Assembly (NCBI GenBank): GCA_034002325.1
Contig: JAVFAQ010000001.1
Span: 1 to 35,070 of the forward strand
DNA from: Flavobacteriales bacterium
Lineage (GTDB): Bacteria; Bacteroidota; Bacteroidia; Flavobacteriales_F; PHOS-HE28
Direction of reading: 5' to 3'
DNA: 35,070 bases
Part shown: positions 1 to 35,070 of the stretch, piece by piece
Layout: every line of letters begins with the position of its first letter
Numbering within the stretch: the first letter of the stretch is position 1
Position numbers and translations under genes: made by a program
The notes under the pieces: generated by a model
Told to the model about the DNA's origin: nothing
Database searches by the model: none
The model's input: only the letters and a program-made list of their open reading frames with translations

Positions 1-2237
1 TGGAGCACCTGCACCTGCGTTTCCGCGACCATCGATCGGCCTTGGAACTGGCCGGGTACAGCCCGGCCATGCGCATGGCCGGCCGCTTCGGCAGCGAACT
101 CAACGAAGTGTCCCTGGACGGCGACCTGGCCCTGCACCACTGGGACCAGGGCGCGAAACGGGTGCTGGCCGACCGCCGGGCCCACCTGCGGCTGGACATG
201 GCCTTCGGCGGGGCCGACGGCGCCTTCCGCATCACCCGCGGCGAGGTGGACCCCGGCCGCATGCCCCTGGCCGTCACCGTCGACCTCACGCCCACCGCCA
301 CCGGCCACCACCTGGAACTGCGGGCCAACGGTTTCGGTGTGGCGGTGGACAAGGCCCTGGCCCTGCTGCCCGACGCCTTCACCGCCCGCACCCGCGCCTA
401 CGACCTGGGCGGCACCGCCGATGTGGCCCTCTCCTACGTGGGGCCCGTGGAAGCCCCCGGCCCCGCATTCGCCATCGGCGCGCGCCTCACCAACGGCCGC
501 ATGAAGGAGCGCACCACCGGCACGGTGCTCAAGGACATCCAAGGTGAACTCGCCCTGGACCTCACCCCCGAGGGCGTGCCCGCCCGGCTCACCGTGAAGA
601 ACTTCTCCGCCCGCACCGGCAACGGCGAGGTGGGCGGCGATTGGGAGAGCACCGGCCTGGTGAACGCACCGGTGAAGGCCCGCCTGCGCATGGACATGGA
701 CCTGGCCGACCTGATGCACCTGGCCCGGGCGGACACCCTGGCGCAGGTGAGCGGCCGCGTGGTGGCCAACGCCTCGGTGGAAGGCCGGCTGCGCTCCATG
801 GCCGACTTCCGCGCCAGCGACCTGCAGGCCCTGCGCATCCAGGGGCAGGCCGCCCTGCGCAACGCCACCATGAAGGTGAAGGGCATGCGCCACCGCGTGG
901 AGGCCATGGACGCCGACCTGGCGCTGACCGGCAACGATGCCACCGTACACGGCCTCAAGGGCACCGTGCAGGGCAGCACCCTGGAGCTGCGCGGTACCCT
1001 GCGCAACCTCATGCCCTTCCTGCTGTTCGACGGGCAGCAGCTCGCCATCGACGCCGATGCCACATCGCGCCACATCGACCTGGGCACCCTGCTGAGCCGC
1101 ACACCGGCCGGCCGCGCCGACGAGAAGGACTACGCCCTGACGCTGCCCGCCAGCATCGCCCTGGACCTGCGCGCCCGGGTGGACAAGCTCACCTTCGAGG
1201 ACTTCACCGCCACCGACATCCGCGGCACCCTGCACATGCACGACCGCGTGATGCGCGTGGCCCCCGTATCGCTCAACACCGCCGGCGGTGCCGTGCTGGG
1301 CCGGCTCGACCTCGATGCCCGCAGCGCGCCCGGCGCCGCCCACCGCCTGGCCATCGACGCCGACTTCCACGGCATCGACGTGCAGCAGCTCTTCCGCGGC
1401 TTCCAGGATTTCGGCCAGGACTTCATCGGCCACCGCCACCTCAGCGGCACCTCCCGCGCCCATGTGGAATTCCGGGCCCCCCTCGCGCCGGACATGACCA
1501 TCGACCGGCAACAGCTCACCTGCGTGTTCGACATCGGCATCGACAACGGCGCCATCCAAGGCCACCAGCCCCTGATGGACGTGGCCGAGCACCTGCGGAA
1601 GAACAAATTGGTATCGCCCTTCGTGGACACCGGCGAGCTGGAACGCCGCCTCGCCGATGTGCGCTTCGCCCGCTTGGAGAACCGCGTGGAGATCCGCCAT
1701 GGCGCGGTACACATCCCCGAAATGAGCGTGCGCAGCAACGCGCTGGACATCGGCCTGAGCGGCACCCACTGGTTCGACGGCCGCATCGACCACCACTTGG
1801 ACTTCCGGTTGAGCGACCTCTTCCGCATGGGCAAGCCGCAGCGTGATGAGTTCGGGCCCATCGTGGACGACGGCACCGGCATGCGCGTGTTCCTGCACAT
1901 GTACGGCACCACCGCCGATCCGCAGTTCGCCAACGATGGCGCCATGGCCGCCGCCCGCCGCAAGCAGCAGTTCCGGCAGGAGAAGCAGGTGCTGCGTGAC
2001 ATCGTGCGCGAGGACCTGGGCCTGTTCCGGGGCAGGGGAGCGCCGGACGATGCGCCGGCCACGGCCGGCACCGGCGCCACGCCACCGCCCGCCACGCCCC
2101 GGTTCCAGGTGGAGTGGGAGGCCGACAGCGCCACGGTGAAGGCCGGTGACGACCGCGCCAAGCCGCGCAAGGGCAACTGGTGGCGCGAGCGCGACAAAGC
2201 CCCCGAGGAGCAGGTGCGGTTCAAGGTGGAGGATTAG
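1..2237 (+). CDS. AsmA-family protein, C-terminal part (5' end lies upstream of the window)
   Basis: The frame is open from nt 3 to the stop at 2235-2237, so the listed TTG at 42 is not a credible start. The C-terminal region (IDADFHGIDVQQLFRGF ... NRVEIRHGAVHIPEMSVRSNALDIGLSGTHWFDGRIDHHLDFRL) resembles the AsmA-like C-terminal domain. It is followed by a low-complexity Pro/Ala tail. Confidence 0.6.
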   Translation, partial: EHLHLRFRDHRSALELAGYSPAMRMAGRFGSELNEVSLDGDLALHHWDQGAKRVLADRRAHLRLDMAFGGADGAFRITRGEVDPGRMPLAVTVDLTPTATGHHLELRANGFGVAVDKALALLPDAFTARTRAYDLGGTADVALSYVGPVEAPGPAFAIGARLTNGRMKERTTGTVLKDIQGELALDLTPEGVPARLTVKNFSARTGNGEVGGDWESTGLVNAPVKARLRMDMDLADLMHLARADTLAQVSGRVVANASVEGRLRSMADFRASDLQALRIQGQAALRNATMKVKGMRHRVEAMDADLALTGNDATVHGLKGTVQGSTLELRGTLRNLMPFLLFDGQQLAIDADATSRHIDLGTLLSRTPAGRADEKDYALTLPASIALDLRARVDKLTFEDFTATDIRGTLHMHDRVMRVAPVSLNTAGGAVLGRLDLDARSAPGAAHRLAIDADFHGIDVQQLFRGFQDFGQDFIGHRHLSGTSRAHVEFRAPLAPDMTIDRQQLTCVFDIGIDNGAIQGHQPLMDVAEHLRKNKLVSPFVDTGELERRLADVRFARLENRVEIRHGAVHIPEMSVRSNALDIGLSGTHWFDGRIDHHLDFRLSDLFRMGKPQRDEFGPIVDDGTGMRVFLHMYGTTADPQFANDGAMAAARRKQQFRQEKQVLRDIVREDLGLFRGRGAPDDAPATAGTGATPPPATPRFQVEWEADSATVKAGDDRAKPRKGNWWRERDKAPEEQVRFKVED

Positions 2238-2247
2238 GCTACACGCC

Positions 2248-3759
2248 TCAGGGCTGGACCACCAAGCGAGCACTGTGCGGCACCCTGCCCATGCCCTGCA
2301 GCTCCACCACATACACGCCAGGGGCCAGCTCACGCGTATCCCATACGCGCTGCCCTTGTTCCCCTGCGGCCTTCAACTGGTGCAGCACACGCCCACCCGC
2401 ATCACGCACCACCAAAGTCACTTCACCGTTATACCCAGGGAGGTGATAGTTCATGGCCACCCAATGGCTGGCGGGGTTGGGGTGCAGGCGCAGAGCGGGC
2501 GGCTTGGACGGCGGTGCCTCCTGCACCTGGGTGGGACTGTCCTTCTCCACCAGCAAACGGCTCACAAAACGCTGGGTGGGATCGGTGATCTCCCCATCGC
2601 CATAGCCTACATATTGCCCACAGATGTAGATCGCGGAAGTGTCCGCGTTGGGCAATACATCGACGATCGTGGAGGACGTGATGCTCCCATCCACAAAGTT
2701 GCCCATCCAATTCCCGGCAAAGGCCGGTAACAATTGGCCCGTGCTATCGATCATGCAGAGGCCATGCCGGGGCTCGCCGTTGACATACTTGAAATCACCT
2801 GTGACCAATAGACCCCCCTCTGCCCATGGCATGACCCGGTAGACATACGGGCCAAAAGGCGCGGTCAGCCCTTCGCCCGAAGCGAATTGAGGGATCGTGA
2901 AAGCGGGGTCCAAGCTGCCATCCGGCATGAAACGCGCCAGCCCCAAGGTGTCATTGGGCGCTGCGCTGCGCCGAAAGTTCCCACCGGCATATACGCGGCC
3001 ATCGGGAAGCGGTAGGAAGGTGCGAGCATCGCCGATGAACACCCCGGTGCGGAAGGTGGTGTCGGGAATGCCCAAGGAATCGGTACGGAAGATCCAGTCC
3101 ACGGCATGGTCCTCGAAGGTGGTGCAGGTGCTGGTGCAGATGAAGCCGCCTTGGTATGGTCCGGGCGGCAGTTCCTGAATGTGGCCCACCCAGCAGTGGT
3201 TCCCCTTGCGGTGGATGCGGGTAGTATCCAGGTAGCCCTCATTGCTGAACCAGATCAGGTTGTGCCGTCCTATGAAGCCCCGTGTACTATCGCTGAGGAA
3301 GTGCTGCCCGGTCATCAGGATCCGGCCATCGGGGTAGGCATGATAGTCGCCATTGAAGTGGTTGGAGAAGTACGGCCCCGAGTTCATGTGGATGAACGTT
3401 GGGTCCAACAGGCCCTCCGGGTCCAACCGCCTAACCAGGCCGGTACTCACATAGAATCGATCCGCCCAAGGCGTGATCCGATGGCCTCCATGTCCGTGCG
3501 GGAACGACGGCACCCGATCACCGTCCAGATCGATCAATGCCAAGTATCGTTCTGGAACGGTGATCTCATCTTCGAGAAACCGGACGATTCCGGATAGAAG
3601 AATCTCTCCTGTGGAAAGGAAGGCCATGGAATTCACGTTCCTCATGGTTATGCTGGTCCGGAAGGCCGTATCCAGCCGGAAGTTCCATTGGCCCAATGCC
3701 ACGGTGGCCACCAACAAGGCGGCCACCGTGTGCATCGTTCTACTCAGGAGGGCGCTCAT
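2248..3759 (-). CDS. Secreted repeat protein (delta-60-like G-x-LD-x-x-F repeats) with T9SS type-A C-terminal sorting domain
   Basis: N-terminal signal peptide (MHTVAALLVATVALGQ). Recurrent LDPTF / PDTTF / LDPAF / LLPAF repeat motifs. C-terminal LRLHPNPASHWVAMNY...VTLVVRDAGGRVL...LAPGVYVVELQ...LVVQP matches the Por/T9SS CTD pattern. G+C is lower than in the flanks. Confidence 0.8.
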   Translation of the reverse strand: MSALLSRTMHTVAALLVATVALGQWNFRLDTAFRTSITMRNVNSMAFLSTGEILLSGIVRFLEDEITVPERYLALIDLDGDRVPSFPHGHGGHRITPWADRFYVSTGLVRRLDPEGLLDPTFIHMNSGPYFSNHFNGDYHAYPDGRILMTGQHFLSDSTRGFIGRHNLIWFSNEGYLDTTRIHRKGNHCWVGHIQELPPGPYQGGFICTSTCTTFEDHAVDWIFRTDSLGIPDTTFRTGVFIGDARTFLPLPDGRVYAGGNFRRSAAPNDTLGLARFMPDGSLDPAFTIPQFASGEGLTAPFGPYVYRVMPWAEGGLLVTGDFKYVNGEPRHGLCMIDSTGQLLPAFAGNWMGNFVDGSITSSTIVDVLPNADTSAIYICGQYVGYGDGEITDPTQRFVSRLLVEKDSPTQVQEAPPSKPPALRLHPNPASHWVAMNYHLPGYNGEVTLVVRDAGGRVLHQLKAAGEQGQRVWDTRELAPGVYVVELQGMGRVPHSARLVVQP

Positions 3760-4493
3760 CAGGGCTGTACCACCAAGCGCTCGGTATATTCAAGGTGGCC
3801 TTCCCGCCGGAGCTCCACCGTATAGATACCGGGGGCGAGGCTTCGGGTATCCCATACGCGCTGGCCTTCTTGGCCAGCGGCTGTCAATTGCCCGAATAAT
3901 CGGCCTTGGGCATCGCGCACCACCAAATTTACGGCACCCGTATGTCCGGGCAACAGGTAGCTTATGGCCACCCAACTTTGGGCGGGGTTCGGGTGTAATT
4001 GTAGGGCAGGCGGGGCGGCCGGGGGCGCTTCCTTCCGGGGGTGGTGCCGCTTAGGGCCGGCCTCACCGCCGCCGGTATAAGGTGCCCGGCAATGGCCATA
4101 CGCGGCGCAGAGCAAGTTGCCGGCCCAGACAGAGGGGCGGTCGTAATGATCGCCCACCAAGGCGATCAACGTCTGCACCTCGGTACTATCCAACTGGTAG
4201 GCATCGCGTTCATCGTTCGCGGCCGCCAGCAATACGCCGATGTAATCGGCCATGCGGCCGCGCTCGGCCTCCTCATGGGCGCGCAGGGGCCGCTCCTGCG
4301 CCATGGCCTGCACCACGGCGAGGGCACCGGCATGGTCTTCCATGTTCATCGATCCTCCGCAGTGACCCCGAATTCGGGATCCTGCGATCTCAACCTCGTG
4401 CTTCCCGGTCATATCATGGTGGTCCATGCCCACCAAGGTAGGAATGTGGCCGTTGGCATCGTACCCGTATTCGCTCTTGTGGCGCTCGGGCAC
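3759..4493 (-). CDS. T9SS C-terminal sorting domain protein lacking a recognisable signal peptide (start uncertain)
   Basis: The C-terminal ~85 aa (LQLHPNPAQSWVAISY...VNLVVRDAQGRLF...LAPGIYTVELR...LVVQP) are paralogous to the CTD of the downstream gene. The stop overlaps the next start (TGATG at 3759). GTG start, with an in-frame stop 4 codons upstream (4506-4508). No hydrophobic N-terminus. Confidence 0.6.
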   Translation of the reverse strand: MPERHKSEYGYDANGHIPTLVGMDHHDMTGKHEVEIAGSRIRGHCGGSMNMEDHAGALAVVQAMAQERPLRAHEEAERGRMADYIGVLLAAANDERDAYQLDSTEVQTLIALVGDHYDRPSVWAGNLLCAAYGHCRAPYTGGGEAGPKRHHPRKEAPPAAPPALQLHPNPAQSWVAISYLLPGHTGAVNLVVRDAQGRLFGQLTAAGQEGQRVWDTRSLAPGIYTVELRREGHLEYTERLVVQP

Positions 4494-4668
4494 GATCGGA
4501 GATGTTCACTGGAGCGCAGGGTCCACTTCGTGAAACCCGGCGGAGGCTTGTGCGCGGTGGGCGATCAGCGGCCATGCTGTATGAGATCAAGCGGCCACCC
4601 GGTGGCGTTGCGGATCATGCGCCCTGGGCCGCGCCCTACCCCCGCATTCCCGATCTTCACGCCCCCCG

Positions 4669-6207
4669 ATGGACCTCTATTCGCGCAAACAACGTTGGAA
4701 GTTGGTGCTGGCCGTGGTGGCCATGGTCATCGTGGGCGCATCGCTGTACTACAGCAACCATATCGTGGAGGAGGTGCGCGAGAGCGAGCGGCGGAAGGTG
4801 CGCCTCTGGGCGGAAGCCGTTCAGAACCGCGCCGAGCTGGTGAACTATACCGAGCGTCTCTTCCAGCGCCTGCGCGAGGAGGAGCGCAAGAAGGTGCGCC
4901 TCTTCGCCGAGGCCCAGATGCGCTTGGTGAGCGGCAACGATGCCGACCTCACCTTCTACCTGAGCGTGATCACCGACAACACCACCATCCCGGTGATCAT
5001 CGCCGATGCCCACGGCGCGGTGAAGTTCCACCGCAACCTGGACGAGGAGGTGGTGCAGGACACCGCCCTGTTGCGCCAGGAGCTCGATGCCATGGCCGCC
5101 ATGCACACCCCGATCCCCATCGCCGTGCATGACCAGCGGCAATACCTGCACTACAAGGATTCCAAGGTGGTGACCGAGCTGCAGGAAGTGATGGACGGGA
5201 TCATCCGCTCGTTCATCTCCGAAACGGTGATGAGCGCCGCCGCGGTGCCCGTGGTGCTCACCGACAGCACGCGCCGCCGGGTGATCGAGCACGGCCACAT
5301 CGACCCGGAGGTCGCCCGGGACAGCATCGCCATGCGGCTGCGCATCGCCGCCATGGAGAAGGCCGTCCCGCCCATCGCCATCGACCTGCCCGGCCAGGGG
5401 CGCCACTACATCTTCCACGAGGAGAGCCTGGTGATCACGCGCCTGCGCTACTTCCCCTACGTGCAGCTGATCATCCTGGGCCTGTTCCTGATCGTGGCCT
5501 ACGCGCTGTTCAGCATCTTCCGCAACGCCGAGCAGAACCAGGTGTGGGTGGGCATGGCCAAGGAAACGGCCCACCAGCTGGGCACCCCCTTGAGCTCGCT
5601 CATGGCCTGGATGGAACTGCTCAAGGAGCAGGGGGTGGACCCCGGCGCCATGCAGGAGATGCGCAAGGACGTGGACCGGCTGGGGGTGATCACCGAGCGC
5701 TTCAGCAAGATCGGCTCCGCGCCGGACCTGGTGCCCGAGAAGCTGTACCACGTGTTGCGCGCCACGGTGCTCTACCTGCGGCCGCGGCTGCCGGCCCAGG
5801 CGCAGATCGAGGTGGAGCCGCCGCCGGACACCGAGCTCACCGTGCCCCTGAACCGGGCCCTGTTCAGCTGGGTGGTGGAGAACCTGATCCGCAACGCCGT
5901 GGACGCCATGGAGGGCACCGGCCGCATCACCCTCACGGTGGTGCCCGAAGGCAGCGAGGTACACATCGACGTGGCCGATACCGGCAAGGGCATCCCGACC
6001 TCGCAGCACAAGACCGTGTTCCGACCGGGCTTCACCACCAAGAAGCGCGGCTGGGGCCTGGGGCTCTCGCTCACCAAGCGCATCATCGAGCAGTACCACG
6101 ACGGCCGCATCTTCGTGAAGCGCAGCGTGCCCGGCCACGGCACTACCTTCCGGATCACCTTGAAGCAAGGTGTGCTGCACCGGGCCCTGGTGAAGGAGGG
6201 CGAGTGA
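4669..6207 (+). CDS. Membrane sensor histidine kinase
   Basis: N-terminal TM helix (WKLVLAVVAMVIVGASLYY) and a second TM (YVQLIILGLFLIVAYALF). H-box AHQLGTPLSSLMAW. HATPase_c N/G boxes (ENLIRNAVDAM, DTGKGIP, GWGLGLSLTKRII). Confidence 0.9.
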   Translation: MDLYSRKQRWKLVLAVVAMVIVGASLYYSNHIVEEVRESERRKVRLWAEAVQNRAELVNYTERLFQRLREEERKKVRLFAEAQMRLVSGNDADLTFYLSVITDNTTIPVIIADAHGAVKFHRNLDEEVVQDTALLRQELDAMAAMHTPIPIAVHDQRQYLHYKDSKVVTELQEVMDGIIRSFISETVMSAAAVPVVLTDSTRRRVIEHGHIDPEVARDSIAMRLRIAAMEKAVPPIAIDLPGQGRHYIFHEESLVITRLRYFPYVQLIILGLFLIVAYALFSIFRNAEQNQVWVGMAKETAHQLGTPLSSLMAWMELLKEQGVDPGAMQEMRKDVDRLGVITERFSKIGSAPDLVPEKLYHVLRATVLYLRPRLPAQAQIEVEPPPDTELTVPLNRALFSWVVENLIRNAVDAMEGTGRITLTVVPEGSEVHIDVADTGKGIPTSQHKTVFRPGFTTKKRGWGLGLSLTKRIIEQYHDGRIFVKRSVPGHGTTFRITLKQGVLHRALVKEGE

Positions 6208-6266
6208 CCGGCCGGCCGCGACCGGGCACCGCCCTGCCGACCTTTGCCCCGTGATCCCCGAACGCC

Positions 6267-7394
6267 ATGCCCGGCCTCTACCTCCACATCCCCTTCTGCC
6301 GCCGGGCCTGCACCTATTGCGATTTCCATTTCAGCACTTCGGAGAAGGGCCGGGAGGCGTTGTTGGACGCCATGGCCCACGAGATGCGTGCGCGGGCCGG
6401 CGAGGCCAACGGTGGACCGGTGGCCACCATCTACTTCGGGGGCGGCACGCCCAGCTTGCTGGCACCGGAAGGCATCGCAGCGTTCATGCAGCAGGCCGGG
6501 GCGCTCTTCCCGGTGGAGGCCGATGCGGAAGTGACCCTGGAGGCCAATCCGGACGATGTGACCGCCGATCGCCTCACGGCATGGCGTGAAGCGGGCATCA
6601 CCCGGATCAGCCTCGGCACGCAGAGCTTCCGCGATGACCGCTTGAAGTGGATGGGCCGCGCCCACGATGCACGGCAGGCCTTGGCCAGCATCGGCCTGAT
6701 CGCCAACGCCGGGTTCACCAGCTGGACCATCGACCTGATCTACGGCCTGCCCGGCATGTCGCTCATCGAATGGGACGAGCAGCTCACCATCGCGCTGGAC
6801 CAAGGCCTGCCGCACCTCAGCGCCTACTGCCTCACCGTGGAGCCGCGCACGGCCCTGGCCCATCAGGTGCGGCAGCGCATGGTGGCCATGCCCGGCGACG
6901 CGGACCAGAGCGCGCAGTTCGACCGGCTGATGGAGCGCATGGAGCGGGCCGGGCTGGACCATTACGAGATCAGCAACTTCGGCCGGCCCGGCCATTGGTC
7001 GCGCCACAACACCAGCTATTGGGAGGGCGTGCCCTACATCGGCATCGGGCCGTCGGCGCACTCCTTCGATGGCCGCACGCGCCGCTGGAACGTGGCGAAC
7101 AACGCCCGCTACACCCGCTCCCTCGCCGACGGCACGCCGTACTGGGAAAGCGAGACGCTCACGCCCGCGCAGCGCACCAACGAGCGCCTGATGACCGGCC
7201 TGCGCACCACACGCGGGGTGGACGTGGCGGCCTTGGAGCGTGATGCCCTGCGCATCAACGCGGGCGCCTTCCGCCGCCATGTGGAGCGCGGCCAGCTCAC
7301 GTTGGCCGAAGGGCGGTTAGCTTTGACCAGGGCGGGGCGCCATTTCGCGGACCGGATCGCCTCGGACCTGTTCGTCACCGACGATGATCGCTGA
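6267..7394 (+). CDS. hemW: Radical SAM heme chaperone HemW (oxygen-independent coproporphyrinogen oxidase-like)
   Basis: LYLHIPFCRRACTYCDFHF CxxxCxxC radical-SAM motif, GGGTPS motif, ~375 aa HemN-like length and C-terminal HemN_C-like region. Confidence 0.9.
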   Translation: MPGLYLHIPFCRRACTYCDFHFSTSEKGREALLDAMAHEMRARAGEANGGPVATIYFGGGTPSLLAPEGIAAFMQQAGALFPVEADAEVTLEANPDDVTADRLTAWREAGITRISLGTQSFRDDRLKWMGRAHDARQALASIGLIANAGFTSWTIDLIYGLPGMSLIEWDEQLTIALDQGLPHLSAYCLTVEPRTALAHQVRQRMVAMPGDADQSAQFDRLMERMERAGLDHYEISNFGRPGHWSRHNTSYWEGVPYIGIGPSAHSFDGRTRRWNVANNARYTRSLADGTPYWESETLTPAQRTNERLMTGLRTTRGVDVAALERDALRINAGAFRRHVERGQLTLAEGRLALTRAGRHFADRIASDLFVTDDDR

Positions 7395-8145
7395 GATCAC
7401 CCACCATGGCCGCCGGTTCCGCGTGGACCTGGCGCGCCCCATCAGCCTGGCCCACCCCCTGCACGACGGCCCCGGGCAACTGCGGGCCTGGTGGGTGGAC
7501 CCCGTGCGCATGGAGCCCGTGCAGGCCGACGGCAAGACCTACGCCGTGCGGGCCGGCGCACCGGTGAACTTCCGGAACATCGTCTTCAACCCGCACGGCC
7601 ATGGCACCCACACCGAGAGCGTGGGCCACATCACCCCGGAGGTGCATCCCGTGGGCGGCCTGCTCAAGCGCTACTTCTTCATCGCCCAGGTGGTGAGCGT
7701 GCGTCCCGGCGAGCGCCGCCGCAGCGACGGCCGCACCGACGCGATCATCAGCCTGGAACAACTACGACAAACCGTGTCGGACCACCCCCCCGAGGCCCTG
7801 GTGGTGCGCACCCTGCCGCACGCCCACCGCGGTGACCACGATTGGAGCGGCACCAACCCGCCCTACCTGGAGAGCACCGCCTGCGCCTGGCTGCGCAGCA
7901 TCGGCGTGAAGCATTTGCTGGTGGACCTGCCCAGCGTGGACCGCGAGGAGGACGACGGCGCATTGGCCGCGCACCACGCCTTCTGGGACCACCCGCACAC
8001 GGTGGACCTGGACCGGACCATCACCGAGCTGGTCCACGTGCCCGCCGAGGTGCGCGACGGCGACCACTTGCTGGAGCTGCAGCTGCCGCACTTCATGAAC
8101 GACGCCGCCCCCAGCCGCCCCGTGCTCTACGCGCTGCTGCCTTGA
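7384..8145 (+). CDS. Cyclase-family (kynurenine formamidase-like) protein
   Basis: 253 aa. His-rich metal motif PHGHGTHTESVGHI resembles the putative-cyclase/arylformamidase signature. The start overlaps the hemW stop by 11 nt. Confidence 0.6.
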   Translation: MIAEITHHGRRFRVDLARPISLAHPLHDGPGQLRAWWVDPVRMEPVQADGKTYAVRAGAPVNFRNIVFNPHGHGTHTESVGHITPEVHPVGGLLKRYFFIAQVVSVRPGERRRSDGRTDAIISLEQLRQTVSDHPPEALVVRTLPHAHRGDHDWSGTNPPYLESTACAWLRSIGVKHLLVDLPSVDREEDDGALAAHHAFWDHPHTVDLDRTITELVHVPAEVRDGDHLLELQLPHFMNDAAPSRPVLYALLP

Positions 8146-8188
8146 GGCGGTGGCGGGGTGCGAAGCGACCCGGACCCGGAAGCCCCGC

Positions 8189-8938
8189 TCACTCCTTGGT
8201 CACCGTCGCCGCCAGGTATTCCCGGTTCAACCGGGCGATGTGCTCCAGGCTGATCCCCTTGGGGCATTCCACCTCGCAGGCGCCGATGCTGCTGCAATTG
8301 CCGAAGCCCTCCTTGTCCATCTGCTCCACCATGGCCAGGGCACGGCGCTTGGCCTCGGGGCGGCCCTGGGGCAGCAGGGAAAGCTGGCTCACCTTGGCGG
8401 CGGTGAACAGCATGGCGCTGCCGTTGGGGCAGCTGGCCACGCAGGCACCGCAACCGATGCAGGTGGCGGCGTCGAAGGCGGTGTCGGCATCGTCCTTCGG
8501 GATGGGCAGCGCGTTGCCGTCCACCAGGTTGCCGCTGGTGTTCACGCTCACGAAGCCGCCTGCCGCTTGGATGCGGTCGAAGGCGCCGCGATGCACCGCA
8601 AGGTCCTTGATCACCGGGAAGGCCGCGCTGCGGAAGGGTTCCACGTAGATGGTGTCGCCGTCCTTGAACTTGCGCATGTGCAGTTGGCAGGTGGTGATGC
8701 CCCGGCCCGGGCCGTGCGCTTCGCCGTTGATGAAGAGACTGCACATGCCGCAGATGCCTTCACGGCAATCGTGGTCGAAGGCGATGGGGTCCTCGCCCTT
8801 GCGCACGAGGTCGTCGTTCAGCACGTCGAGCATCTCCAGGAACGACATGTCCTCGGAAACGCCGTCCACCGGGTAATCGACGATCTTGCCTTTGTCGTTG
8901 GGGCCGGCCTGGCGCCACACCTTCAATGTCAGCTTCAT
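8189..8938 (-). CDS. sdhB: Succinate dehydrogenase/fumarate reductase iron-sulfur subunit
   Basis: 2Fe-2S (CREGICGMC), 4Fe-4S ([12 protein letters not shown]) and 3Fe-4S ([12 protein letters not shown]) cysteine clusters. Last gene of the sdhCAB operon. Confidence 0.95.
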
Positions 8939-8966
8939 GTTGCCCTTGTTCCTATCGTTTCGGTAG

Positions 8967-8996
8967 GTCGACCCATTGGGTCGACGCTACGGGTGC
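8967..8996. repeat. Palindromic element GTCGACCCATTGGGTCGACGCTACGGGTGC (sdhA-sdhB spacer), copy 1 of 2
   Basis: 8-bp perfect stem GTCGACCC/GGGTCGAC. 27/30 identical to 26140-26169, same orientation. Confidence 0.8.
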
Positions 8997-9020
8997 GTTG
9001 ATGAAAGATCCGGTCGTGGC

Positions 9021-11036
<2,016 letters not shown>

Positions 11037-11050
11037 GGAATGCGGAATGC

Positions 11051-11125
11051 GTTACGGGTTGGCGTGTTGCGTGTTGCGTGTTGCCGCGCATCCAACGCGC
11101 AACACGTAACCCGTCAACACGCAAC
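11051..11125. repeat. Imperfect hairpin element built from GCGTGTT heptamers (x3 tandem) and complementary GCAACAC units, in the sdhC-sdhA spacer
   Basis: GCGTGTT at 11062-11082 in tandem. Complementary CGCGCAACACGTAACCCGTCAACACGCAAC lies downstream. ACGGGTT (11054-11060) pairs with AACCCGT (11108-11114). Confidence 0.7.
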
Positions 11126-11152
11126 GAGAGATGCATCTATGTGCGGCAGAAC

Positions 11153-11827
11153 TCATGCGTTCACGAACATCCACACGGGTATCAAGGCGAAGAAGATGGG
11201 CACCACCACGCTGAAGAACACGCCCACGCCCTTGATGAACGGGGTGTACCGCGGGTGGACCAGGCCCAGCGACCGGAAGGCGCTCTGGAAGCCGTGCATC
11301 AGATGGAAGGCCAGCACGCCCATGGCCAGCACGTAGAGCACCACGTACCACCACTGGGTGAAGGCGGCGGCCACCACGGTGTACAGGTCCTTGTTGCCGT
11401 TGGCGTCGGGGCCCAGGCCGCCCCAGTGCATCGCGTACCAGAAGTGCTTCATGTGCAGCACGATGAACACCAGGATGAGCGTGCCCAGCAGGGCCATGTT
11501 GCTGCTGTACCAGCTGCGGTTGGCGCGGGCGTTCTCGCGCACGTAGCGCACCGGGCGGGCGCGGCGGTTCTGCGCGGCCAGCACCAGCCCGTCCACCGCG
11601 TGGAACAGGATGCTGAAGTAGAGCAGGTAGCTGATCGCCTTCACCAGCGGGAAGGTGGTCATGAACCGGGCATAGGCGTTGAACTTCAACTGCCCTTCCG
11701 GGCTCATGTCCAGCAACTGCAGGTTGCCGGCCAGGTGGGCGATGAGGAAGAGGCAAAGGAAAAGGCCCGTGAGGGCCATCCAGTACTTCTTCACGAGGGA
11801 GGAACCGAGTAGTCCTTGACGAGCCAT
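11153..11827 (-). CDS. sdhC: Succinate dehydrogenase cytochrome b subunit (b558 family)
   Basis: 224 aa polytopic membrane protein with conserved His residues, immediately upstream of sdhA. Preceded by a perfect TAnnTTTG box. Confidence 0.85.
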   Translation of the reverse strand: MARQGLLGSSLVKKYWMALTGLFLCLFLIAHLAGNLQLLDMSPEGQLKFNAYARFMTTFPLVKAISYLLYFSILFHAVDGLVLAAQNRRARPVRYVRENARANRSWYSSNMALLGTLILVFIVLHMKHFWYAMHWGGLGPDANGNKDLYTVVAAAFTQWWYVVLYVLAMGVLAFHLMHGFQSAFRSLGLVHPRYTPFIKGVGVFFSVVVPIFFALIPVWMFVNA

Positions 11828-11833
11828 GATCGC

Positions 11834-11855
11834 GGATTGTCACCGGATTGTCACC
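11834..11855 (-). repeat. Perfect tandem 11-mer (GGATTGTCACC x2 on + strand) in the sdhC 5' leader
   Basis: Read directly: 11834-11844 and 11845-11855 are identical. They lie between the -7 box and the sdhC ATG. Confidence 0.8.
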
Positions 11856-11868
11856 GGCGGTGCGACGG

Positions 11869-11876
11869 CAAAAGTA
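11869..11876 (-). promoter_or_regulatory. Bacteroidota -7 promoter box TACTTTTG for sdhCAB
   Basis: Perfect match to TAnnTTTG on the minus strand, 41 nt upstream of the sdhC ATG. Confidence 0.5.
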
Positions 11877-12028
11877 GCGGTCCCGGACGGGAGGGGGCGG
11901 CGCGGCCCGCTTACCGGGCTATTTGGAACAGTTCTGATCTGTGGGCCGGGCCGTGGGCAAGGTCCGTGGGCCGGCAGGGGTGCCCTTCCGGGCGGGATGA
12001 TGAACTTTACGCCCTGCACCCCCATCCC

Positions 12029-13339
12029 ATGACCGAGCAGACCACCCTGAGCCAGGAGCTCATCGCCCGCCGCAAGGCCGCCGTGCCCAACGGTGTGGGC
12101 ATGTTCAACAACGCCACCGCCACGGCGGCCCACGGCGCCATCATCATCGATGCCGACGGGCGCGAGCTGATCGACTTCGCCGGCGGCATCGGCGTGGTGA
12201 ACGCCGGCCACTGCCCGCCGCCCGTGGTGAAGGCCGTGCAGGAGCAGGCGGAGAAGTTCCTGCACGTGAGCTTCAACGTGGCCAGCTACGAACCCTACGT
12301 CGCCCTGTGCGAAAAGCTCAACGCGCTGCTGCCGCATGGCGGCAACACCAAGACCATGCTGGTGAGCACCGGTGCCGAGGCGGTGGAGAACGCCGTCAAG
12401 ATCGCCCGGCAGGCCACCGGCCGCAGCGGGGTGCTCTGCTTCACCGATGCCTTCCACGGCCGCACCCTCATGGCCATGACCCTCACCAGCAAGGTGGGCT
12501 ACAAGCCCGGGTGCGGCCCCTACGCCCCGGAGGTGTACCGCACGCAGTTCCCCAACTTCTTCCGGTACGGCGCCGGCCGCAGCGAGGCCGAGTTCGTGCG
12601 CGATGAACTGCGGCGCCTGGACGAACTGGCCCAGCACACCGTGGACCCCGCCCAGCTGGCCTGCGTGATCATCGAGCTGGTGCAGGGCGAAGGCGGCTTC
12701 ACCGTGGCGCCCAAGGGGTACGTGGAGGGCCTGCGCACGTGGTGCGACCGCCATGGCGTGCTGCTGATCATCGACGAGATCCAGACCGGCTTCGGGCGCA
12801 CCGGGGCCTGGGGCGCGCACGCCCACTACGGCATCACGCCCGACCTGAGCACCTGGGCCAAGAGCCTGGGCAGCGGCCTGCCGATCGCCGCCGTGATGGG
12901 CCGGGCCGCGATCATGGACCAGGCCGCCCCCAGCAGCATCGGCGGCACCTACATCGGAAGCCCCGTGTGCTGTGCGGCCGCCCTGGCCACCCTGCGGTAC
13001 ATGGAAGAGGTGGACATCAACGCGCGGGGGCGCCACGTGGGCCAGGTGGTGCGCGCGCGCTTCGAGCGGATGAAGGCCCGCCACGCCGGCATCGGCGAGG
13101 TGCGCGGCCTGGGCGCCATGATGGCCATGGAGTTCAACGTGGACGGCGACCCCCACCGGCCCGATGCCGACACCTGCACCGCATTGATGGACGCCTGCGC
13201 ACGCCGCGGCCTGGTGGTGATCTCCGCCGGCACCGGCCGCAACGTGATCCGCGTGCTGGGCCCGCTGGTGATCAGTGACGAGCTGCTCAACAAGGGCCTG
13301 GACATCATGGAGGAGGAACTGGACCGGATCGCCGGGTGA
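12029..13339 (+). CDS. Class-III PLP aminotransferase (4-aminobutyrate / omega-amine aminotransferase family)
   Basis: GabT-like sequence throughout (DADGRELIDFAGGIGVVNAGH, STGAEAVENAVKIAR, AFHGRTLMAMTLT, LLIIDEIQTGFGRTG, KSLGSGLP). I place the start at ATG 12029 rather than at the upstream extension of the ORF. Confidence 0.85.
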   Translation: MTEQTTLSQELIARRKAAVPNGVGMFNNATATAAHGAIIIDADGRELIDFAGGIGVVNAGHCPPPVVKAVQEQAEKFLHVSFNVASYEPYVALCEKLNALLPHGGNTKTMLVSTGAEAVENAVKIARQATGRSGVLCFTDAFHGRTLMAMTLTSKVGYKPGCGPYAPEVYRTQFPNFFRYGAGRSEAEFVRDELRRLDELAQHTVDPAQLACVIIELVQGEGGFTVAPKGYVEGLRTWCDRHGVLLIIDEIQTGFGRTGAWGAHAHYGITPDLSTWAKSLGSGLPIAAVMGRAAIMDQAAPSSIGGTYIGSPVCCAAALATLRYMEEVDINARGRHVGQVVRARFERMKARHAGIGEVRGLGAMMAMEFNVDGDPHRPDADTCTALMDACARRGLVVISAGTGRNVIRVLGPLVISDELLNKGLDIMEEELDRIAG

Positions 13340-13345
13340 TGGACC

Positions 13346-13413
13346 GGTCGTCGGTTGTCCGTGGTCAGTCGTTGGCTGCCGGACAACCGGCAACCGACAA
13401 CGGACAACCGACC
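13346..13413. repeat. Imperfect 27-37-nt-arm hairpin filling the aminotransferase / C-N hydrolase spacer
   Basis: Left arm GGTCGTCGGTTGTCCGTGGTCAGTCGTTGGCTGCCGG, right arm CCGGCAACCGACAACGGACAACCGACC. The 3' end stops 1 nt before the ATG at 13415. Confidence 0.7.
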
Positions 13414-13414
13414 A

Positions 13415-14404
13415 ATGAAGCCTTTCAGCATAGCCGGCATCCAGATGCGCGTGAACGCCTCCTACAGCAACCTGGAGGCGATGAAGCTGAAGCTGGACAT
13501 CCTGATGACCATGTACCCGTGGGTGGACATGGCGATGTTCAGCGAGCTGTGCGTGCATGGCCCGCTCACCCACCATGCCCTGGAACGCATCGAGGACTTC
13601 GAGGAGCCCATGCAGGAGATGGCGCGCAAGCACCGCGTCTGGCTGCTGCCGGGCAGCGTGTTCCACAAGGTGGACGGGCGGATCTACAACACCGCCAGCG
13701 TGATCTCGCCCGCCGGCGAGGTGGTGGCGCGTTACCGCAAGATGTTCCCCTTCTACCCCTACGAGGTGGGGGTGACGCCGGGCAGTGATTTCTGCGTGTT
13801 CGACATACCCGAGGTGGGGCGCTTCGGGGTGAGCATCTGCTACGACATGTGGTTCCCCGAGACCACGCGCACCCTGGCGGTGATGGGGGCGGAGGTGATC
13901 CTGCACCCCACGCTCACGGGCACCATCGACCGGGACATCGAGCTGAGCATCGCCCGGGCCAGCGCGGCCACCAACCAGTGCTACTTCTTCGACATCAACG
14001 GGCTGGACGCCGGGGGCAGCGGCCGCAGCATCATCTGCGGGCCTGAGGGGCGGGTGATCTACCAGGCCGAGAACAACGAGGAGATCATCCCGATCGAGAT
14101 CAACCTGGACAAGGTGCGCCGCAGCCGGGAGCTGGGCGTGCTGCGCCTGGGCCAGCCGCTGAAGAGCTTCCGCGACCACGCCGGCGAGTTCGCCATCTAC
14201 CAGCGCGGCGCCGAGCGGCCCTACCTCAACGGCCTGGGCCCGTTGATCAAGCCGCAACGCGTGAAGGAGCTGGGCGACCTGCACATCCAGGAGGACGGTC
14301 TGCACCGCCAGGACCCCCAGCGCCAGGGGGCCATCGGCAAGGGCGCCATCGCCGGCGCCCTGCGTGCGCGCACCGGCAACGACGACATCGACCAAGTACC
14401 CTAA
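13415..14404 (+). CDS. Carbon-nitrogen hydrolase (nitrilase superfamily amidase)
   Basis: Glu-Lys-Cys catalytic context (MFSELCVHG; RYRKMFPF; FGVSICYDMWFPE), ~260 aa core plus a ~60 aa C-terminal extension. Confidence 0.8.
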   Translation: MKPFSIAGIQMRVNASYSNLEAMKLKLDILMTMYPWVDMAMFSELCVHGPLTHHALERIEDFEEPMQEMARKHRVWLLPGSVFHKVDGRIYNTASVISPAGEVVARYRKMFPFYPYEVGVTPGSDFCVFDIPEVGRFGVSICYDMWFPETTRTLAVMGAEVILHPTLTGTIDRDIELSIARASAATNQCYFFDINGLDAGGSGRSIICGPEGRVIYQAENNEEIIPIEINLDKVRRSRELGVLRLGQPLKSFRDHAGEFAIYQRGAERPYLNGLGPLIKPQRVKELGDLHIQEDGLHRQDPQRQGAIGKGAIAGALRARTGNDDIDQVP

Positions 14405-14416
14405 CCCCCTGATCCC

Positions 14417-14953
14417 ATGGGAGCCACCGCCAAGCCCGCCCGCAAGCCCGCCCGACCGATCGTGGACCACGTAAGCTGGTTCGAGATACCCGTTTACCAC
14501 CTGGAGCGCGCCAAGGCGTTCTACGACCACCTCTACGGCATCGAGATGGAGACCGCCGTGTCCGGCGATTACCGCATGGCCTTCCTGCCGCCCTGCGCCG
14601 GCGTGGGGGGCGCCTTGGTGCAGGGGCCGGGGTGCGTGCCCACGGACGTGGGGGCCCTGTTGTACCTCAACGCCGGGCAGGACCTGGACGGCATGCTGGC
14701 GCGCGTGGTGCCCGGCGGCGGCCGCATCGTCATGGGCCGCACCCTGATTAGCGAGGGTGCCGGCTGGTTCGCGCTGTTCATCGACAGCGAGGGCAACCGC
14801 CTGGCCCTGCACCAGGCCGCGACCGCAGCGGCGCCGGCCGGTCTTGACGAGGTGCCCAAAGCCGCGAAGGCCGCGAAGAAAGCCGTGAAGAAAGTCGCGA
14901 AGAAGGCCGTGGCCAAGCGCGCGGCGGGCCGCAAGCCGGCGAAGCGGAAGTAG
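14417..14953 (+). CDS. VOC/glyoxalase-fold protein fused to a Lys/Ala-rich histone-H1-like tail
   Basis: The N-terminal ~125 aa look like a single VOC module (VSWFEIPVYHLERAKAFY ... GWFALFIDSEGNRLALHQ). The C-terminal 45 aa are PKAAKAAKKAVKKVAKKAVAKRAAGRKPAKRK-type. Confidence 0.7.
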   Translation: MGATAKPARKPARPIVDHVSWFEIPVYHLERAKAFYDHLYGIEMETAVSGDYRMAFLPPCAGVGGALVQGPGCVPTDVGALLYLNAGQDLDGMLARVVPGGGRIVMGRTLISEGAGWFALFIDSEGNRLALHQAATAAAPAGLDEVPKAAKAAKKAVKKVAKKAVAKRAAGRKPAKRK

Positions 14954-14955
14954 GT

Positions 14956-16479
14956 CTACTCGTCGAGGTCCTTCCGCAGCACGCCCACCAGGTGGTCGGG
15001 GAAGTAGTGGTCCGCCAGTTCCACGAACTCGTCGCCCCGGGCGAACATGTCCATGCCCACGTCGGAAAAGCGCTCCTTGCCGCAGGCGGCGAGCAGTTCC
15101 AAGGTGGCGTGGAGCGTGTTGCGGTGGTAGTGGTACACCCGCTCGGTCTTGTCGGTCACCACCAGGCCCCGTTGCAGCCCGCGGTCCTGCGTGGCCACCC
15201 CGGCGGGGCAGTCGTTGGTGTTGCAGCGCAGGGCCTGGATGCAGCCCAGGGCGAACATGAAGCCCCGCGCGCTGTTGCACAGGTCGGCGCCCAAGGCGCG
15301 CATCTTCAGGATGTCGGCGGCGGAAATGACCTTGCCGCTGGCGATCACCCGGATGTGCTCCTTCAGGCCGTAGTGGCGCAATGAGGCGTTCACGAACATC
15401 AAGGCGGGCACGATGGGCATGCCCACGGAATCCGCGAACTCCAGCGGGGCCGCACCGGTGCCTCCCTCGGCGCCGTCCACGGTGATGAAATCGGGCATCA
15501 TGCCGGTGGTGCGCATCTTGGCGCAGATATCGGTGAACTCCTCGGCCTTGCCGATGCAGAGCTTGAAGCCCACGGGCTTGCCGCCGGAGAGCTCGCGCAG
15601 GCGCCCCACGAAGCGCAGCAGGCCGGCGGCATCGCTGAAGGCGCTGTGGCCCGGCGGCGAAAGCACCGTGTGCCCCGGCTCGATGTGGCGGATGCGGGCG
15701 ATCTCCGGGGTGTTCTTGCTGGCCGGCAGCACGCCGCCGTGGCCGGGCTTGGCGCCCTGGCTCAGCTTCACCTCGATCATGCGCACCTGCGGATGGGCCG
15801 CGTTCTTGCGGAACACCTCGGGATCGAAGTCGCCGTTGGCATCGCGGCAGCCGAAATAGCCCGTGCCGATCTGCCACACCAGGTCGCCGCCCGGTGCCAG
15901 GTGGTGGTCGCTGATGGCCCCCTCGCCGGTGTTGTGGTAGAAGCCGCCCTTCTTCGCACCGCCATTGAGGGCGAGGATGGCGTTGCGGCTCAGGGCGCCG
16001 AAGCTCATGGCCGAGATGTTCAGCAACGACGCATCGTAGGGCTGCGTGCATTCGGGCCCGCCGATGCGTACCCGGGGCGGTTCCTTGAGCAGGGGCGCCG
16101 GGAACACCGAGTGCCGCAGCCCCTCGTAATCGCCGTGGTACAGGTCCATCAGCGTGCCGAAGGGCACCGTGTCGTTCACGTTCTTGGCCCGGCGGTACAC
16201 CAGCGAGCGTTGCTGCCGGCTGAAGGGGCGGCCGTCGGTGGTGCGCTCGATGAAGTACTGCTGCATCTCCGGGCTGATGAACTCGAAGAAGTAGCGCGCG
16301 TAGCCCAGCACCGGGAAGTTGCGCATGATGGTGTGCCGCACCTGCAGCACGTTGAGGATGCCGATGATCACCAGCGGCACCAGCACCACGTACCACCACA
16401 GCACGATGGGGTGGAAGTAGCCGATCACCCCCACCAGGAGCAGCAGGAAGAAGCTCAGTCCGTAGAAGATGCGCCGCAT
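14956..16479 (-). CDS. FMN-binding glutamate synthase family protein (GltB domain-2-like), membrane anchored
   Basis: N-terminal TM helices, then a GltS FMN-domain-like core (VKLSQGAKPGHGGVLP, GFKLCIGK, DFITVDGAEGGTGAAP, IASGKV). The start at ATG 16479 is supported by a perfect TAAGTTTG box 17 nt upstream, so the 20-codon upstream extension is unlikely. Confidence 0.85.
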   Translation of the reverse strand: MRRIFYGLSFFLLLLVGVIGYFHPIVLWWYVVLVPLVIIGILNVLQVRHTIMRNFPVLGYARYFFEFISPEMQQYFIERTTDGRPFSRQQRSLVYRRAKNVNDTVPFGTLMDLYHGDYEGLRHSVFPAPLLKEPPRVRIGGPECTQPYDASLLNISAMSFGALSRNAILALNGGAKKGGFYHNTGEGAISDHHLAPGGDLVWQIGTGYFGCRDANGDFDPEVFRKNAAHPQVRMIEVKLSQGAKPGHGGVLPASKNTPEIARIRHIEPGHTVLSPPGHSAFSDAAGLLRFVGRLRELSGGKPVGFKLCIGKAEEFTDICAKMRTTGMMPDFITVDGAEGGTGAAPLEFADSVGMPIVPALMFVNASLRHYGLKEHIRVIASGKVISAADILKMRALGADLCNSARGFMFALGCIQALRCNTNDCPAGVATQDRGLQRGLVVTDKTERVYHYHRNTLHATLELLAACGKERFSDVGMDMFARGDEFVELADHYFPDHLVGVLRKDLDE

Positions 16480-16496
16480 GTTGCCGTATCGGGCCG

Positions 16497-16504
16497 CAAA
16501 CTTA
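16497..16504 (-). promoter_or_regulatory. -7 promoter box TAAGTTTG for the GltB-like gene
   Basis: Perfect TAnnTTTG on the minus strand, 17 nt upstream of ATG 16479. Confidence 0.5.
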
Positions 16505-16575
16505 GCCCCGAACGCACGGTCCCCACCGCGTGCGCCCATTGGCCGGGACGCCTATCTTTCCGCCTCACGCCGCCC

Positions 16576-19332
16576 ATGACCCCGCAGGACCAACGCCACT
16601 TCAACGCCGCCCGGCTGCGCTCGCACACGTGGGACCGCCTGAAGCTGGCGGTGACCGCCCTGGCGGCGCGGCCGGCCGGTGCTCCGGGAGCGGACCATGG
16701 GCAGGCCGCGGAGGCGCTGGGGCAGTTGCTGGTGATCGAGCGCTACTGGGCCTACCCGGGGATCGAGGCCGTGCGGCGGATGCAGGAGCTGCTGCAACAG
16801 GGCGGTGCGGCCGAGCTGGAGCAGGCCGTGCTCCACGTGGTGCGCCACCTGGCCAGCGGCGTGTTCCGCAGCGACGCGGCCATCACCGACGAAGGGGCCG
16901 ACCACGCCGAGCGCGAGGCCGAGACCGAGCCGGAGCGCACCCGGCAGCATTACTTCGAGGTGCTCTTCGTGGATGACAGCGGCGAGCGCGAGCAGCAGCG
17001 CATCCGCGAGCAACTGGCCGAGGCCCGCGGGCGCGACGACCGCTTCACCTACGGCGTGGTGGTGGTGCCCACGGCGCAGGACGCGCTGATCGCCCTGCTC
17101 TTCAACCACAACATACAGGCCTGCGTGGTGCGCTACGGCATCCCCTTCCCCAGCCCGCAGGCCAAGGGCTTCCTCGCCGGCTACGTCCGCGCCATCGAGC
17201 AGGTGGACCTCACCGCGCGCACCAAGGCCGAAATGGGGCCGCAGCTCGCCCGCATCATGCGCTGGTTCAGGCCCGAGGTGGACCGCTACTACGTGACGGA
17301 CACCCCGGTGATCGACCTGGACGACCATACGCTCAAGCACTTCCGCCGCATCTTCTACCGGCAGGAGGACCTGGAGGAGCTGCACCTCACCATCCTGCGC
17401 GGCATCACCGAGAAGTACGAGACGCCCTTCTTCACCGCCCTCACCGAATACAGCCGCAAGCCGGTGGGCGTGTTCCATGCCATGCCCCTGTCGCGCGGCA
17501 ACAGCGTGTTCCGCAGCCGGTGGATCCAGGACTTCGGCGCGTTCTACGGCCGCAACCTCTTCCTGGCCGAGACCAGCAGCACCACCGGCGGGCTCGATTC
17601 CCTGCTGCAGCCCACCGGCCCGCTGAAGAAGGCCCAGGAGTTGGCGGCCCGGGCCTTCGGCGCGCAGCACACCTACTTCGCCACCAACGGCACCAGCAGC
17701 AGCAACAAGATCGTGCTGCAGGCCCTGGTGGAGCCCGGCGACCTGGTGCTGATCGACCGCGACTGCCACAAGAGCCACCACTACGGCATGGCCCTGAGCG
17801 GTGCGCATCCCGTGTACCTGGACAGCTACCCGCTGCCCAAGTTCAGCATGTACGGCGCCGTGCCGCTGGCCCACATCCGGGAGAAATTGATCGAGCTCAA
17901 GCGCGCCGGCCGGCTGGACAAGGTGAAGATGCTGCTGCTCACCAACAGCACCTTCGACGGCGTGGTGTACAACGTGCAGCGCGTGATGGAGCAGGTGCTG
18001 GCGATCAAGCCGGACATGATCTTCCTGTGGGACGAGGCCTGGTACGCCTTCGCGGGCTTCAGCTACATCTTCAAGCAGCGCACGGCCATGTTCAGCGCCG
18101 CCCGCCTGCACCGCCGCTACCACAGCCCGGCCTACCGCGCCGAGCACGCGGCCCACGTCGCGGCGCTGCCGCCCGGCGAAGAGCCCCTGCTGCCCGACCC
18201 CGACCGCGTGAAGGTGCGCGTGTACGCCACCCAGAGCACGCACAAGACGCTCACCTCCTTCCGCCAGGGCAGCATGATCCACATCTGGGACGAGGAGTTC
18301 AAGCGCCTGAGCGAGGAGGCCTTCCACGAGGCGTACATGACCCACACCAGCACATCGCCCAATTACCAGGTGCTGGCCAGCCTCGATGTGGGCCGCCGCC
18401 AGGTGGAGTTCGAGGGCTACGAACTGGTGGAGAAGGCCATCGAGCTGGGCATGATGCTGCGCCACAAGGTGTACCAGCACCCGCTGCTGCTGAAGTACTT
18501 CGACATCGTCACCGTGGCCGACCTGATCCCGGCCGAGTACCGCCCATCGGGCCTGAAGGAGTACTATTCCAAGGACGTGGGCTGGAACCGCATCGAGGAC
18601 GCGTGGGCGCACGACGAGTTCGTGGTAGACCCCACCAAGGTGAACCTGTACGTGGGCAAGACCGGGGTGGACGGCGATACGTTCAAGAACCGGTACCTGA
18701 TGGACCAGCATCACATCCAGGTCAACAAGACGAGCCGCAACTCGGTGCTGTTCATGACCAACATCGGCACCACGCGCGGCAGCATGGCCTACCTGCTGCG
18801 GGTGCTGCTGCGGATCGCGGAGGACCTGGAGGCGCGGGTGCAGGCCATGAGCCGCCCCGAGCGCGAGCTGCACATCCGGCGCATCCGCTCGCTCACCAAG
18901 TTCGTGCCCCCGCTGCCGGATTTCAGCCGCTTCCACGACAGCTTCCGCGCGGTGCCCACCGTGCCGGGCGGCAACCTGCGCGAGGCGTACTTCCTGGCCT
19001 ACAAGGAGGAGAACTGCGTGTTCATCCCCCTGACCGAGTGCCATGCCGCGCTGGCCGCCGGCCGCGCACTGGTATCGGCCAACTTCGTGATCCCCTACCC
19101 GCCCGGCTTCCCCGTGCTGGTGCCCGGGCAGGTGATCAGCGGCGAGATCCTGGACTTCCTGCTGGCCATCGACGTGAAGGAGATCCACGGCTACCGCGCC
19201 GACATGGGCCTGCGCGTGTTCACCGAGGGCGCCCTGGCCCGCAAACGCACCGGCACGGCCATGGGCGGGGCGCGCGCCAGTGCGATGGGCGCGGCCAACG
19301 GAACAGGTGCGAAGAAGAAGCGCAAGGCGTGA
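16576..19332 (+). CDS. Large Orn/Lys/Arg decarboxylase (fold-I PLP, AdiA/CadA/SpeC-like) with N-terminal extension
   Basis: CheY-like wing region (YFEVLFVDD ... VVVVPTAQDALIALL). Major domain (FHAMPLSRGNS, ATNGTSSSNKIV, PLP-lysine context ATQSTHKTL). C-terminal domain (VIPYPPGFPVLVPG). Start at ATG 16576, since upstream the ORF runs antisense through the neighbouring gene. 918 aa. Confidence 0.9.
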   Translation: MTPQDQRHFNAARLRSHTWDRLKLAVTALAARPAGAPGADHGQAAEALGQLLVIERYWAYPGIEAVRRMQELLQQGGAAELEQAVLHVVRHLASGVFRSDAAITDEGADHAEREAETEPERTRQHYFEVLFVDDSGEREQQRIREQLAEARGRDDRFTYGVVVVPTAQDALIALLFNHNIQACVVRYGIPFPSPQAKGFLAGYVRAIEQVDLTARTKAEMGPQLARIMRWFRPEVDRYYVTDTPVIDLDDHTLKHFRRIFYRQEDLEELHLTILRGITEKYETPFFTALTEYSRKPVGVFHAMPLSRGNSVFRSRWIQDFGAFYGRNLFLAETSSTTGGLDSLLQPTGPLKKAQELAARAFGAQHTYFATNGTSSSNKIVLQALVEPGDLVLIDRDCHKSHHYGMALSGAHPVYLDSYPLPKFSMYGAVPLAHIREKLIELKRAGRLDKVKMLLLTNSTFDGVVYNVQRVMEQVLAIKPDMIFLWDEAWYAFAGFSYIFKQRTAMFSAARLHRRYHSPAYRAEHAAHVAALPPGEEPLLPDPDRVKVRVYATQSTHKTLTSFRQGSMIHIWDEEFKRLSEEAFHEAYMTHTSTSPNYQVLASLDVGRRQVEFEGYELVEKAIELGMMLRHKVYQHPLLLKYFDIVTVADLIPAEYRPSGLKEYYSKDVGWNRIEDAWAHDEFVVDPTKVNLYVGKTGVDGDTFKNRYLMDQHHIQVNKTSRNSVLFMTNIGTTRGSMAYLLRVLLRIAEDLEARVQAMSRPERELHIRRIRSLTKFVPPLPDFSRFHDSFRAVPTVPGGNLREAYFLAYKEENCVFIPLTECHAALAAGRALVSANFVIPYPPGFPVLVPGQVISGEILDFLLAIDVKEIHGYRADMGLRVFTEGALARKRTGTAMGGARASAMGAANGTGAKKKRKA

Positions 19333-19427
19333 GCGCCGATACGAACGGGGACCACCCCACGAGTGGATGAAGCCCGTGAGGTCCTGGTATTTCAAGACCG
19401 TGCGCCGATAGGGGTCCGAGGAAAAGG

Positions 19428-19458
19428 AAGGGGCCGCCTCCTGTTGGGGCAGCCCCTT
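19428..19458. terminator. Possible bidirectional hairpin between the convergent decarboxylase and hppD genes
   Basis: AAGGGGC ... GCCCCTT 7-bp stem with a 17-nt loop. No clear U-tract. Confidence 0.3.
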
Positions 19459-19481
19459 CGTATGCCACGCACGGCGCGGGA

Positions 19482-20621
19482 CTACAACGTCCCCCGGCTC
19501 GCCTGCTCGCGTTCGATCGCCTCGAACAGCGCCTTGAAGTTGCCCTTCCCGAAGCTCTTCGCGCCCTTGCGCTGGATGATCTCGATGAAGAGCGTGGGGC
19601 GGTCCTGCAGCGGCTTGGTGAAGAGCTGCAAGAGGTAGCCCTCGTCGTCGCGGTCCACCAGGATGCCCAGTTCGGCGAGCGGTGCCAGGTCTTCCTCGAT
19701 GGGCCCCACGCGGTCCAGCAGGCCCTCGTAGTAGGTCGAAGGCACTTTGAGGAACTCCACGCCGCGCGCCATGAGCTCGCGCACCGTCTTCACGATGTCG
19801 TCCGTGGCGATCGCGATGTGCTGCACGCCGGGGCCGTTGTAGAAGTCCAGGTACTCCTCCACCTGGCTCTTCTTCTTGCCCTCGGCCGGCTCGTTGATCG
19901 GGAACTTGATGCGGCCGTTGCCGTTGCTCATCACCTTGCTCATCAAGGCGCTGTACTCGGTGCTGATGTCCTTGTCGTCGAAGCCCAGCACGTTGGCGAA
20001 GCCCATCACCTCCTCGTAGAACTTCACCCAGGGGTCCATTTCGTTCCAGCCCACGTTGGCCACCATGTGGTCCACGTACTTCAGGCCGGTGGTGGTGGGG
20101 TTGTAGGCGCTCTTCCAAGGCTTGTAGCCCGGCAGGAAGGTGCCCTTGTAGTTCTTGCGCTCCACGAACACATGCACCGTGTCGCCGTACAGCTTGATGC
20201 CGCTCTTGACCACTTCGCCGTCGGCGTCCTTCTCCACGCGGGGCTCGAAGTAGGGCACGGCGCCACGCTTGGTGGTCTCTTCGAAGGCCTTGCGGGCGTC
20301 GTCCACCCACAGGGCGATCACCTTCACGCCGTCGCCGTGCAGGCGCAGGTGGTCGTTGATCTCGTGGTCCTTCGTCAGCGGGGTGGTGAGCACCAGGCGG
20401 ATCTTGTCCTGCACCACCACGTAGCTGGTGCGGTCCTTCACGCCCGTCTCCAGGCCCGCGTAGGCGAGGCTCTGGAAGCCGAAGGCCGTCTTGTAGAAAT
20501 GGGCGGCCTGCTTGGCGTTGCCCACGTAGAGTTCGATGTGGTCGGTGCCCAAGAGGGGAAGGAAGTCCGCCGCTTCGGGCACCACTTTCTTCAGGTCGGG
20601 GGTTGCGCTTTCGATGGCCAT
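19482..20621 (-). CDS. hppD: 4-hydroxyphenylpyruvate dioxygenase
   Basis: 379 aa, two VOC-fold halves, HPPD-like throughout (HIELYVGNAKQAAHFY, GVQHIAIATDDI, LFEAIEREQ). Confidence 0.93.
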   Translation of the reverse strand: MAIESATPDLKKVVPEAADFLPLLGTDHIELYVGNAKQAAHFYKTAFGFQSLAYAGLETGVKDRTSYVVVQDKIRLVLTTPLTKDHEINDHLRLHGDGVKVIALWVDDARKAFEETTKRGAVPYFEPRVEKDADGEVVKSGIKLYGDTVHVFVERKNYKGTFLPGYKPWKSAYNPTTTGLKYVDHMVANVGWNEMDPWVKFYEEVMGFANVLGFDDKDISTEYSALMSKVMSNGNGRIKFPINEPAEGKKKSQVEEYLDFYNGPGVQHIAIATDDIVKTVRELMARGVEFLKVPSTYYEGLLDRVGPIEEDLAPLAELGILVDRDDEGYLLQLFTKPLQDRPTLFIEIIQRKGAKSFGKGNFKALFEAIEREQASRGTL

Positions 20622-20886
20622 GGTCGTTGGGGGGATCAGATGATTCGTCGATCAGATGATCAGGGACTCGACCGGACTTCCGGTCCGGGTCGGAGCTGCA
20701 AAGATCGGTCATTTGTCCCGGGGGCGGATGACAGCGGTCAGCCCTGCCCGGAACGGCTCAGGGGCTTGCCACGCATGCCCATCGCGCAAGGCCCCGGCTT
20801 TCGGCCTGCAAACCCGCCGCCCGGTGGACGCGGGTGTAGCCATCCGGTCCACCCGTGTCCATCCGGGCACAAAGCGGCAACCCGGA

Positions 20887-21296
20887 TCAGCCTTTCACCA
20901 GCGGAACACCGTATGCCTCGAAATGCGGATCGGCCGTGAGCAAGTGCATGCCCTCATGCTTCGCTTGGGCGATCAGCATGTGCTTCATCCCGCCACAGCG
21001 GGGCGGTCAAAGGGATCGCGGTGGTGGAGGGGGAGCGAAGCAACCGCCAGGAAGTGTTCTTCTTTGATGGGAGTTGTCAGGAAGCCGGCGTCACCGATCA
21101 ACTTGAATGTCGTGGCCAGGCCCTGGTCGAGCCTCAGCTTCCCGATGGATGACTTGATCGCGATTTCCCAGAACGATACATGACTGACGAAATGCGCTTC
21201 AGGTGATCGTTCGATCTGGTCGCGGACCGAGGGCGCAAGCCTCCTGTCGAGGGATTGGAACCAGAGCAGCACATGGGTGTCGAGCAACACGCTCAT
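20887..21296 (-). pseudogene. vapC: PIN-domain (VapC-type) toxin gene, frameshifted near the 3' end
   Basis: The 103-aa ORF (21296->20985) ends ...HHRDPFDRPAVAG*. The canonical continuation MLIAQAKHEGMHLLTADPHFEAYGVPLVKG* is encoded in another frame at 20979->20887. Removing the 23 nt at 20980-21002 restores FDR-MLIAQA in one frame. Confidence 0.7.
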
Positions 21297-21502
21297 TCCA
21301 TGTATTCCTTGAAGTCGTCCAGCGGGGCATCAAAATCGTCCGCGATCCAGATCTTGCCCTTCATCAGGCCGGCGATGCGCTTCTTCGGTTCTTGCTCAGG
21401 TATAGGTTGGCCAGCGAGGAGGGCCTCGATGTATGCGAGTACCTTCTTGCGCAAGCCCTCCGGCAAGGAATTGAACTTCACGAAAAGGTCGGCACTGGAC
21501 AT
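21293..21502 (-). CDS. DUF2281-type antitoxin partner of the PIN toxin
   Basis: 69 aa. The C-terminal KGKIWIADDFDAPLDDFKEYME motif is typical of DUF2281 antitoxins. ATGA stop/start overlap with the PIN gene. Confidence 0.7.
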   Translation of the reverse strand: MSSADLFVKFNSLPEGLRKKVLAYIEALLAGQPIPEQEPKKRIAGLMKGKIWIADDFDAPLDDFKEYME

Positions 21503-21536
21503 AGTGCGAAGTTAGGTCATCCGGGTGCGGTCCGCT

Positions 21537-21833
21537 TCAGCCGCGCGCATAGATCAGTTGCTTGTCGCGGTCCACATAAGGCTTCACGTGCGGGCTCAGG
21601 CCCTTGGTGGTCACCAGGTCCACGGAGCGGGAGAGCAGGGCTTCCAGGTCCAGGCCCATTTGGATGAAGTGCAGGCCGATGGGCTGGCTGTGGTCCAGTT
21701 CCACCAGGATGTCCACGTTGCTACGTTCATCCGCCATGCCGCGCGCGAACGAACCGAACAGATAGGCCTGCTTCACGGGTTGGCCCGCGAAGTAGGTCCT
21801 CAGTTGGGCCAGTGCCTGCTCGTTCAACTGCAT
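21537..21833 (-). CDS. Minimal nucleotidyltransferase (MntA-like), no HepT/DUF86 partner present
   Basis: 98 aa. The LFGSFARG...NVDILVEL pattern is the GSxxRG...DxD pol-beta NTase signature of MNT antitoxins. Confidence 0.75.
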   Translation of the reverse strand: MQLNEQALAQLRTYFAGQPVKQAYLFGSFARGMADERSNVDILVELDHSQPIGLHFIQMGLDLEALLSRSVDLVTTKGLSPHVKPYVDRDKQLIYARG

Positions 21834-21896
21834 GCGTCTTCGTCCCGATCTGTCGGGAGAGCGAAGGTAGCGGAGAGGTGTCTGGCGGGCTATCCG

Positions 21897-22223
21897 AAGT
21901 AGCCCGCACCCTGAGGCCTTGCGAAGGGGAGGACTACTGCGGAAAGCCCGACCCGAGGCTTTGCGAGGGCACCCGCCTTCGGCAGGCAGGCGCCCACACC
22001 TCGGCCGCGCTCGGCGTGGTACCTGCCCGTCATGCCATTTTCCGATCCTCTGATCCTCTAATTATCTGATCGCCCTATTCCACCCACGAGTTCCAGTACT
22101 TCCCATCATCGATCTTCAGCGCCTCCTCGGTCACCATCAGCGGCTTGAAGGTATCCACCATCACGGCGCGCTCGTCGGTCTTCGTTTTGCCGATGCTGCG
22201 TTCCATGGCGCCGGGCTGCGGGC
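21897..22223. repeat. Direct repeat copy 1 (REP-rich flank + orphan hmgA 3' end)
   Basis: Matches 24220-24548 in the same orientation. I count 7 substitutions and 2 one-base indels. A further 12-nt match (atgtgcagggtg, 22227-22238 vs 24566-24577) follows a short gap. Confidence 0.9.
22076..22223 (-). pseudogene. hmgA: Orphan 3' fragment of homogentisate 1,2-dioxygenase (last ~49 codons)
   Basis: Encodes PGAMERSIGKTKTDERAVMVDTFKPLMVTEEALKIDDGKYWNSWVE*, nearly identical to the C-terminus of the intact gene at 24400-25557. No start codon and no upstream hmgA sequence. Confidence 0.85.
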
Positions 22224-22258
22224 AGCATGTGCAGGGTGTGCGAGTGAGGCAGATCCAC

Positions 22259-22266
22259 TAATTTTG
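22259..22266 (+). promoter_or_regulatory. -7 promoter box TAATTTTG for the wHTH-NTase pair, followed by tandem CGTGAAT x2 (22272-22285)
   Basis: Perfect TAnnTTTG 20 nt upstream of ATG 22287. The 7-mer tandem repeat lies between the box and the ATG. Confidence 0.5.
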
Positions 22267-22286
22267 CGATTCGTGAATCGTGAATC

Positions 22287-22799
22287 ATGGATACGCACAA
22301 GGGCATGCGCCCACAGGACGTAGCGGTGTTGCTGAAGATCGTGGCCTTGGGCAACGACGACTGGCGGGGCATCGACCTGGCGCATGCGCTGCGCCTGAGC
22401 CCGGCCGAGGTGAGCAACTCGCTGAAGCGTTCCGCCATGGCCGGCCTGGTGGACGGCACCAAGCGCCGCGTGTCGAGAGCCGCGCTGCTGGAGTTCCTCA
22501 AGCACGGCCTGCCGTACGTGTTCCCCGTGCGGCCCGGTGGGTTGGTGCGTGGCGTGCCGACCGCGCACGCGGCCGCGCCCCTTCGCACGAAATTCCTGAC
22601 CGCCGATGCCTACGTGTGGCCCTACGCCAAGGGCGACCAGCAGGGGCAGGCCATTGTGCCACTGTACCCCGGTGCCGTTGCTGCCGCACTCGACGACCCC
22701 AAGCTGCACGAACTGCTGGCGTTGGCCGATGCCCTGCGCACCGGTCGCGCCCGCGAACGCGCCGAGGCCGGGAAAGAACTGGCCAAGCGCCTGAAGTGA
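22287..22799 (+). CDS. Winged-helix DNA-binding protein, putative AbiEi-like antitoxin/regulator
   Basis: 170 aa. N-terminal wHTH-like segment (QDVAVLLKIVALG ... IDLAHALRLSPAEVSNSLKRSAMAGLV). The stop overlaps the next start (TGATG). Confidence 0.6.
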   Translation: MDTHKGMRPQDVAVLLKIVALGNDDWRGIDLAHALRLSPAEVSNSLKRSAMAGLVDGTKRRVSRAALLEFLKHGLPYVFPVRPGGLVRGVPTAHAAAPLRTKFLTADAYVWPYAKGDQQGQAIVPLYPGAVAAALDDPKLHELLALADALRTGRARERAEAGKELAKRLK

Positions 22800-23485
22800 T
22801 GCGCGACGCGGTGAATATCCAGGCCGTGCAGATCGTGGCCGATGGCTTGCGCGACCTGCGCGATCAGGTGGTCTTCGTGGGCGGCGCCGTGATCAGCCTC
22901 TATGCGGACGACCCGGGTGCCGATACGCCGCGCCCCACATCGGACATCGATCTCGTGATCGAAGTGGCAGGCTATTCGGCCTACGCAAAATTGGAGGAGC
23001 GCCTCGCGCAACTCGGCTTCCGCCACACACCGGAAGAGCCGGTCAACTGCCGCTACCGCTTCCACGGGGTCACGGTGGACATCATGCCTACCGATGTGCC
23101 CGCGCTGATGCCCACCAACCGCTGGTACCTGCCGGGCATGCGGCATGTTGTGCGCACAACCCTGCCCGACGGCAGCGCGCTCGCGGTGCTCACCGTGCCC
23201 TACTTCCTCGGCACCAAGTTCGAGGCACACAAGGACCGCGGCCGCGACCTGCGCACCAGCAAGGACTTCGAGGACATCGTCTTCATCCTTGATGCACGCT
23301 TGCGATTGGAAGAGGAAGTGGCCACCGCTCCGGAAGAGATACGCGACTACCTCCAGCGTGCGGCCCAAGCCTTGTTGAAGAATCCCGCAACGCGCGAAGC
23401 CATCGAAGGGCACCTTTCGCCGCACATCGCCACGGAGCGGGCGGCGGTGCTATTGGAACGATTGCGGGCGATGGCGGGGGAGTGA
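22799..23485 (+). CDS. Nucleotidyltransferase, AbiEii/AbiGii-like putative toxin
   Basis: 228 aa. FVGGAVISLY-x13-SDIDLVIE (G-G/S ... DxD pol-beta NTase core). The downstream FLGTKFEAHKDRG...SKDFEDIVFIL resembles the conserved Lys/Asp motif of AbiEii proteins. Translationally coupled to the wHTH gene. Confidence 0.6.
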   Translation: MRDAVNIQAVQIVADGLRDLRDQVVFVGGAVISLYADDPGADTPRPTSDIDLVIEVAGYSAYAKLEERLAQLGFRHTPEEPVNCRYRFHGVTVDIMPTDVPALMPTNRWYLPGMRHVVRTTLPDGSALAVLTVPYFLGTKFEAHKDRGRDLRTSKDFEDIVFILDARLRLEEEVATAPEEIRDYLQRAAQALLKNPATREAIEGHLSPHIATERAAVLLERLRAMAGE

Positions 23486-23610
23486 TGCCTCTTCGGGCCG
23501 CAGGCTTGCCTGCCGGAGGCAGGGGCGTCGTCCTCCCTGTGCAAGGCCGGAAGCACGACAGGTCTTGCGGAGGGGGAAGTGCAGGTCAATAGCTACGCCG
23601 GTGCGGGCGA

Positions 23611-24183
23611 TCATGGCAGCCGCTTACGCACCATTTCGTAGACCTCGTGGTCGTCATCTGCTATACCGGCTCGCGATGGGACCAGTAAGAGTCCTTCTCC
23701 ATCCGTCCAGTACAGTTGGAGTTCCTTCCCCATGAAAGTGTCTCCTTGGGCAAAGAGTGTGTCAATCGAGTTGTTGCGGGCAAGCATCAGAGTTGTACCA
23801 ACGCTGTCGTTGCTCAGAAAGAACTCGCCCTTGTCCGTTCGGTCATGCACGGTATCCGCGTACTTCTCGGTCCAAATGAACACCTTGGAGCTTTTCAGCT
23901 CAAGCTGGATGTGTCGGTCCAAGGATTCCGCACCGTACCAGCAGGTATCAGGTCTCCGATTCATCCAGAGCAGAGAGTCGACCCAGATCCCGGTGATGTC
24001 CTCGACCGTGGTTTCGCGTCCATCACCCTTAAGGTCGCATTGTACCTTGTTCCGCATGACGTAACGAAGCGACAATTGGGCATTGGTTGAATCTCTTGAT
24101 CGCTCGCCCTTGAGCGATGGTGATTCGCCGCACCCCGCAATAACAGAGGCAATCGCAAAAGCCCAGAGCAATGGCTTATTCAT
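23611..24183 (-). CDS. Lipoprotein of unknown function (compositionally atypical)
   Basis: Lipobox signal MNKPLLWAFAIASVIAGC at the internal ATG 24183. The 47 upstream codons of the listed ORF run into the repeat. G+C is visibly lower than in neighbouring genes. No family recognised. Confidence 0.65.
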   Translation of the reverse strand: MNKPLLWAFAIASVIAGCGESPSLKGERSRDSTNAQLSLRYVMRNKVQCDLKGDGRETTVEDITGIWVDSLLWMNRRPDTCWYGAESLDRHIQLELKSSKVFIWTEKYADTVHDRTDKGEFFLSNDSVGTTLMLARNNSIDTLFAQGDTFMGKELQLYWTDGEGLLLVPSRAGIADDDHEVYEMVRKRLP

Positions 24184-24219
24184 GTCACCAATGCATGGCT
24201 CCGCGTGAGGGATAGGAGC

Positions 24220-24548
24220 AAGTAGCCCGCACCCTGAGACCTTGCGAAGGGGAGGACTACTGCGGATAGCCCGACTCCGAGGCTTTGCGAGGGGCACCCG
24301 CCTTCGGCAGGCAGGCGCCCACACCTCGGCCGCGCTCGGCGTGGTGCCTGCCCGTCATGCCATTTTCCGACCCTCTGATCCTCTAATTATCTGATCGCCC
24401 TATTCCACCCACGAGTTCCAGTACTTCCCGTCGTCGATCTTCAGCGCCTCCTCGGTCACCATCAGCGGCTTGAAGGTATCCACCATCACGGCGAGCTCGT
24501 CGGTCTTCGTTTTGCCGATGCTGCGTTCCATGGCGCCGGGCTGCGGGC
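24220..24548. repeat. Direct repeat copy 2 (REP-rich flank + 3' end of the intact hmgA)
   Basis: See copy 1 at 21897-22223. Confidence 0.9.
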
Positions 24549-25557
24549 CGTGCGGGATGCCGGCGATGTGCAGGGTGATGTCGCCCTGGTCGATGTCGTT
24601 GCGGCTCATGAAATCGCCGTCCACGTAGTAGAGCACTTCGTCGCTGTCGATGTTGCTGTGGTTGTACGGTGCGGGGATGGCCTGCGGGTGGTAGTCGTAG
24701 AGGCGCGGGCAGAAGCTGCACACCACGAAGGCATCGGTCTCGAAGGTCTGGTGTACGGGCGGCGGCTGGTGTACGCGACCGGTGATCGGCTCGAAGTCGC
24801 GGATGTTGAAGGCGTACGGGTAGTTGTAGCCGTCCCAGCCCACCACGTCGAAGGGGTGCGTGGCGTAGATCAGCTCGTGCAGCACGCCCTGCTTCTTCAC
24901 CAGCATGCGGAAATCGCCTTTTTCATCGTGCGTCTCCAGGTCCTTCGGGCGGCGGATGTCGCGCTCGCAGAAGGGGCTGTGCTCCAGCAGTTGGCCGAAC
25001 CAGTTGCGGTAGCGCTTGGGCGTGTACACGGGGCGGTGGCTCTCCACGATGAAGTGGCGGTTCTCGGCACCGTCGAACTCCATGGTGTAGATCATGCCGC
25101 GTGGCACCAGCAGGTAGTCGCCGTAGCCGAACTCCAGGGTGCCCAGCAGGGTGCGCAGGCGGCCGGTGCCCTGGTGGATGAAGATCATCTCATCGCAGTC
25201 GGCGTTCTTGTAGAAGTAGTCCACGCTTTTGGCGGTGGGCGCGGAGAGGATGATCTGCACGTCGCTGTTGACCAGGATCGGCTTGCGGCTTTCGAGGTGA
25301 TCGGCCACCGGCGCCACTTTGAAGCCGTGCAGGCGCATGGCGCGCATGTTCTTCTCGATCGCGATCTTGGGGGTGAGGTCGGTGCTGCCCACGATCTTCT
25401 TCACCTGCGTGGGGCGATGCACGTGGTACAGCAGGGAGCTCATGCCGTCGAAGCCGACGGTGCCGAAGAGCTGCTCGTAGTAGTGCCTGCCTTCCGGGCT
25501 TTGGTGGATGGTGTGCCGCTTGTGCGGGATGTTGCCGAGGGTGTGGTAGATGGGCAT
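24400..25557 (-). CDS. hmgA: Homogentisate 1,2-dioxygenase
   Basis: 385 aa, HGD-like throughout (MPIYHTLGNIPHKRHT, LLYHVHRPTQV, GDYLLVPRGMIY, HIAGIPHGPQPG). Confidence 0.93.
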   Translation of the reverse strand: MPIYHTLGNIPHKRHTIHQSPEGRHYYEQLFGTVGFDGMSSLLYHVHRPTQVKKIVGSTDLTPKIAIEKNMRAMRLHGFKVAPVADHLESRKPILVNSDVQIILSAPTAKSVDYFYKNADCDEMIFIHQGTGRLRTLLGTLEFGYGDYLLVPRGMIYTMEFDGAENRHFIVESHRPVYTPKRYRNWFGQLLEHSPFCERDIRRPKDLETHDEKGDFRMLVKKQGVLHELIYATHPFDVVGWDGYNYPYAFNIRDFEPITGRVHQPPPVHQTFETDAFVVCSFCPRLYDYHPQAIPAPYNHSNIDSDEVLYYVDGDFMSRNDIDQGDITLHIAGIPHGPQPGAMERSIGKTKTDELAVMVDTFKPLMVTEEALKIDDGKYWNSWVE

Positions 25558-25574
25558 TTTGGCGGTGCGGGTTG

Positions 25575-25594
25575 GGGCGCGAAATTTCGCGCCC
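25575..25594. promoter_or_regulatory. Perfect 20-bp palindrome GGGCGCGAAATTTCGCGCCC between the trhO stop and the hmgA start
   Basis: Self-complementary over all 20 nt. It abuts the trhO stop codon (25595-25597) and ends 17 nt upstream of the hmgA ATG. It is either the trhO terminator stem or an hmgA operator. Confidence 0.5.
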
Positions 25595-26764
25595 TTACTT
25601 TCTGTTGAGGGTGATATCCATCAGCTCGGGATGCAGGGTGCCGTTCCGCGCGAGCAGTTCCTCCTCCTCGCGGATCCGCTTCCGCAGACCTTCCGGATCG
25701 TTGATGGCCTTGGTCTTCGTGCTGCGGGTGCTGCGGCCTTTCCGCCACTCGCGTTGCGCTTCGATGGGCAGTTGATGGATCTCGCGGCAGCTCGGCGAGC
25801 AGCAGTGGGCGTACTTGGTCGCGCAGGCTTCGCACTGCACCAGCAGCATGTTGCAGGTGGCCTCGTGGCAGTTGGTGATGCGGTCGCTGGCGGTGCCGCA
25901 CTGCATGCAGGTGCTCACCACATCGTCGGTGATGCGTTCGGCCAGGCGCTCGTCGAACACGAAGTTCTGGCCCTTGTACTTGCTGGGCAGTCCTTCGGCC
26001 TTCAACTGCCGTGCATAATCGATGATGCCCCCGTGCAGCTGCGCCACGTTGGTGAAGCCGTGATGCTTCAGGTAAGCGCTGGCCTTTTCGCAGCGGATGC
26101 CGCCGGTGCAGTAGAGGAGTATTTCCGGTGATCTTGTGTGTCGACCCTTGGGGTCGACGGTACGGGTGCCGCGATCGAGGCCTTGCGGGTCAGGTGATCG
26201 CAGCATCCCCACCACCTCATCTATGGCCCCTCGGAAGGTATCCGCTTTCGGCAGGTAGGCGCCCTCGAAATGCCCGATCACGCTCTCGTAGTTGTTGCGC
26301 ATGTCGATCACCAGCGCGCCTTCCTCCATCTTCCGGTTGAAGGTCTTCGCATCCAGGTGCGCGCCCACGTCGGTCACGTCGAAGGCATCGTCGGCCAGGC
26401 CGTCGGCCACGATCTTCTTCCGCACCTTGATGATGAGCTTCAGGAAGCTCCTGCCATCGTCCTCCACGGCGATCTTCCACGGCACATCACGGAAGGCGGT
26501 CCGGCCATCGAGGTCGCGTCGGAAGGCATCGAGCCGTTCGGTGGGCACGCTCACCTGGGCGTTGATGCCCTCCTGCGCGAGGTAGACGCGCCCCAGCACG
26601 CCCAAGGCTTGCCACGCCTGGTACAGTGCGTTGCGAAGGTCCCCGACCTCGCGCAGCCGCACGTAGCGGTAGAAGCTCAACGTGGTGCGCGGCACGCCTT
26701 CGCGCTCCTGTTCGGCGCGGAGCTGCTCCGGGCTTTTCAGGTTGCGCAGGCGGTGCGGGTCCAT
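25595..26764 (-). CDS. trhO: Rhodanese-domain tRNA uridine(34) hydroxylase TrhO (YceA/UPF0176 family) with Cys-rich C-terminal region
   Basis: LSFYRYV N-terminal domain, rhodanese active-site loop YCTGGIRCEKA, C-terminal Cys cluster (CMQCG...CHEATC...CEAC...CCSPSC). Start at ATG 26764. The 689-aa listed ORF is an upstream read-through artefact. Confidence 0.85.
   Translation of the reverse strand: MDPHRLRNLKSPEQLRAEQEREGVPRTTLSFYRYVRLREVGDLRNALYQAWQALGVLGRVYLAQEGINAQVSVPTERLDAFRRDLDGRTAFRDVPWKIAVEDDGRSFLKLIIKVRKKIVADGLADDAFDVTDVGAHLDAKTFNRKMEEGALVIDMRNNYESVIGHFEGAYLPKADTFRGAIDEVVGMLRSPDPQGLDRGTRTVDPKGRHTRSPEILLYCTGGIRCEKASAYLKHHGFTNVAQLHGGIIDYARQLKAEGLPSKYKGQNFVFDERLAERITDDVVSTCMQCGTASDRITNCHEATCNMLLVQCEACATKYAHCCSPSCREIHQLPIEAQREWRKGRSTRSTKTKAINDPEGLRKRIREEEELLARNGTLHPELMDITLNRK
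26140..26169. repeat. Palindromic element GTCGACCCTTGGGGTCGACGGTACGGGTGC inside the trhO coding sequence, copy 2 of 2
   Basis: 27/30 identical to 8967-8996. Translated in frame as part of ...DRGTRTVDPKGRH... just upstream of the CTGGIRC loop. Confidence 0.8.
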
Positions 26765-26854
26765 GCGACGAAGGTACGGTGCACGGAACGCCGCCTCGGC
26801 CCGATGATCCCTGCCTGCCGGCCGGTCGGGCGTGCCGGTGCGCCGCGCTGCGCA

Positions 26855-26862
26855 TAGATTTG
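26855..26862 (+). promoter_or_regulatory. -7 promoter box TAGATTTG for tdh
   Basis: Perfect TAnnTTTG 16 nt upstream of ATG 26879. Confidence 0.5.
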
Positions 26863-26878
26863 CCGGCCCGGTCCACCC

Positions 26879-27832
26879 ATGACCCACGTCCCGAAGAAGA
26901 TCCTCGTCATCGGCTCCAGCGGCCAGATCGGCACCGAGCTCGTGGAGGGCCTGCGTGCCCGCTTCGGCGGGGCGCACGTGGTGGCGGCGGACATCCGTGA
27001 GCCGCAGGCCCCCGCCGCGATCGACGGGCCCTTCACCGTGCTCGACGCGCTGGACCGCCCCGGCATCGAGCGGGTGGTGGCCGAGCACGGCATCACCGAC
27101 GTGTACCTGCTGGCGGCCCTGCTGAGCGCCACGGCGGAAAAGGACCCCGCCTTCGCTTGGAAGCTCAACATGGACAGCCTGTTCATCGTGCTGGAGCTGG
27201 CGCGTGAAGGGAAGGTGCGGCAGGTGTACTGGCCCAGCAGCATCGCCGCGTTCGGCCCCACCACGCCGAAGGACGCCACCCCGCAGCACACCATCACCGA
27301 GCCCACCACCGTGTACGGCATCAGCAAATTGGCCGGCGAAGGCTGGTGCAATTACTACCACGCACGCTACGGCGTGGACGTGCGCAGCATCCGCTATCCG
27401 GGCCTCATCGGCTGGAAGAGCGCACCGGGCGGCGGCACCACGGACTATGCCGTACACATCTTCCACGAGGCGCTGAGGCAGGGCCGCTACAACTGCTTCC
27501 TGGGCCGGGGCAGCACCCTGCCCATGATGTACATGCCCGACGCCATCCGCGCCACCATCGAGCTGATGGAGGCCCCCGCCGACCGGCTCACCGTGCGCAC
27601 CAGCTACAACCTGGCCGGCTTCAGCTTCAGCCCGGACGAGATCGCCGCCGAGGTGCGCCGCCATGTGCCCGGCTTCGACATGGCCTACACGCCCGATGAG
27701 CGCCAGGCCTACGCCGATTCATGGCCGAACAGCATCGACGACAGTGCCGCCCGCACGGATTGGGGCTGGCGGCCACGCTATGACCTCCCGGCCATGGTGG
27801 ACGACATGTTCGCCCACCTGCGCCACGGCTGA
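26879..27832 (+). CDS. tdh: NAD-dependent L-threonine 3-dehydrogenase (SDR/UDP-galactose-4-epimerase-like type)
   Basis: GSSGQIGTEL Rossmann motif, YGISK catalytic YxxxK, 317 aa. Overall resemblance to short-chain-type TDH. Confidence 0.8.
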   Translation: MTHVPKKILVIGSSGQIGTELVEGLRARFGGAHVVAADIREPQAPAAIDGPFTVLDALDRPGIERVVAEHGITDVYLLAALLSATAEKDPAFAWKLNMDSLFIVLELAREGKVRQVYWPSSIAAFGPTTPKDATPQHTITEPTTVYGISKLAGEGWCNYYHARYGVDVRSIRYPGLIGWKSAPGGGTTDYAVHIFHEALRQGRYNCFLGRGSTLPMMYMPDAIRATIELMEAPADRLTVRTSYNLAGFSFSPDEIAAEVRRHVPGFDMAYTPDERQAYADSWPNSIDDSAARTDWGWRPRYDLPAMVDDMFAHLRHG

Positions 27833-27843
27833 GCGCCCGGCCG

Positions 27844-28923
27844 CTACGGTGCGCCGAACGCCGGGTCGGTGAGGAAGTCCTGGTCGGTGAGGGCCTTGAG
27901 GAAGGCCACGATGTCCGCCCGGTCCTGCGCGTCCAGGTCGATGGTGCCGCCCACCCAGGGCATCATGTGGGCGTCCAGGCCGGGCATGCCGGTCTGCACG
28001 CCGATCGCGTAGAAGGTCAGCACGTCCTCCAAAGTGGCCAGGCGCCCGTTGTGCATGTAGGGCGGGGTCACTTCGATGTTGCGCAGGGTGGTGACCTTGA
28101 AGCGCCAGTTGTCCGGCGGAAGGCCCGTCACCTCGCCCAGCCCCTGGTCCAGCGGATCGGGCCCCAGGCCGTTGTTGCGGATGCCGAAGTCGTGGAAGAA
28201 GGGCGCCGGATGGCAATCGCCGCAATGGGCCTCGCCGAAGAACAGGTCCATGCCGCGCCGCTGGGCCTCGGTGAGCGCGGTGCTGTCGCCCAGGTACTGG
28301 TAGCGGTCGAAGGGTGAGTTGAACGAGAGCAGGGTACGCTCGAACTGGGCGATGGCCTGCACCACGCGCATGCTGTCGATGCCCGGCGAGCCGAAGGCCC
28401 CCTCGAACAGGGCCGGGTACTCCGGATGGGCGCGCAGGCGGGCCTCCACCACGGGCCAGGTGTTGCGCATCTCCACATGGTCCACCACGGGCCGCAGCGC
28501 CTGGGCCTCCAATGAGCCCACCCGCCCGTCCCAGAAGAACAGCTGGTCCCACGCCATGTTCACGATGGCCATGGCGTTGCGGCGGCCCAGCGAGCCGTCG
28601 GTGCCCACGGAGAACTTGGCCGTGTCGCTGAAGGCGGACTCCTGGCGGTGGCAGGTGGCGCACGACATGGAGAAGTCGTCCGAGAGCGCCGTCTCATGGA
28701 ACAACCGCCGGCCCAGGGCCACGCCTTCCACGGTGAGCGGGTTGTCCGCCGGCATCTGCAGCGGATGCACCGGGTGCTCGGCCCATGGGGGGACCTGCAA
28801 TTGGAACGGCGTGGGGCCGGGGGCGCCCGGTGCGGCCAGGCCGGGATCGCGGCGGCAGGCCACCAGCAGCAACAGCAAGGTGCCGGCGATCGGCAGCAGG
28901 TGGCGGGCGATCGTCCGGAGCAT
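27844..28923 (-). CDS. Di-heme cytochrome c peroxidase (CCP/MauG family)
   Basis: Signal peptide, two CxxCH motifs (CATCH, CGDCH), conserved PPYMHNG motif. Confidence 0.9.
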   Translation of the reverse strand: MLRTIARHLLPIAGTLLLLLVACRRDPGLAAPGAPGPTPFQLQVPPWAEHPVHPLQMPADNPLTVEGVALGRRLFHETALSDDFSMSCATCHRQESAFSDTAKFSVGTDGSLGRRNAMAIVNMAWDQLFFWDGRVGSLEAQALRPVVDHVEMRNTWPVVEARLRAHPEYPALFEGAFGSPGIDSMRVVQAIAQFERTLLSFNSPFDRYQYLGDSTALTEAQRRGMDLFFGEAHCGDCHPAPFFHDFGIRNNGLGPDPLDQGLGEVTGLPPDNWRFKVTTLRNIEVTPPYMHNGRLATLEDVLTFYAIGVQTGMPGLDAHMMPWVGGTIDLDAQDRADIVAFLKALTDQDFLTDPAFGAP

Positions 28924-28956
28924 GTTGTCGTGATCTCGGTAGGGGGTACGCGGTGA

Positions 28957-29682
28957 TCAGAAGCCCAGGCCCACCTTCACCCCGAGCAGGAAGATGGGCA
29001 CGTGCCGGTCGCGTTGTTCGGTGGCGTAGCTGTACAGGCCGGTGCCCAGGTCGCGCGTCTCGCGCACCACGTCCTCGTGCCGCACGCGGTAGCCCACGCC
29101 GGCGTACAGGTCGTAGGCCCAGTTGCTGGAGCGGCCCAGTTGCTGCAGGCCGAAGAGCAGCCGCAGGTCGTTCCAGGTGCGCGTGTCGCGGTACGCGCGC
29201 CCGGTGAACAGGCCGTTGGCGCCGGTCTCGGTGATGTCCTTCACGTAGGCCAGGTGCGCGAACTCCACCTGCAGGTAGGTGCCCTGCGGCTCCAGGTCGT
29301 CCACTAAGTAATAGCGGAAGCCGCCCCGGTAGGTGGGCTGCGGCACGATGTCCACCCCCGCACCGATATCGTCCGCGTCATCGCTGGTCAGCGCCAGGGC
29401 CAGGTGGTCGCGCATGGTGAAGCCCACGGCCACCTCCACGCTGAGGCGGTGGGTGAGGGCGCGCTCGTAGTACAGGGGCAGCTCGCCGCGCAGCAGCAGC
29501 AGCGGGTTCAGTTTGAACATGTTCTTCACCACGCGGCTGGTGTCGAACTGCTGGGCCATGCGCTCGCGCTCCAGCAGCACGCGCATGCGCCGGCTCTCGG
29601 ACGCGGACTGCGCGCACAGCAGCAGCGGCACGGCCACCAGGGCGGCGAGCGCCAAAAGGCGGGGGGGGACCCGGGCGGGCAT
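28957..29682 (-). CDS. Putative outer-membrane beta-barrel protein
   Basis: Signal peptide (LLALAALVAVPLLLCAQS), alternating-hydrophobic beta-strand pattern, C-terminal ...GVKVGLGF with terminal Phe. Family not recognised. Confidence 0.6.
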   Translation of the reverse strand: MPARVPPRLLALAALVAVPLLLCAQSASESRRMRVLLERERMAQQFDTSRVVKNMFKLNPLLLLRGELPLYYERALTHRLSVEVAVGFTMRDHLALALTSDDADDIGAGVDIVPQPTYRGGFRYYLVDDLEPQGTYLQVEFAHLAYVKDITETGANGLFTGRAYRDTRTWNDLRLLFGLQQLGRSSNWAYDLYAGVGYRVRHEDVVRETRDLGTGLYSYATEQRDRHVPIFLLGVKVGLGF

Positions 29683-29783
29683 GCCACGAAAGTACTGTGG
29701 CGGGGCGGGCCGGCGGCATGCCCATGGCCGTGCCCTGCGGCGGGGTGCGTGGCCCGCTGCGGCGATCGCCCATCTTTGCCCCG

Positions 29784-30758
29784 ATGCCCACCATCCAGGA
29801 GGTCCAGCGGCCCATCGCGGCGGAGATGAAGGCCTTCGAGGCGCACTTCCGCGAGGCCATGCGCAGCCGCACGGCCCTGCTGGACCGCATCATGCACTAC
29901 ATCGTCAAGCGCAAGGGCAAGCAGATGCGGCCCATGTTCACCCTGCTGAGCGCGCGCATGTTCGGGCCGGTGGGCGAGAGCGCCTTCACCGCCGCGAGCC
30001 TCATCGAGCTGCTGCACACCGCCACCCTGGTGCATGACGACGTGGTGGACGGCAGCCCCCTGCGCCGCGGCTTCTTCAGCGTGAACGCCCTGTGGAAGAA
30101 CAAGATCGCCGTGCTGGTGGGCGACTACCTGCTGAGCCGCGGGCTGCTGATGGCCGTGGACAAGGGCGAGTTCGACCTGTTGCGCATCATGAGCACCGCG
30201 GTGCGCGACATGAGCGAGGGCGAGCTGCTGCAATTGGAGAAGGCGCGCGACCTGAACTTCGACGAGGAGGTGTACTTCGAGATCATCCGCAGCAAGACCG
30301 CCAGCCTGATCGCCGCCTGCTGCGCCAGCGGGGCCACCGCCGCCGGGCGCCCCCCGGAGGAGGTGGGGCGCATGCGCCGCTTCGGTGAGCTCACCGGCAT
30401 CGCCTTCCAGATCAAGGACGACCTGTTCGACTACGGCGCCGGGGCCGATACGGGCAAGCCCACCGGGCTGGACATCCGCGAGAAGAAGCTCACCCTGCCG
30501 CTGATCCACGCCCTGCGCACGGTGCCGGCCGCCGACCGCCGCTGGATGGTGAAGGCCGTGAAGACGCGCAACGACGACGGCCCGACGGTGGAAAAGCTCA
30601 TCGCCATGGTGGTGGAGGCCGGCGGCATCGCCCATGCCCGCGAGCGCATGCTGCACCACCGCGACGAGGCCCTGGCCGTGCTGCGCGCCTTCCCCCGCAA
30701 CGAGGCCCGCGACGCGCTGGAAGGGCTGGTCCACCTCACGGTGGAACGCACCAAGTGA
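29784..30758 (+). CDS. Polyprenyl diphosphate synthase (IspB-like, long-chain)
   Basis: Two Asp-rich motifs (LVHDDVVDGS and QIKDDLFDY). Start placed at ATG 29784, 5 nt after a CATCTTTG box. Confidence 0.85.
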   Translation: MPTIQEVQRPIAAEMKAFEAHFREAMRSRTALLDRIMHYIVKRKGKQMRPMFTLLSARMFGPVGESAFTAASLIELLHTATLVHDDVVDGSPLRRGFFSVNALWKNKIAVLVGDYLLSRGLLMAVDKGEFDLLRIMSTAVRDMSEGELLQLEKARDLNFDEEVYFEIIRSKTASLIAACCASGATAAGRPPEEVGRMRRFGELTGIAFQIKDDLFDYGAGADTGKPTGLDIREKKLTLPLIHALRTVPAADRRWMVKAVKTRNDDGPTVEKLIAMVVEAGGIAHARERMLHHRDEALAVLRAFPRNEARDALEGLVHLTVERTK

Positions 30759-30772
30759 TCGATCTTTGGGGC

Positions 30773-31225
30773 ATGGAACACCGATCCCTCATCCTGGCCG
30801 CCGCGCTGCTGCCCGTGCTGCTGGCCTGCGGCCCCCGGGCCGGCACGGACCCCGCCCTGCCTACCGGACAGGCAGGCGCGCCGGCCCCGCCACAGGCCGA
30901 CACCACCCCGCCCCCGGCCGACGGCATCCAGGAGATCACCTACCCCGATGGCCGCGTGCGCATGCGCGGACCCCTGGTGGACGGCCGGCGCCATGGCCTG
31001 TGGACCGCCTATTTCCCCGATGGCACCGTGCAGAGCCGGGGCATGTACCGCAACGGCCTGCGCCACGGCACCGCGGAGGTCTTCCACCCGGGCGGCATGC
31101 CATACTACACCGGCCAATACCACCAGGACAACCCCAGCGGCGAATGGTTGTTCCATGACACCACCGGCGCCCTGCTCCGGACCGTGGTCCACGACACCCT
31201 GGGCCGTATCATCGAGCAACGTTGA
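30773..31225 (+). CDS. MORN-variant repeat (YwqK-like) lipoprotein
   Basis: Lipobox LLPVLLAC. Repeats of the G-x-x-x-G-x-W-x-x-Y/F type (RRHGLWTAYFPDG, LRHGTAEVFHPGG, NPSGEWLFHD). ATG 30773 is preceded by GATCTTTG at a 4-nt spacing. Confidence 0.7.
   Translation: MEHRSLILAAALLPVLLACGPRAGTDPALPTGQAGAPAPPQADTTPPPADGIQEITYPDGRVRMRGPLVDGRRHGLWTAYFPDGTVQSRGMYRNGLRHGTAEVFHPGGMPYYTGQYHQDNPSGEWLFHDTTGALLRTVVHDTLGRIIEQR
30851..30877. repeat. 27-nt hairpin element CCCGCCCTGCCTACCGGACAGGCAGGC inside the lipoprotein linker
   Basis: 26/27 identical to 32625-32651, same strand. Stem CCTGCCT/AGGCAGG. Translated as PALPTGQAG. Confidence 0.8.
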
Positions 31226-31265
31226 ACCCCGCCGGCAACGCCCCACGGACCCCGCGCACCGCACC

Positions 31266-33233
31266 ATGATCAGCCCCCGCACCATCCAGCAGGTGAAGGA
31301 CGCCATGCGCGTGGACGACGTGGTGGGCGAGTTCGTGGCCCTCAAGCGGAAGGGGCCGCGCTTCCTGGGCCTGTGCCCCTTCCACAACGAGAAGACGCCA
31401 TCGTTCAACGTGAGCCCGCAGCTGGGCATCTTCAAATGCTTCGGCTGCGGCGAGGCCGGCGACGCGATCGCCTTCCTGCGCAAGCACGAGCACCTCAGCT
31501 ACGTGGAGGCCGTGCGCTGGCTGGCCAAGCGCTACCACATCGAGGTGGAGGAGGAGGAGACCAGCGTGGAGCACCAACAGGAGCAGAGCGAGCGCGAGGC
31601 CCTGGCCGTGATCCAGCAGTGGGCCATGGAGTGGAGCGGGAAGCAGCTGTGGGAGAGCGACGAGGGCCGGCGCATCGGGCTGGCCTACTTCCGCGAGCGG
31701 GGCTTCACCGACCAGACCGTCCGCACCTTCAAGCTGGGCTACGTGCCCGAGCACGGCAACGCCTTCGCCCGCGACGCGCTGGCCCACGGCTTCAACCCGG
31801 AGCTGCTGGAGAAGGCCGGGTGGACCAAGCGCCGCGACGATCGCGACGGCACCTCGTGGGATTTCTTCGCCGGGCGCGTGATCTTCCCCATCCTGGGCCT
31901 CAGCGGCCAGCCCATCGCCTTCGGCGCCCGCACGCTCAAGAGCGACAAGAAGCTGCCCAAGTACTTCAACAGCCCGGAGAGCCCGCTGTACGTGAAGAGC
32001 CGGTCGCTCTACGGCATCCATCACGCCAAGAAGGCCATCGTGGAGCAGGCCCTGTGCTACCTGGTGGAAGGCTACACCGACGTGATCGCCCTGCACCAGG
32101 CCGGCGTACACAACGTGGTGGCCAGCAGCGGCACCAGCCTCACCGAGGACCAGGTGCGCCTGATCAAGCGATACGCCCCCACGGTGGCCATCCTGTACGA
32201 CGGCGACGCGGCCGGCATGAAGGCCAGCCTGCGCGGGATCGACCTGGTGCTCAAGGAGGGCCTCAACGTGAAGGTGGTGACCTTCCCGGCGGGCGAGGAC
32301 CCCGACAGCTTCGCCCGGTCGCGCGGCAGCAGCGCGGTGCAGGCCCATCTGCGCGAGGGGGCGCAGGACTTCCTGGTGTTCAAGACCGAACTGCTCACCA
32401 CCGGCACGGAGAACGACCCCGTGCAGCGCGCGGCCGCCATCCATGAGATCGTGGAGAGCCTGGCCCTGGTGCCCGACCTGGTGCTGCGCGCCCTGTACGT
32501 GCAGCAGTGCAGCCGGCTGCTGAACGTGAACGAGCAGGCCTTGATCAGCGAGGTGAACAAGGTGCTGCGCAAGCAGTACCGCAAGCACACCGGCGGCGAG
32601 GAGCTCCCGGAAGGGCCGCCCGCCCCCGCCCTGCGTACCGGACAGGCAGGCTTGCAGCCCGCGCCCCAGGAGGCGGGCGGCACCGAGGTGCAGGAGCACG
32701 ACCTGCTGCGCATGCTGCTGCGCTACGGGCAGGAGCGCGTGATGGTGCCGGTGAAGAAGGAGGACGACAGCGTGGTGGAGGAGGAGGCCACCCTGGCCGA
32801 AGTGCTCTTCGAGCTGCTGGCCAGCGACCAGACCGAGTTCACCGAGCCGCTGCTGCGCGAGATCTACCTCGACTACCGCTTCCGGCACAACCTGGGCGAG
32901 CCCGTGAGCGCGGCCCTGTACGTGGGCCATGAGAACGAGGCATGGCGCCGCACGGCCATCGACCTGCTCACCGACAAGCACGAGCTGAGCCCCAATTGGG
33001 AGGCGCGGCACCGCATACCCGTGAAGCACGAGCGCGAACACCTCTTCGACGCCCTTTCCGAGGCGGTGGACCTGCTGAAGGAACGGCGCGTGGACCGCCT
33101 GATCCGCGAGCAGCAGCAACTGCTCCGGCAGGACGACGAGGACGTGACGACGGGCGCCCTGAAGGAGATCAAGCGGCTGTCCCTGATCAAGCAGATGTTC
33201 GCCCGGCGCACCGGCCGGGTGATCGTGGGATGA
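31266..33233 (+). CDS. dnaG: DNA primase
   Basis: Zinc ribbon CPFHNEKTPSFNV...CFGCG, TOPRIM YLVEGYTDVIALHQAG ... LYDGDAAG, 655 aa. Confidence 0.93.
   Translation: MISPRTIQQVKDAMRVDDVVGEFVALKRKGPRFLGLCPFHNEKTPSFNVSPQLGIFKCFGCGEAGDAIAFLRKHEHLSYVEAVRWLAKRYHIEVEEEETSVEHQQEQSEREALAVIQQWAMEWSGKQLWESDEGRRIGLAYFRERGFTDQTVRTFKLGYVPEHGNAFARDALAHGFNPELLEKAGWTKRRDDRDGTSWDFFAGRVIFPILGLSGQPIAFGARTLKSDKKLPKYFNSPESPLYVKSRSLYGIHHAKKAIVEQALCYLVEGYTDVIALHQAGVHNVVASSGTSLTEDQVRLIKRYAPTVAILYDGDAAGMKASLRGIDLVLKEGLNVKVVTFPAGEDPDSFARSRGSSAVQAHLREGAQDFLVFKTELLTTGTENDPVQRAAAIHEIVESLALVPDLVLRALYVQQCSRLLNVNEQALISEVNKVLRKQYRKHTGGEELPEGPPAPALRTGQAGLQPAPQEAGGTEVQEHDLLRMLLRYGQERVMVPVKKEDDSVVEEEATLAEVLFELLASDQTEFTEPLLREIYLDYRFRHNLGEPVSAALYVGHENEAWRRTAIDLLTDKHELSPNWEARHRIPVKHEREHLFDALSEAVDLLKERRVDRLIREQQQLLRQDDEDVTTGALKEIKRLSLIKQMFARRTGRVIVG
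32625..32651. repeat. 27-nt hairpin element CCCGCCCTGCGTACCGGACAGGCAGGC inside the dnaG linker
   Basis: See 30851-30877. Translated as PALRTGQAG in the low-complexity linker between the TOPRIM and C-terminal domains. Confidence 0.8.
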
Positions 33234-33414
33234 GCGCCGCGCCGCCCCCCGCGCCGCTTCCGCCGGCCGCACCCCCCCATTGCGCGGATGGCGGCGCAAG
33301 GTCCCATCTTTGCACCCGATCTCCCCTGGCCCACGTACAAGCGCCGGCCTGTCCGTTCCCCTGTACACCGATCGCACCATGCTCCGCGGCGAGCATCAAC
33401 AACAACCCGCACCG

Positions 33415-34704
33415 ATGTCAACGACGACCACGCCCGCAGCGGCGCAGAAACATGGCATGTATGAAGTGGTGATGGCCCAGTTCGACCGGGCGGCCGACAC
33501 CATGCGGCTGGACCCGGGCATCCGCAAGATCCTGGCGAAGACCAACAGCGAGATCGTGGTCCACTTCCCGGTGAAGCTGGACGACGGCACCATCGAGGTG
33601 TTCACCGGCTACCGCGTGCAGCACAACAACGCGCTGGGGCCGTACAAGGGCGGCCTGCGCTACCATGCCACGGTGGACATCGACAGCGCGCGCGCCCTGG
33701 CGATCTGGATGACGTGGAAGACCGCGCTGGCCGGCCTGCCCTACGGCGGTGCCAAGGGCGGCGTGGCGATCAACCCCAAGCTCTATTCGCAGAACGAGCT
33801 GGAGCGCATCACCCGCCGCTTCACCTACGCGCTGGGCGACAACATCGGGCCCGAGCTGGACATCCCCGCGCCCGACGTGAACACCAACCCGCAGATCATG
33901 GCGTGGATCGCCGACACGTACAGCAGCACCAAGTCGCCCGCCACGCGCTTCAGCAACCTGCACGTGGTCACCGGCAAGCCGCTGGGTGCCGGCGGGCTCG
34001 AGGGCCGCGACCGCGCCACGGGCTTCGGCGTGGTGGCCACCGTGAAGGCCTGGGCCCGGCACCGCGGCAAGGACCTCAAGGGCATGCGCTTCATCGTGCA
34101 GGGCTATGGCAACGTGGGCTACTGGACGGCCCACTTCCTCACCGCCGAGGGTGCCGTGCTGGTGGGCGTGCAGGACGCCACCGCCTGCTACCATGAGCCG
34201 GCCGGCATCGACCCCGAGGCGCTGTTCGCCCACAGTACCGCCAACGGCCGCAACATCGCCGGCTTCAGCGGCGCCGGGTCCATCGACCCCGAGGGCTTCT
34301 TCGCCATACCGTGCGAGATCGTGGTGCCCGCCGCACTGGGCAACCAGATCACCGCGGCCAACGCCGGGGGCATCAAGGCCCTGCTGGTGGCCGAGGGCGC
34401 CAACGGGCCCACGGACACCGCGGGCGAGGCCATCCTGCGCCAGAACGGCGTGGACATCATCCCGGACATCCTGTGCAACAGCGGCGGGGTCATCGGCAGC
34501 TATTACGAATGGCTGCAGAACAAGCGCAGCGAGCTGTGGAAGATCGAGGACGTGCTGGGCATGATCCAGGACAAGGTCGGCACCGCCTTCGACCTGGTGG
34601 TGGGCACGGCCGAGGAGTTCGGTACGGATTGGCGCACAAGCGCATACATTGCGGCCCTCCGCCGTTTGGAGAAGACCTATATGGAGCGGGGGATCTTCCC
34701 GTAG
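33415..34704 (+). CDS. gdhA: Glutamate dehydrogenase (Glu/Leu/Phe/Val dehydrogenase family)
   Basis: PYKGGLRYH catalytic-Lys motif, GYGNVG dinucleotide fold, ~429 aa. An alternative start at 33379 is possible. Confidence 0.88.
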   Translation: MSTTTTPAAAQKHGMYEVVMAQFDRAADTMRLDPGIRKILAKTNSEIVVHFPVKLDDGTIEVFTGYRVQHNNALGPYKGGLRYHATVDIDSARALAIWMTWKTALAGLPYGGAKGGVAINPKLYSQNELERITRRFTYALGDNIGPELDIPAPDVNTNPQIMAWIADTYSSTKSPATRFSNLHVVTGKPLGAGGLEGRDRATGFGVVATVKAWARHRGKDLKGMRFIVQGYGNVGYWTAHFLTAEGAVLVGVQDATACYHEPAGIDPEALFAHSTANGRNIAGFSGAGSIDPEGFFAIPCEIVVPAALGNQITAANAGGIKALLVAEGANGPTDTAGEAILRQNGVDIIPDILCNSGGVIGSYYEWLQNKRSELWKIEDVLGMIQDKVGTAFDLVVGTAEEFGTDWRTSAYIAALRRLEKTYMERGIFP

Positions 34705-34710
34705 GGACAT

Positions 34711-34822
34711 TCACCACAGAGGCACAGAGGACACGGAGAAGAGCCATCACCGCAGGTGACACGAACACGGAAAGCGACGCACGCGCCGCATTCCCTCCGT
34801 GTTCTCCGTGCCTCCGTGGTGA
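34711..34822. repeat. 112-nt structured inverted repeat (CACAGAGG/CCTCCGTG-type arms) downstream of gdh
   Basis: The 28-nt arms TCACCACAGAGGCACAGAGGACACGGAG (34711-34738) and CTCCGTGTTCTCCGTGCCTCCGTGGTGA (34795-34822) are complementary at 25/28. There is an inner small hairpin TCACC-GCA-GGTGA. Confidence 0.75.
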
Positions 34823-34843
34823 GCATGAACCCAATACGCAGGA

Positions 34844-35070
34844 ATGCAGCATCTCGGAGTATTGAAAGAGGGCGAACGCCGCCGGCTGGTGGCCCTGGCC
34901 CCGGCGGGCGTGCAGCGCCTGGGCAAGCAATTGCGCGTGAGCGTGCAGCGCGGCGCGGGCCGTGCGGCGGGCTATTCGGACGAGGCGTACGAGCAGGCGG
35001 GCGCCGAGCTGGTGGAGCACCGCGACGGCATCCTGCGCCATTGCGACATCGTGCTGGGGCACGACTGCCA
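34844..35070 (+). CDS. Alanine dehydrogenase / PntA-like N-terminal domain protein (3' end beyond the window)
   Basis: My own translation from ATG 34844 gives MQHLGVLKEGERRRLVALAPAGVQRLGKQLRVSVQRGAGRAAGYSDEAYEQAGAELV..., which fits the AlaDH/PNT N-terminal pattern (E-x-R-V-A-x-x-P ... V-x-V-x-x-G-A-G ... F/Y-S-D-x-x-Y). It is open to the end of the window. Confidence 0.55.
   Translation, partial: MQHLGVLKEGERRRLVALAPAGVQRLGKQLRVSVQRGAGRAAGYSDEAYEQAGAELVEHRDGILRHCDIVLGHDC

What the first reader, a model, noticed from the sequence alone, without database searches (positions are those of the whole stretch)
20622..24399. The hmgA-hppD tyrosine-catabolism pair is split by a 3.8-kb islet made only of toxin-antitoxin / nucleotidyltransferase-type genes
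hppD (19482-20621) and hmgA (24400-25557) are on the same strand and encode consecutive pathway steps that are commonly adjacent. Here they are separated by an MntA-like NTase, a DUF2281 antitoxin, a frameshifted PIN toxin, an hmgA fragment, a wHTH+NTase pair and an orphan lipoprotein. REP-like hairpin clusters sit at every junction (20690-20886, 21884-22075, 23486-23610, 24220-24399). G+C dips in parts of the islet. This looks like a small defence/addiction-module hot spot that has been hit more than once. The combination of modules, rather than any single gene, is the best candidate in this window for an undescribed system.
Basis: partly seen in the sequence, partly recalled or inferred. Interest (0 to 1): 0.65.

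Follow-up and report, generated by a model that had tools for sequence, protein, structure and literature searches.

The report
Toxin-antitoxin hot spot splitting hmgA-hppD
Two neighbouring tyrosine-breakdown genes of an uncultured Flavobacteriales bacterium are separated by a fast-changing patch of selfish toxin-antitoxin modules, most of them already broken, which is a new example of a known kind of genomic hot spot and not a new system.

Summary
hppD and hmgA flank a PIN gene broken by a 23-nt insertion, a DUF2281/VapB antitoxin, an MntA-type nucleotidyltransferase (NTase), a 43-codon hmgA fragment, a wHTH+NTase pair and a lipoprotein. A 329-nt direct repeat (hmgA 3' end plus downstream DNA, about 97% identical) brackets the wHTH/NTase/lipoprotein block. 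A 12-codon HepT stump follows MntA.

In 62 of 80 Bacteroidota relatives hppD lies 33-700 bp downstream of hmgA, and none carries an islet gene. Four closer relatives and one strain variant fill the same interval with overlapping but reshuffled cargo: an intact HepT-MntA, an intact PIN, a RES-domain gene with a 340-aa neighbour, a Pif1 helicase, an unknown 330-aa gene, and lipoprotein homologues.

The wHTH+NTase pair is PADLOC candidate PDC-M21. It occurs as a strict two-gene unit in about 40 other loci, most of them in unrelated contexts, and on 110 plasmids. Its NTase is AbiEii/MenT-like.

So this is a core-gene-flanked toxin-antitoxin hot spot holding one live module and two decayed ones. 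The modules assort independently, so the combination is not one system. Interest is modest.

The parts
19482..20621 (-). hppD (4-hydroxyphenylpyruvate dioxygenase), a core gene forming one border of the hot spot
   Evidence: 379 aa with Glyoxalase/HPPD_N Pfam domains. It is 84-88% identical to the hppD of L001, L002 and L082.
20622..20886 (.). Non-coding spacer J1, carrying a TCTGATC-N9-TCTGATC pair (20634-20656) just upstream of the hppD start codon
   Evidence: No ORF has homologues. Only the 28 nt next to hppD match L082. Fold z-score is -2.1.
20887..21296 (-). VapC-type PIN toxin pseudogene, broken by a 23-nt insertion at 20981-21003
   Evidence: PF01850 scores 31 bits on the N-terminal 103 aa. 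The C-terminal ...MLIAQAKHEGMHLLTADPHF... lies in another frame. The intact 128-aa orthologue in L088 lacks the 23 nt.
21293..21502 (-). DUF2281 / VapB-family antitoxin, intact (69 aa)
   Evidence: PF10047 at 3.8e-16. NCBIfam NF050009 TA_VapB scores 81 bits against a cut-off of 60. It is 75% identical to the L088 copy.
21512..21550 (-). Remnant of the HepT toxin gene (12 codons then a stop: MRAAEADRTRMT*)
   Evidence: Translation. It aligns with the start of the intact 116-aa HepT of L134/L136, and homology stops at about 21528.
21537..21833 (-). MntA-type minimal nucleotidyltransferase (98 aa), an antitoxin left without its toxin
   Evidence: Pfam Polbeta and NTP_transf_2. NCBIfam MntA scores 47.7 bits, below the cut-off of 60. 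PADLOC PDC-S09 at 8e-21. It is 97% identical to the MntA that precedes an intact HepT in L134.
21897..22225 (.). Direct-repeat copy 1: conserved hmgA-downstream sequence plus the last ~150 nt of hmgA (dead 43-codon fragment at 22075-22206)
   Evidence: About 97% identical to 24220-24550. An independent contig, L135, spans it at 99.7%.
22226..22286 (+). Junction between the hmgA fragment and the promoter region of the wHTH gene
   Evidence: Homology to the hppD-wHTH intergenic region of L088 and L082 starts at about 22239. The same junction is present in L134 and L136.
22287..22799 (+). PDC-M21A: 170-aa winged-helix protein, the predicted antitoxin and repressor of the pair
   Evidence: PADLOC PDLC04515 at 4e-42. 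No Pfam family reaches threshold; family members give weak MarR and DtxR wHTH hits. The model has pLDDT 89, and only its N-terminal wHTH resembles anything in the PDB.
22799..23485 (+). PDC-M21B: 228-aa AbiEii/MenT-type nucleotidyltransferase, the predicted toxin, intact
   Evidence: PADLOC PDLC04516 at 6e-56. PF08843 AbiEii scores 40 bits against a cut-off of 22.5. Invariant residues are GG...RPTxDxD...D. The model has pLDDT 90, and its best PDB match is MenT1 (8an5/8an4) at E 7e-6 and TM 0.5-0.6.
23486..23610 (.). Spacer J3 between the convergent NTase and lipoprotein genes
   Evidence: It has no counterpart in L082, L088 or L138. Fold z-score is -0.6.
23611..24183 (-). Lipoprotein of unknown function (190 aa, lipobox IAGC), low G+C
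   Evidence: No Pfam, NCBIfam or PADLOC hit. Only 11 homologues were found in 5.8 billion proteins. A 76-78% homologue also lies downstream of hmgA in L125-L127. GC3 is 0.63.
24220..24550 (.). Direct-repeat copy 2, which forms the true 3' end of hmgA plus its downstream sequence
   Evidence: It is orthologous to the hmgA-downstream DNA of L082, L088 and L125.
24400..25557 (-). hmgA (homogentisate 1,2-dioxygenase), intact, a core gene forming the other border
   Evidence: 385 aa, the same length and C-terminus as in 80 relatives.

Best explanation
The 3.8-kb interval is a lineage-specific variable region (a hot spot) between two conserved core genes, hmgA and hppD, in a clade of high-G+C uncultured Flavobacteriales. 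It holds three unrelated toxin-antitoxin (TA) modules at different stages of decay, plus one unrelated lipoprotein gene. It is not one system.

(i) One module is intact: the wHTH + AbiEii/MenT-type NTase pair, PADLOC candidate PDC-M21.
- Inferred from MenT and AbiE work: the NTase adds nucleotides to tRNA 3' ends and stops translation.
- Inferred: the upstream wHTH protein represses the operon and keeps the NTase off, possibly by inducing auto-phosphorylation of the invariant Thr47, which aligns with MenT1 T39.
- The likely outcome is plasmid-type addiction and/or abortive infection.

(ii) A HepT-MntA type VII module has lost its toxin. Only 12 codons of HepT remain, while MntA is intact.

(iii) A VapB(DUF2281)-VapC(PIN) type II module replaced HepT. 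Its PIN gene is now broken by a 23-nt insertion, while VapB is intact.

The present gene order arose by recombination that duplicated 329 nt (the last ~150 nt of hmgA plus ~177 nt downstream), so hmgA stayed intact. The mechanism is inferred to be one of the following:
- homology-anchored illegitimate recombination with DNA from a sister strain carrying another allele of the interval;
- Campbell-type integration of a circle;
- a tandem duplication followed by losses.

No element-encoded recombinase is involved.
For: Shown:
- Adjacency of hmgA and hppD is the rule, and the islet genes are absent from all 80 relatives.
- The flanks hold housekeeping genes, with no integrase or transposase among the ten flanking ORFs scanned.
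- Variants of the same interval:
  - L082: hmgA, 340-aa gene, RES, MntA (frameshifted), HepT stump, [NTase<-wHTH], hppD.
  - L088: hmgA, Pif1, MntA, DUF2281, DUF2281, intact PIN, [NTase<-wHTH], hppD.
  - L138: hmgA, 330-aa gene, [NTase<-wHTH], hppD.
  - L125: hmgA, 149-aa gene, lipoprotein homologue, 181-aa gene, and onward.
  - L134/L136 (wHTH protein 100% identical to the window's): hmgA 3' end, MntA, intact HepT, NTase cut at codon 44, wHTH, then the same hmgA-fragment junction.
- The HepT stump and its breakpoint are shared with L088.
- PDC-M21 matches at 4e-42 and 6e-56.
- The pair is conserved as an adjacent unit in about 40 loci at 33-92% identity; those below 80% identity carry no homologue of the other islet genes or of hmgA/hppD.
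- Homologues of the NTase lie on 110 plasmids and on no phage.
- The NTase fold matches MenT1, and the motif GG...RPTxDxD is invariant.
- Independent contigs from other sequencing runs reproduce the window's junctions at 99.7-100%.

From the literature:
- MenT toxins extend tRNA acceptor stems, and antitoxins induce their auto-phosphorylation (PMC10435456, PMC7450476, PMC11375011).
- Hot spots flanked by core genes, some with no identifiable mode of mobilisation, are known (PMC10250203, PMC10121019).
Against: - No function was tested. PDC-M21 has no experimental record: no paper in the searched library mentions it.
- The one PDC-S09 representative tested in E. coli did not protect against T4, T5 or T7.
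- The wHTH partner is not an AbiEi: it has no AbiEi Pfam hit, and 6y8q was not retrieved. The antitoxin mechanism is therefore extrapolated.
- MntA and PDC-M21 co-occur in the window, L082, L088 and L134, which could mean linkage rather than shared ancestry of the locus.
- The recombination route cannot be resolved from the sequences in hand.
- The relatives are MAGs or short contigs, so frameshifts such as hmgA in L082 may be assembly errors.
Confidence: 0.75

Rival explanations
1. The six genes form one composite, undescribed defence or addiction system in which the orphan NTase, VapB, PIN and the wHTH+NTase pair cooperate.
For: MntA-type NTase and PDC-M21 are found together in the window, L082, L088/L089 and L134. 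All the genes belong to TA-type families.
Against: - All co-occurrences are at the same orthologous locus in close relatives (84-88% nt identity), so they reflect common descent.
- Order and orientation differ between variants, and cargo is swapped.
- PDC-M21 stands alone in L085, L091-L123 and L138.
- HepT and PIN are dead in the window, and MntA is frameshifted in L082.
Confidence: 0.05
2. The 2.3-kb block (wHTH, NTase, lipoprotein) is a small integrative mobile element that targets the 3' end of hmgA. The 329-nt repeats would be its attL and attR, and a recombinase encoded elsewhere would mobilise it.
For: Direct repeats bracket the block and restore an intact target gene, as in islands that insert into gene 3' ends. 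The lipoprotein gene has lower G+C. The pair also occurs on plasmids.
Against: - There is no integrase, transposase or relaxase in the islet or among the ten flanking ORFs scanned.
- 329 nt is far longer than usual att cores.
- In L082, L088 and L138 the same pair sits in the same interval next to hppD, without repeats.
- The lipoprotein homologue lies downstream of hmgA in L125 without the pair, so the block is not one travelling unit.
Confidence: 0.1
3. The arrangement is an assembly artefact: a chimeric MAG contig mis-joined at the repeated hmgA 3' sequence.
For: The repeat is long enough to confuse short-read assemblers. Contigs L081, L132-L137 all end in or near repeats.
Against: - Independent contigs from separate sequencing runs span each novel junction.
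- L135 runs from spacer J2 through the hmgA fragment into wHTH and the NTase gene (21887-23098, 99.7%).
- L132 and L133 run from the hmgA fragment through wHTH, the NTase and the lipoprotein gene into repeat copy 2 (22194-24321, 99.95-100%).
- The two repeat copies differ at 9 positions.
Confidence: 0.03
4. The interval is an integron-like or other site-specific cassette array. The junction hairpins or the TCTGATC-N9-TCTGATC pairs would serve as recombination sites.
For: - Cargo is TA-rich and cassette-like, with structured spacers.
- TCTGATC pairs sit at both ends of the islet and at the duplicate. They also flank the single inserted ORF in L001.
Against: - No intI-like or other recombinase gene was found in the islet or in the ten flanking ORFs scanned with Pfam; the rest of the window was not scanned.
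- The spacers share no attC-like family.
- Genes lie in both orientations.
- The motif pair also occurs at an unrelated locus (L131).
- Breakpoints such as NTase codon 44 in L134 and HepT codon ~10 lie inside genes, not at motifs.
Confidence: 0.07

Closest known systems
Core-gene-flanked defence/TA hot spots (for example cDHS1 and cDHS2 of Pseudomonas aeruginosa, PMC10250203; E. coli hotspot #37, PMC10121019)
   Same: Conserved core genes border a short interval whose cargo differs between close relatives. The cargo is rich in TA and defence genes, and no mobilisation genes are visible.
   Different: It is much smaller (0.04-4 kb). It lies inside a two-gene catabolic pair. It is seen only in a narrow clade of uncultured high-G+C Flavobacteriales. 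Most toxins here are decayed. One rearrangement left a 329-nt duplication of a border gene's 3' end.
AbiE (AbiEi/AbiEii) type IV TA and abortive-infection system, and MenAT of Mycobacterium tuberculosis
   Same: It is a bicistronic operon with a DNA-binding wHTH protein upstream. The toxin is a DUF1814/PF08843 NTase with the GG...DxD core. The toxin fold matches MenT1, and the Thr aligned with MenT1's phospho-acceptor is invariant.
   Different: The upstream protein is only 170 aa. It matches no AbiEi family and no solved AbiEi or MenA structure. The NTase is shorter (228 aa) than the roughly 270-300 aa I recall for AbiEii (from memory, not checked here). Nothing has been tested.
PADLOC candidate PDC-M21 (and PDC-S09)
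   Same: Both PDC-M21 HMMs match over their full length and the two genes are adjacent. The orphan NTase matches PDC-S09.
   Different: PDC entries are unvalidated guilt-by-embedding candidates. Here the PDC-S09 hit is demonstrably a leftover MntA antitoxin, not a stand-alone system.
HepT-MntA type VII TA
   Same: The MntA-type minimal NTase is 97% identical to one that precedes an intact HepT with the RHRLVH motif in strain variant L134/L136. MntA and HepT overlap there, as is typical.
   Different: In the window HepT is reduced to 12 codons. The MntA score is below NCBIfam's equivalog cut-off.
VapBC type II TA with a DUF2281 antitoxin
   Same: A DUF2281/VapB gene overlaps the start of a PIN gene by 4 nt, and the orthologous pair in L088 is intact.
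   Different: The PIN gene carries a 23-nt insertion that puts the segment with the last conserved acidic residue out of frame.

Membership tests
PADLOC PDC-M21 (candidate two-gene defence system) | Both component HMMs (M21A, M21B) match | tested here: met
   PDLC04515 matches at 4.2e-42 (residues 30-169) and PDLC04516 at 6.2e-56 (residues 8-229).
PADLOC PDC-M21 (candidate two-gene defence system) | The two genes are adjacent and co-oriented | tested here: met
   Stop and start codons overlap by 1 nt at 22797-22801. The same adjacency holds in about 40 other loci.
PADLOC PDC-M21 (candidate two-gene defence system) | Protects against phage | not testable with these tools
   No paper in the library mentions PDC-M21.
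AbiE / MenAT (DUF1814 NTase toxin systems) | Toxin belongs to PF08843 (AbiEii/DUF1814) | tested here: met
   40.3 bits against a cut-off of 22.5, E 4.6e-10. NCBI names its homologues 'AbiEii/AbiGii toxin family'.
AbiE / MenAT (DUF1814 NTase toxin systems) | NTase catalytic core (G[GS]...DxD plus a third Asp) is conserved | tested here: met
   G28, G29, R45, P46, T47, D49, D51 and D94 are invariant in 22 homologues. The core aligns with the MenT1 core.
AbiE / MenAT (DUF1814 NTase toxin systems) | Toxin fold resembles solved MenT or AbiEii structures | tested here: met
   Foldseek finds 8an5_B at E 7.2e-6, probability 1.00, TM 0.51/0.61, from a model with pLDDT 89.8.
AbiE / MenAT (DUF1814 NTase toxin systems) | The partner is an AbiEi-family (COG5340) antitoxin | tested here: not met
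   No AbiEi Pfam family is hit by the protein or by its 24 homologues. The fold search returns only generic wHTH regulators, and 6y8q is not retrieved.
AbiE / MenAT (DUF1814 NTase toxin systems) | The toxin arrests growth by nucleotidylating tRNA, and the antitoxin neutralises it | not testable with these tools
   Inferred from PMC10435456, PMC7450476 and PMC11375011.
HepT-MntA type VII TA | MntA minimal NTase | tested here: inconclusive
   Pfam Polbeta and NTP_transf_2 are met. NCBIfam MntA scores 47.7 bits, below the cut-off of 60. The protein is 97% identical to the MntA paired with HepT in L134.
HepT-MntA type VII TA | An adjacent HEPN toxin HepT with the Rx4-6H motif | tested here: not met
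   Only 12 codons remain in the window. No tblastn hit to HepT was found in the window. An intact 116-aa HepT (PF01934 at 3.4e-21) is present in L134/L136.
VapBC type II TA | VapB-family antitoxin | tested here: met
   NF050009 scores 81 bits against a cut-off of 60, and PF10047 matches at 3.8e-16.
VapBC type II TA | An intact PIN-domain toxin with all conserved acidic residues in one frame | tested here: not met
   A 23-nt insertion at 20981-21003 shifts the frame. The ...LLTAD... segment is out of frame.
Integrative genomic island / site-specific mobile element | Flanking direct repeats that include the target gene's 3' end | tested here: met
   21897-22225 against 24220-24550, about 97% identical.
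Integrative genomic island / site-specific mobile element | An element-encoded integrase or recombinase | tested here: not met
   No such ORF lies between or beside the repeats.
Integron cassette array | An intI gene and attC sites between cassettes | tested here: not met
   No integrase was found in the islet or its scanned flanks. The spacers share no common structured family.
Core-gene-flanked defence/TA hot spot | Conserved flanking core genes with variable cargo among close relatives | tested here: met
   Six or more different fillings of the hmgA-hppD interval were found.

The most novel reading that the evidence does not exclude
The paired TCTGATC-N9-TCTGATC motifs may be recombination sites of an unlinked, still unidentified recombinase. 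They sit just after the hmgA stop (and at its duplicate), just before the hppD start, and on both sides of the single inserted ORF in relative L001. If so, this clade of Flavobacteriales would load and shuffle small TA/defence cassettes at such sites through a cassette-capture mechanism distinct from integrons. A second, more modest reading is that the 170-aa PDC-M21A protein is a new class of antitoxin for MenT/AbiEii-type NTases.
Probability: 0.08. Interest if true: 0.7.

Novelty: new member of a known kind. Interest (0 to 1): 0.3.

Why it matters
The locus gives a compact, datable picture of how TA modules turn over at a chromosomal hot spot that has no mobility genes.
- Toxins die first (HepT cut to 12 codons, PIN frameshifted, the NTase truncated in a sister strain), while antitoxins persist.
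- Cassettes are swapped at breakpoints inside genes.
- A border gene is kept intact by a 329-nt duplication.

It also shows that a PADLOC 'PDC-S09' call can be a stranded MntA antitoxin, which is a caution for defence-system censuses.

It marks PDC-M21 as a widespread, untested MenT-like NTase module with a non-AbiEi partner that is worth testing.

Finally, the islet separates two consecutive steps of tyrosine catabolism. This could affect their co-expression and homogentisate (pyomelanin) accumulation.

Tried and rejected
- Rfam scan of the whole window: no family reached its gathering score.
- Sigma-70 promoter and intrinsic-terminator scan of the islet: nothing above chance. Bacteroidota promoters are not covered by that tool.
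- Search for a dispersed REP family: short-word BLAST of every junction against the window and motif searches found only the duplication. One 25-nt match lies in L082.
- Exact-sequence look-up of hmgA found nothing. The hppD look-up gave only a 2.2-kb contig identical to the window.
- PDB sequence searches with single proteins found nothing useful. Profile searches gave only weak hits: MenT1 at E 0.0024, and generic wHTH proteins.
- No homologue of the NTase was found in 50,697 phage records.
- The lipoprotein and the variable 330-aa, 340-aa, 149-aa, 181-aa and 175-aa ORFs of relatives have no Pfam or PADLOC match.
- I could not decide between homology-anchored illegitimate recombination, circle integration and tandem duplication with loss. 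The few differences between the two repeat copies do not assign them to different relatives.
- The integron and integrative-element readings were considered and set aside, for lack of any recombinase and of shared sites.

Full report
**1. What is in the sequence**

- hppD lies at 19482-20621(-) and hmgA at 24400-25557(-).
- A PIN gene lies between them. Its N-terminal 103 codons (20985-21296) end just after HHRDPFDR. Its C-terminal part (...MLIAQAKHEGMHLLTADPHFEAYGVPLVKG*) continues in another frame down to 20887.
- A DUF2281 gene lies at 21293-21502. It passes NCBIfam's VapB equivalog cut-off (81 bits against 60).
- A 98-aa minimal nucleotidyltransferase (NTase) lies at 21537-21833. It hits Pfam Polbeta and NTP_transf_2. 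It scores 47.7 bits on NCBIfam MntA, below the cut-off of 60. It matches PADLOC PDC-S09 at 8e-21.
- A 43-codon copy of the hmgA C-terminus lies at 22075-22206.
- A 170-aa winged-helix protein (22287-22799, +) is followed by a 228-aa NTase (22799-23485, +). Their stop and start codons overlap by 1 nt.
- A 190-aa lipoprotein gene (23611-24183, -) has no family match.

G+C drops to 0.54-0.58 over the PIN/DUF2281 genes and the lipoprotein gene. GC3 is 0.63-0.86 in islet genes against 0.93-0.95 in hmgA and hppD.

**2.

- Positions 21897-22225 and 24220-24550 are about 97% identical, with 7 substitutions and two 1-nt indels.
- The repeat consists of the last ~150 nt of hmgA plus ~177 nt of downstream DNA.
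- It brackets the block made of the wHTH gene, the NTase gene and the lipoprotein gene.

The 'REP-like' description is only partly right.
- The four junctions do not form a repeat family, and nothing like them occurs elsewhere in the 35-kb window.
- Their folding energies are only weakly better than shuffles, or no better (z -2.1, -2.8, -0.6, -0.3).
- Part of the hmgA-downstream sequence is conserved at the same place in relatives, so it is old local sequence.

Right after the MntA stop lies MRAAEADRTRMT* (21512-21550), the first codons of a HepT toxin gene.

**3. Is the hmgA-hppD split unusual?**

Yes.
- A scan of one genome per species returned 80 Bacteroidota loci whose hmgA is 70-83% identical.
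- In 62 of them hppD follows hmgA within 33-700 bp. In 5 it lies directly upstream. In 2 the gap exceeds 2 kb. In 11 hppD is not in the fetched stretch.
- None of the 80 carries a homologue of any of the six islet genes.
- The larger gaps hold unrelated cargo: a hypothetical gene plus an IS110-type transposase in L003, a large secreted protein in L032, a small secreted protein in L001, and a pentapeptide-repeat-like ORF in L004.
- Upstream of hmgA the window is collinear with its nearest relatives. The ten flanking ORFs scanned are housekeeping genes or have no family match, with no integrase or transposase among them.

**4. Closer relatives show a churning hot spot**

Homologues of the islet proteins led to closer genomes with 84-88% nucleotide identity. 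Reading from hmgA to hppD, the interval holds:
- L082 (GCA_041391865.1): hmgA, a 340-aa gene, a RES-domain gene, MntA (frameshifted), a HepT stump, [NTase<-wHTH], hppD.
- L088/L089: hmgA, a Pif1/RecD-like helicase, MntA, DUF2281, DUF2281, an intact 128-aa PIN, [NTase<-wHTH], hppD.
- L138-L143: hmgA, an unknown 330-aa gene, [NTase<-wHTH], hppD.
- L125-L127: hmgA, a 149-aa gene, a 76-78% homologue of the lipoprotein, a 181-aa gene, then further genes, with no hppD nearby.

Contigs whose wHTH protein is 100% identical to the window's fall into two strain-level forms.
- L132, L133, L135 and L137 reproduce the window's junctions at 99.7-100%. This rules out a mis-assembly.
- L134 and L136 carry: hmgA 3' end, MntA (97% identical), an intact 116-aa HepT (PF01934 at 3e-21, motif RHRLVH), the NTase cut off at codon 44, wHTH, and the same wHTH-upstream/hmgA-fragment junction as the window.

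Three conclusions follow.
- HepT-MntA is old at this locus.
- In the window and in L088, HepT was replaced at nearly the same breakpoint by DUF2281-PIN cassettes.
- In the window the PIN gene was then broken by a 23-nt insertion at 20981-21003, which the intact L088 orthologue lacks.

**5. The one intact module**

- The wHTH protein and the NTase match PADLOC's candidate system PDC-M21 (M21A at 4e-42, M21B at 6e-56).
- The pair is adjacent and co-oriented in every one of about 40 loci recovered, at 33-92% identity. Loci below 80% identity carry no homologue of hmgA, hppD, MntA, PIN or the lipoprotein.
- Homologues at about 40% identity lie on 110 plasmids of Proteobacteria, Hymenobacter and Deinococcus. 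None lies on a phage.
- The NTase belongs to Pfam AbiEii/DUF1814 (40 bits against a cut-off of 22.5).
- G28, G29, R45, P46, T47, D49, D51 and D94 are invariant in 22 homologues.
- A confident model (pLDDT 89.8) finds M. tuberculosis MenT1 as its best PDB match (8an5/8an4, E 7e-6, probability 1.0, TM 0.5-0.6).
- In the profile alignment, the invariant Thr47 of RPTxDID lines up with the Thr of MenT1's RFTRDVD. I take this Thr to be the T39 auto-phosphorylation site described in PMC11375011. My residue count gives T38, so the numbering is unconfirmed.
- The wHTH protein has a confident model (pLDDT 89). Only its N-terminal wHTH resembles anything solved. It hits no AbiEi family, and AbiEi (6y8q) is not retrieved.

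**6. How it most likely works**

Shown:
- The interval is a hot spot flanked by core genes, and its cargo differs among close relatives and even among strains.
- The modules assort independently.
- Two of the three toxins in the window are inactivated, while all three antitoxin-type genes are intact.

Inferred:
- PDC-M21 works like AbiE/MenAT. The NTase would nucleotidylate tRNA 3' ends and arrest translation (PMC7450476, PMC10435456).
- The wHTH protein would repress the operon and keep the toxin off, possibly by inducing Thr47 auto-phosphorylation (PMC11375011).
- This would give addiction and perhaps abortive infection.
- MntA and VapB are leftovers of dead modules. They may persist as anti-addiction genes.

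The gene order of the window differs from that of L082, L088 and L138, where PDC-M21 lies next to hppD. In the window it lies next to hmgA, between the two repeat copies. This requires a rearrangement that joined the wHTH promoter region to an internal hmgA site at about 22224-22239. Three routes fit:
- homology-anchored illegitimate recombination with DNA from a strain carrying another allele of the interval;
- single-crossover integration of a circle;
- a tandem duplication followed by losses.

I cannot discriminate between them. No recombinase is encoded in or near the islet.

**7. Comparison with what is known**

- The architecture matches core-gene-flanked defence hot spots, such as cDHS1/cDHS2 in Pseudomonas aeruginosa and hotspot #37 in E. 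coli. Some of these have no identifiable mode of mobilisation (PMC10250203, PMC10121019).
- PDC entries are unvalidated guilt-by-embedding candidates (PMC12988326).
- The one PDC-S09 representative tested gave no protection in E. coli (bioRxiv 10.1101/2024.09.26.614923).
- PDC-M21 appears in no paper of the searched library.

**8. Verdict**

The 'hot spot hit more than once' reading is well supported.
- The 'combination as an undescribed system' reading is not supported.
- The finding is a new member of a known kind. It is useful as a clear example of TA turnover and as a pointer to an untested MenT-like module.
- It is not surprising to a specialist. Interest is 0.3.

Noticed in passing
window 20634-20656(-), 22049-22071(+), 24374-24396(+); L001 11219-11241 and 11796-11818; L003 11162-11184; L131 761-783: Six of the eight TCTGATC heptamers in the 35-kb window lie in three TCTGATC-N9-TCTGATC pairs. 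One is just upstream of the hppD start, one just after the hmgA stop, and one at the hmgA duplicate. In L001 the same pair flanks the single ORF inserted between hmgA and hppD. It also occurs at an unrelated locus (L131). Its function is unknown: it could be an operator, a promoter element or a recombination site.
   Followed up: partly
L082 11885-13038 (GCA_041391865.1, JAWKNH010000012.1): hmgA matches in two different frames (aa 1-154 and aa 152-385), and no gene was called there. This is either a frameshifted hmgA next to an intact hppD, which would favour homogentisate/pyomelanin accumulation, or a MAG assembly error.
   Followed up: no
L144 (P. aeruginosa plasmid pHN39-SIM, NZ_KU254577.1, 33962-36127): In plasmid homologues of the PDC-M21 pair (about 40% identity), the MarR-like gene and the NTase gene are followed by a PP2C phosphatase gene. 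This fits phospho-regulation of MenT/AbiEii-type NTases.
   Followed up: no
L134 602-757 and L136 597-752: In a strain whose wHTH protein is identical to the window's, the NTase toxin is cut at codon 44 and fused next to an intact HepT-MntA. This is the reverse of the window, where the NTase is intact and HepT is dead.
   Followed up: partly
window 15646-19482 versus L082 1-6147: Synteny with the closest relatives also breaks immediately downstream of hppD. The window has an Orn/Lys/Arg decarboxylase cluster there, while L082 has DUF6855, a mechanosensitive channel and an iron permease. hppD therefore sits at a larger rearrangement boundary.
   Followed up: no
L124 (CXWK01020061.1) 2-171: A metagenome contig carries the wHTH C-terminus (90% identical) and only the first 20 codons of the NTase before similarity ends. 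This is another probable truncation of the toxin.
   Followed up: no
L125 5160-5254 and 5757-5851: In L125 the 149-aa gene downstream of hmgA is itself flanked by two copies of the hmgA-downstream REP-like sequence. This suggests that local duplication of this sequence accompanies insertions in more than one lineage.
   Followed up: partly
window 20981-21003: The 23-nt insertion that breaks the PIN gene (CCCCGCTGTGGCGGGATGAAGCA on the coding strand) contains a small palindrome (CCCGC...GCGGG). Its origin is unknown.
   Followed up: no

Follow-up and report, generated by a model that had tools for sequence, protein, structure and literature searches.

A direct repeat carrying the 3' end of hmgA brackets three genes in the spacer between hmgA and hppD, both genes of tyrosine catabolism, of a Flavobacteriales bacterium, within the 35,070-nucleotide stretch analysed here (the window). 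The reading that we favour, and in which our confidence is evenly balanced, is that a single unequal or illegitimate recombination event, which captured the allele of a related strain in a manner like homology-facilitated illegitimate recombination (HFIR), stacked two versions of the spacer and left this repeat as its scar. Version A would have consisted of hppD, PIN', VapB, MNT, the hairpins and an hmgA 3' fragment, and version B of the joint J1, the wHTH gene, the AbiEii-like nucleotidyltransferase (NTase) gene, the lipoprotein gene, the hairpins and intact hmgA; the repeated 327 bp would be the part common to both, namely the hmgA 3' end and the hairpins downstream of it. Version-B DNA of a close strain would have entered a version-A chromosome, with a homologous crossover within hmgA and, at the opposite end, an illegitimate joint at patchy microhomology. 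A mirror-image event anchored in hppD would give an identical product. The event is an ordinary one and reveals neither a new mechanism nor a new type of mobile element. The features of the region are as follows:

19482-20621, minus strand: hppD, 4-hydroxyphenylpyruvate dioxygenase (Pfam Glyoxalase and HPPD_N)
20622-20760: hppD-proximal half of the ancestral hppD-wHTH intergenic region (anchored alignment to L087 and L096)
20896-21296, minus strand: vapC-like PIN gene, frameshifted, possibly a pseudogene (Pfam PIN)
21293-21502, minus strand: VapB-family antitoxin, DUF2281 (Pfam DUF2281; NCBIfam TA_VapB 81 bits, cutoff 60)
21537-21833, minus strand: MntA-like minimal nucleotidyltransferase (MNT) without HEPN partner (Pfam Polbeta/NTP_transf_2; PADLOC PDC-S09)
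21897-22069: non-coding part of repeat copy 1, with two hairpins 3' of the hmgA stop
22070-22223, minus strand: repeat copy 1, coding part, the orphan hmgA 3' fragment (last ~50 codons and stop)
22224-22238: J1, joining the interior of hmgA to sequence ahead of the wHTH gene (patchy microhomology)
22239-22286: AbiE-proximal half of the ancestral hppD-wHTH intergenic region (BLAST and anchored alignment to relatives)
22287-22799, plus strand: 170-aa wHTH protein, presumed antitoxin or regulator (PADLOC PDC-M21A, E = 4e-42)
22799-23485, plus strand: AbiEii-family nucleotidyltransferase, predicted toxin (Pfam PF08843 40.4 bits, cutoff 22.5; PADLOC PDC-M21B, E = 7e-56)
23611-24183, minus strand: 190-aa lipoprotein with signal peptide and lipobox (VIAGC)
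24184-24219: lipoprotein upstream region and hairpin-element end (collinear with L098)
24220-24399: non-coding part of repeat copy 2
24400-25557, minus strand: intact hmgA, homogentisate 1,2-dioxygenase, 385 aa (Pfam HgmA_N)

The two copies of the repeat lie in the same orientation at 21897-22223 (327 nt) and 24220-24548 (329 nt), with a start-to-start spacing of 2325 bp and identity at 320 of 329 positions (97.3%). Recounting returned the seven substitutions and two one-base indels given in the initial annotation:

21916 G in copy 1, 24239 A in copy 2
21944 A in copy 1, 24267 T in copy 2
22021 A in copy 1, 24346 G in copy 2
22046 T in copy 1, 24371 C in copy 2
22105 A in copy 1, 24430 G in copy 2
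22108 A in copy 1, 24433 G in copy 2
22169 C in copy 1, 24494 A in copy 2
1-nt indels: one additional T (24276) and one additional G (24291) in copy 2

A chance origin is ruled out, since a 28-mer of the repeat had 0 matches across 100 shuffles of the window, and no other repeat of at least 60 nt was found within 20000-27000. Each copy comprises the hmgA 3' coding end with its stop codon (about 149-154 nt) and 173-180 nt of non-coding downstream DNA. As first described, copy 2 belongs to the intact gene and copy 1 is an orphan. The 385-aa hmgA product is full length, has full-length matches in 80 genomes (70-83% aa identity) and shares its length with those relatives; its last 149 nt (24400-24548) make up the coding part of copy 2. 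The fragment at 22070-22223 is 98% identical to that stretch and 90% identical to the hmgA 3' end of L087, which together with L096 is the closest relative. Two of the three coding-part differences proved synonymous, as had been claimed (GAT GAT versus GAC GAC), and the third (CGC versus CTC) places an Arg in copy 1 where copy 2 has Leu, the two C-terminal ends being otherwise the same. Leu occupies this codon in all five of the outgroups that cover the position, so that the Leu-to-Arg change is derived in the orphan fragment, which is probably decaying. The description of the non-coding DNA as REP-rich did not hold: its two hairpins occur nowhere else in the 35-kb window, and it folds no better than shuffled sequence (z = -0.27). 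The first ~90 nt past the stop codon in copy 2 are conserved in the hmgA loci L003 and L098, and the end of the hairpin element, CTATCCCTCACGCGG, also lies downstream of hmgA in L003, L087 and L096. This element is complete in version B and truncated in version A, and the left flank of copy 1 (21886-21896) repeats an internal 11-mer in inverted orientation instead of continuing the relatives' hairpin element.

An assembly artefact, the first of the refuting outcomes named in the initial annotation, is unlikely to account for the duplication. Independent Logan contigs from other SRA runs match the window at 99.8-100% identity, and one of them, L081 (22194-24231), spans J1. Strain variation among the SRA contigs is at most 0.24%, with L084 differing at 4 of 1698 positions. 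Contigs end at 21996 (L083 and L084) and at 24321 (L086), and these three ends, like the left end of L081 (22194), lie 30 nt inside stretches that are identical between the copies, as expected of a k=31 graph with both copies present, the value k=31 being our assumption for the Logan graph. It is highly improbable that the assembly merged two coexisting strains, each with its own spacer, into a single contig. The source is a metagenome-assembled genome, several strains do co-occur, as L084 illustrates, and all short-read contigs break at the repeat; however, J1 is real in an independent contig, neither pure strain would have J1, and the copy-specific SNPs are at most 72 nt apart, close enough for phasing with ordinary reads. 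Only the submitted assembly links J1 to the copy-1 SNPs, since L081 begins past the last of them. The right end of L081, at 24231, is a separate observation for which the repeat gives no explanation.

Relatives place most of the spacer genes in a long-standing setting. hppD immediately follows hmgA in about 60 Bacteroidota loci, with gaps that are mostly 33-700 bp long; the relatives have one hmgA 3' end each, and in many of them the spacer is empty and measures 33-100 bp. The gene order in L087 is hppD, wHTH-AbiEii, MNT, RES, a 340-aa protein, hmgA, rhodanese and epimerase, with outer synteny as in the window, and in L096 it is hppD, wHTH-AbiEii, PIN, two DUF2281 genes, MNT, a PIF1-like helicase and hmgA. 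In both, the wHTH/AbiEii pair adjoins hppD inside the spacer. Its identity to the L087 and L096 pairs (84-85% nt, 88-90% aa) is similar to that of the flanking core genes (hppD 86-88% nt, hmgA 83% nt), and a pair as diverged as its neighbours fits co-inheritance with the locus. Homologs of the MntA-like gene, which scores below the NCBIfam MntA cutoff, sit in the same spacer of L096 and L087 at about 90% aa identity, and the intact 128-aa PIN homolog of L096 maps to the window in two different frames (residues 1-102 and 99-126). A 76%-identical homolog of the lipoprotein is found downstream of hmgA in L098-L101. The lipoprotein gene has a GC content of 53-57%, against about 63-65% in its surroundings; its product matched no family in Pfam, NCBIfam or PADLOC profile searches, and 11 homologs were found in all, compared with 1123 for the NTase. 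Spacers elsewhere hold IS110 and a TPR protein (L003), a RES pair (L087), a helicase (L096) or a PKD protein (L032). Judged by its gene content, the hmgA-hppD spacer is hypervariable, a local hot spot for toxin-antitoxin (TA) and candidate defence genes. Such hot spots occur between conserved core genes, and here too a conserved pair brackets content that varies among close relatives, although this spacer is small (0-4 kb). As far as could be checked, we know of no description of it as a hot spot in this lineage.

The two inner edges of the repeat differ in character. The window sequence across 24219/24220 is collinear with L098 7757-7870, and this edge is, by that alignment, an ancestral contiguity running from the hairpin element to the lipoprotein start and not a joint. 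At the other edge, homology with copy 2 ends at 22223 and, as the initial annotation had observed, resumes for 12 nt past a gap of 3 nt versus 17 nt: J1 consists of AGC followed by ATGTGCAGGGTG (22227-22238), which matches hmgA 24566-24577 at 12 of 12 positions. J1 also aligns upstream of the wHTH gene in the relatives (AGCATG-ACGGTG in L087, CAGCAGGGCGTGCCGG in L096), and the region has AGCATG..GGTG..TGCGA in common with L087. BLAST homology reaches leftward from the wHTH gene to 22229 in L096, 22258 in L094 and 22263 in L087. In position-anchored alignments the wHTH-proximal half of the intergenic region was equalled by 3 of 2000 shuffles (L096) and 18 of 2000 (L087), and the hppD-proximal half (20622-20760) by 2 of 2000 (L087) and 34 of 2000 (L096); unanchored local alignments of the same halves were not significant (p = 0.07-0.45), so these short intergenic homologies are significant under the position constraint only. 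On these alignments J1 is the sole novel joint, with one side in hmgA near codon 336 and the other some 50-60 nt before the wHTH gene.

A single novel joint from a unit's distal end to its proximal start is precisely what the main rival predicts. In that explanation, which we consider unlikely, the whole spacer and the hmgA 3' end were duplicated in tandem within one genome via the J1 microhomology and then lost different genes: an ancestor with hppD, the AbiE-like pair, PIN-VapB-MNT, the lipoprotein gene, the hairpins and hmgA would have shed the pair and the lipoprotein gene from the left unit and PIN-VapB-MNT from the right. Spontaneous tandem duplications at microhomologies are common and likewise leave one novel joint, here from hmgA codon ~336 to the sequence ahead of the wHTH gene. 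Decay of the PIN gene has already begun, and L096 holds both the AbiE-like pair and PIN-VapB-MNT inside one allele, which keeps this route open. Nevertheless, at least three extra deletions are required, leaving no gene shared, and one of them has to truncate the hairpin element of unit A alone. Moreover, a perfect tandem repeat of ~4 kb is very unstable, yet it would have to outlast both the deletions and the accumulation of 2.7% divergence between the copies, with derived changes on each. Instead of two collinear units of the same content, the window has units that share 327 bp, 2.7% diverged, and no gene.

We infer that two alleles were joined and not one allele duplicated, given nine differences between the copies against strain variation of at most 0.24%, the lack of a gene common to units A and B, and the different ends of their hairpin elements. 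Where the nine sites can be polarised, derived states occur on both copies. A strain with version A or version B alone at near-identity was found nowhere among the relatives and contigs compared, so the two-allele premise is itself presumptive. HFIR is, by analogy, the probable route. It would share with this locus one-sided homology, a GC-rich microhomology patch at the other joint and capture of non-homologous neighbours without a recombinase; it usually yields insertion-deletions, net duplications being less documented, whereas here a net duplication is seen, in a natural sequence and not an experimental system. The proposed homologous crossover has left no sequence trace.

A product identical to that of the stacked-version explanation would also arise by Campbell-type integration, to which we assign little probability. 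A 2.3-kb circle carrying the repeat, the wHTH-NTase pair and the lipoprotein gene would have been excised illegitimately from a version-B chromosome and inserted by a RecA single crossover within the 327-bp homology of version A. This would yield the exact repeat-insert-repeat arrangement with its 2325-bp spacing and content collinear with version B, all without a recombinase. It takes two steps versus one for HFIR, however, neither a circular junction nor a second site was found, and the block is absent as a unit from other loci.

The initial annotation had described the three genes as a mobile cassette inserted into the 3' end of hmgA with a replacement 3' end, alongside the alternative of unequal recombination. 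Its layout, an intact gene with a displaced orphan 3' end, stands, but the mobile cassette does not, and the comparative data favour unequal recombination. Site-specific integration of a three-gene element at the hmgA 3' end, the integrase being lost or acting in trans, is largely refuted and the least probable of the explanations considered. The topology does resemble that of 3'-end-inserting genomic islands, in which direct repeats accompany an intact target gene and a displaced 3' fragment, and GC content along the locus is uneven, the lipoprotein gene being low in GC. In contrast to such islands, the locus has no integrase, no conserved ends and long-resident genes. In agreement with the initial annotation, Pfam searches of all hppD-hmgA genes and 20 other ORFs of the 35-kb window found no integrase, recombinase or transposase. 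A 327-bp repeat reaching 180 nt past the stop codon is neither required nor typical for att sites. The proposed right end is a contiguous, conserved sequence downstream of hmgA in L098, and the left end falls midway in the relatives' continuous hppD-wHTH intergenic region. The pair was already resident beside hppD in the closest relatives, occurs without the lipoprotein gene in more than 30 other loci, and was never found together with it elsewhere among the homolog loci compared; the lipoprotein gene is also seen without the pair. Classification as an integrative element was rejected: direct repeats and a restored hmgA are present, but a recombinase, novel ends and recurrence as a unit are absent. 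This serves as a warning for annotation, in that direct repeats around accessory genes are insufficient for calling an integrative element.

It is very doubtful that the pair and the lipoprotein gene form a recombinase-free cassette that moves as a small circle or linear fragment together with a conserved gene's 3' end and integrates there by host homologous recombination, TA activity blocking loop-out. Such a cassette, if real, would amount to a mobile TA module that stabilises itself and finds its target by homology. Loop-out of the intervening DNA by homologous recombination, as initially suggested, is reasonable in itself; if RecA recombined the two repeat copies with each other, the pair and the lipoprotein gene could be lost, and a toxin-antitoxin pair possibly selects against its own deletion.

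The stacked-version explanation has precedents. HFIR has been proposed as the cause of orphaned 3' regions at rhs, cdiA and T6SS effector loci (Kirchberger et al. 2017, PMC5361080), which cites C-terminal displacement in Jackson 2009, Poole 2011 and Koskiniemi 2014 and, for HFIR in transformation and conjugation, de Vries & Wackernagel 2002, Prudhomme et al. 2002 and Meier & Wackernagel 2003 (see also PMC3240628). At those loci, as here, an intact gene is followed by a 3' fragment with a near-identical stretch and the old downstream neighbours; one homologous anchor and one illegitimate joint are proposed, and the repeats can recombine again. The present locus differs in that the gene is a housekeeping catabolic enzyme whose 3' ends are about 98% identical, with no polymorphic C-terminus on the displaced or the new end and no new C-terminal function. 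The payload is a candidate TA or defence pair and a lipoprotein gene, not a toxin tip and immunity gene, and there is one displacement and no array. The locus would thus extend the displaced-3'-end pattern of rhs, CDI and T6SS toxin loci to a catabolic gene in an uncultured Flavobacteriales lineage, and offer a natural example of small TA or defence islets between core genes being reshuffled without a dedicated recombinase.

The pair itself resembles the AbiE type IV toxin-antitoxin and abortive-infection system (Dy et al. 2014, PMC3985639), similarly being a bicistronic wHTH gene and DUF1814/AbiEii-family NTase gene with overlapping stop and start codons (TGATG at 22797-22801) and having an inverted repeat in its promoter region, as in AbiEi autoregulation (PMC7319586). 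Its 170-aa wHTH partner, in contrast, falls outside every Pfam AbiEi family (no match at E <= 0.01) and gave weak, sub-threshold Lrs14/ArsR HTH matches. The NTase matched the PADLOC AbiEii model weakly (E = 5e-4) and PDC-M21B strongly; both components of the candidate defence system PDC-M21, M21A and M21B, are present on the adjoining genes. The wHTH gene precedes the NTase gene in 32 of 34 related metagenome loci, and the remaining two end at a contig edge. The Bacteroidota -7 consensus is TAnnTTTG. Based on a match to this consensus and on conservation in relatives, TAATTTTG at 22259-22266 is a putative -7 box and candidate promoter of the pair, and the GATTC..GAATC inverted repeat ahead of the wHTH gene is a putative operator.

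The segments at 21897-22223 (copy 1) and 24220-24548 (copy 2) share the same orientation, as seen in a repeat search of the window and a MAFFT alignment, and are identical at 320 of 329 positions in a global alignment, with the 7 substitutions and 2 single-base indels that the initial annotation had counted. A 28-mer of the repeat did not occur in any of 100 window shuffles. The annotation had also assigned copy 2 to an intact gene and copy 1 to an orphan fragment, and both assignments held: copy 2 is the 3’ end of a complete hmgA (homogentisate dioxygenase, 385 aa, a length found in 80 of 80 relatives retrieved), and copy 1 retains the last ~50 hmgA codons and the stop (22070-22223). Likewise, two of the three coding differences are synonymous (both GAT/GAC) and the third, CTC→CGC, exchanges Leu for Arg; because Leu is present in copy 2 and in all five outgroups covering the codon, the Arg of the orphan is the derived state. 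Copy-1-type SNP states include 22169 C, 22105 A and 22108 A. The homology reported to resume for 12 nt after a short gap was found as ATGTGCAGGGTG, which recurs past the repeat end after a gap of 3 nt versus 17 nt. The features of the region are listed below along the hmgA strand, from hmgA to hppD.

24400-25557, minus strand: hmgA, followed by 180 nt with two hairpins
23611-24183, same strand as hmgA: lipoprotein gene (190 aa), low GC, no family match
22799-23485, plus strand, convergent with the lipoprotein gene: AbiEii-family nucleotidyltransferase (NTase; PF08843)
22287-22799, plus strand: wHTH gene (170 aa), preceding the NTase gene
Between the wHTH gene and the next gene: orphan hmgA fragment and second hairpin copy
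21537-21833, minus strand: MntA-like minimal nucleotidyltransferase (MNT; PADLOC PDC-S09)
21293-21502: VapB/DUF2281 antitoxin
20896-21296, minus strand: PIN/VapC gene, frameshifted relative to an intact 128-aa homolog
19482-20621: hppD

The non-coding part of the repeat, which in copy 2 is the 180 nt downstream of hmgA with its two hairpins, had been described as REP-rich. That description was dropped, as the 35-kb window contains no further hairpin copies, and in its place we describe a hairpin element that relatives also conserve after hmgA. The RNA fold of the non-coding part was no better than that of shuffles (z = -0.27), and Rfam searches over 20500-25700 gave sub-threshold chance matches only. 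The stretch separating the NTase and lipoprotein genes holds a hairpin (23504-23526) that resembles, in inverted orientation and at 19/23 positions, the repeat’s first hairpin (21969-21991 / 24294-24316), a match whose score was reached by 15 of 1000 shuffles. Relatives carry similar hairpin elements at module boundaries, with two copies around a 149-aa gene in one locus (L098) and GACCC..GGGGTCGCAG pairs between AbiEii and PIN in another (L096). Read in reverse complement, the 11 nt directly left of copy 1 (21886-21896, CGGGCTATCCG) match an 11-mer inside copy 2 (24263-24273) exactly, and copy 1’s own internal 11-mer (21940-21950) has one mismatch to that reverse complement. This inversion could be a template-switch or quasi-palindrome signature at an older junction joining the MNT module to the hairpin element. 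The pairing had raised the possibility that copy 1’s left flank is ancestral, which was rejected since it is copy 2’s flank that continues the element of relatives.

The wHTH and NTase genes matched PADLOC models PDC-M21A (E = 4e-42) and PDC-M21B (E = 7e-56) very strongly, whereas the NTase matched the PADLOC AbiEii model weakly and the wHTH had no match to Pfam AbiEi. The pair is thus AbiE-like through its NTase and differs in its wHTH partner, and because that partner matches no AbiEi family we did not file the pair as canonical AbiE; it appears to form an AbiE-like subfamily of its own, marked by a short regulator. It has more than 1100 homologs, largely from Bacteroidota metagenomes. The PIN/VapC frameshift lies near codon 100, with residues 1-102 and 99-126 of the intact L096 homolog mapping to different frames, and this is likely a decaying toxin gene beside an intact VapB antitoxin. 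The MNT has no HEPN partner, and homologs of ~90% aa identity occupy the same spacer between hmgA and hppD in two relatives (L096, 3002-3295; L087, 11018-11329, the latter split by a frameshift). A gene-position index lists neighbouring proteins of the same contig but has no entry for the exact hmgA protein; the source annotation probably called hmgA with a different start, or not at all.

The window is the entire contig of a Flavobacteriales MAG, and the arrangement was compared with Logan contigs from other SRA runs that are 99.8-100% identical to it. One of these, L081, spans 22194-24231, so that the junction of the hmgA fragment with the wHTH upstream region (J1, 22224-22238) is contained in an independent contig and is therefore real sequence. 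L083 and L084 reach 21996 from the MNT side, and L086 reaches 24321 from the lipoprotein side. The contig ends at 22194, 21996 (twice) and 24321 each lie 30 nt inside stretches identical between the copies, as would be expected of a k=31 graph (k assumed) with both copies present; the other end of L081, at 24231, is not accounted for by the repeat. The linkage of J1 to the copy-1 SNPs rests on the submitted assembly. SRA runs in which the organism occurs are SRR25572339, SRR34943919, SRR9016297, SRR34423826 and SRR35387942. An exact repeat 26-mer had no match in JGI metagenome contigs, and that search hence yielded no strain-level empty sites.

In about 60 Bacteroidota genomes hmgA is directly followed by hppD, with gaps mostly of 33-700 bp, and at none of 80 hmgA-derived genome loci was there a cassette homolog or any further copy of the hmgA 3’ end. 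Filled spacers differ, holding an IS110 transposase and a TPR protein (L003), a PKD/Por-tail protein (L032), a RES-domain pair (L087) or a PIF1-like helicase (L096); this variation between relatives makes the spacer a small hot spot. The L003 transposase (12229-13250; DEDD_Tnp_IS110 + Transposase_20), beside the TPR protein, is split into two ORFs. The contigs carrying the closest AbiEii homologs (88-90% aa) were identified. In L087 (GCA_041391865.1, 233-kb contig) the order is hppD / wHTH-AbiEii / MNT / RES / 340 aa / hmgA / rhodanese / epimerase, with the same outer synteny as the window, and the complete spacer of L096/L097 reads hppD / wHTH-AbiEii / PIN / DUF2281 x2 / MNT / helicase / hairpins / hmgA. 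In both L087 and L096 the pair adjoins hppD and is divergently transcribed, and nucleotide identity to the window is 84-85% for the pair, 86-88% for hppD and 83% for hmgA. On comparative evidence, the cassette genes (the pair and the lipoprotein gene) are residents of the locus and not arrivals. Of the relatives with a long contig L087 is the closest, and a frameshift near residue 152 splits its hmgA (13885-15038), which points to either a pseudogene or an assembly error.

The lipoprotein has only 11 homologs, and the best placed (76% aa) follows hmgA in the same orientation (L098-L101). An alignment showed the window and L098 to be collinear from the hairpin element across 24219/24220 into the lipoprotein start codon, and the left edge of copy 2 is therefore not a joint. 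L098-L101 (JGI 3300015615 / 3300014202) carry hmgA, then the 149-aa gene, the lipoprotein homolog, a 181-aa gene and a beta-lactamase-family gene, with hppD absent within 8 kb. In L094 an AbiE-like pair has an 87-aa gene and a beta-lactamase-family gene as neighbours, which may represent another form of this neighbourhood. Distant pair homologs (62-73%; 33-49%) have the wHTH upstream of the NTase in every case and were never seen near hppD, hmgA or the lipoprotein; wHTH, NTase and lipoprotein are therefore not a unit. An AbiEii-based metagenome scan found no hppD, hmgA or lipoprotein gene nearby at any of 34 loci, nor a parental haplotype, and helps to show that the pair has moved independently over longer time scales.

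At J1, the window and L096 share BLAST homology that begins at 22229, 58 nt before the wHTH start, and reaches the NTase stop; in L096 the matching sequence runs on unbroken to hppD. In position-anchored tests, 22224-22262 matched the wHTH-proximal part of the relatives’ hppD-wHTH intergenic region (3/2000 shuffles for L096, 18/2000 for L087), and 20622-20760, upstream of the window’s hppD, matched the hppD-proximal part (2/2000 for L087, 34/2000 for L096). When position was left free, local alignments of the same short pieces to relatives fell short of significance, and as significance was confined to the anchored test the support is moderate. No pair remnants were found upstream of hppD, nor similarity between 22224-22290 and 20622-20900. 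J1 reads GGGC/AGC/ATGTGCAGGGTG/TGCGAG, where GGGC is the last hmgA-homologous stretch and ATGTGCAGGGTG has an exact match in hmgA 17 nt deeper into the gene; the L087 wHTH upstream sequence, AGCATGACGGTGTTTGCGA, can also be aligned with AGCATG..GGTG..TGCGA. We read J1 as a mosaic joint at a microhomology patch, which would account for the homology resuming over 12 nt.

With J1 as the sole novel joint, the structure would be two versions of the hmgA-hppD spacer in tandem: version A (PIN’-VapB-MNT-hairpins-hmgA’) and version B (wHTH-NTase-lipoprotein-hairpins-hmgA), the 327-bp repeat being the portion common to both. Pure version A would be recognisable as copy-1-type SNPs running into ...GGGCTGCGGGCCGTGCGGG and the remaining hmgA, and pure version B as hppD upstream sequence ...GGTCAGC running into the wHTH upstream region. 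We favour, at about even confidence, capture of the version-B allele of a related strain by homology-facilitated illegitimate recombination (HFIR), in which hmgA would supply the homologous crossover and J1 the illegitimate joint; a mirror event anchored in hppD would yield the same product. HFIR has been put forward to explain how 3’ regions became orphaned at rhs and T6SS loci (PMC5361080; PMC3240628). Intragenomic tandem duplication of a spacer holding all modules, followed by at least three deletions, is rather unlikely, because versions A and B share no gene and the hairpin element, truncated in A alone, is whole in B, as it is in L098, L003, L087 and L096. A ~4-kb perfect tandem repeat would also be too unstable to outlast several independent deletions. 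Allele capture is further favoured by the 9 differences between the copies, which include derived states on each copy where outgroups allowed them to be polarised, against strain variation of at most 0.24% among the SRA contigs. Campbell-type integration of an excised 2.3-kb circle would give a topologically equivalent product, and we consider it improbable.

Of the two origins offered by the initial annotation, unequal recombination thus agrees with the favoured reading. A mobile element inserted at the hmgA 3’ end does not, since J1 is the sole novel joint and the edge of copy 2 is contiguous in L098. The window lacks the defining features of integrative elements (recombinase, element-specific ends and recurrence as a unit), and an integrase-driven element is very improbable. 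The annotation’s report that integrase, recombinase and transposase are absent agrees with the 35-kb contig, where no recombinase or transposase was detected and where genes elsewhere are housekeeping, e.g., succinate dehydrogenase, HemN, DnaG and glutamate dehydrogenase. The favoured event resembles both C-terminal displacement by HFIR and tandem duplication, and adds one more example to a known type of rearrangement. It cautions that repeats bracketing accessory genes do not suffice for calling islands, and hints modestly at a TA/defence hot spot in the hmgA-hppD spacer.

hmgA itself remains intact, and the orphan would be free to decay, with which the Leu→Arg change is compatible. J1 leaves the whole wHTH promoter region on its right-hand side, and with it a putative -7 box (TAATTTTG, 22259-22266) that fits the Bacteroidota consensus, and an inverted repeat, GATTC..GAATC, that is also conserved among relatives; continued expression of the pair is therefore predicted. 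The 327-bp repeats, 2.3 kb apart, would allow RecA-dependent recombination to delete the pair together with the lipoprotein gene, and if the pair is an active toxin-antitoxin system there may be selection against such deletion.

Follow-up and report, generated by a model that had tools for sequence, protein, structure and literature searches.

Why should the gene for a tRNA uridine(34) hydroxylase carry, just ahead of the codons for its catalytic loop, a small palindrome that also occurs between two unrelated genes? The gene, trhO, comes from a Flavobacteriales bacterium and lies on a 35,070-nt stretch of contig JAVFAQ010000001.1 (assembly GCA_034002325.1), which we call the window. A first-pass annotation, made from the letters alone, had described positions 26140-26169 as a palindromic element 27/30 identical to positions 8967-8996, the latter intergenic. 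We checked the sequences and this description holds: the letters are gtcgacccttggggtcgacggtacgggtgc and gtcgacccattgggtcgacgctacgggtgc, they agree at 27/30 positions, and the second stretch falls in the spacer between sdhA and sdhB. The features that matter for what follows are these (REP is the name we use for the repeat).

25595..26764, minus strand: trhO, tRNA uridine(34) hydroxylase gene; the ORF is intact and its coding signal is strong both before and after the insert
26123..26197, minus strand: hypervariable TrhO linker segment SPDPQGLDRGTRTVDPKGRHTRSPE, 25 codons, net +19 aa
26140..26169, minus strand: REP copy in trhO; fits the family consensus and is translated GTRTVDPKGRH
26169-26159, coding strand: tag part of the trhO REP, GCACCCGTACC
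26158-26140, coding strand: hairpin part of the trhO REP, GTCGACCC-CAA-GGGTCGAC
26084..26113, minus strand: YCTGGIRCEK, the catalytic rhodanese loop, which comes four residues after the insert in TrhO
8939..9020, minus strand: sdhA-sdhB intercistronic spacer, 82 nt (sdhA stop at 9021, sdhB start at 8938)
8963..8996, minus strand: second REP copy, GCACCCGTAGC-GTCGACCC-AAT-GGGTCGAC-CTAC on the sense strand

The insert in trhO and the copy between sdhA and sdhB

The TrhO protein of the window has 389 aa and matches the Pfam domains UPF0176_N, Rhodanese and Rhodanese_C, which makes it a member of the TrhO (UPF0176) family; it aligns with 4f67 as well as with 9j5o, a solved TrhO structure. It shares these three domains and the CTGGIRCEK loop with other TrhO/YceA proteins, but its linker before the catalytic strand is 19 aa longer. 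The YCTGGIRCEK loop is invariant across 120 TrhO homologues. Just before it, as the annotation had said, the repeat is translated in frame; GTRTVDPKGRH sits inside SPDPQGLDRGTRTVDPKGRHTRSPE, directly N-terminal of ILLYCTGGIRCEK, and the insert leaves both the reading frame and the catalytic motif intact. The 25-codon segment stands where insert-free orthologues have a 6-residue linker of the KGKKDA type. The annotation was right about the insertion, with one correction: the REP supplies only 10-11 of the 19 extra residues, and the rest is about 27 nt of unrelated sequence.

The trhO and sdhA-sdhB copies have in common a perfect 8-bp hairpin, GTCGACCC-NNN-GGGTCGAC. In the window, which has 66.6% G+C, the core GTCGACCCNNNGGGTCGAC occurs exactly two times, when shuffled sequences lead us to expect 0.05 occurrences and none of the shuffles reached two; the asymmetric 3' part of the repeat behaved in the same way in this comparison. 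The trhO insert is unchanged in contigs from independent activated-sludge and landfill runs, and the assembly graph of one independent run branches exactly at 26140/26170, as a repeat should make it do. Branching at the REP edges, together with the unchanged independent contigs, tells us that the insert is no assembly artefact.

In the second copy, the outer GTAG/CTAC lengthens the stem, with a 1-nt bulge. This copy lies 24 nt past the sdhA stop and about 24-28 nt ahead of the sdhB ATG. Since trhO, sdhA and sdhB are all on the minus strand, the two window copies share the same orientation relative to transcription. The corresponding spacer varies among relatives: it is 7 nt long with no element at three loci (L200-202), 93 nt with a diverged REP, GTAGTGTCGAC-GCATGA-GTCGACACTAC, at three others (L203-205), and about 560 nt at three more (L197-199), where GAATGG repeats flank a 23S-rRNA-IVP gene for a four-helix bundle. 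The sdhA-sdhB site is thus a clean presence/absence polymorphism among relatives. A search of the whole window against Rfam gave no match.

The repeat family and its putative transposase gene

For the core of the repeat we scanned one representative genome per GTDB species, and at least 116 stretches matched. Among the matches listed there are at least about 70 further copies of the family, all in MAGs of Flavobacteriales/Bacteroidota with 54-67% G+C and with a shared asymmetric flank, in genes as well as between them, so that the motif extends well beyond the two sites from which the annotation had started. Core matches in Actinobacteria and other high-GC genomes were set aside as not belonging to the family, as they do not share the flanks and mostly represent the conserved DKTGT region of P-type ATPases.

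Aligning 71 non-trhO copies gave the consensus GCACCYGTA(G/C)C-GTCGACCC-NNN-GGGTCGAC-(CTAC), in which NNN is often ACT. Information content collapses beyond a span of 30-34 nt. Nearly all of the 71 copies have GTAG or GTAC one base 5' of the stem, and a 3' CTAC is frequent. The element is a short palindrome of the 20-40 nt size expected of a REP, with a perfect GC-rich stem of 8 bp and a 3-nt loop, folding at about -19 kcal/mol, and it has a GT[AG]G-like tetranucleotide beside the hairpin, although the GTAC form departs from the published GT[AG]G. Compensatory stem variants were found at loci L037, L203 and L206.

Among the matches listed, one MAG has at least eight copies and another at least seven, and about 80% of copies are extragenic. 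Density looks modest in DNA that was not selected for the motif: 636 kb around trhO hold two copies besides those in trhO itself, and nine sdh loci hold none, too few to extrapolate from. To count placements we trained a codon-usage likelihood model on trhO, checked it on other genes of the window and used it together with a crude gene caller. By these crude gene calls, and among the copies listed, co-directional spacers hold 41 copies in sense and 6 in antisense orientation, convergent spacers hold 6, and divergent spacers hold none. A typical intergenic copy follows a stop codon by a few to about 40 nt and precedes the next start by 5-60 nt, and the sdhA-sdhB copy is placed in the same way.

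About one in five of the non-trhO copies (13-15 of 70) is intragenic, four of these being in RAYT genes. In-frame hosts with Pfam matches on both sides of the repeat are leucyl-tRNA synthetase (leuS), a PIF1-type helicase, an MmeI-like enzyme, Mfd, an adenylate cyclase, DnaE (at two sites), a histidine kinase (within HATPase_c) and a solute symporter (in two MAGs). The ORF at L091, which has no Pfam match, is a further candidate. The intragenic copies are read in two frames, as xRSVDPxGRP and as APVASTHWVD. We also saw that DnaG hosts a second hairpin family.

There are loci where the repeat comes in pairs. At L083, L005, L051 and L012, two inverted REP copies lie about 310 nt apart and an ORF of 175-185 aa begins between them, usually next to a methylmalonyl-CoA mutase gene. 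The ORF has a DHLH (HUH) motif and the C-terminal pattern W..GYYERAIR..YI.ENP..W. Among the NCBIfam models it matches NF047646, REP-associated tyrosine transposase, best, with E-values of 1e-12 to 1e-14; the score of 46-54 bits is below the cut-off of 80, and the full profile is covered once the internal REP is removed. Pfam gives Y1_Tnp alone, weakly and below the gathering threshold, and a sequence search of the PDB with this protein found nothing. There are 454 homologues, several of them labelled 'REP element-mobilizing transposase RayT' by JGI, and in the best 120 of the 454 every source name given is a Flavobacteriales MAG.

The upstream REP lies 8-60 nt before the start codon of the RAYT-like ORF and the second lies within it, so that at 7 loci a RAYT-like gene carries copies of the same REP. 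The internal copy is in frame straight after the HUH motif and reads (G)STQWVDATGA; we confirmed this in the DNA of 7 loci, and nearly all of the best 120 of 454 homologues have, after HUH, either this peptide or a variant that can still be recognised. At the diverged locus L206, both the upstream and the internal REP have the variant stem GCGACCC/GGGTCGC, and such a paired change is as predicted for a cognate REP-RAYT pair. The window itself has no RAYT gene. The link between this REP family and its putative RAYT is one of association and homology.

REP/RAYT systems with REPs inside the transposase gene have been described in Bacteroidetes (Quentin 2018, PMC6006769), where RAYT subclass 2.4, corresponding to group 4 of Bertels et al. 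2017, is reported to be abundant, as it is in Cyanobacteria (Quentin et al. 2018, PMC6006769). Our family is like the 'double-foot' REPs of that subclass in having a GC-rich hairpin with a 5' GT[AG]G foot and often a complementary 3' C[TC]AC, in the G-C pairs that start the bottom of the core stem beside the feet, in its dispersed copies, and in the REP that follows HUH within the RAYT gene (in nearly all of the best 120 of 454 homologues). It is unlike the subclass in that the tag is often GTAC rather than GTAG, and in that the signatures NH[IFV]H, WQ and YIxNNP appear here as DHLH, W[HQ] and YI[TA]ENP. Judged from these motifs and placements, the transposase system appears to resemble subclass 2.4 in its workings and falls outside its strict motif signatures.

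The first-pass annotation had compared the insert with the palindromic elements of Rickettsia. The likeness is in behaviour only: in both, ORFs of many unrelated kinds have palindromic repeats sitting in frame, which add a surface peptide to the product. RPE-1-type elements are about 100-150 bp long and encode an insert of 30-50 aa, and to our knowledge Rickettsia palindromic elements have no dedicated transposase. At 30-34 nt and 10-11 aa, the element here is too short to be an RPE, and REP/RAYT fits in its place. We also rejected membership among MITEs, which are 50-500 bp long and have the terminal inverted repeats of a parent IS and a target-site duplication; here there is one hairpin only, of about 30 nt, and the 71 copies have no visible direct duplication at their flanks.

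The annotator had not been aware of in-frame palindromes in Bacteroidota. That claim to novelty is weaker than it looked because in-frame REPs in unrelated genes (Di Nocera 2013, PMC3733652) and Bacteroidetes REP/RAYT systems with REPs in the transposase gene (PMC6006769) had already been described. According to the 2013 survey, GTAG REPs can lie wholly within known genes without breaking the frame and are enriched in genes for DNA replication and repair, and our hosts DnaE, Mfd and PIF1 helicase are of this kind. Its authors (Di Nocera, De Gregorio and Rocco) argue that flexible linkers and loops are places where intragenic REPs can be tolerated. They found the GTAG type in Proteobacteria, Cyanobacteria, Chloroflexi and PVC, and in Bacteroidetes only the CGTC type, and the available part of the survey has no report of trhO, of nested insertions, or of an intragenic copy conserved across species.

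Linker states and nucleotide conservation in TrhO orthologues

We compared the linker, taken as the segment between FRGAIxEV and YCTGGIRCE, across 120 protein homologues (75-94% identical) and 79 DNA loci. In 25 close loci, whose TrhO is 74-79% identical to that of the window along its full length, it has 22 aa (FRGAIEEVVEAFKGKKDAEVLM; VVEAFKGKKDAEVLM type). At two loci it has 32 aa, the REP by itself accounting for the gain of 10 aa, and at ten it has 41 aa, making eleven sequences with the window. Linkers of 49-51 aa have a further hairpin repeat within the REP loop (VDP-VIPALSRE-G.., VDP-LRAPKHGEGG-LGRP). Other lineages have, at the same position, unrelated hairpin repeats (TLRQAQGE, TLRLRSGQ) or repeats of the GAATGG type (NGEW...). 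The VIPALSRE, TLRQAQGE and GAATGG-type repeats have more copies elsewhere among the fetched loci; for the nested LRAPKHGEGG insert, a look for dispersed copies in 1.6 Mb returned only its trhO occurrences.

The comparison of 22 aa with 41 aa bears out the annotation's impression of an insertion relative to a short linker, and so does 9j5o, which aligns on either side of the insert with 19 aa fewer in between. In an AF2 model of TrhO (mean pLDDT 63, moderate), a helix at residues 177-189 is followed by coil at 190-214 and by the ILLY strand at 215-218, which leads into the cysteine loop; residues 193-210 have pLDDT below 50. The annotation had suggested structure prediction as a way of placing the insert, and the model predicts a disordered, low-confidence coil between the helix and the strand of the catalytic loop. 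We compared insert-bearing with insert-free trhO alleles in search of a target motif or a target-site duplication; the alleles are too diverged for either, or for the exact insertion boundaries, to be read. When the linker was masked, TrhO gave a star-like distance tree, the conserved flanks being about 76-88% identical to those of the window. The insert states are intermingled on this tree, and one ancient insertion and several look alike on it.

Among the orthologues that bear it, the trhO REP is conserved as a nucleotide sequence, beyond its peptide. Its arms have a nucleotide identity of 0.94-0.96, compared with 0.76-0.77 in the adjacent conserved trhO codons; the tag has 0.80, the loop codon 0.60, and the non-REP parts of the same insert 0.49-0.51. 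At 4-fold degenerate sites identity is 0.79 in the REP vs 0.54 in flanking trhO codons. The REP codons GTC, GGT and CGA make up 12%, 11% and 6% of the Val, Gly and Arg codons of trhO. This pattern of stem conservation points to one old insertion, followed by constraint on the hairpin or by its homogenisation with other copies, and it speaks against protein-level selection on the trhO REP.

Origin, retention and meaning of the trhO copy

We believe that the 30 nt in trhO are a GTAG-tagged 'double-foot' REP copy from a RAYT-associated family of high-GC wastewater and sludge Flavobacteriales, and we give this a probability of roughly 0.8. By analogy with TnpA-REP of E. coli, it would be the RAYT that makes or moves the copies, with single-stranded DNA hairpins as its substrate. 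The copy in trhO would have survived because its length is a multiple of three, its frame has no stop, and it landed in a solvent-exposed, disordered loop, so that the enzyme presumably still works. After insertion, the hairpin would have been kept at the nucleotide level, either by selection on a DNA or RNA hairpin or by homogenisation, as the remaining insert drifted.

Some of the same evidence can be read as saying that the REP is mainly a functional RNA or DNA hairpin under selection, a form of operon punctuation that stabilises or processes polycistronic mRNAs, with the trhO copy retained as, for example, a translational pause before the catalytic loop or a docking site for a protein. Such a role is compatible with a REP origin and differs only on why the copy is conserved; we regard it as a possibility to be taken seriously, if on the unlikely side. 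The 41:6 sense bias and the short co-directional spacers among the copies listed would fit it, but strand-specific insertion by a single-strand transposase could also give the orientation bias. In trhO the stem nucleotides outconserve the surrounding codons of the catalytic domain and the loop varies freely, a pattern for which homogenisation could account as well. The compensatory stem variants and the stability of the fold are in its favour, while many trhO orthologues do well without the element and Rfam has no match for it.

The alternative that we find improbable is that the linker is a hot spot which was hit independently and recently in each lineage, so that the REP seems conserved because the copies are young. 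It would make sense of the at least four other kinds of insert (TLRQAQGE, TLRLRSGQ, the NGEW type, and nested VIPALSRE and LRAPKHGEGG), of the 32- and 41-aa REP versions, and of the insert states mixed across the protein tree, and DnaE has a similar shared site. However, eight distinct 41-aa alleles have the REP at the identical position between non-REP flanks of equal length that are about 50% identical, and one old insertion fits this better than eight precise re-insertions. Given a TrhO tree with so little resolution, there may still have been some recurrent insertion at this linker. A lineage-specific TrhO peptide under protein-level selection, with the likeness to the spacer due to coincidence or to an assembly artefact, is hardly credible to us. 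Many orthologues do conserve the amino acids VDPxGR, but synonymous positions are conserved too and rare codons are used; the 30 nt and the flanking tag recur at at least about 70 unrelated loci, when chance would give 0.05 in the window; and independent assemblies agree. We rejected chance likeness, artefact and a purely protein-level peptide on the grounds of this recurrence, the agreeing assemblies and the synonymous-site conservation.

The main features of the REP/RAYT reading have precedents, in the intragenic REPs of PMC3733652 and in the Bacteroidetes REP/RAYT systems and the REP in the RAYT gene of PMC6006769, and the trhO REP is one of many such in-frame events in the clade. In the REP literature, as far as it was available to us, we found no description of this REP family or its sludge Flavobacteriales host clade, of a nested multi-family hot spot like that of the TrhO linker, of so strong a sense-strand bias, or of an intragenic copy conserved in nucleotides across species.

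A more speculative proposal, about which we are doubtful, is that the intragenic REPs are maintained by selection as nucleic-acid hairpins and that the TrhO linker is a standing 'landing pad' for several families of hairpin repeats. If this were true, exposed single-strand hairpins would be preferred targets for further hairpin elements, the loops of resident REPs included, and REPs would act inside ORFs as docking sites for RAYT or as signals for translation or mRNA decay.

Apart from that proposal, the REP/RAYT reading would mean that such systems actively shape protein sequence in an uncultured lineage of Flavobacteriales that is abundant in the environment. Among the copies seen there, about a fifth lengthen real enzymes by 10-11 residues, in one case beside the active site. 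For annotation, it accounts for odd hydrophilic inserts (xRSVDPxGRP, ASTHWVD, STQWVDATGA) and for length variation in conserved proteins. The TrhO linker also offers a natural series at one site, from no insert through a single REP to a nested insert, and a constant stem amid surroundings that have diverged to saturation gives a handle on whether selection keeps REPs.

Retention of the REP in RAYT homologues and changes in its stem

The REP, a GTAG-tagged hairpin repeat, lies in frame after the HUH motif of RAYT, the RAYT-like transposase gene of related genomes, and we found it retained there in nearly all RAYT homologues of the clade (among those listed, P0241-P0360). Diverged homologues have ATQWVA in place of STQWVD. 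At locus L206 (9946, 10292), this substitution is a compensatory stem change in the DNA, GCGACCC/GGGTCGC, and it is common to the REP copy upstream of RAYT and the copy inside the gene. Some RAYT homologues carry additional inserts beside the REP peptide.

We also saw stem differences in the TrhO linker, the variable segment before the catalytic loop. In some TrhO orthologues (loci L129 and L171), the linker reads ..NFSTDQGGRR.., encoded by AGCACCGACCAAGGTGGTCGGCGG. This stretch resembles a REP that has either decayed or diverged into a variant, and pairing is still possible as CCGACCA/TGGTCGG. In the window, the 6-bp palindrome GTCGAC (the SalI site) is present in each hairpin arm of the two REP copies (26140-26158 and 8967-8985). 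This means that the arms can also pair with themselves, or across molecules.

A second hairpin repeat

The window holds two copies of another hairpin repeat, CCTGCCTACCGGACAGGCAGG:

30855-30877, + strand, copy 1, within a called 150-aa ORF (30773-31225), translated as ..DPALPTGQAGAP..
32629-32651, + strand, copy 2, in frame within dnaG (31266-33233), translated as ..PAPALRTGQAGLQPAP..

The dnaG copy is positioned after the Toprim region. Among related loci, we observed this repeat nested in a REP, between the tag and the stem (L062, position 5878), as the peptide ACLPDRQ in the TrhO homologue P0038, and 58 nt past the RAYT stop in L083.

Inserts in DnaE and GAATGG-type repeats

DnaE carries a REP at L071 (position 1016), after ..LGHIRDAV.LV, and at L079 an insert of a different repeat (..VTCNLGLETCDF..) occupies the same site. 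The L079 DnaE has a REP as well, within its HHH_6 domain. About 20 codons past the REP, L071 dnaE has a frameshift; this may reflect an error in sequencing, or the gene may be a pseudogene.

A 23S-rRNA-IVP (PF05635) gene is inserted between sdhA and sdhB in L197-L199, and GAATGG-type repeats (GTGAATGGCGAATGG...) lie on both sides of it (9440-10000). Repeats of this type are also found shortly past the trhO stop in many loci (L120, L121, L124, L154, L162, L166, L167 and L170), and in the TrhO linker of some lineages (L153/L184) they are translated as NGEW..VNG.

A direct duplication at the homogentisate dioxygenase gene

We observed a direct duplication of approximately 330 nt in the window, with copies 96-98% identical:

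21897-22223, one copy
24220-24548, the other copy
24400-25557, minus strand, homogentisate dioxygenase gene
22280-23485, 401-aa open reading frame

The duplication spans the last ~47 codons of the dioxygenase gene and the region downstream, and the 2.3-kb segment between the copies contains the 401-aa frame. The arrangement looks like the result of an insertion that left a long target duplication, or of the duplication of part of a gene.
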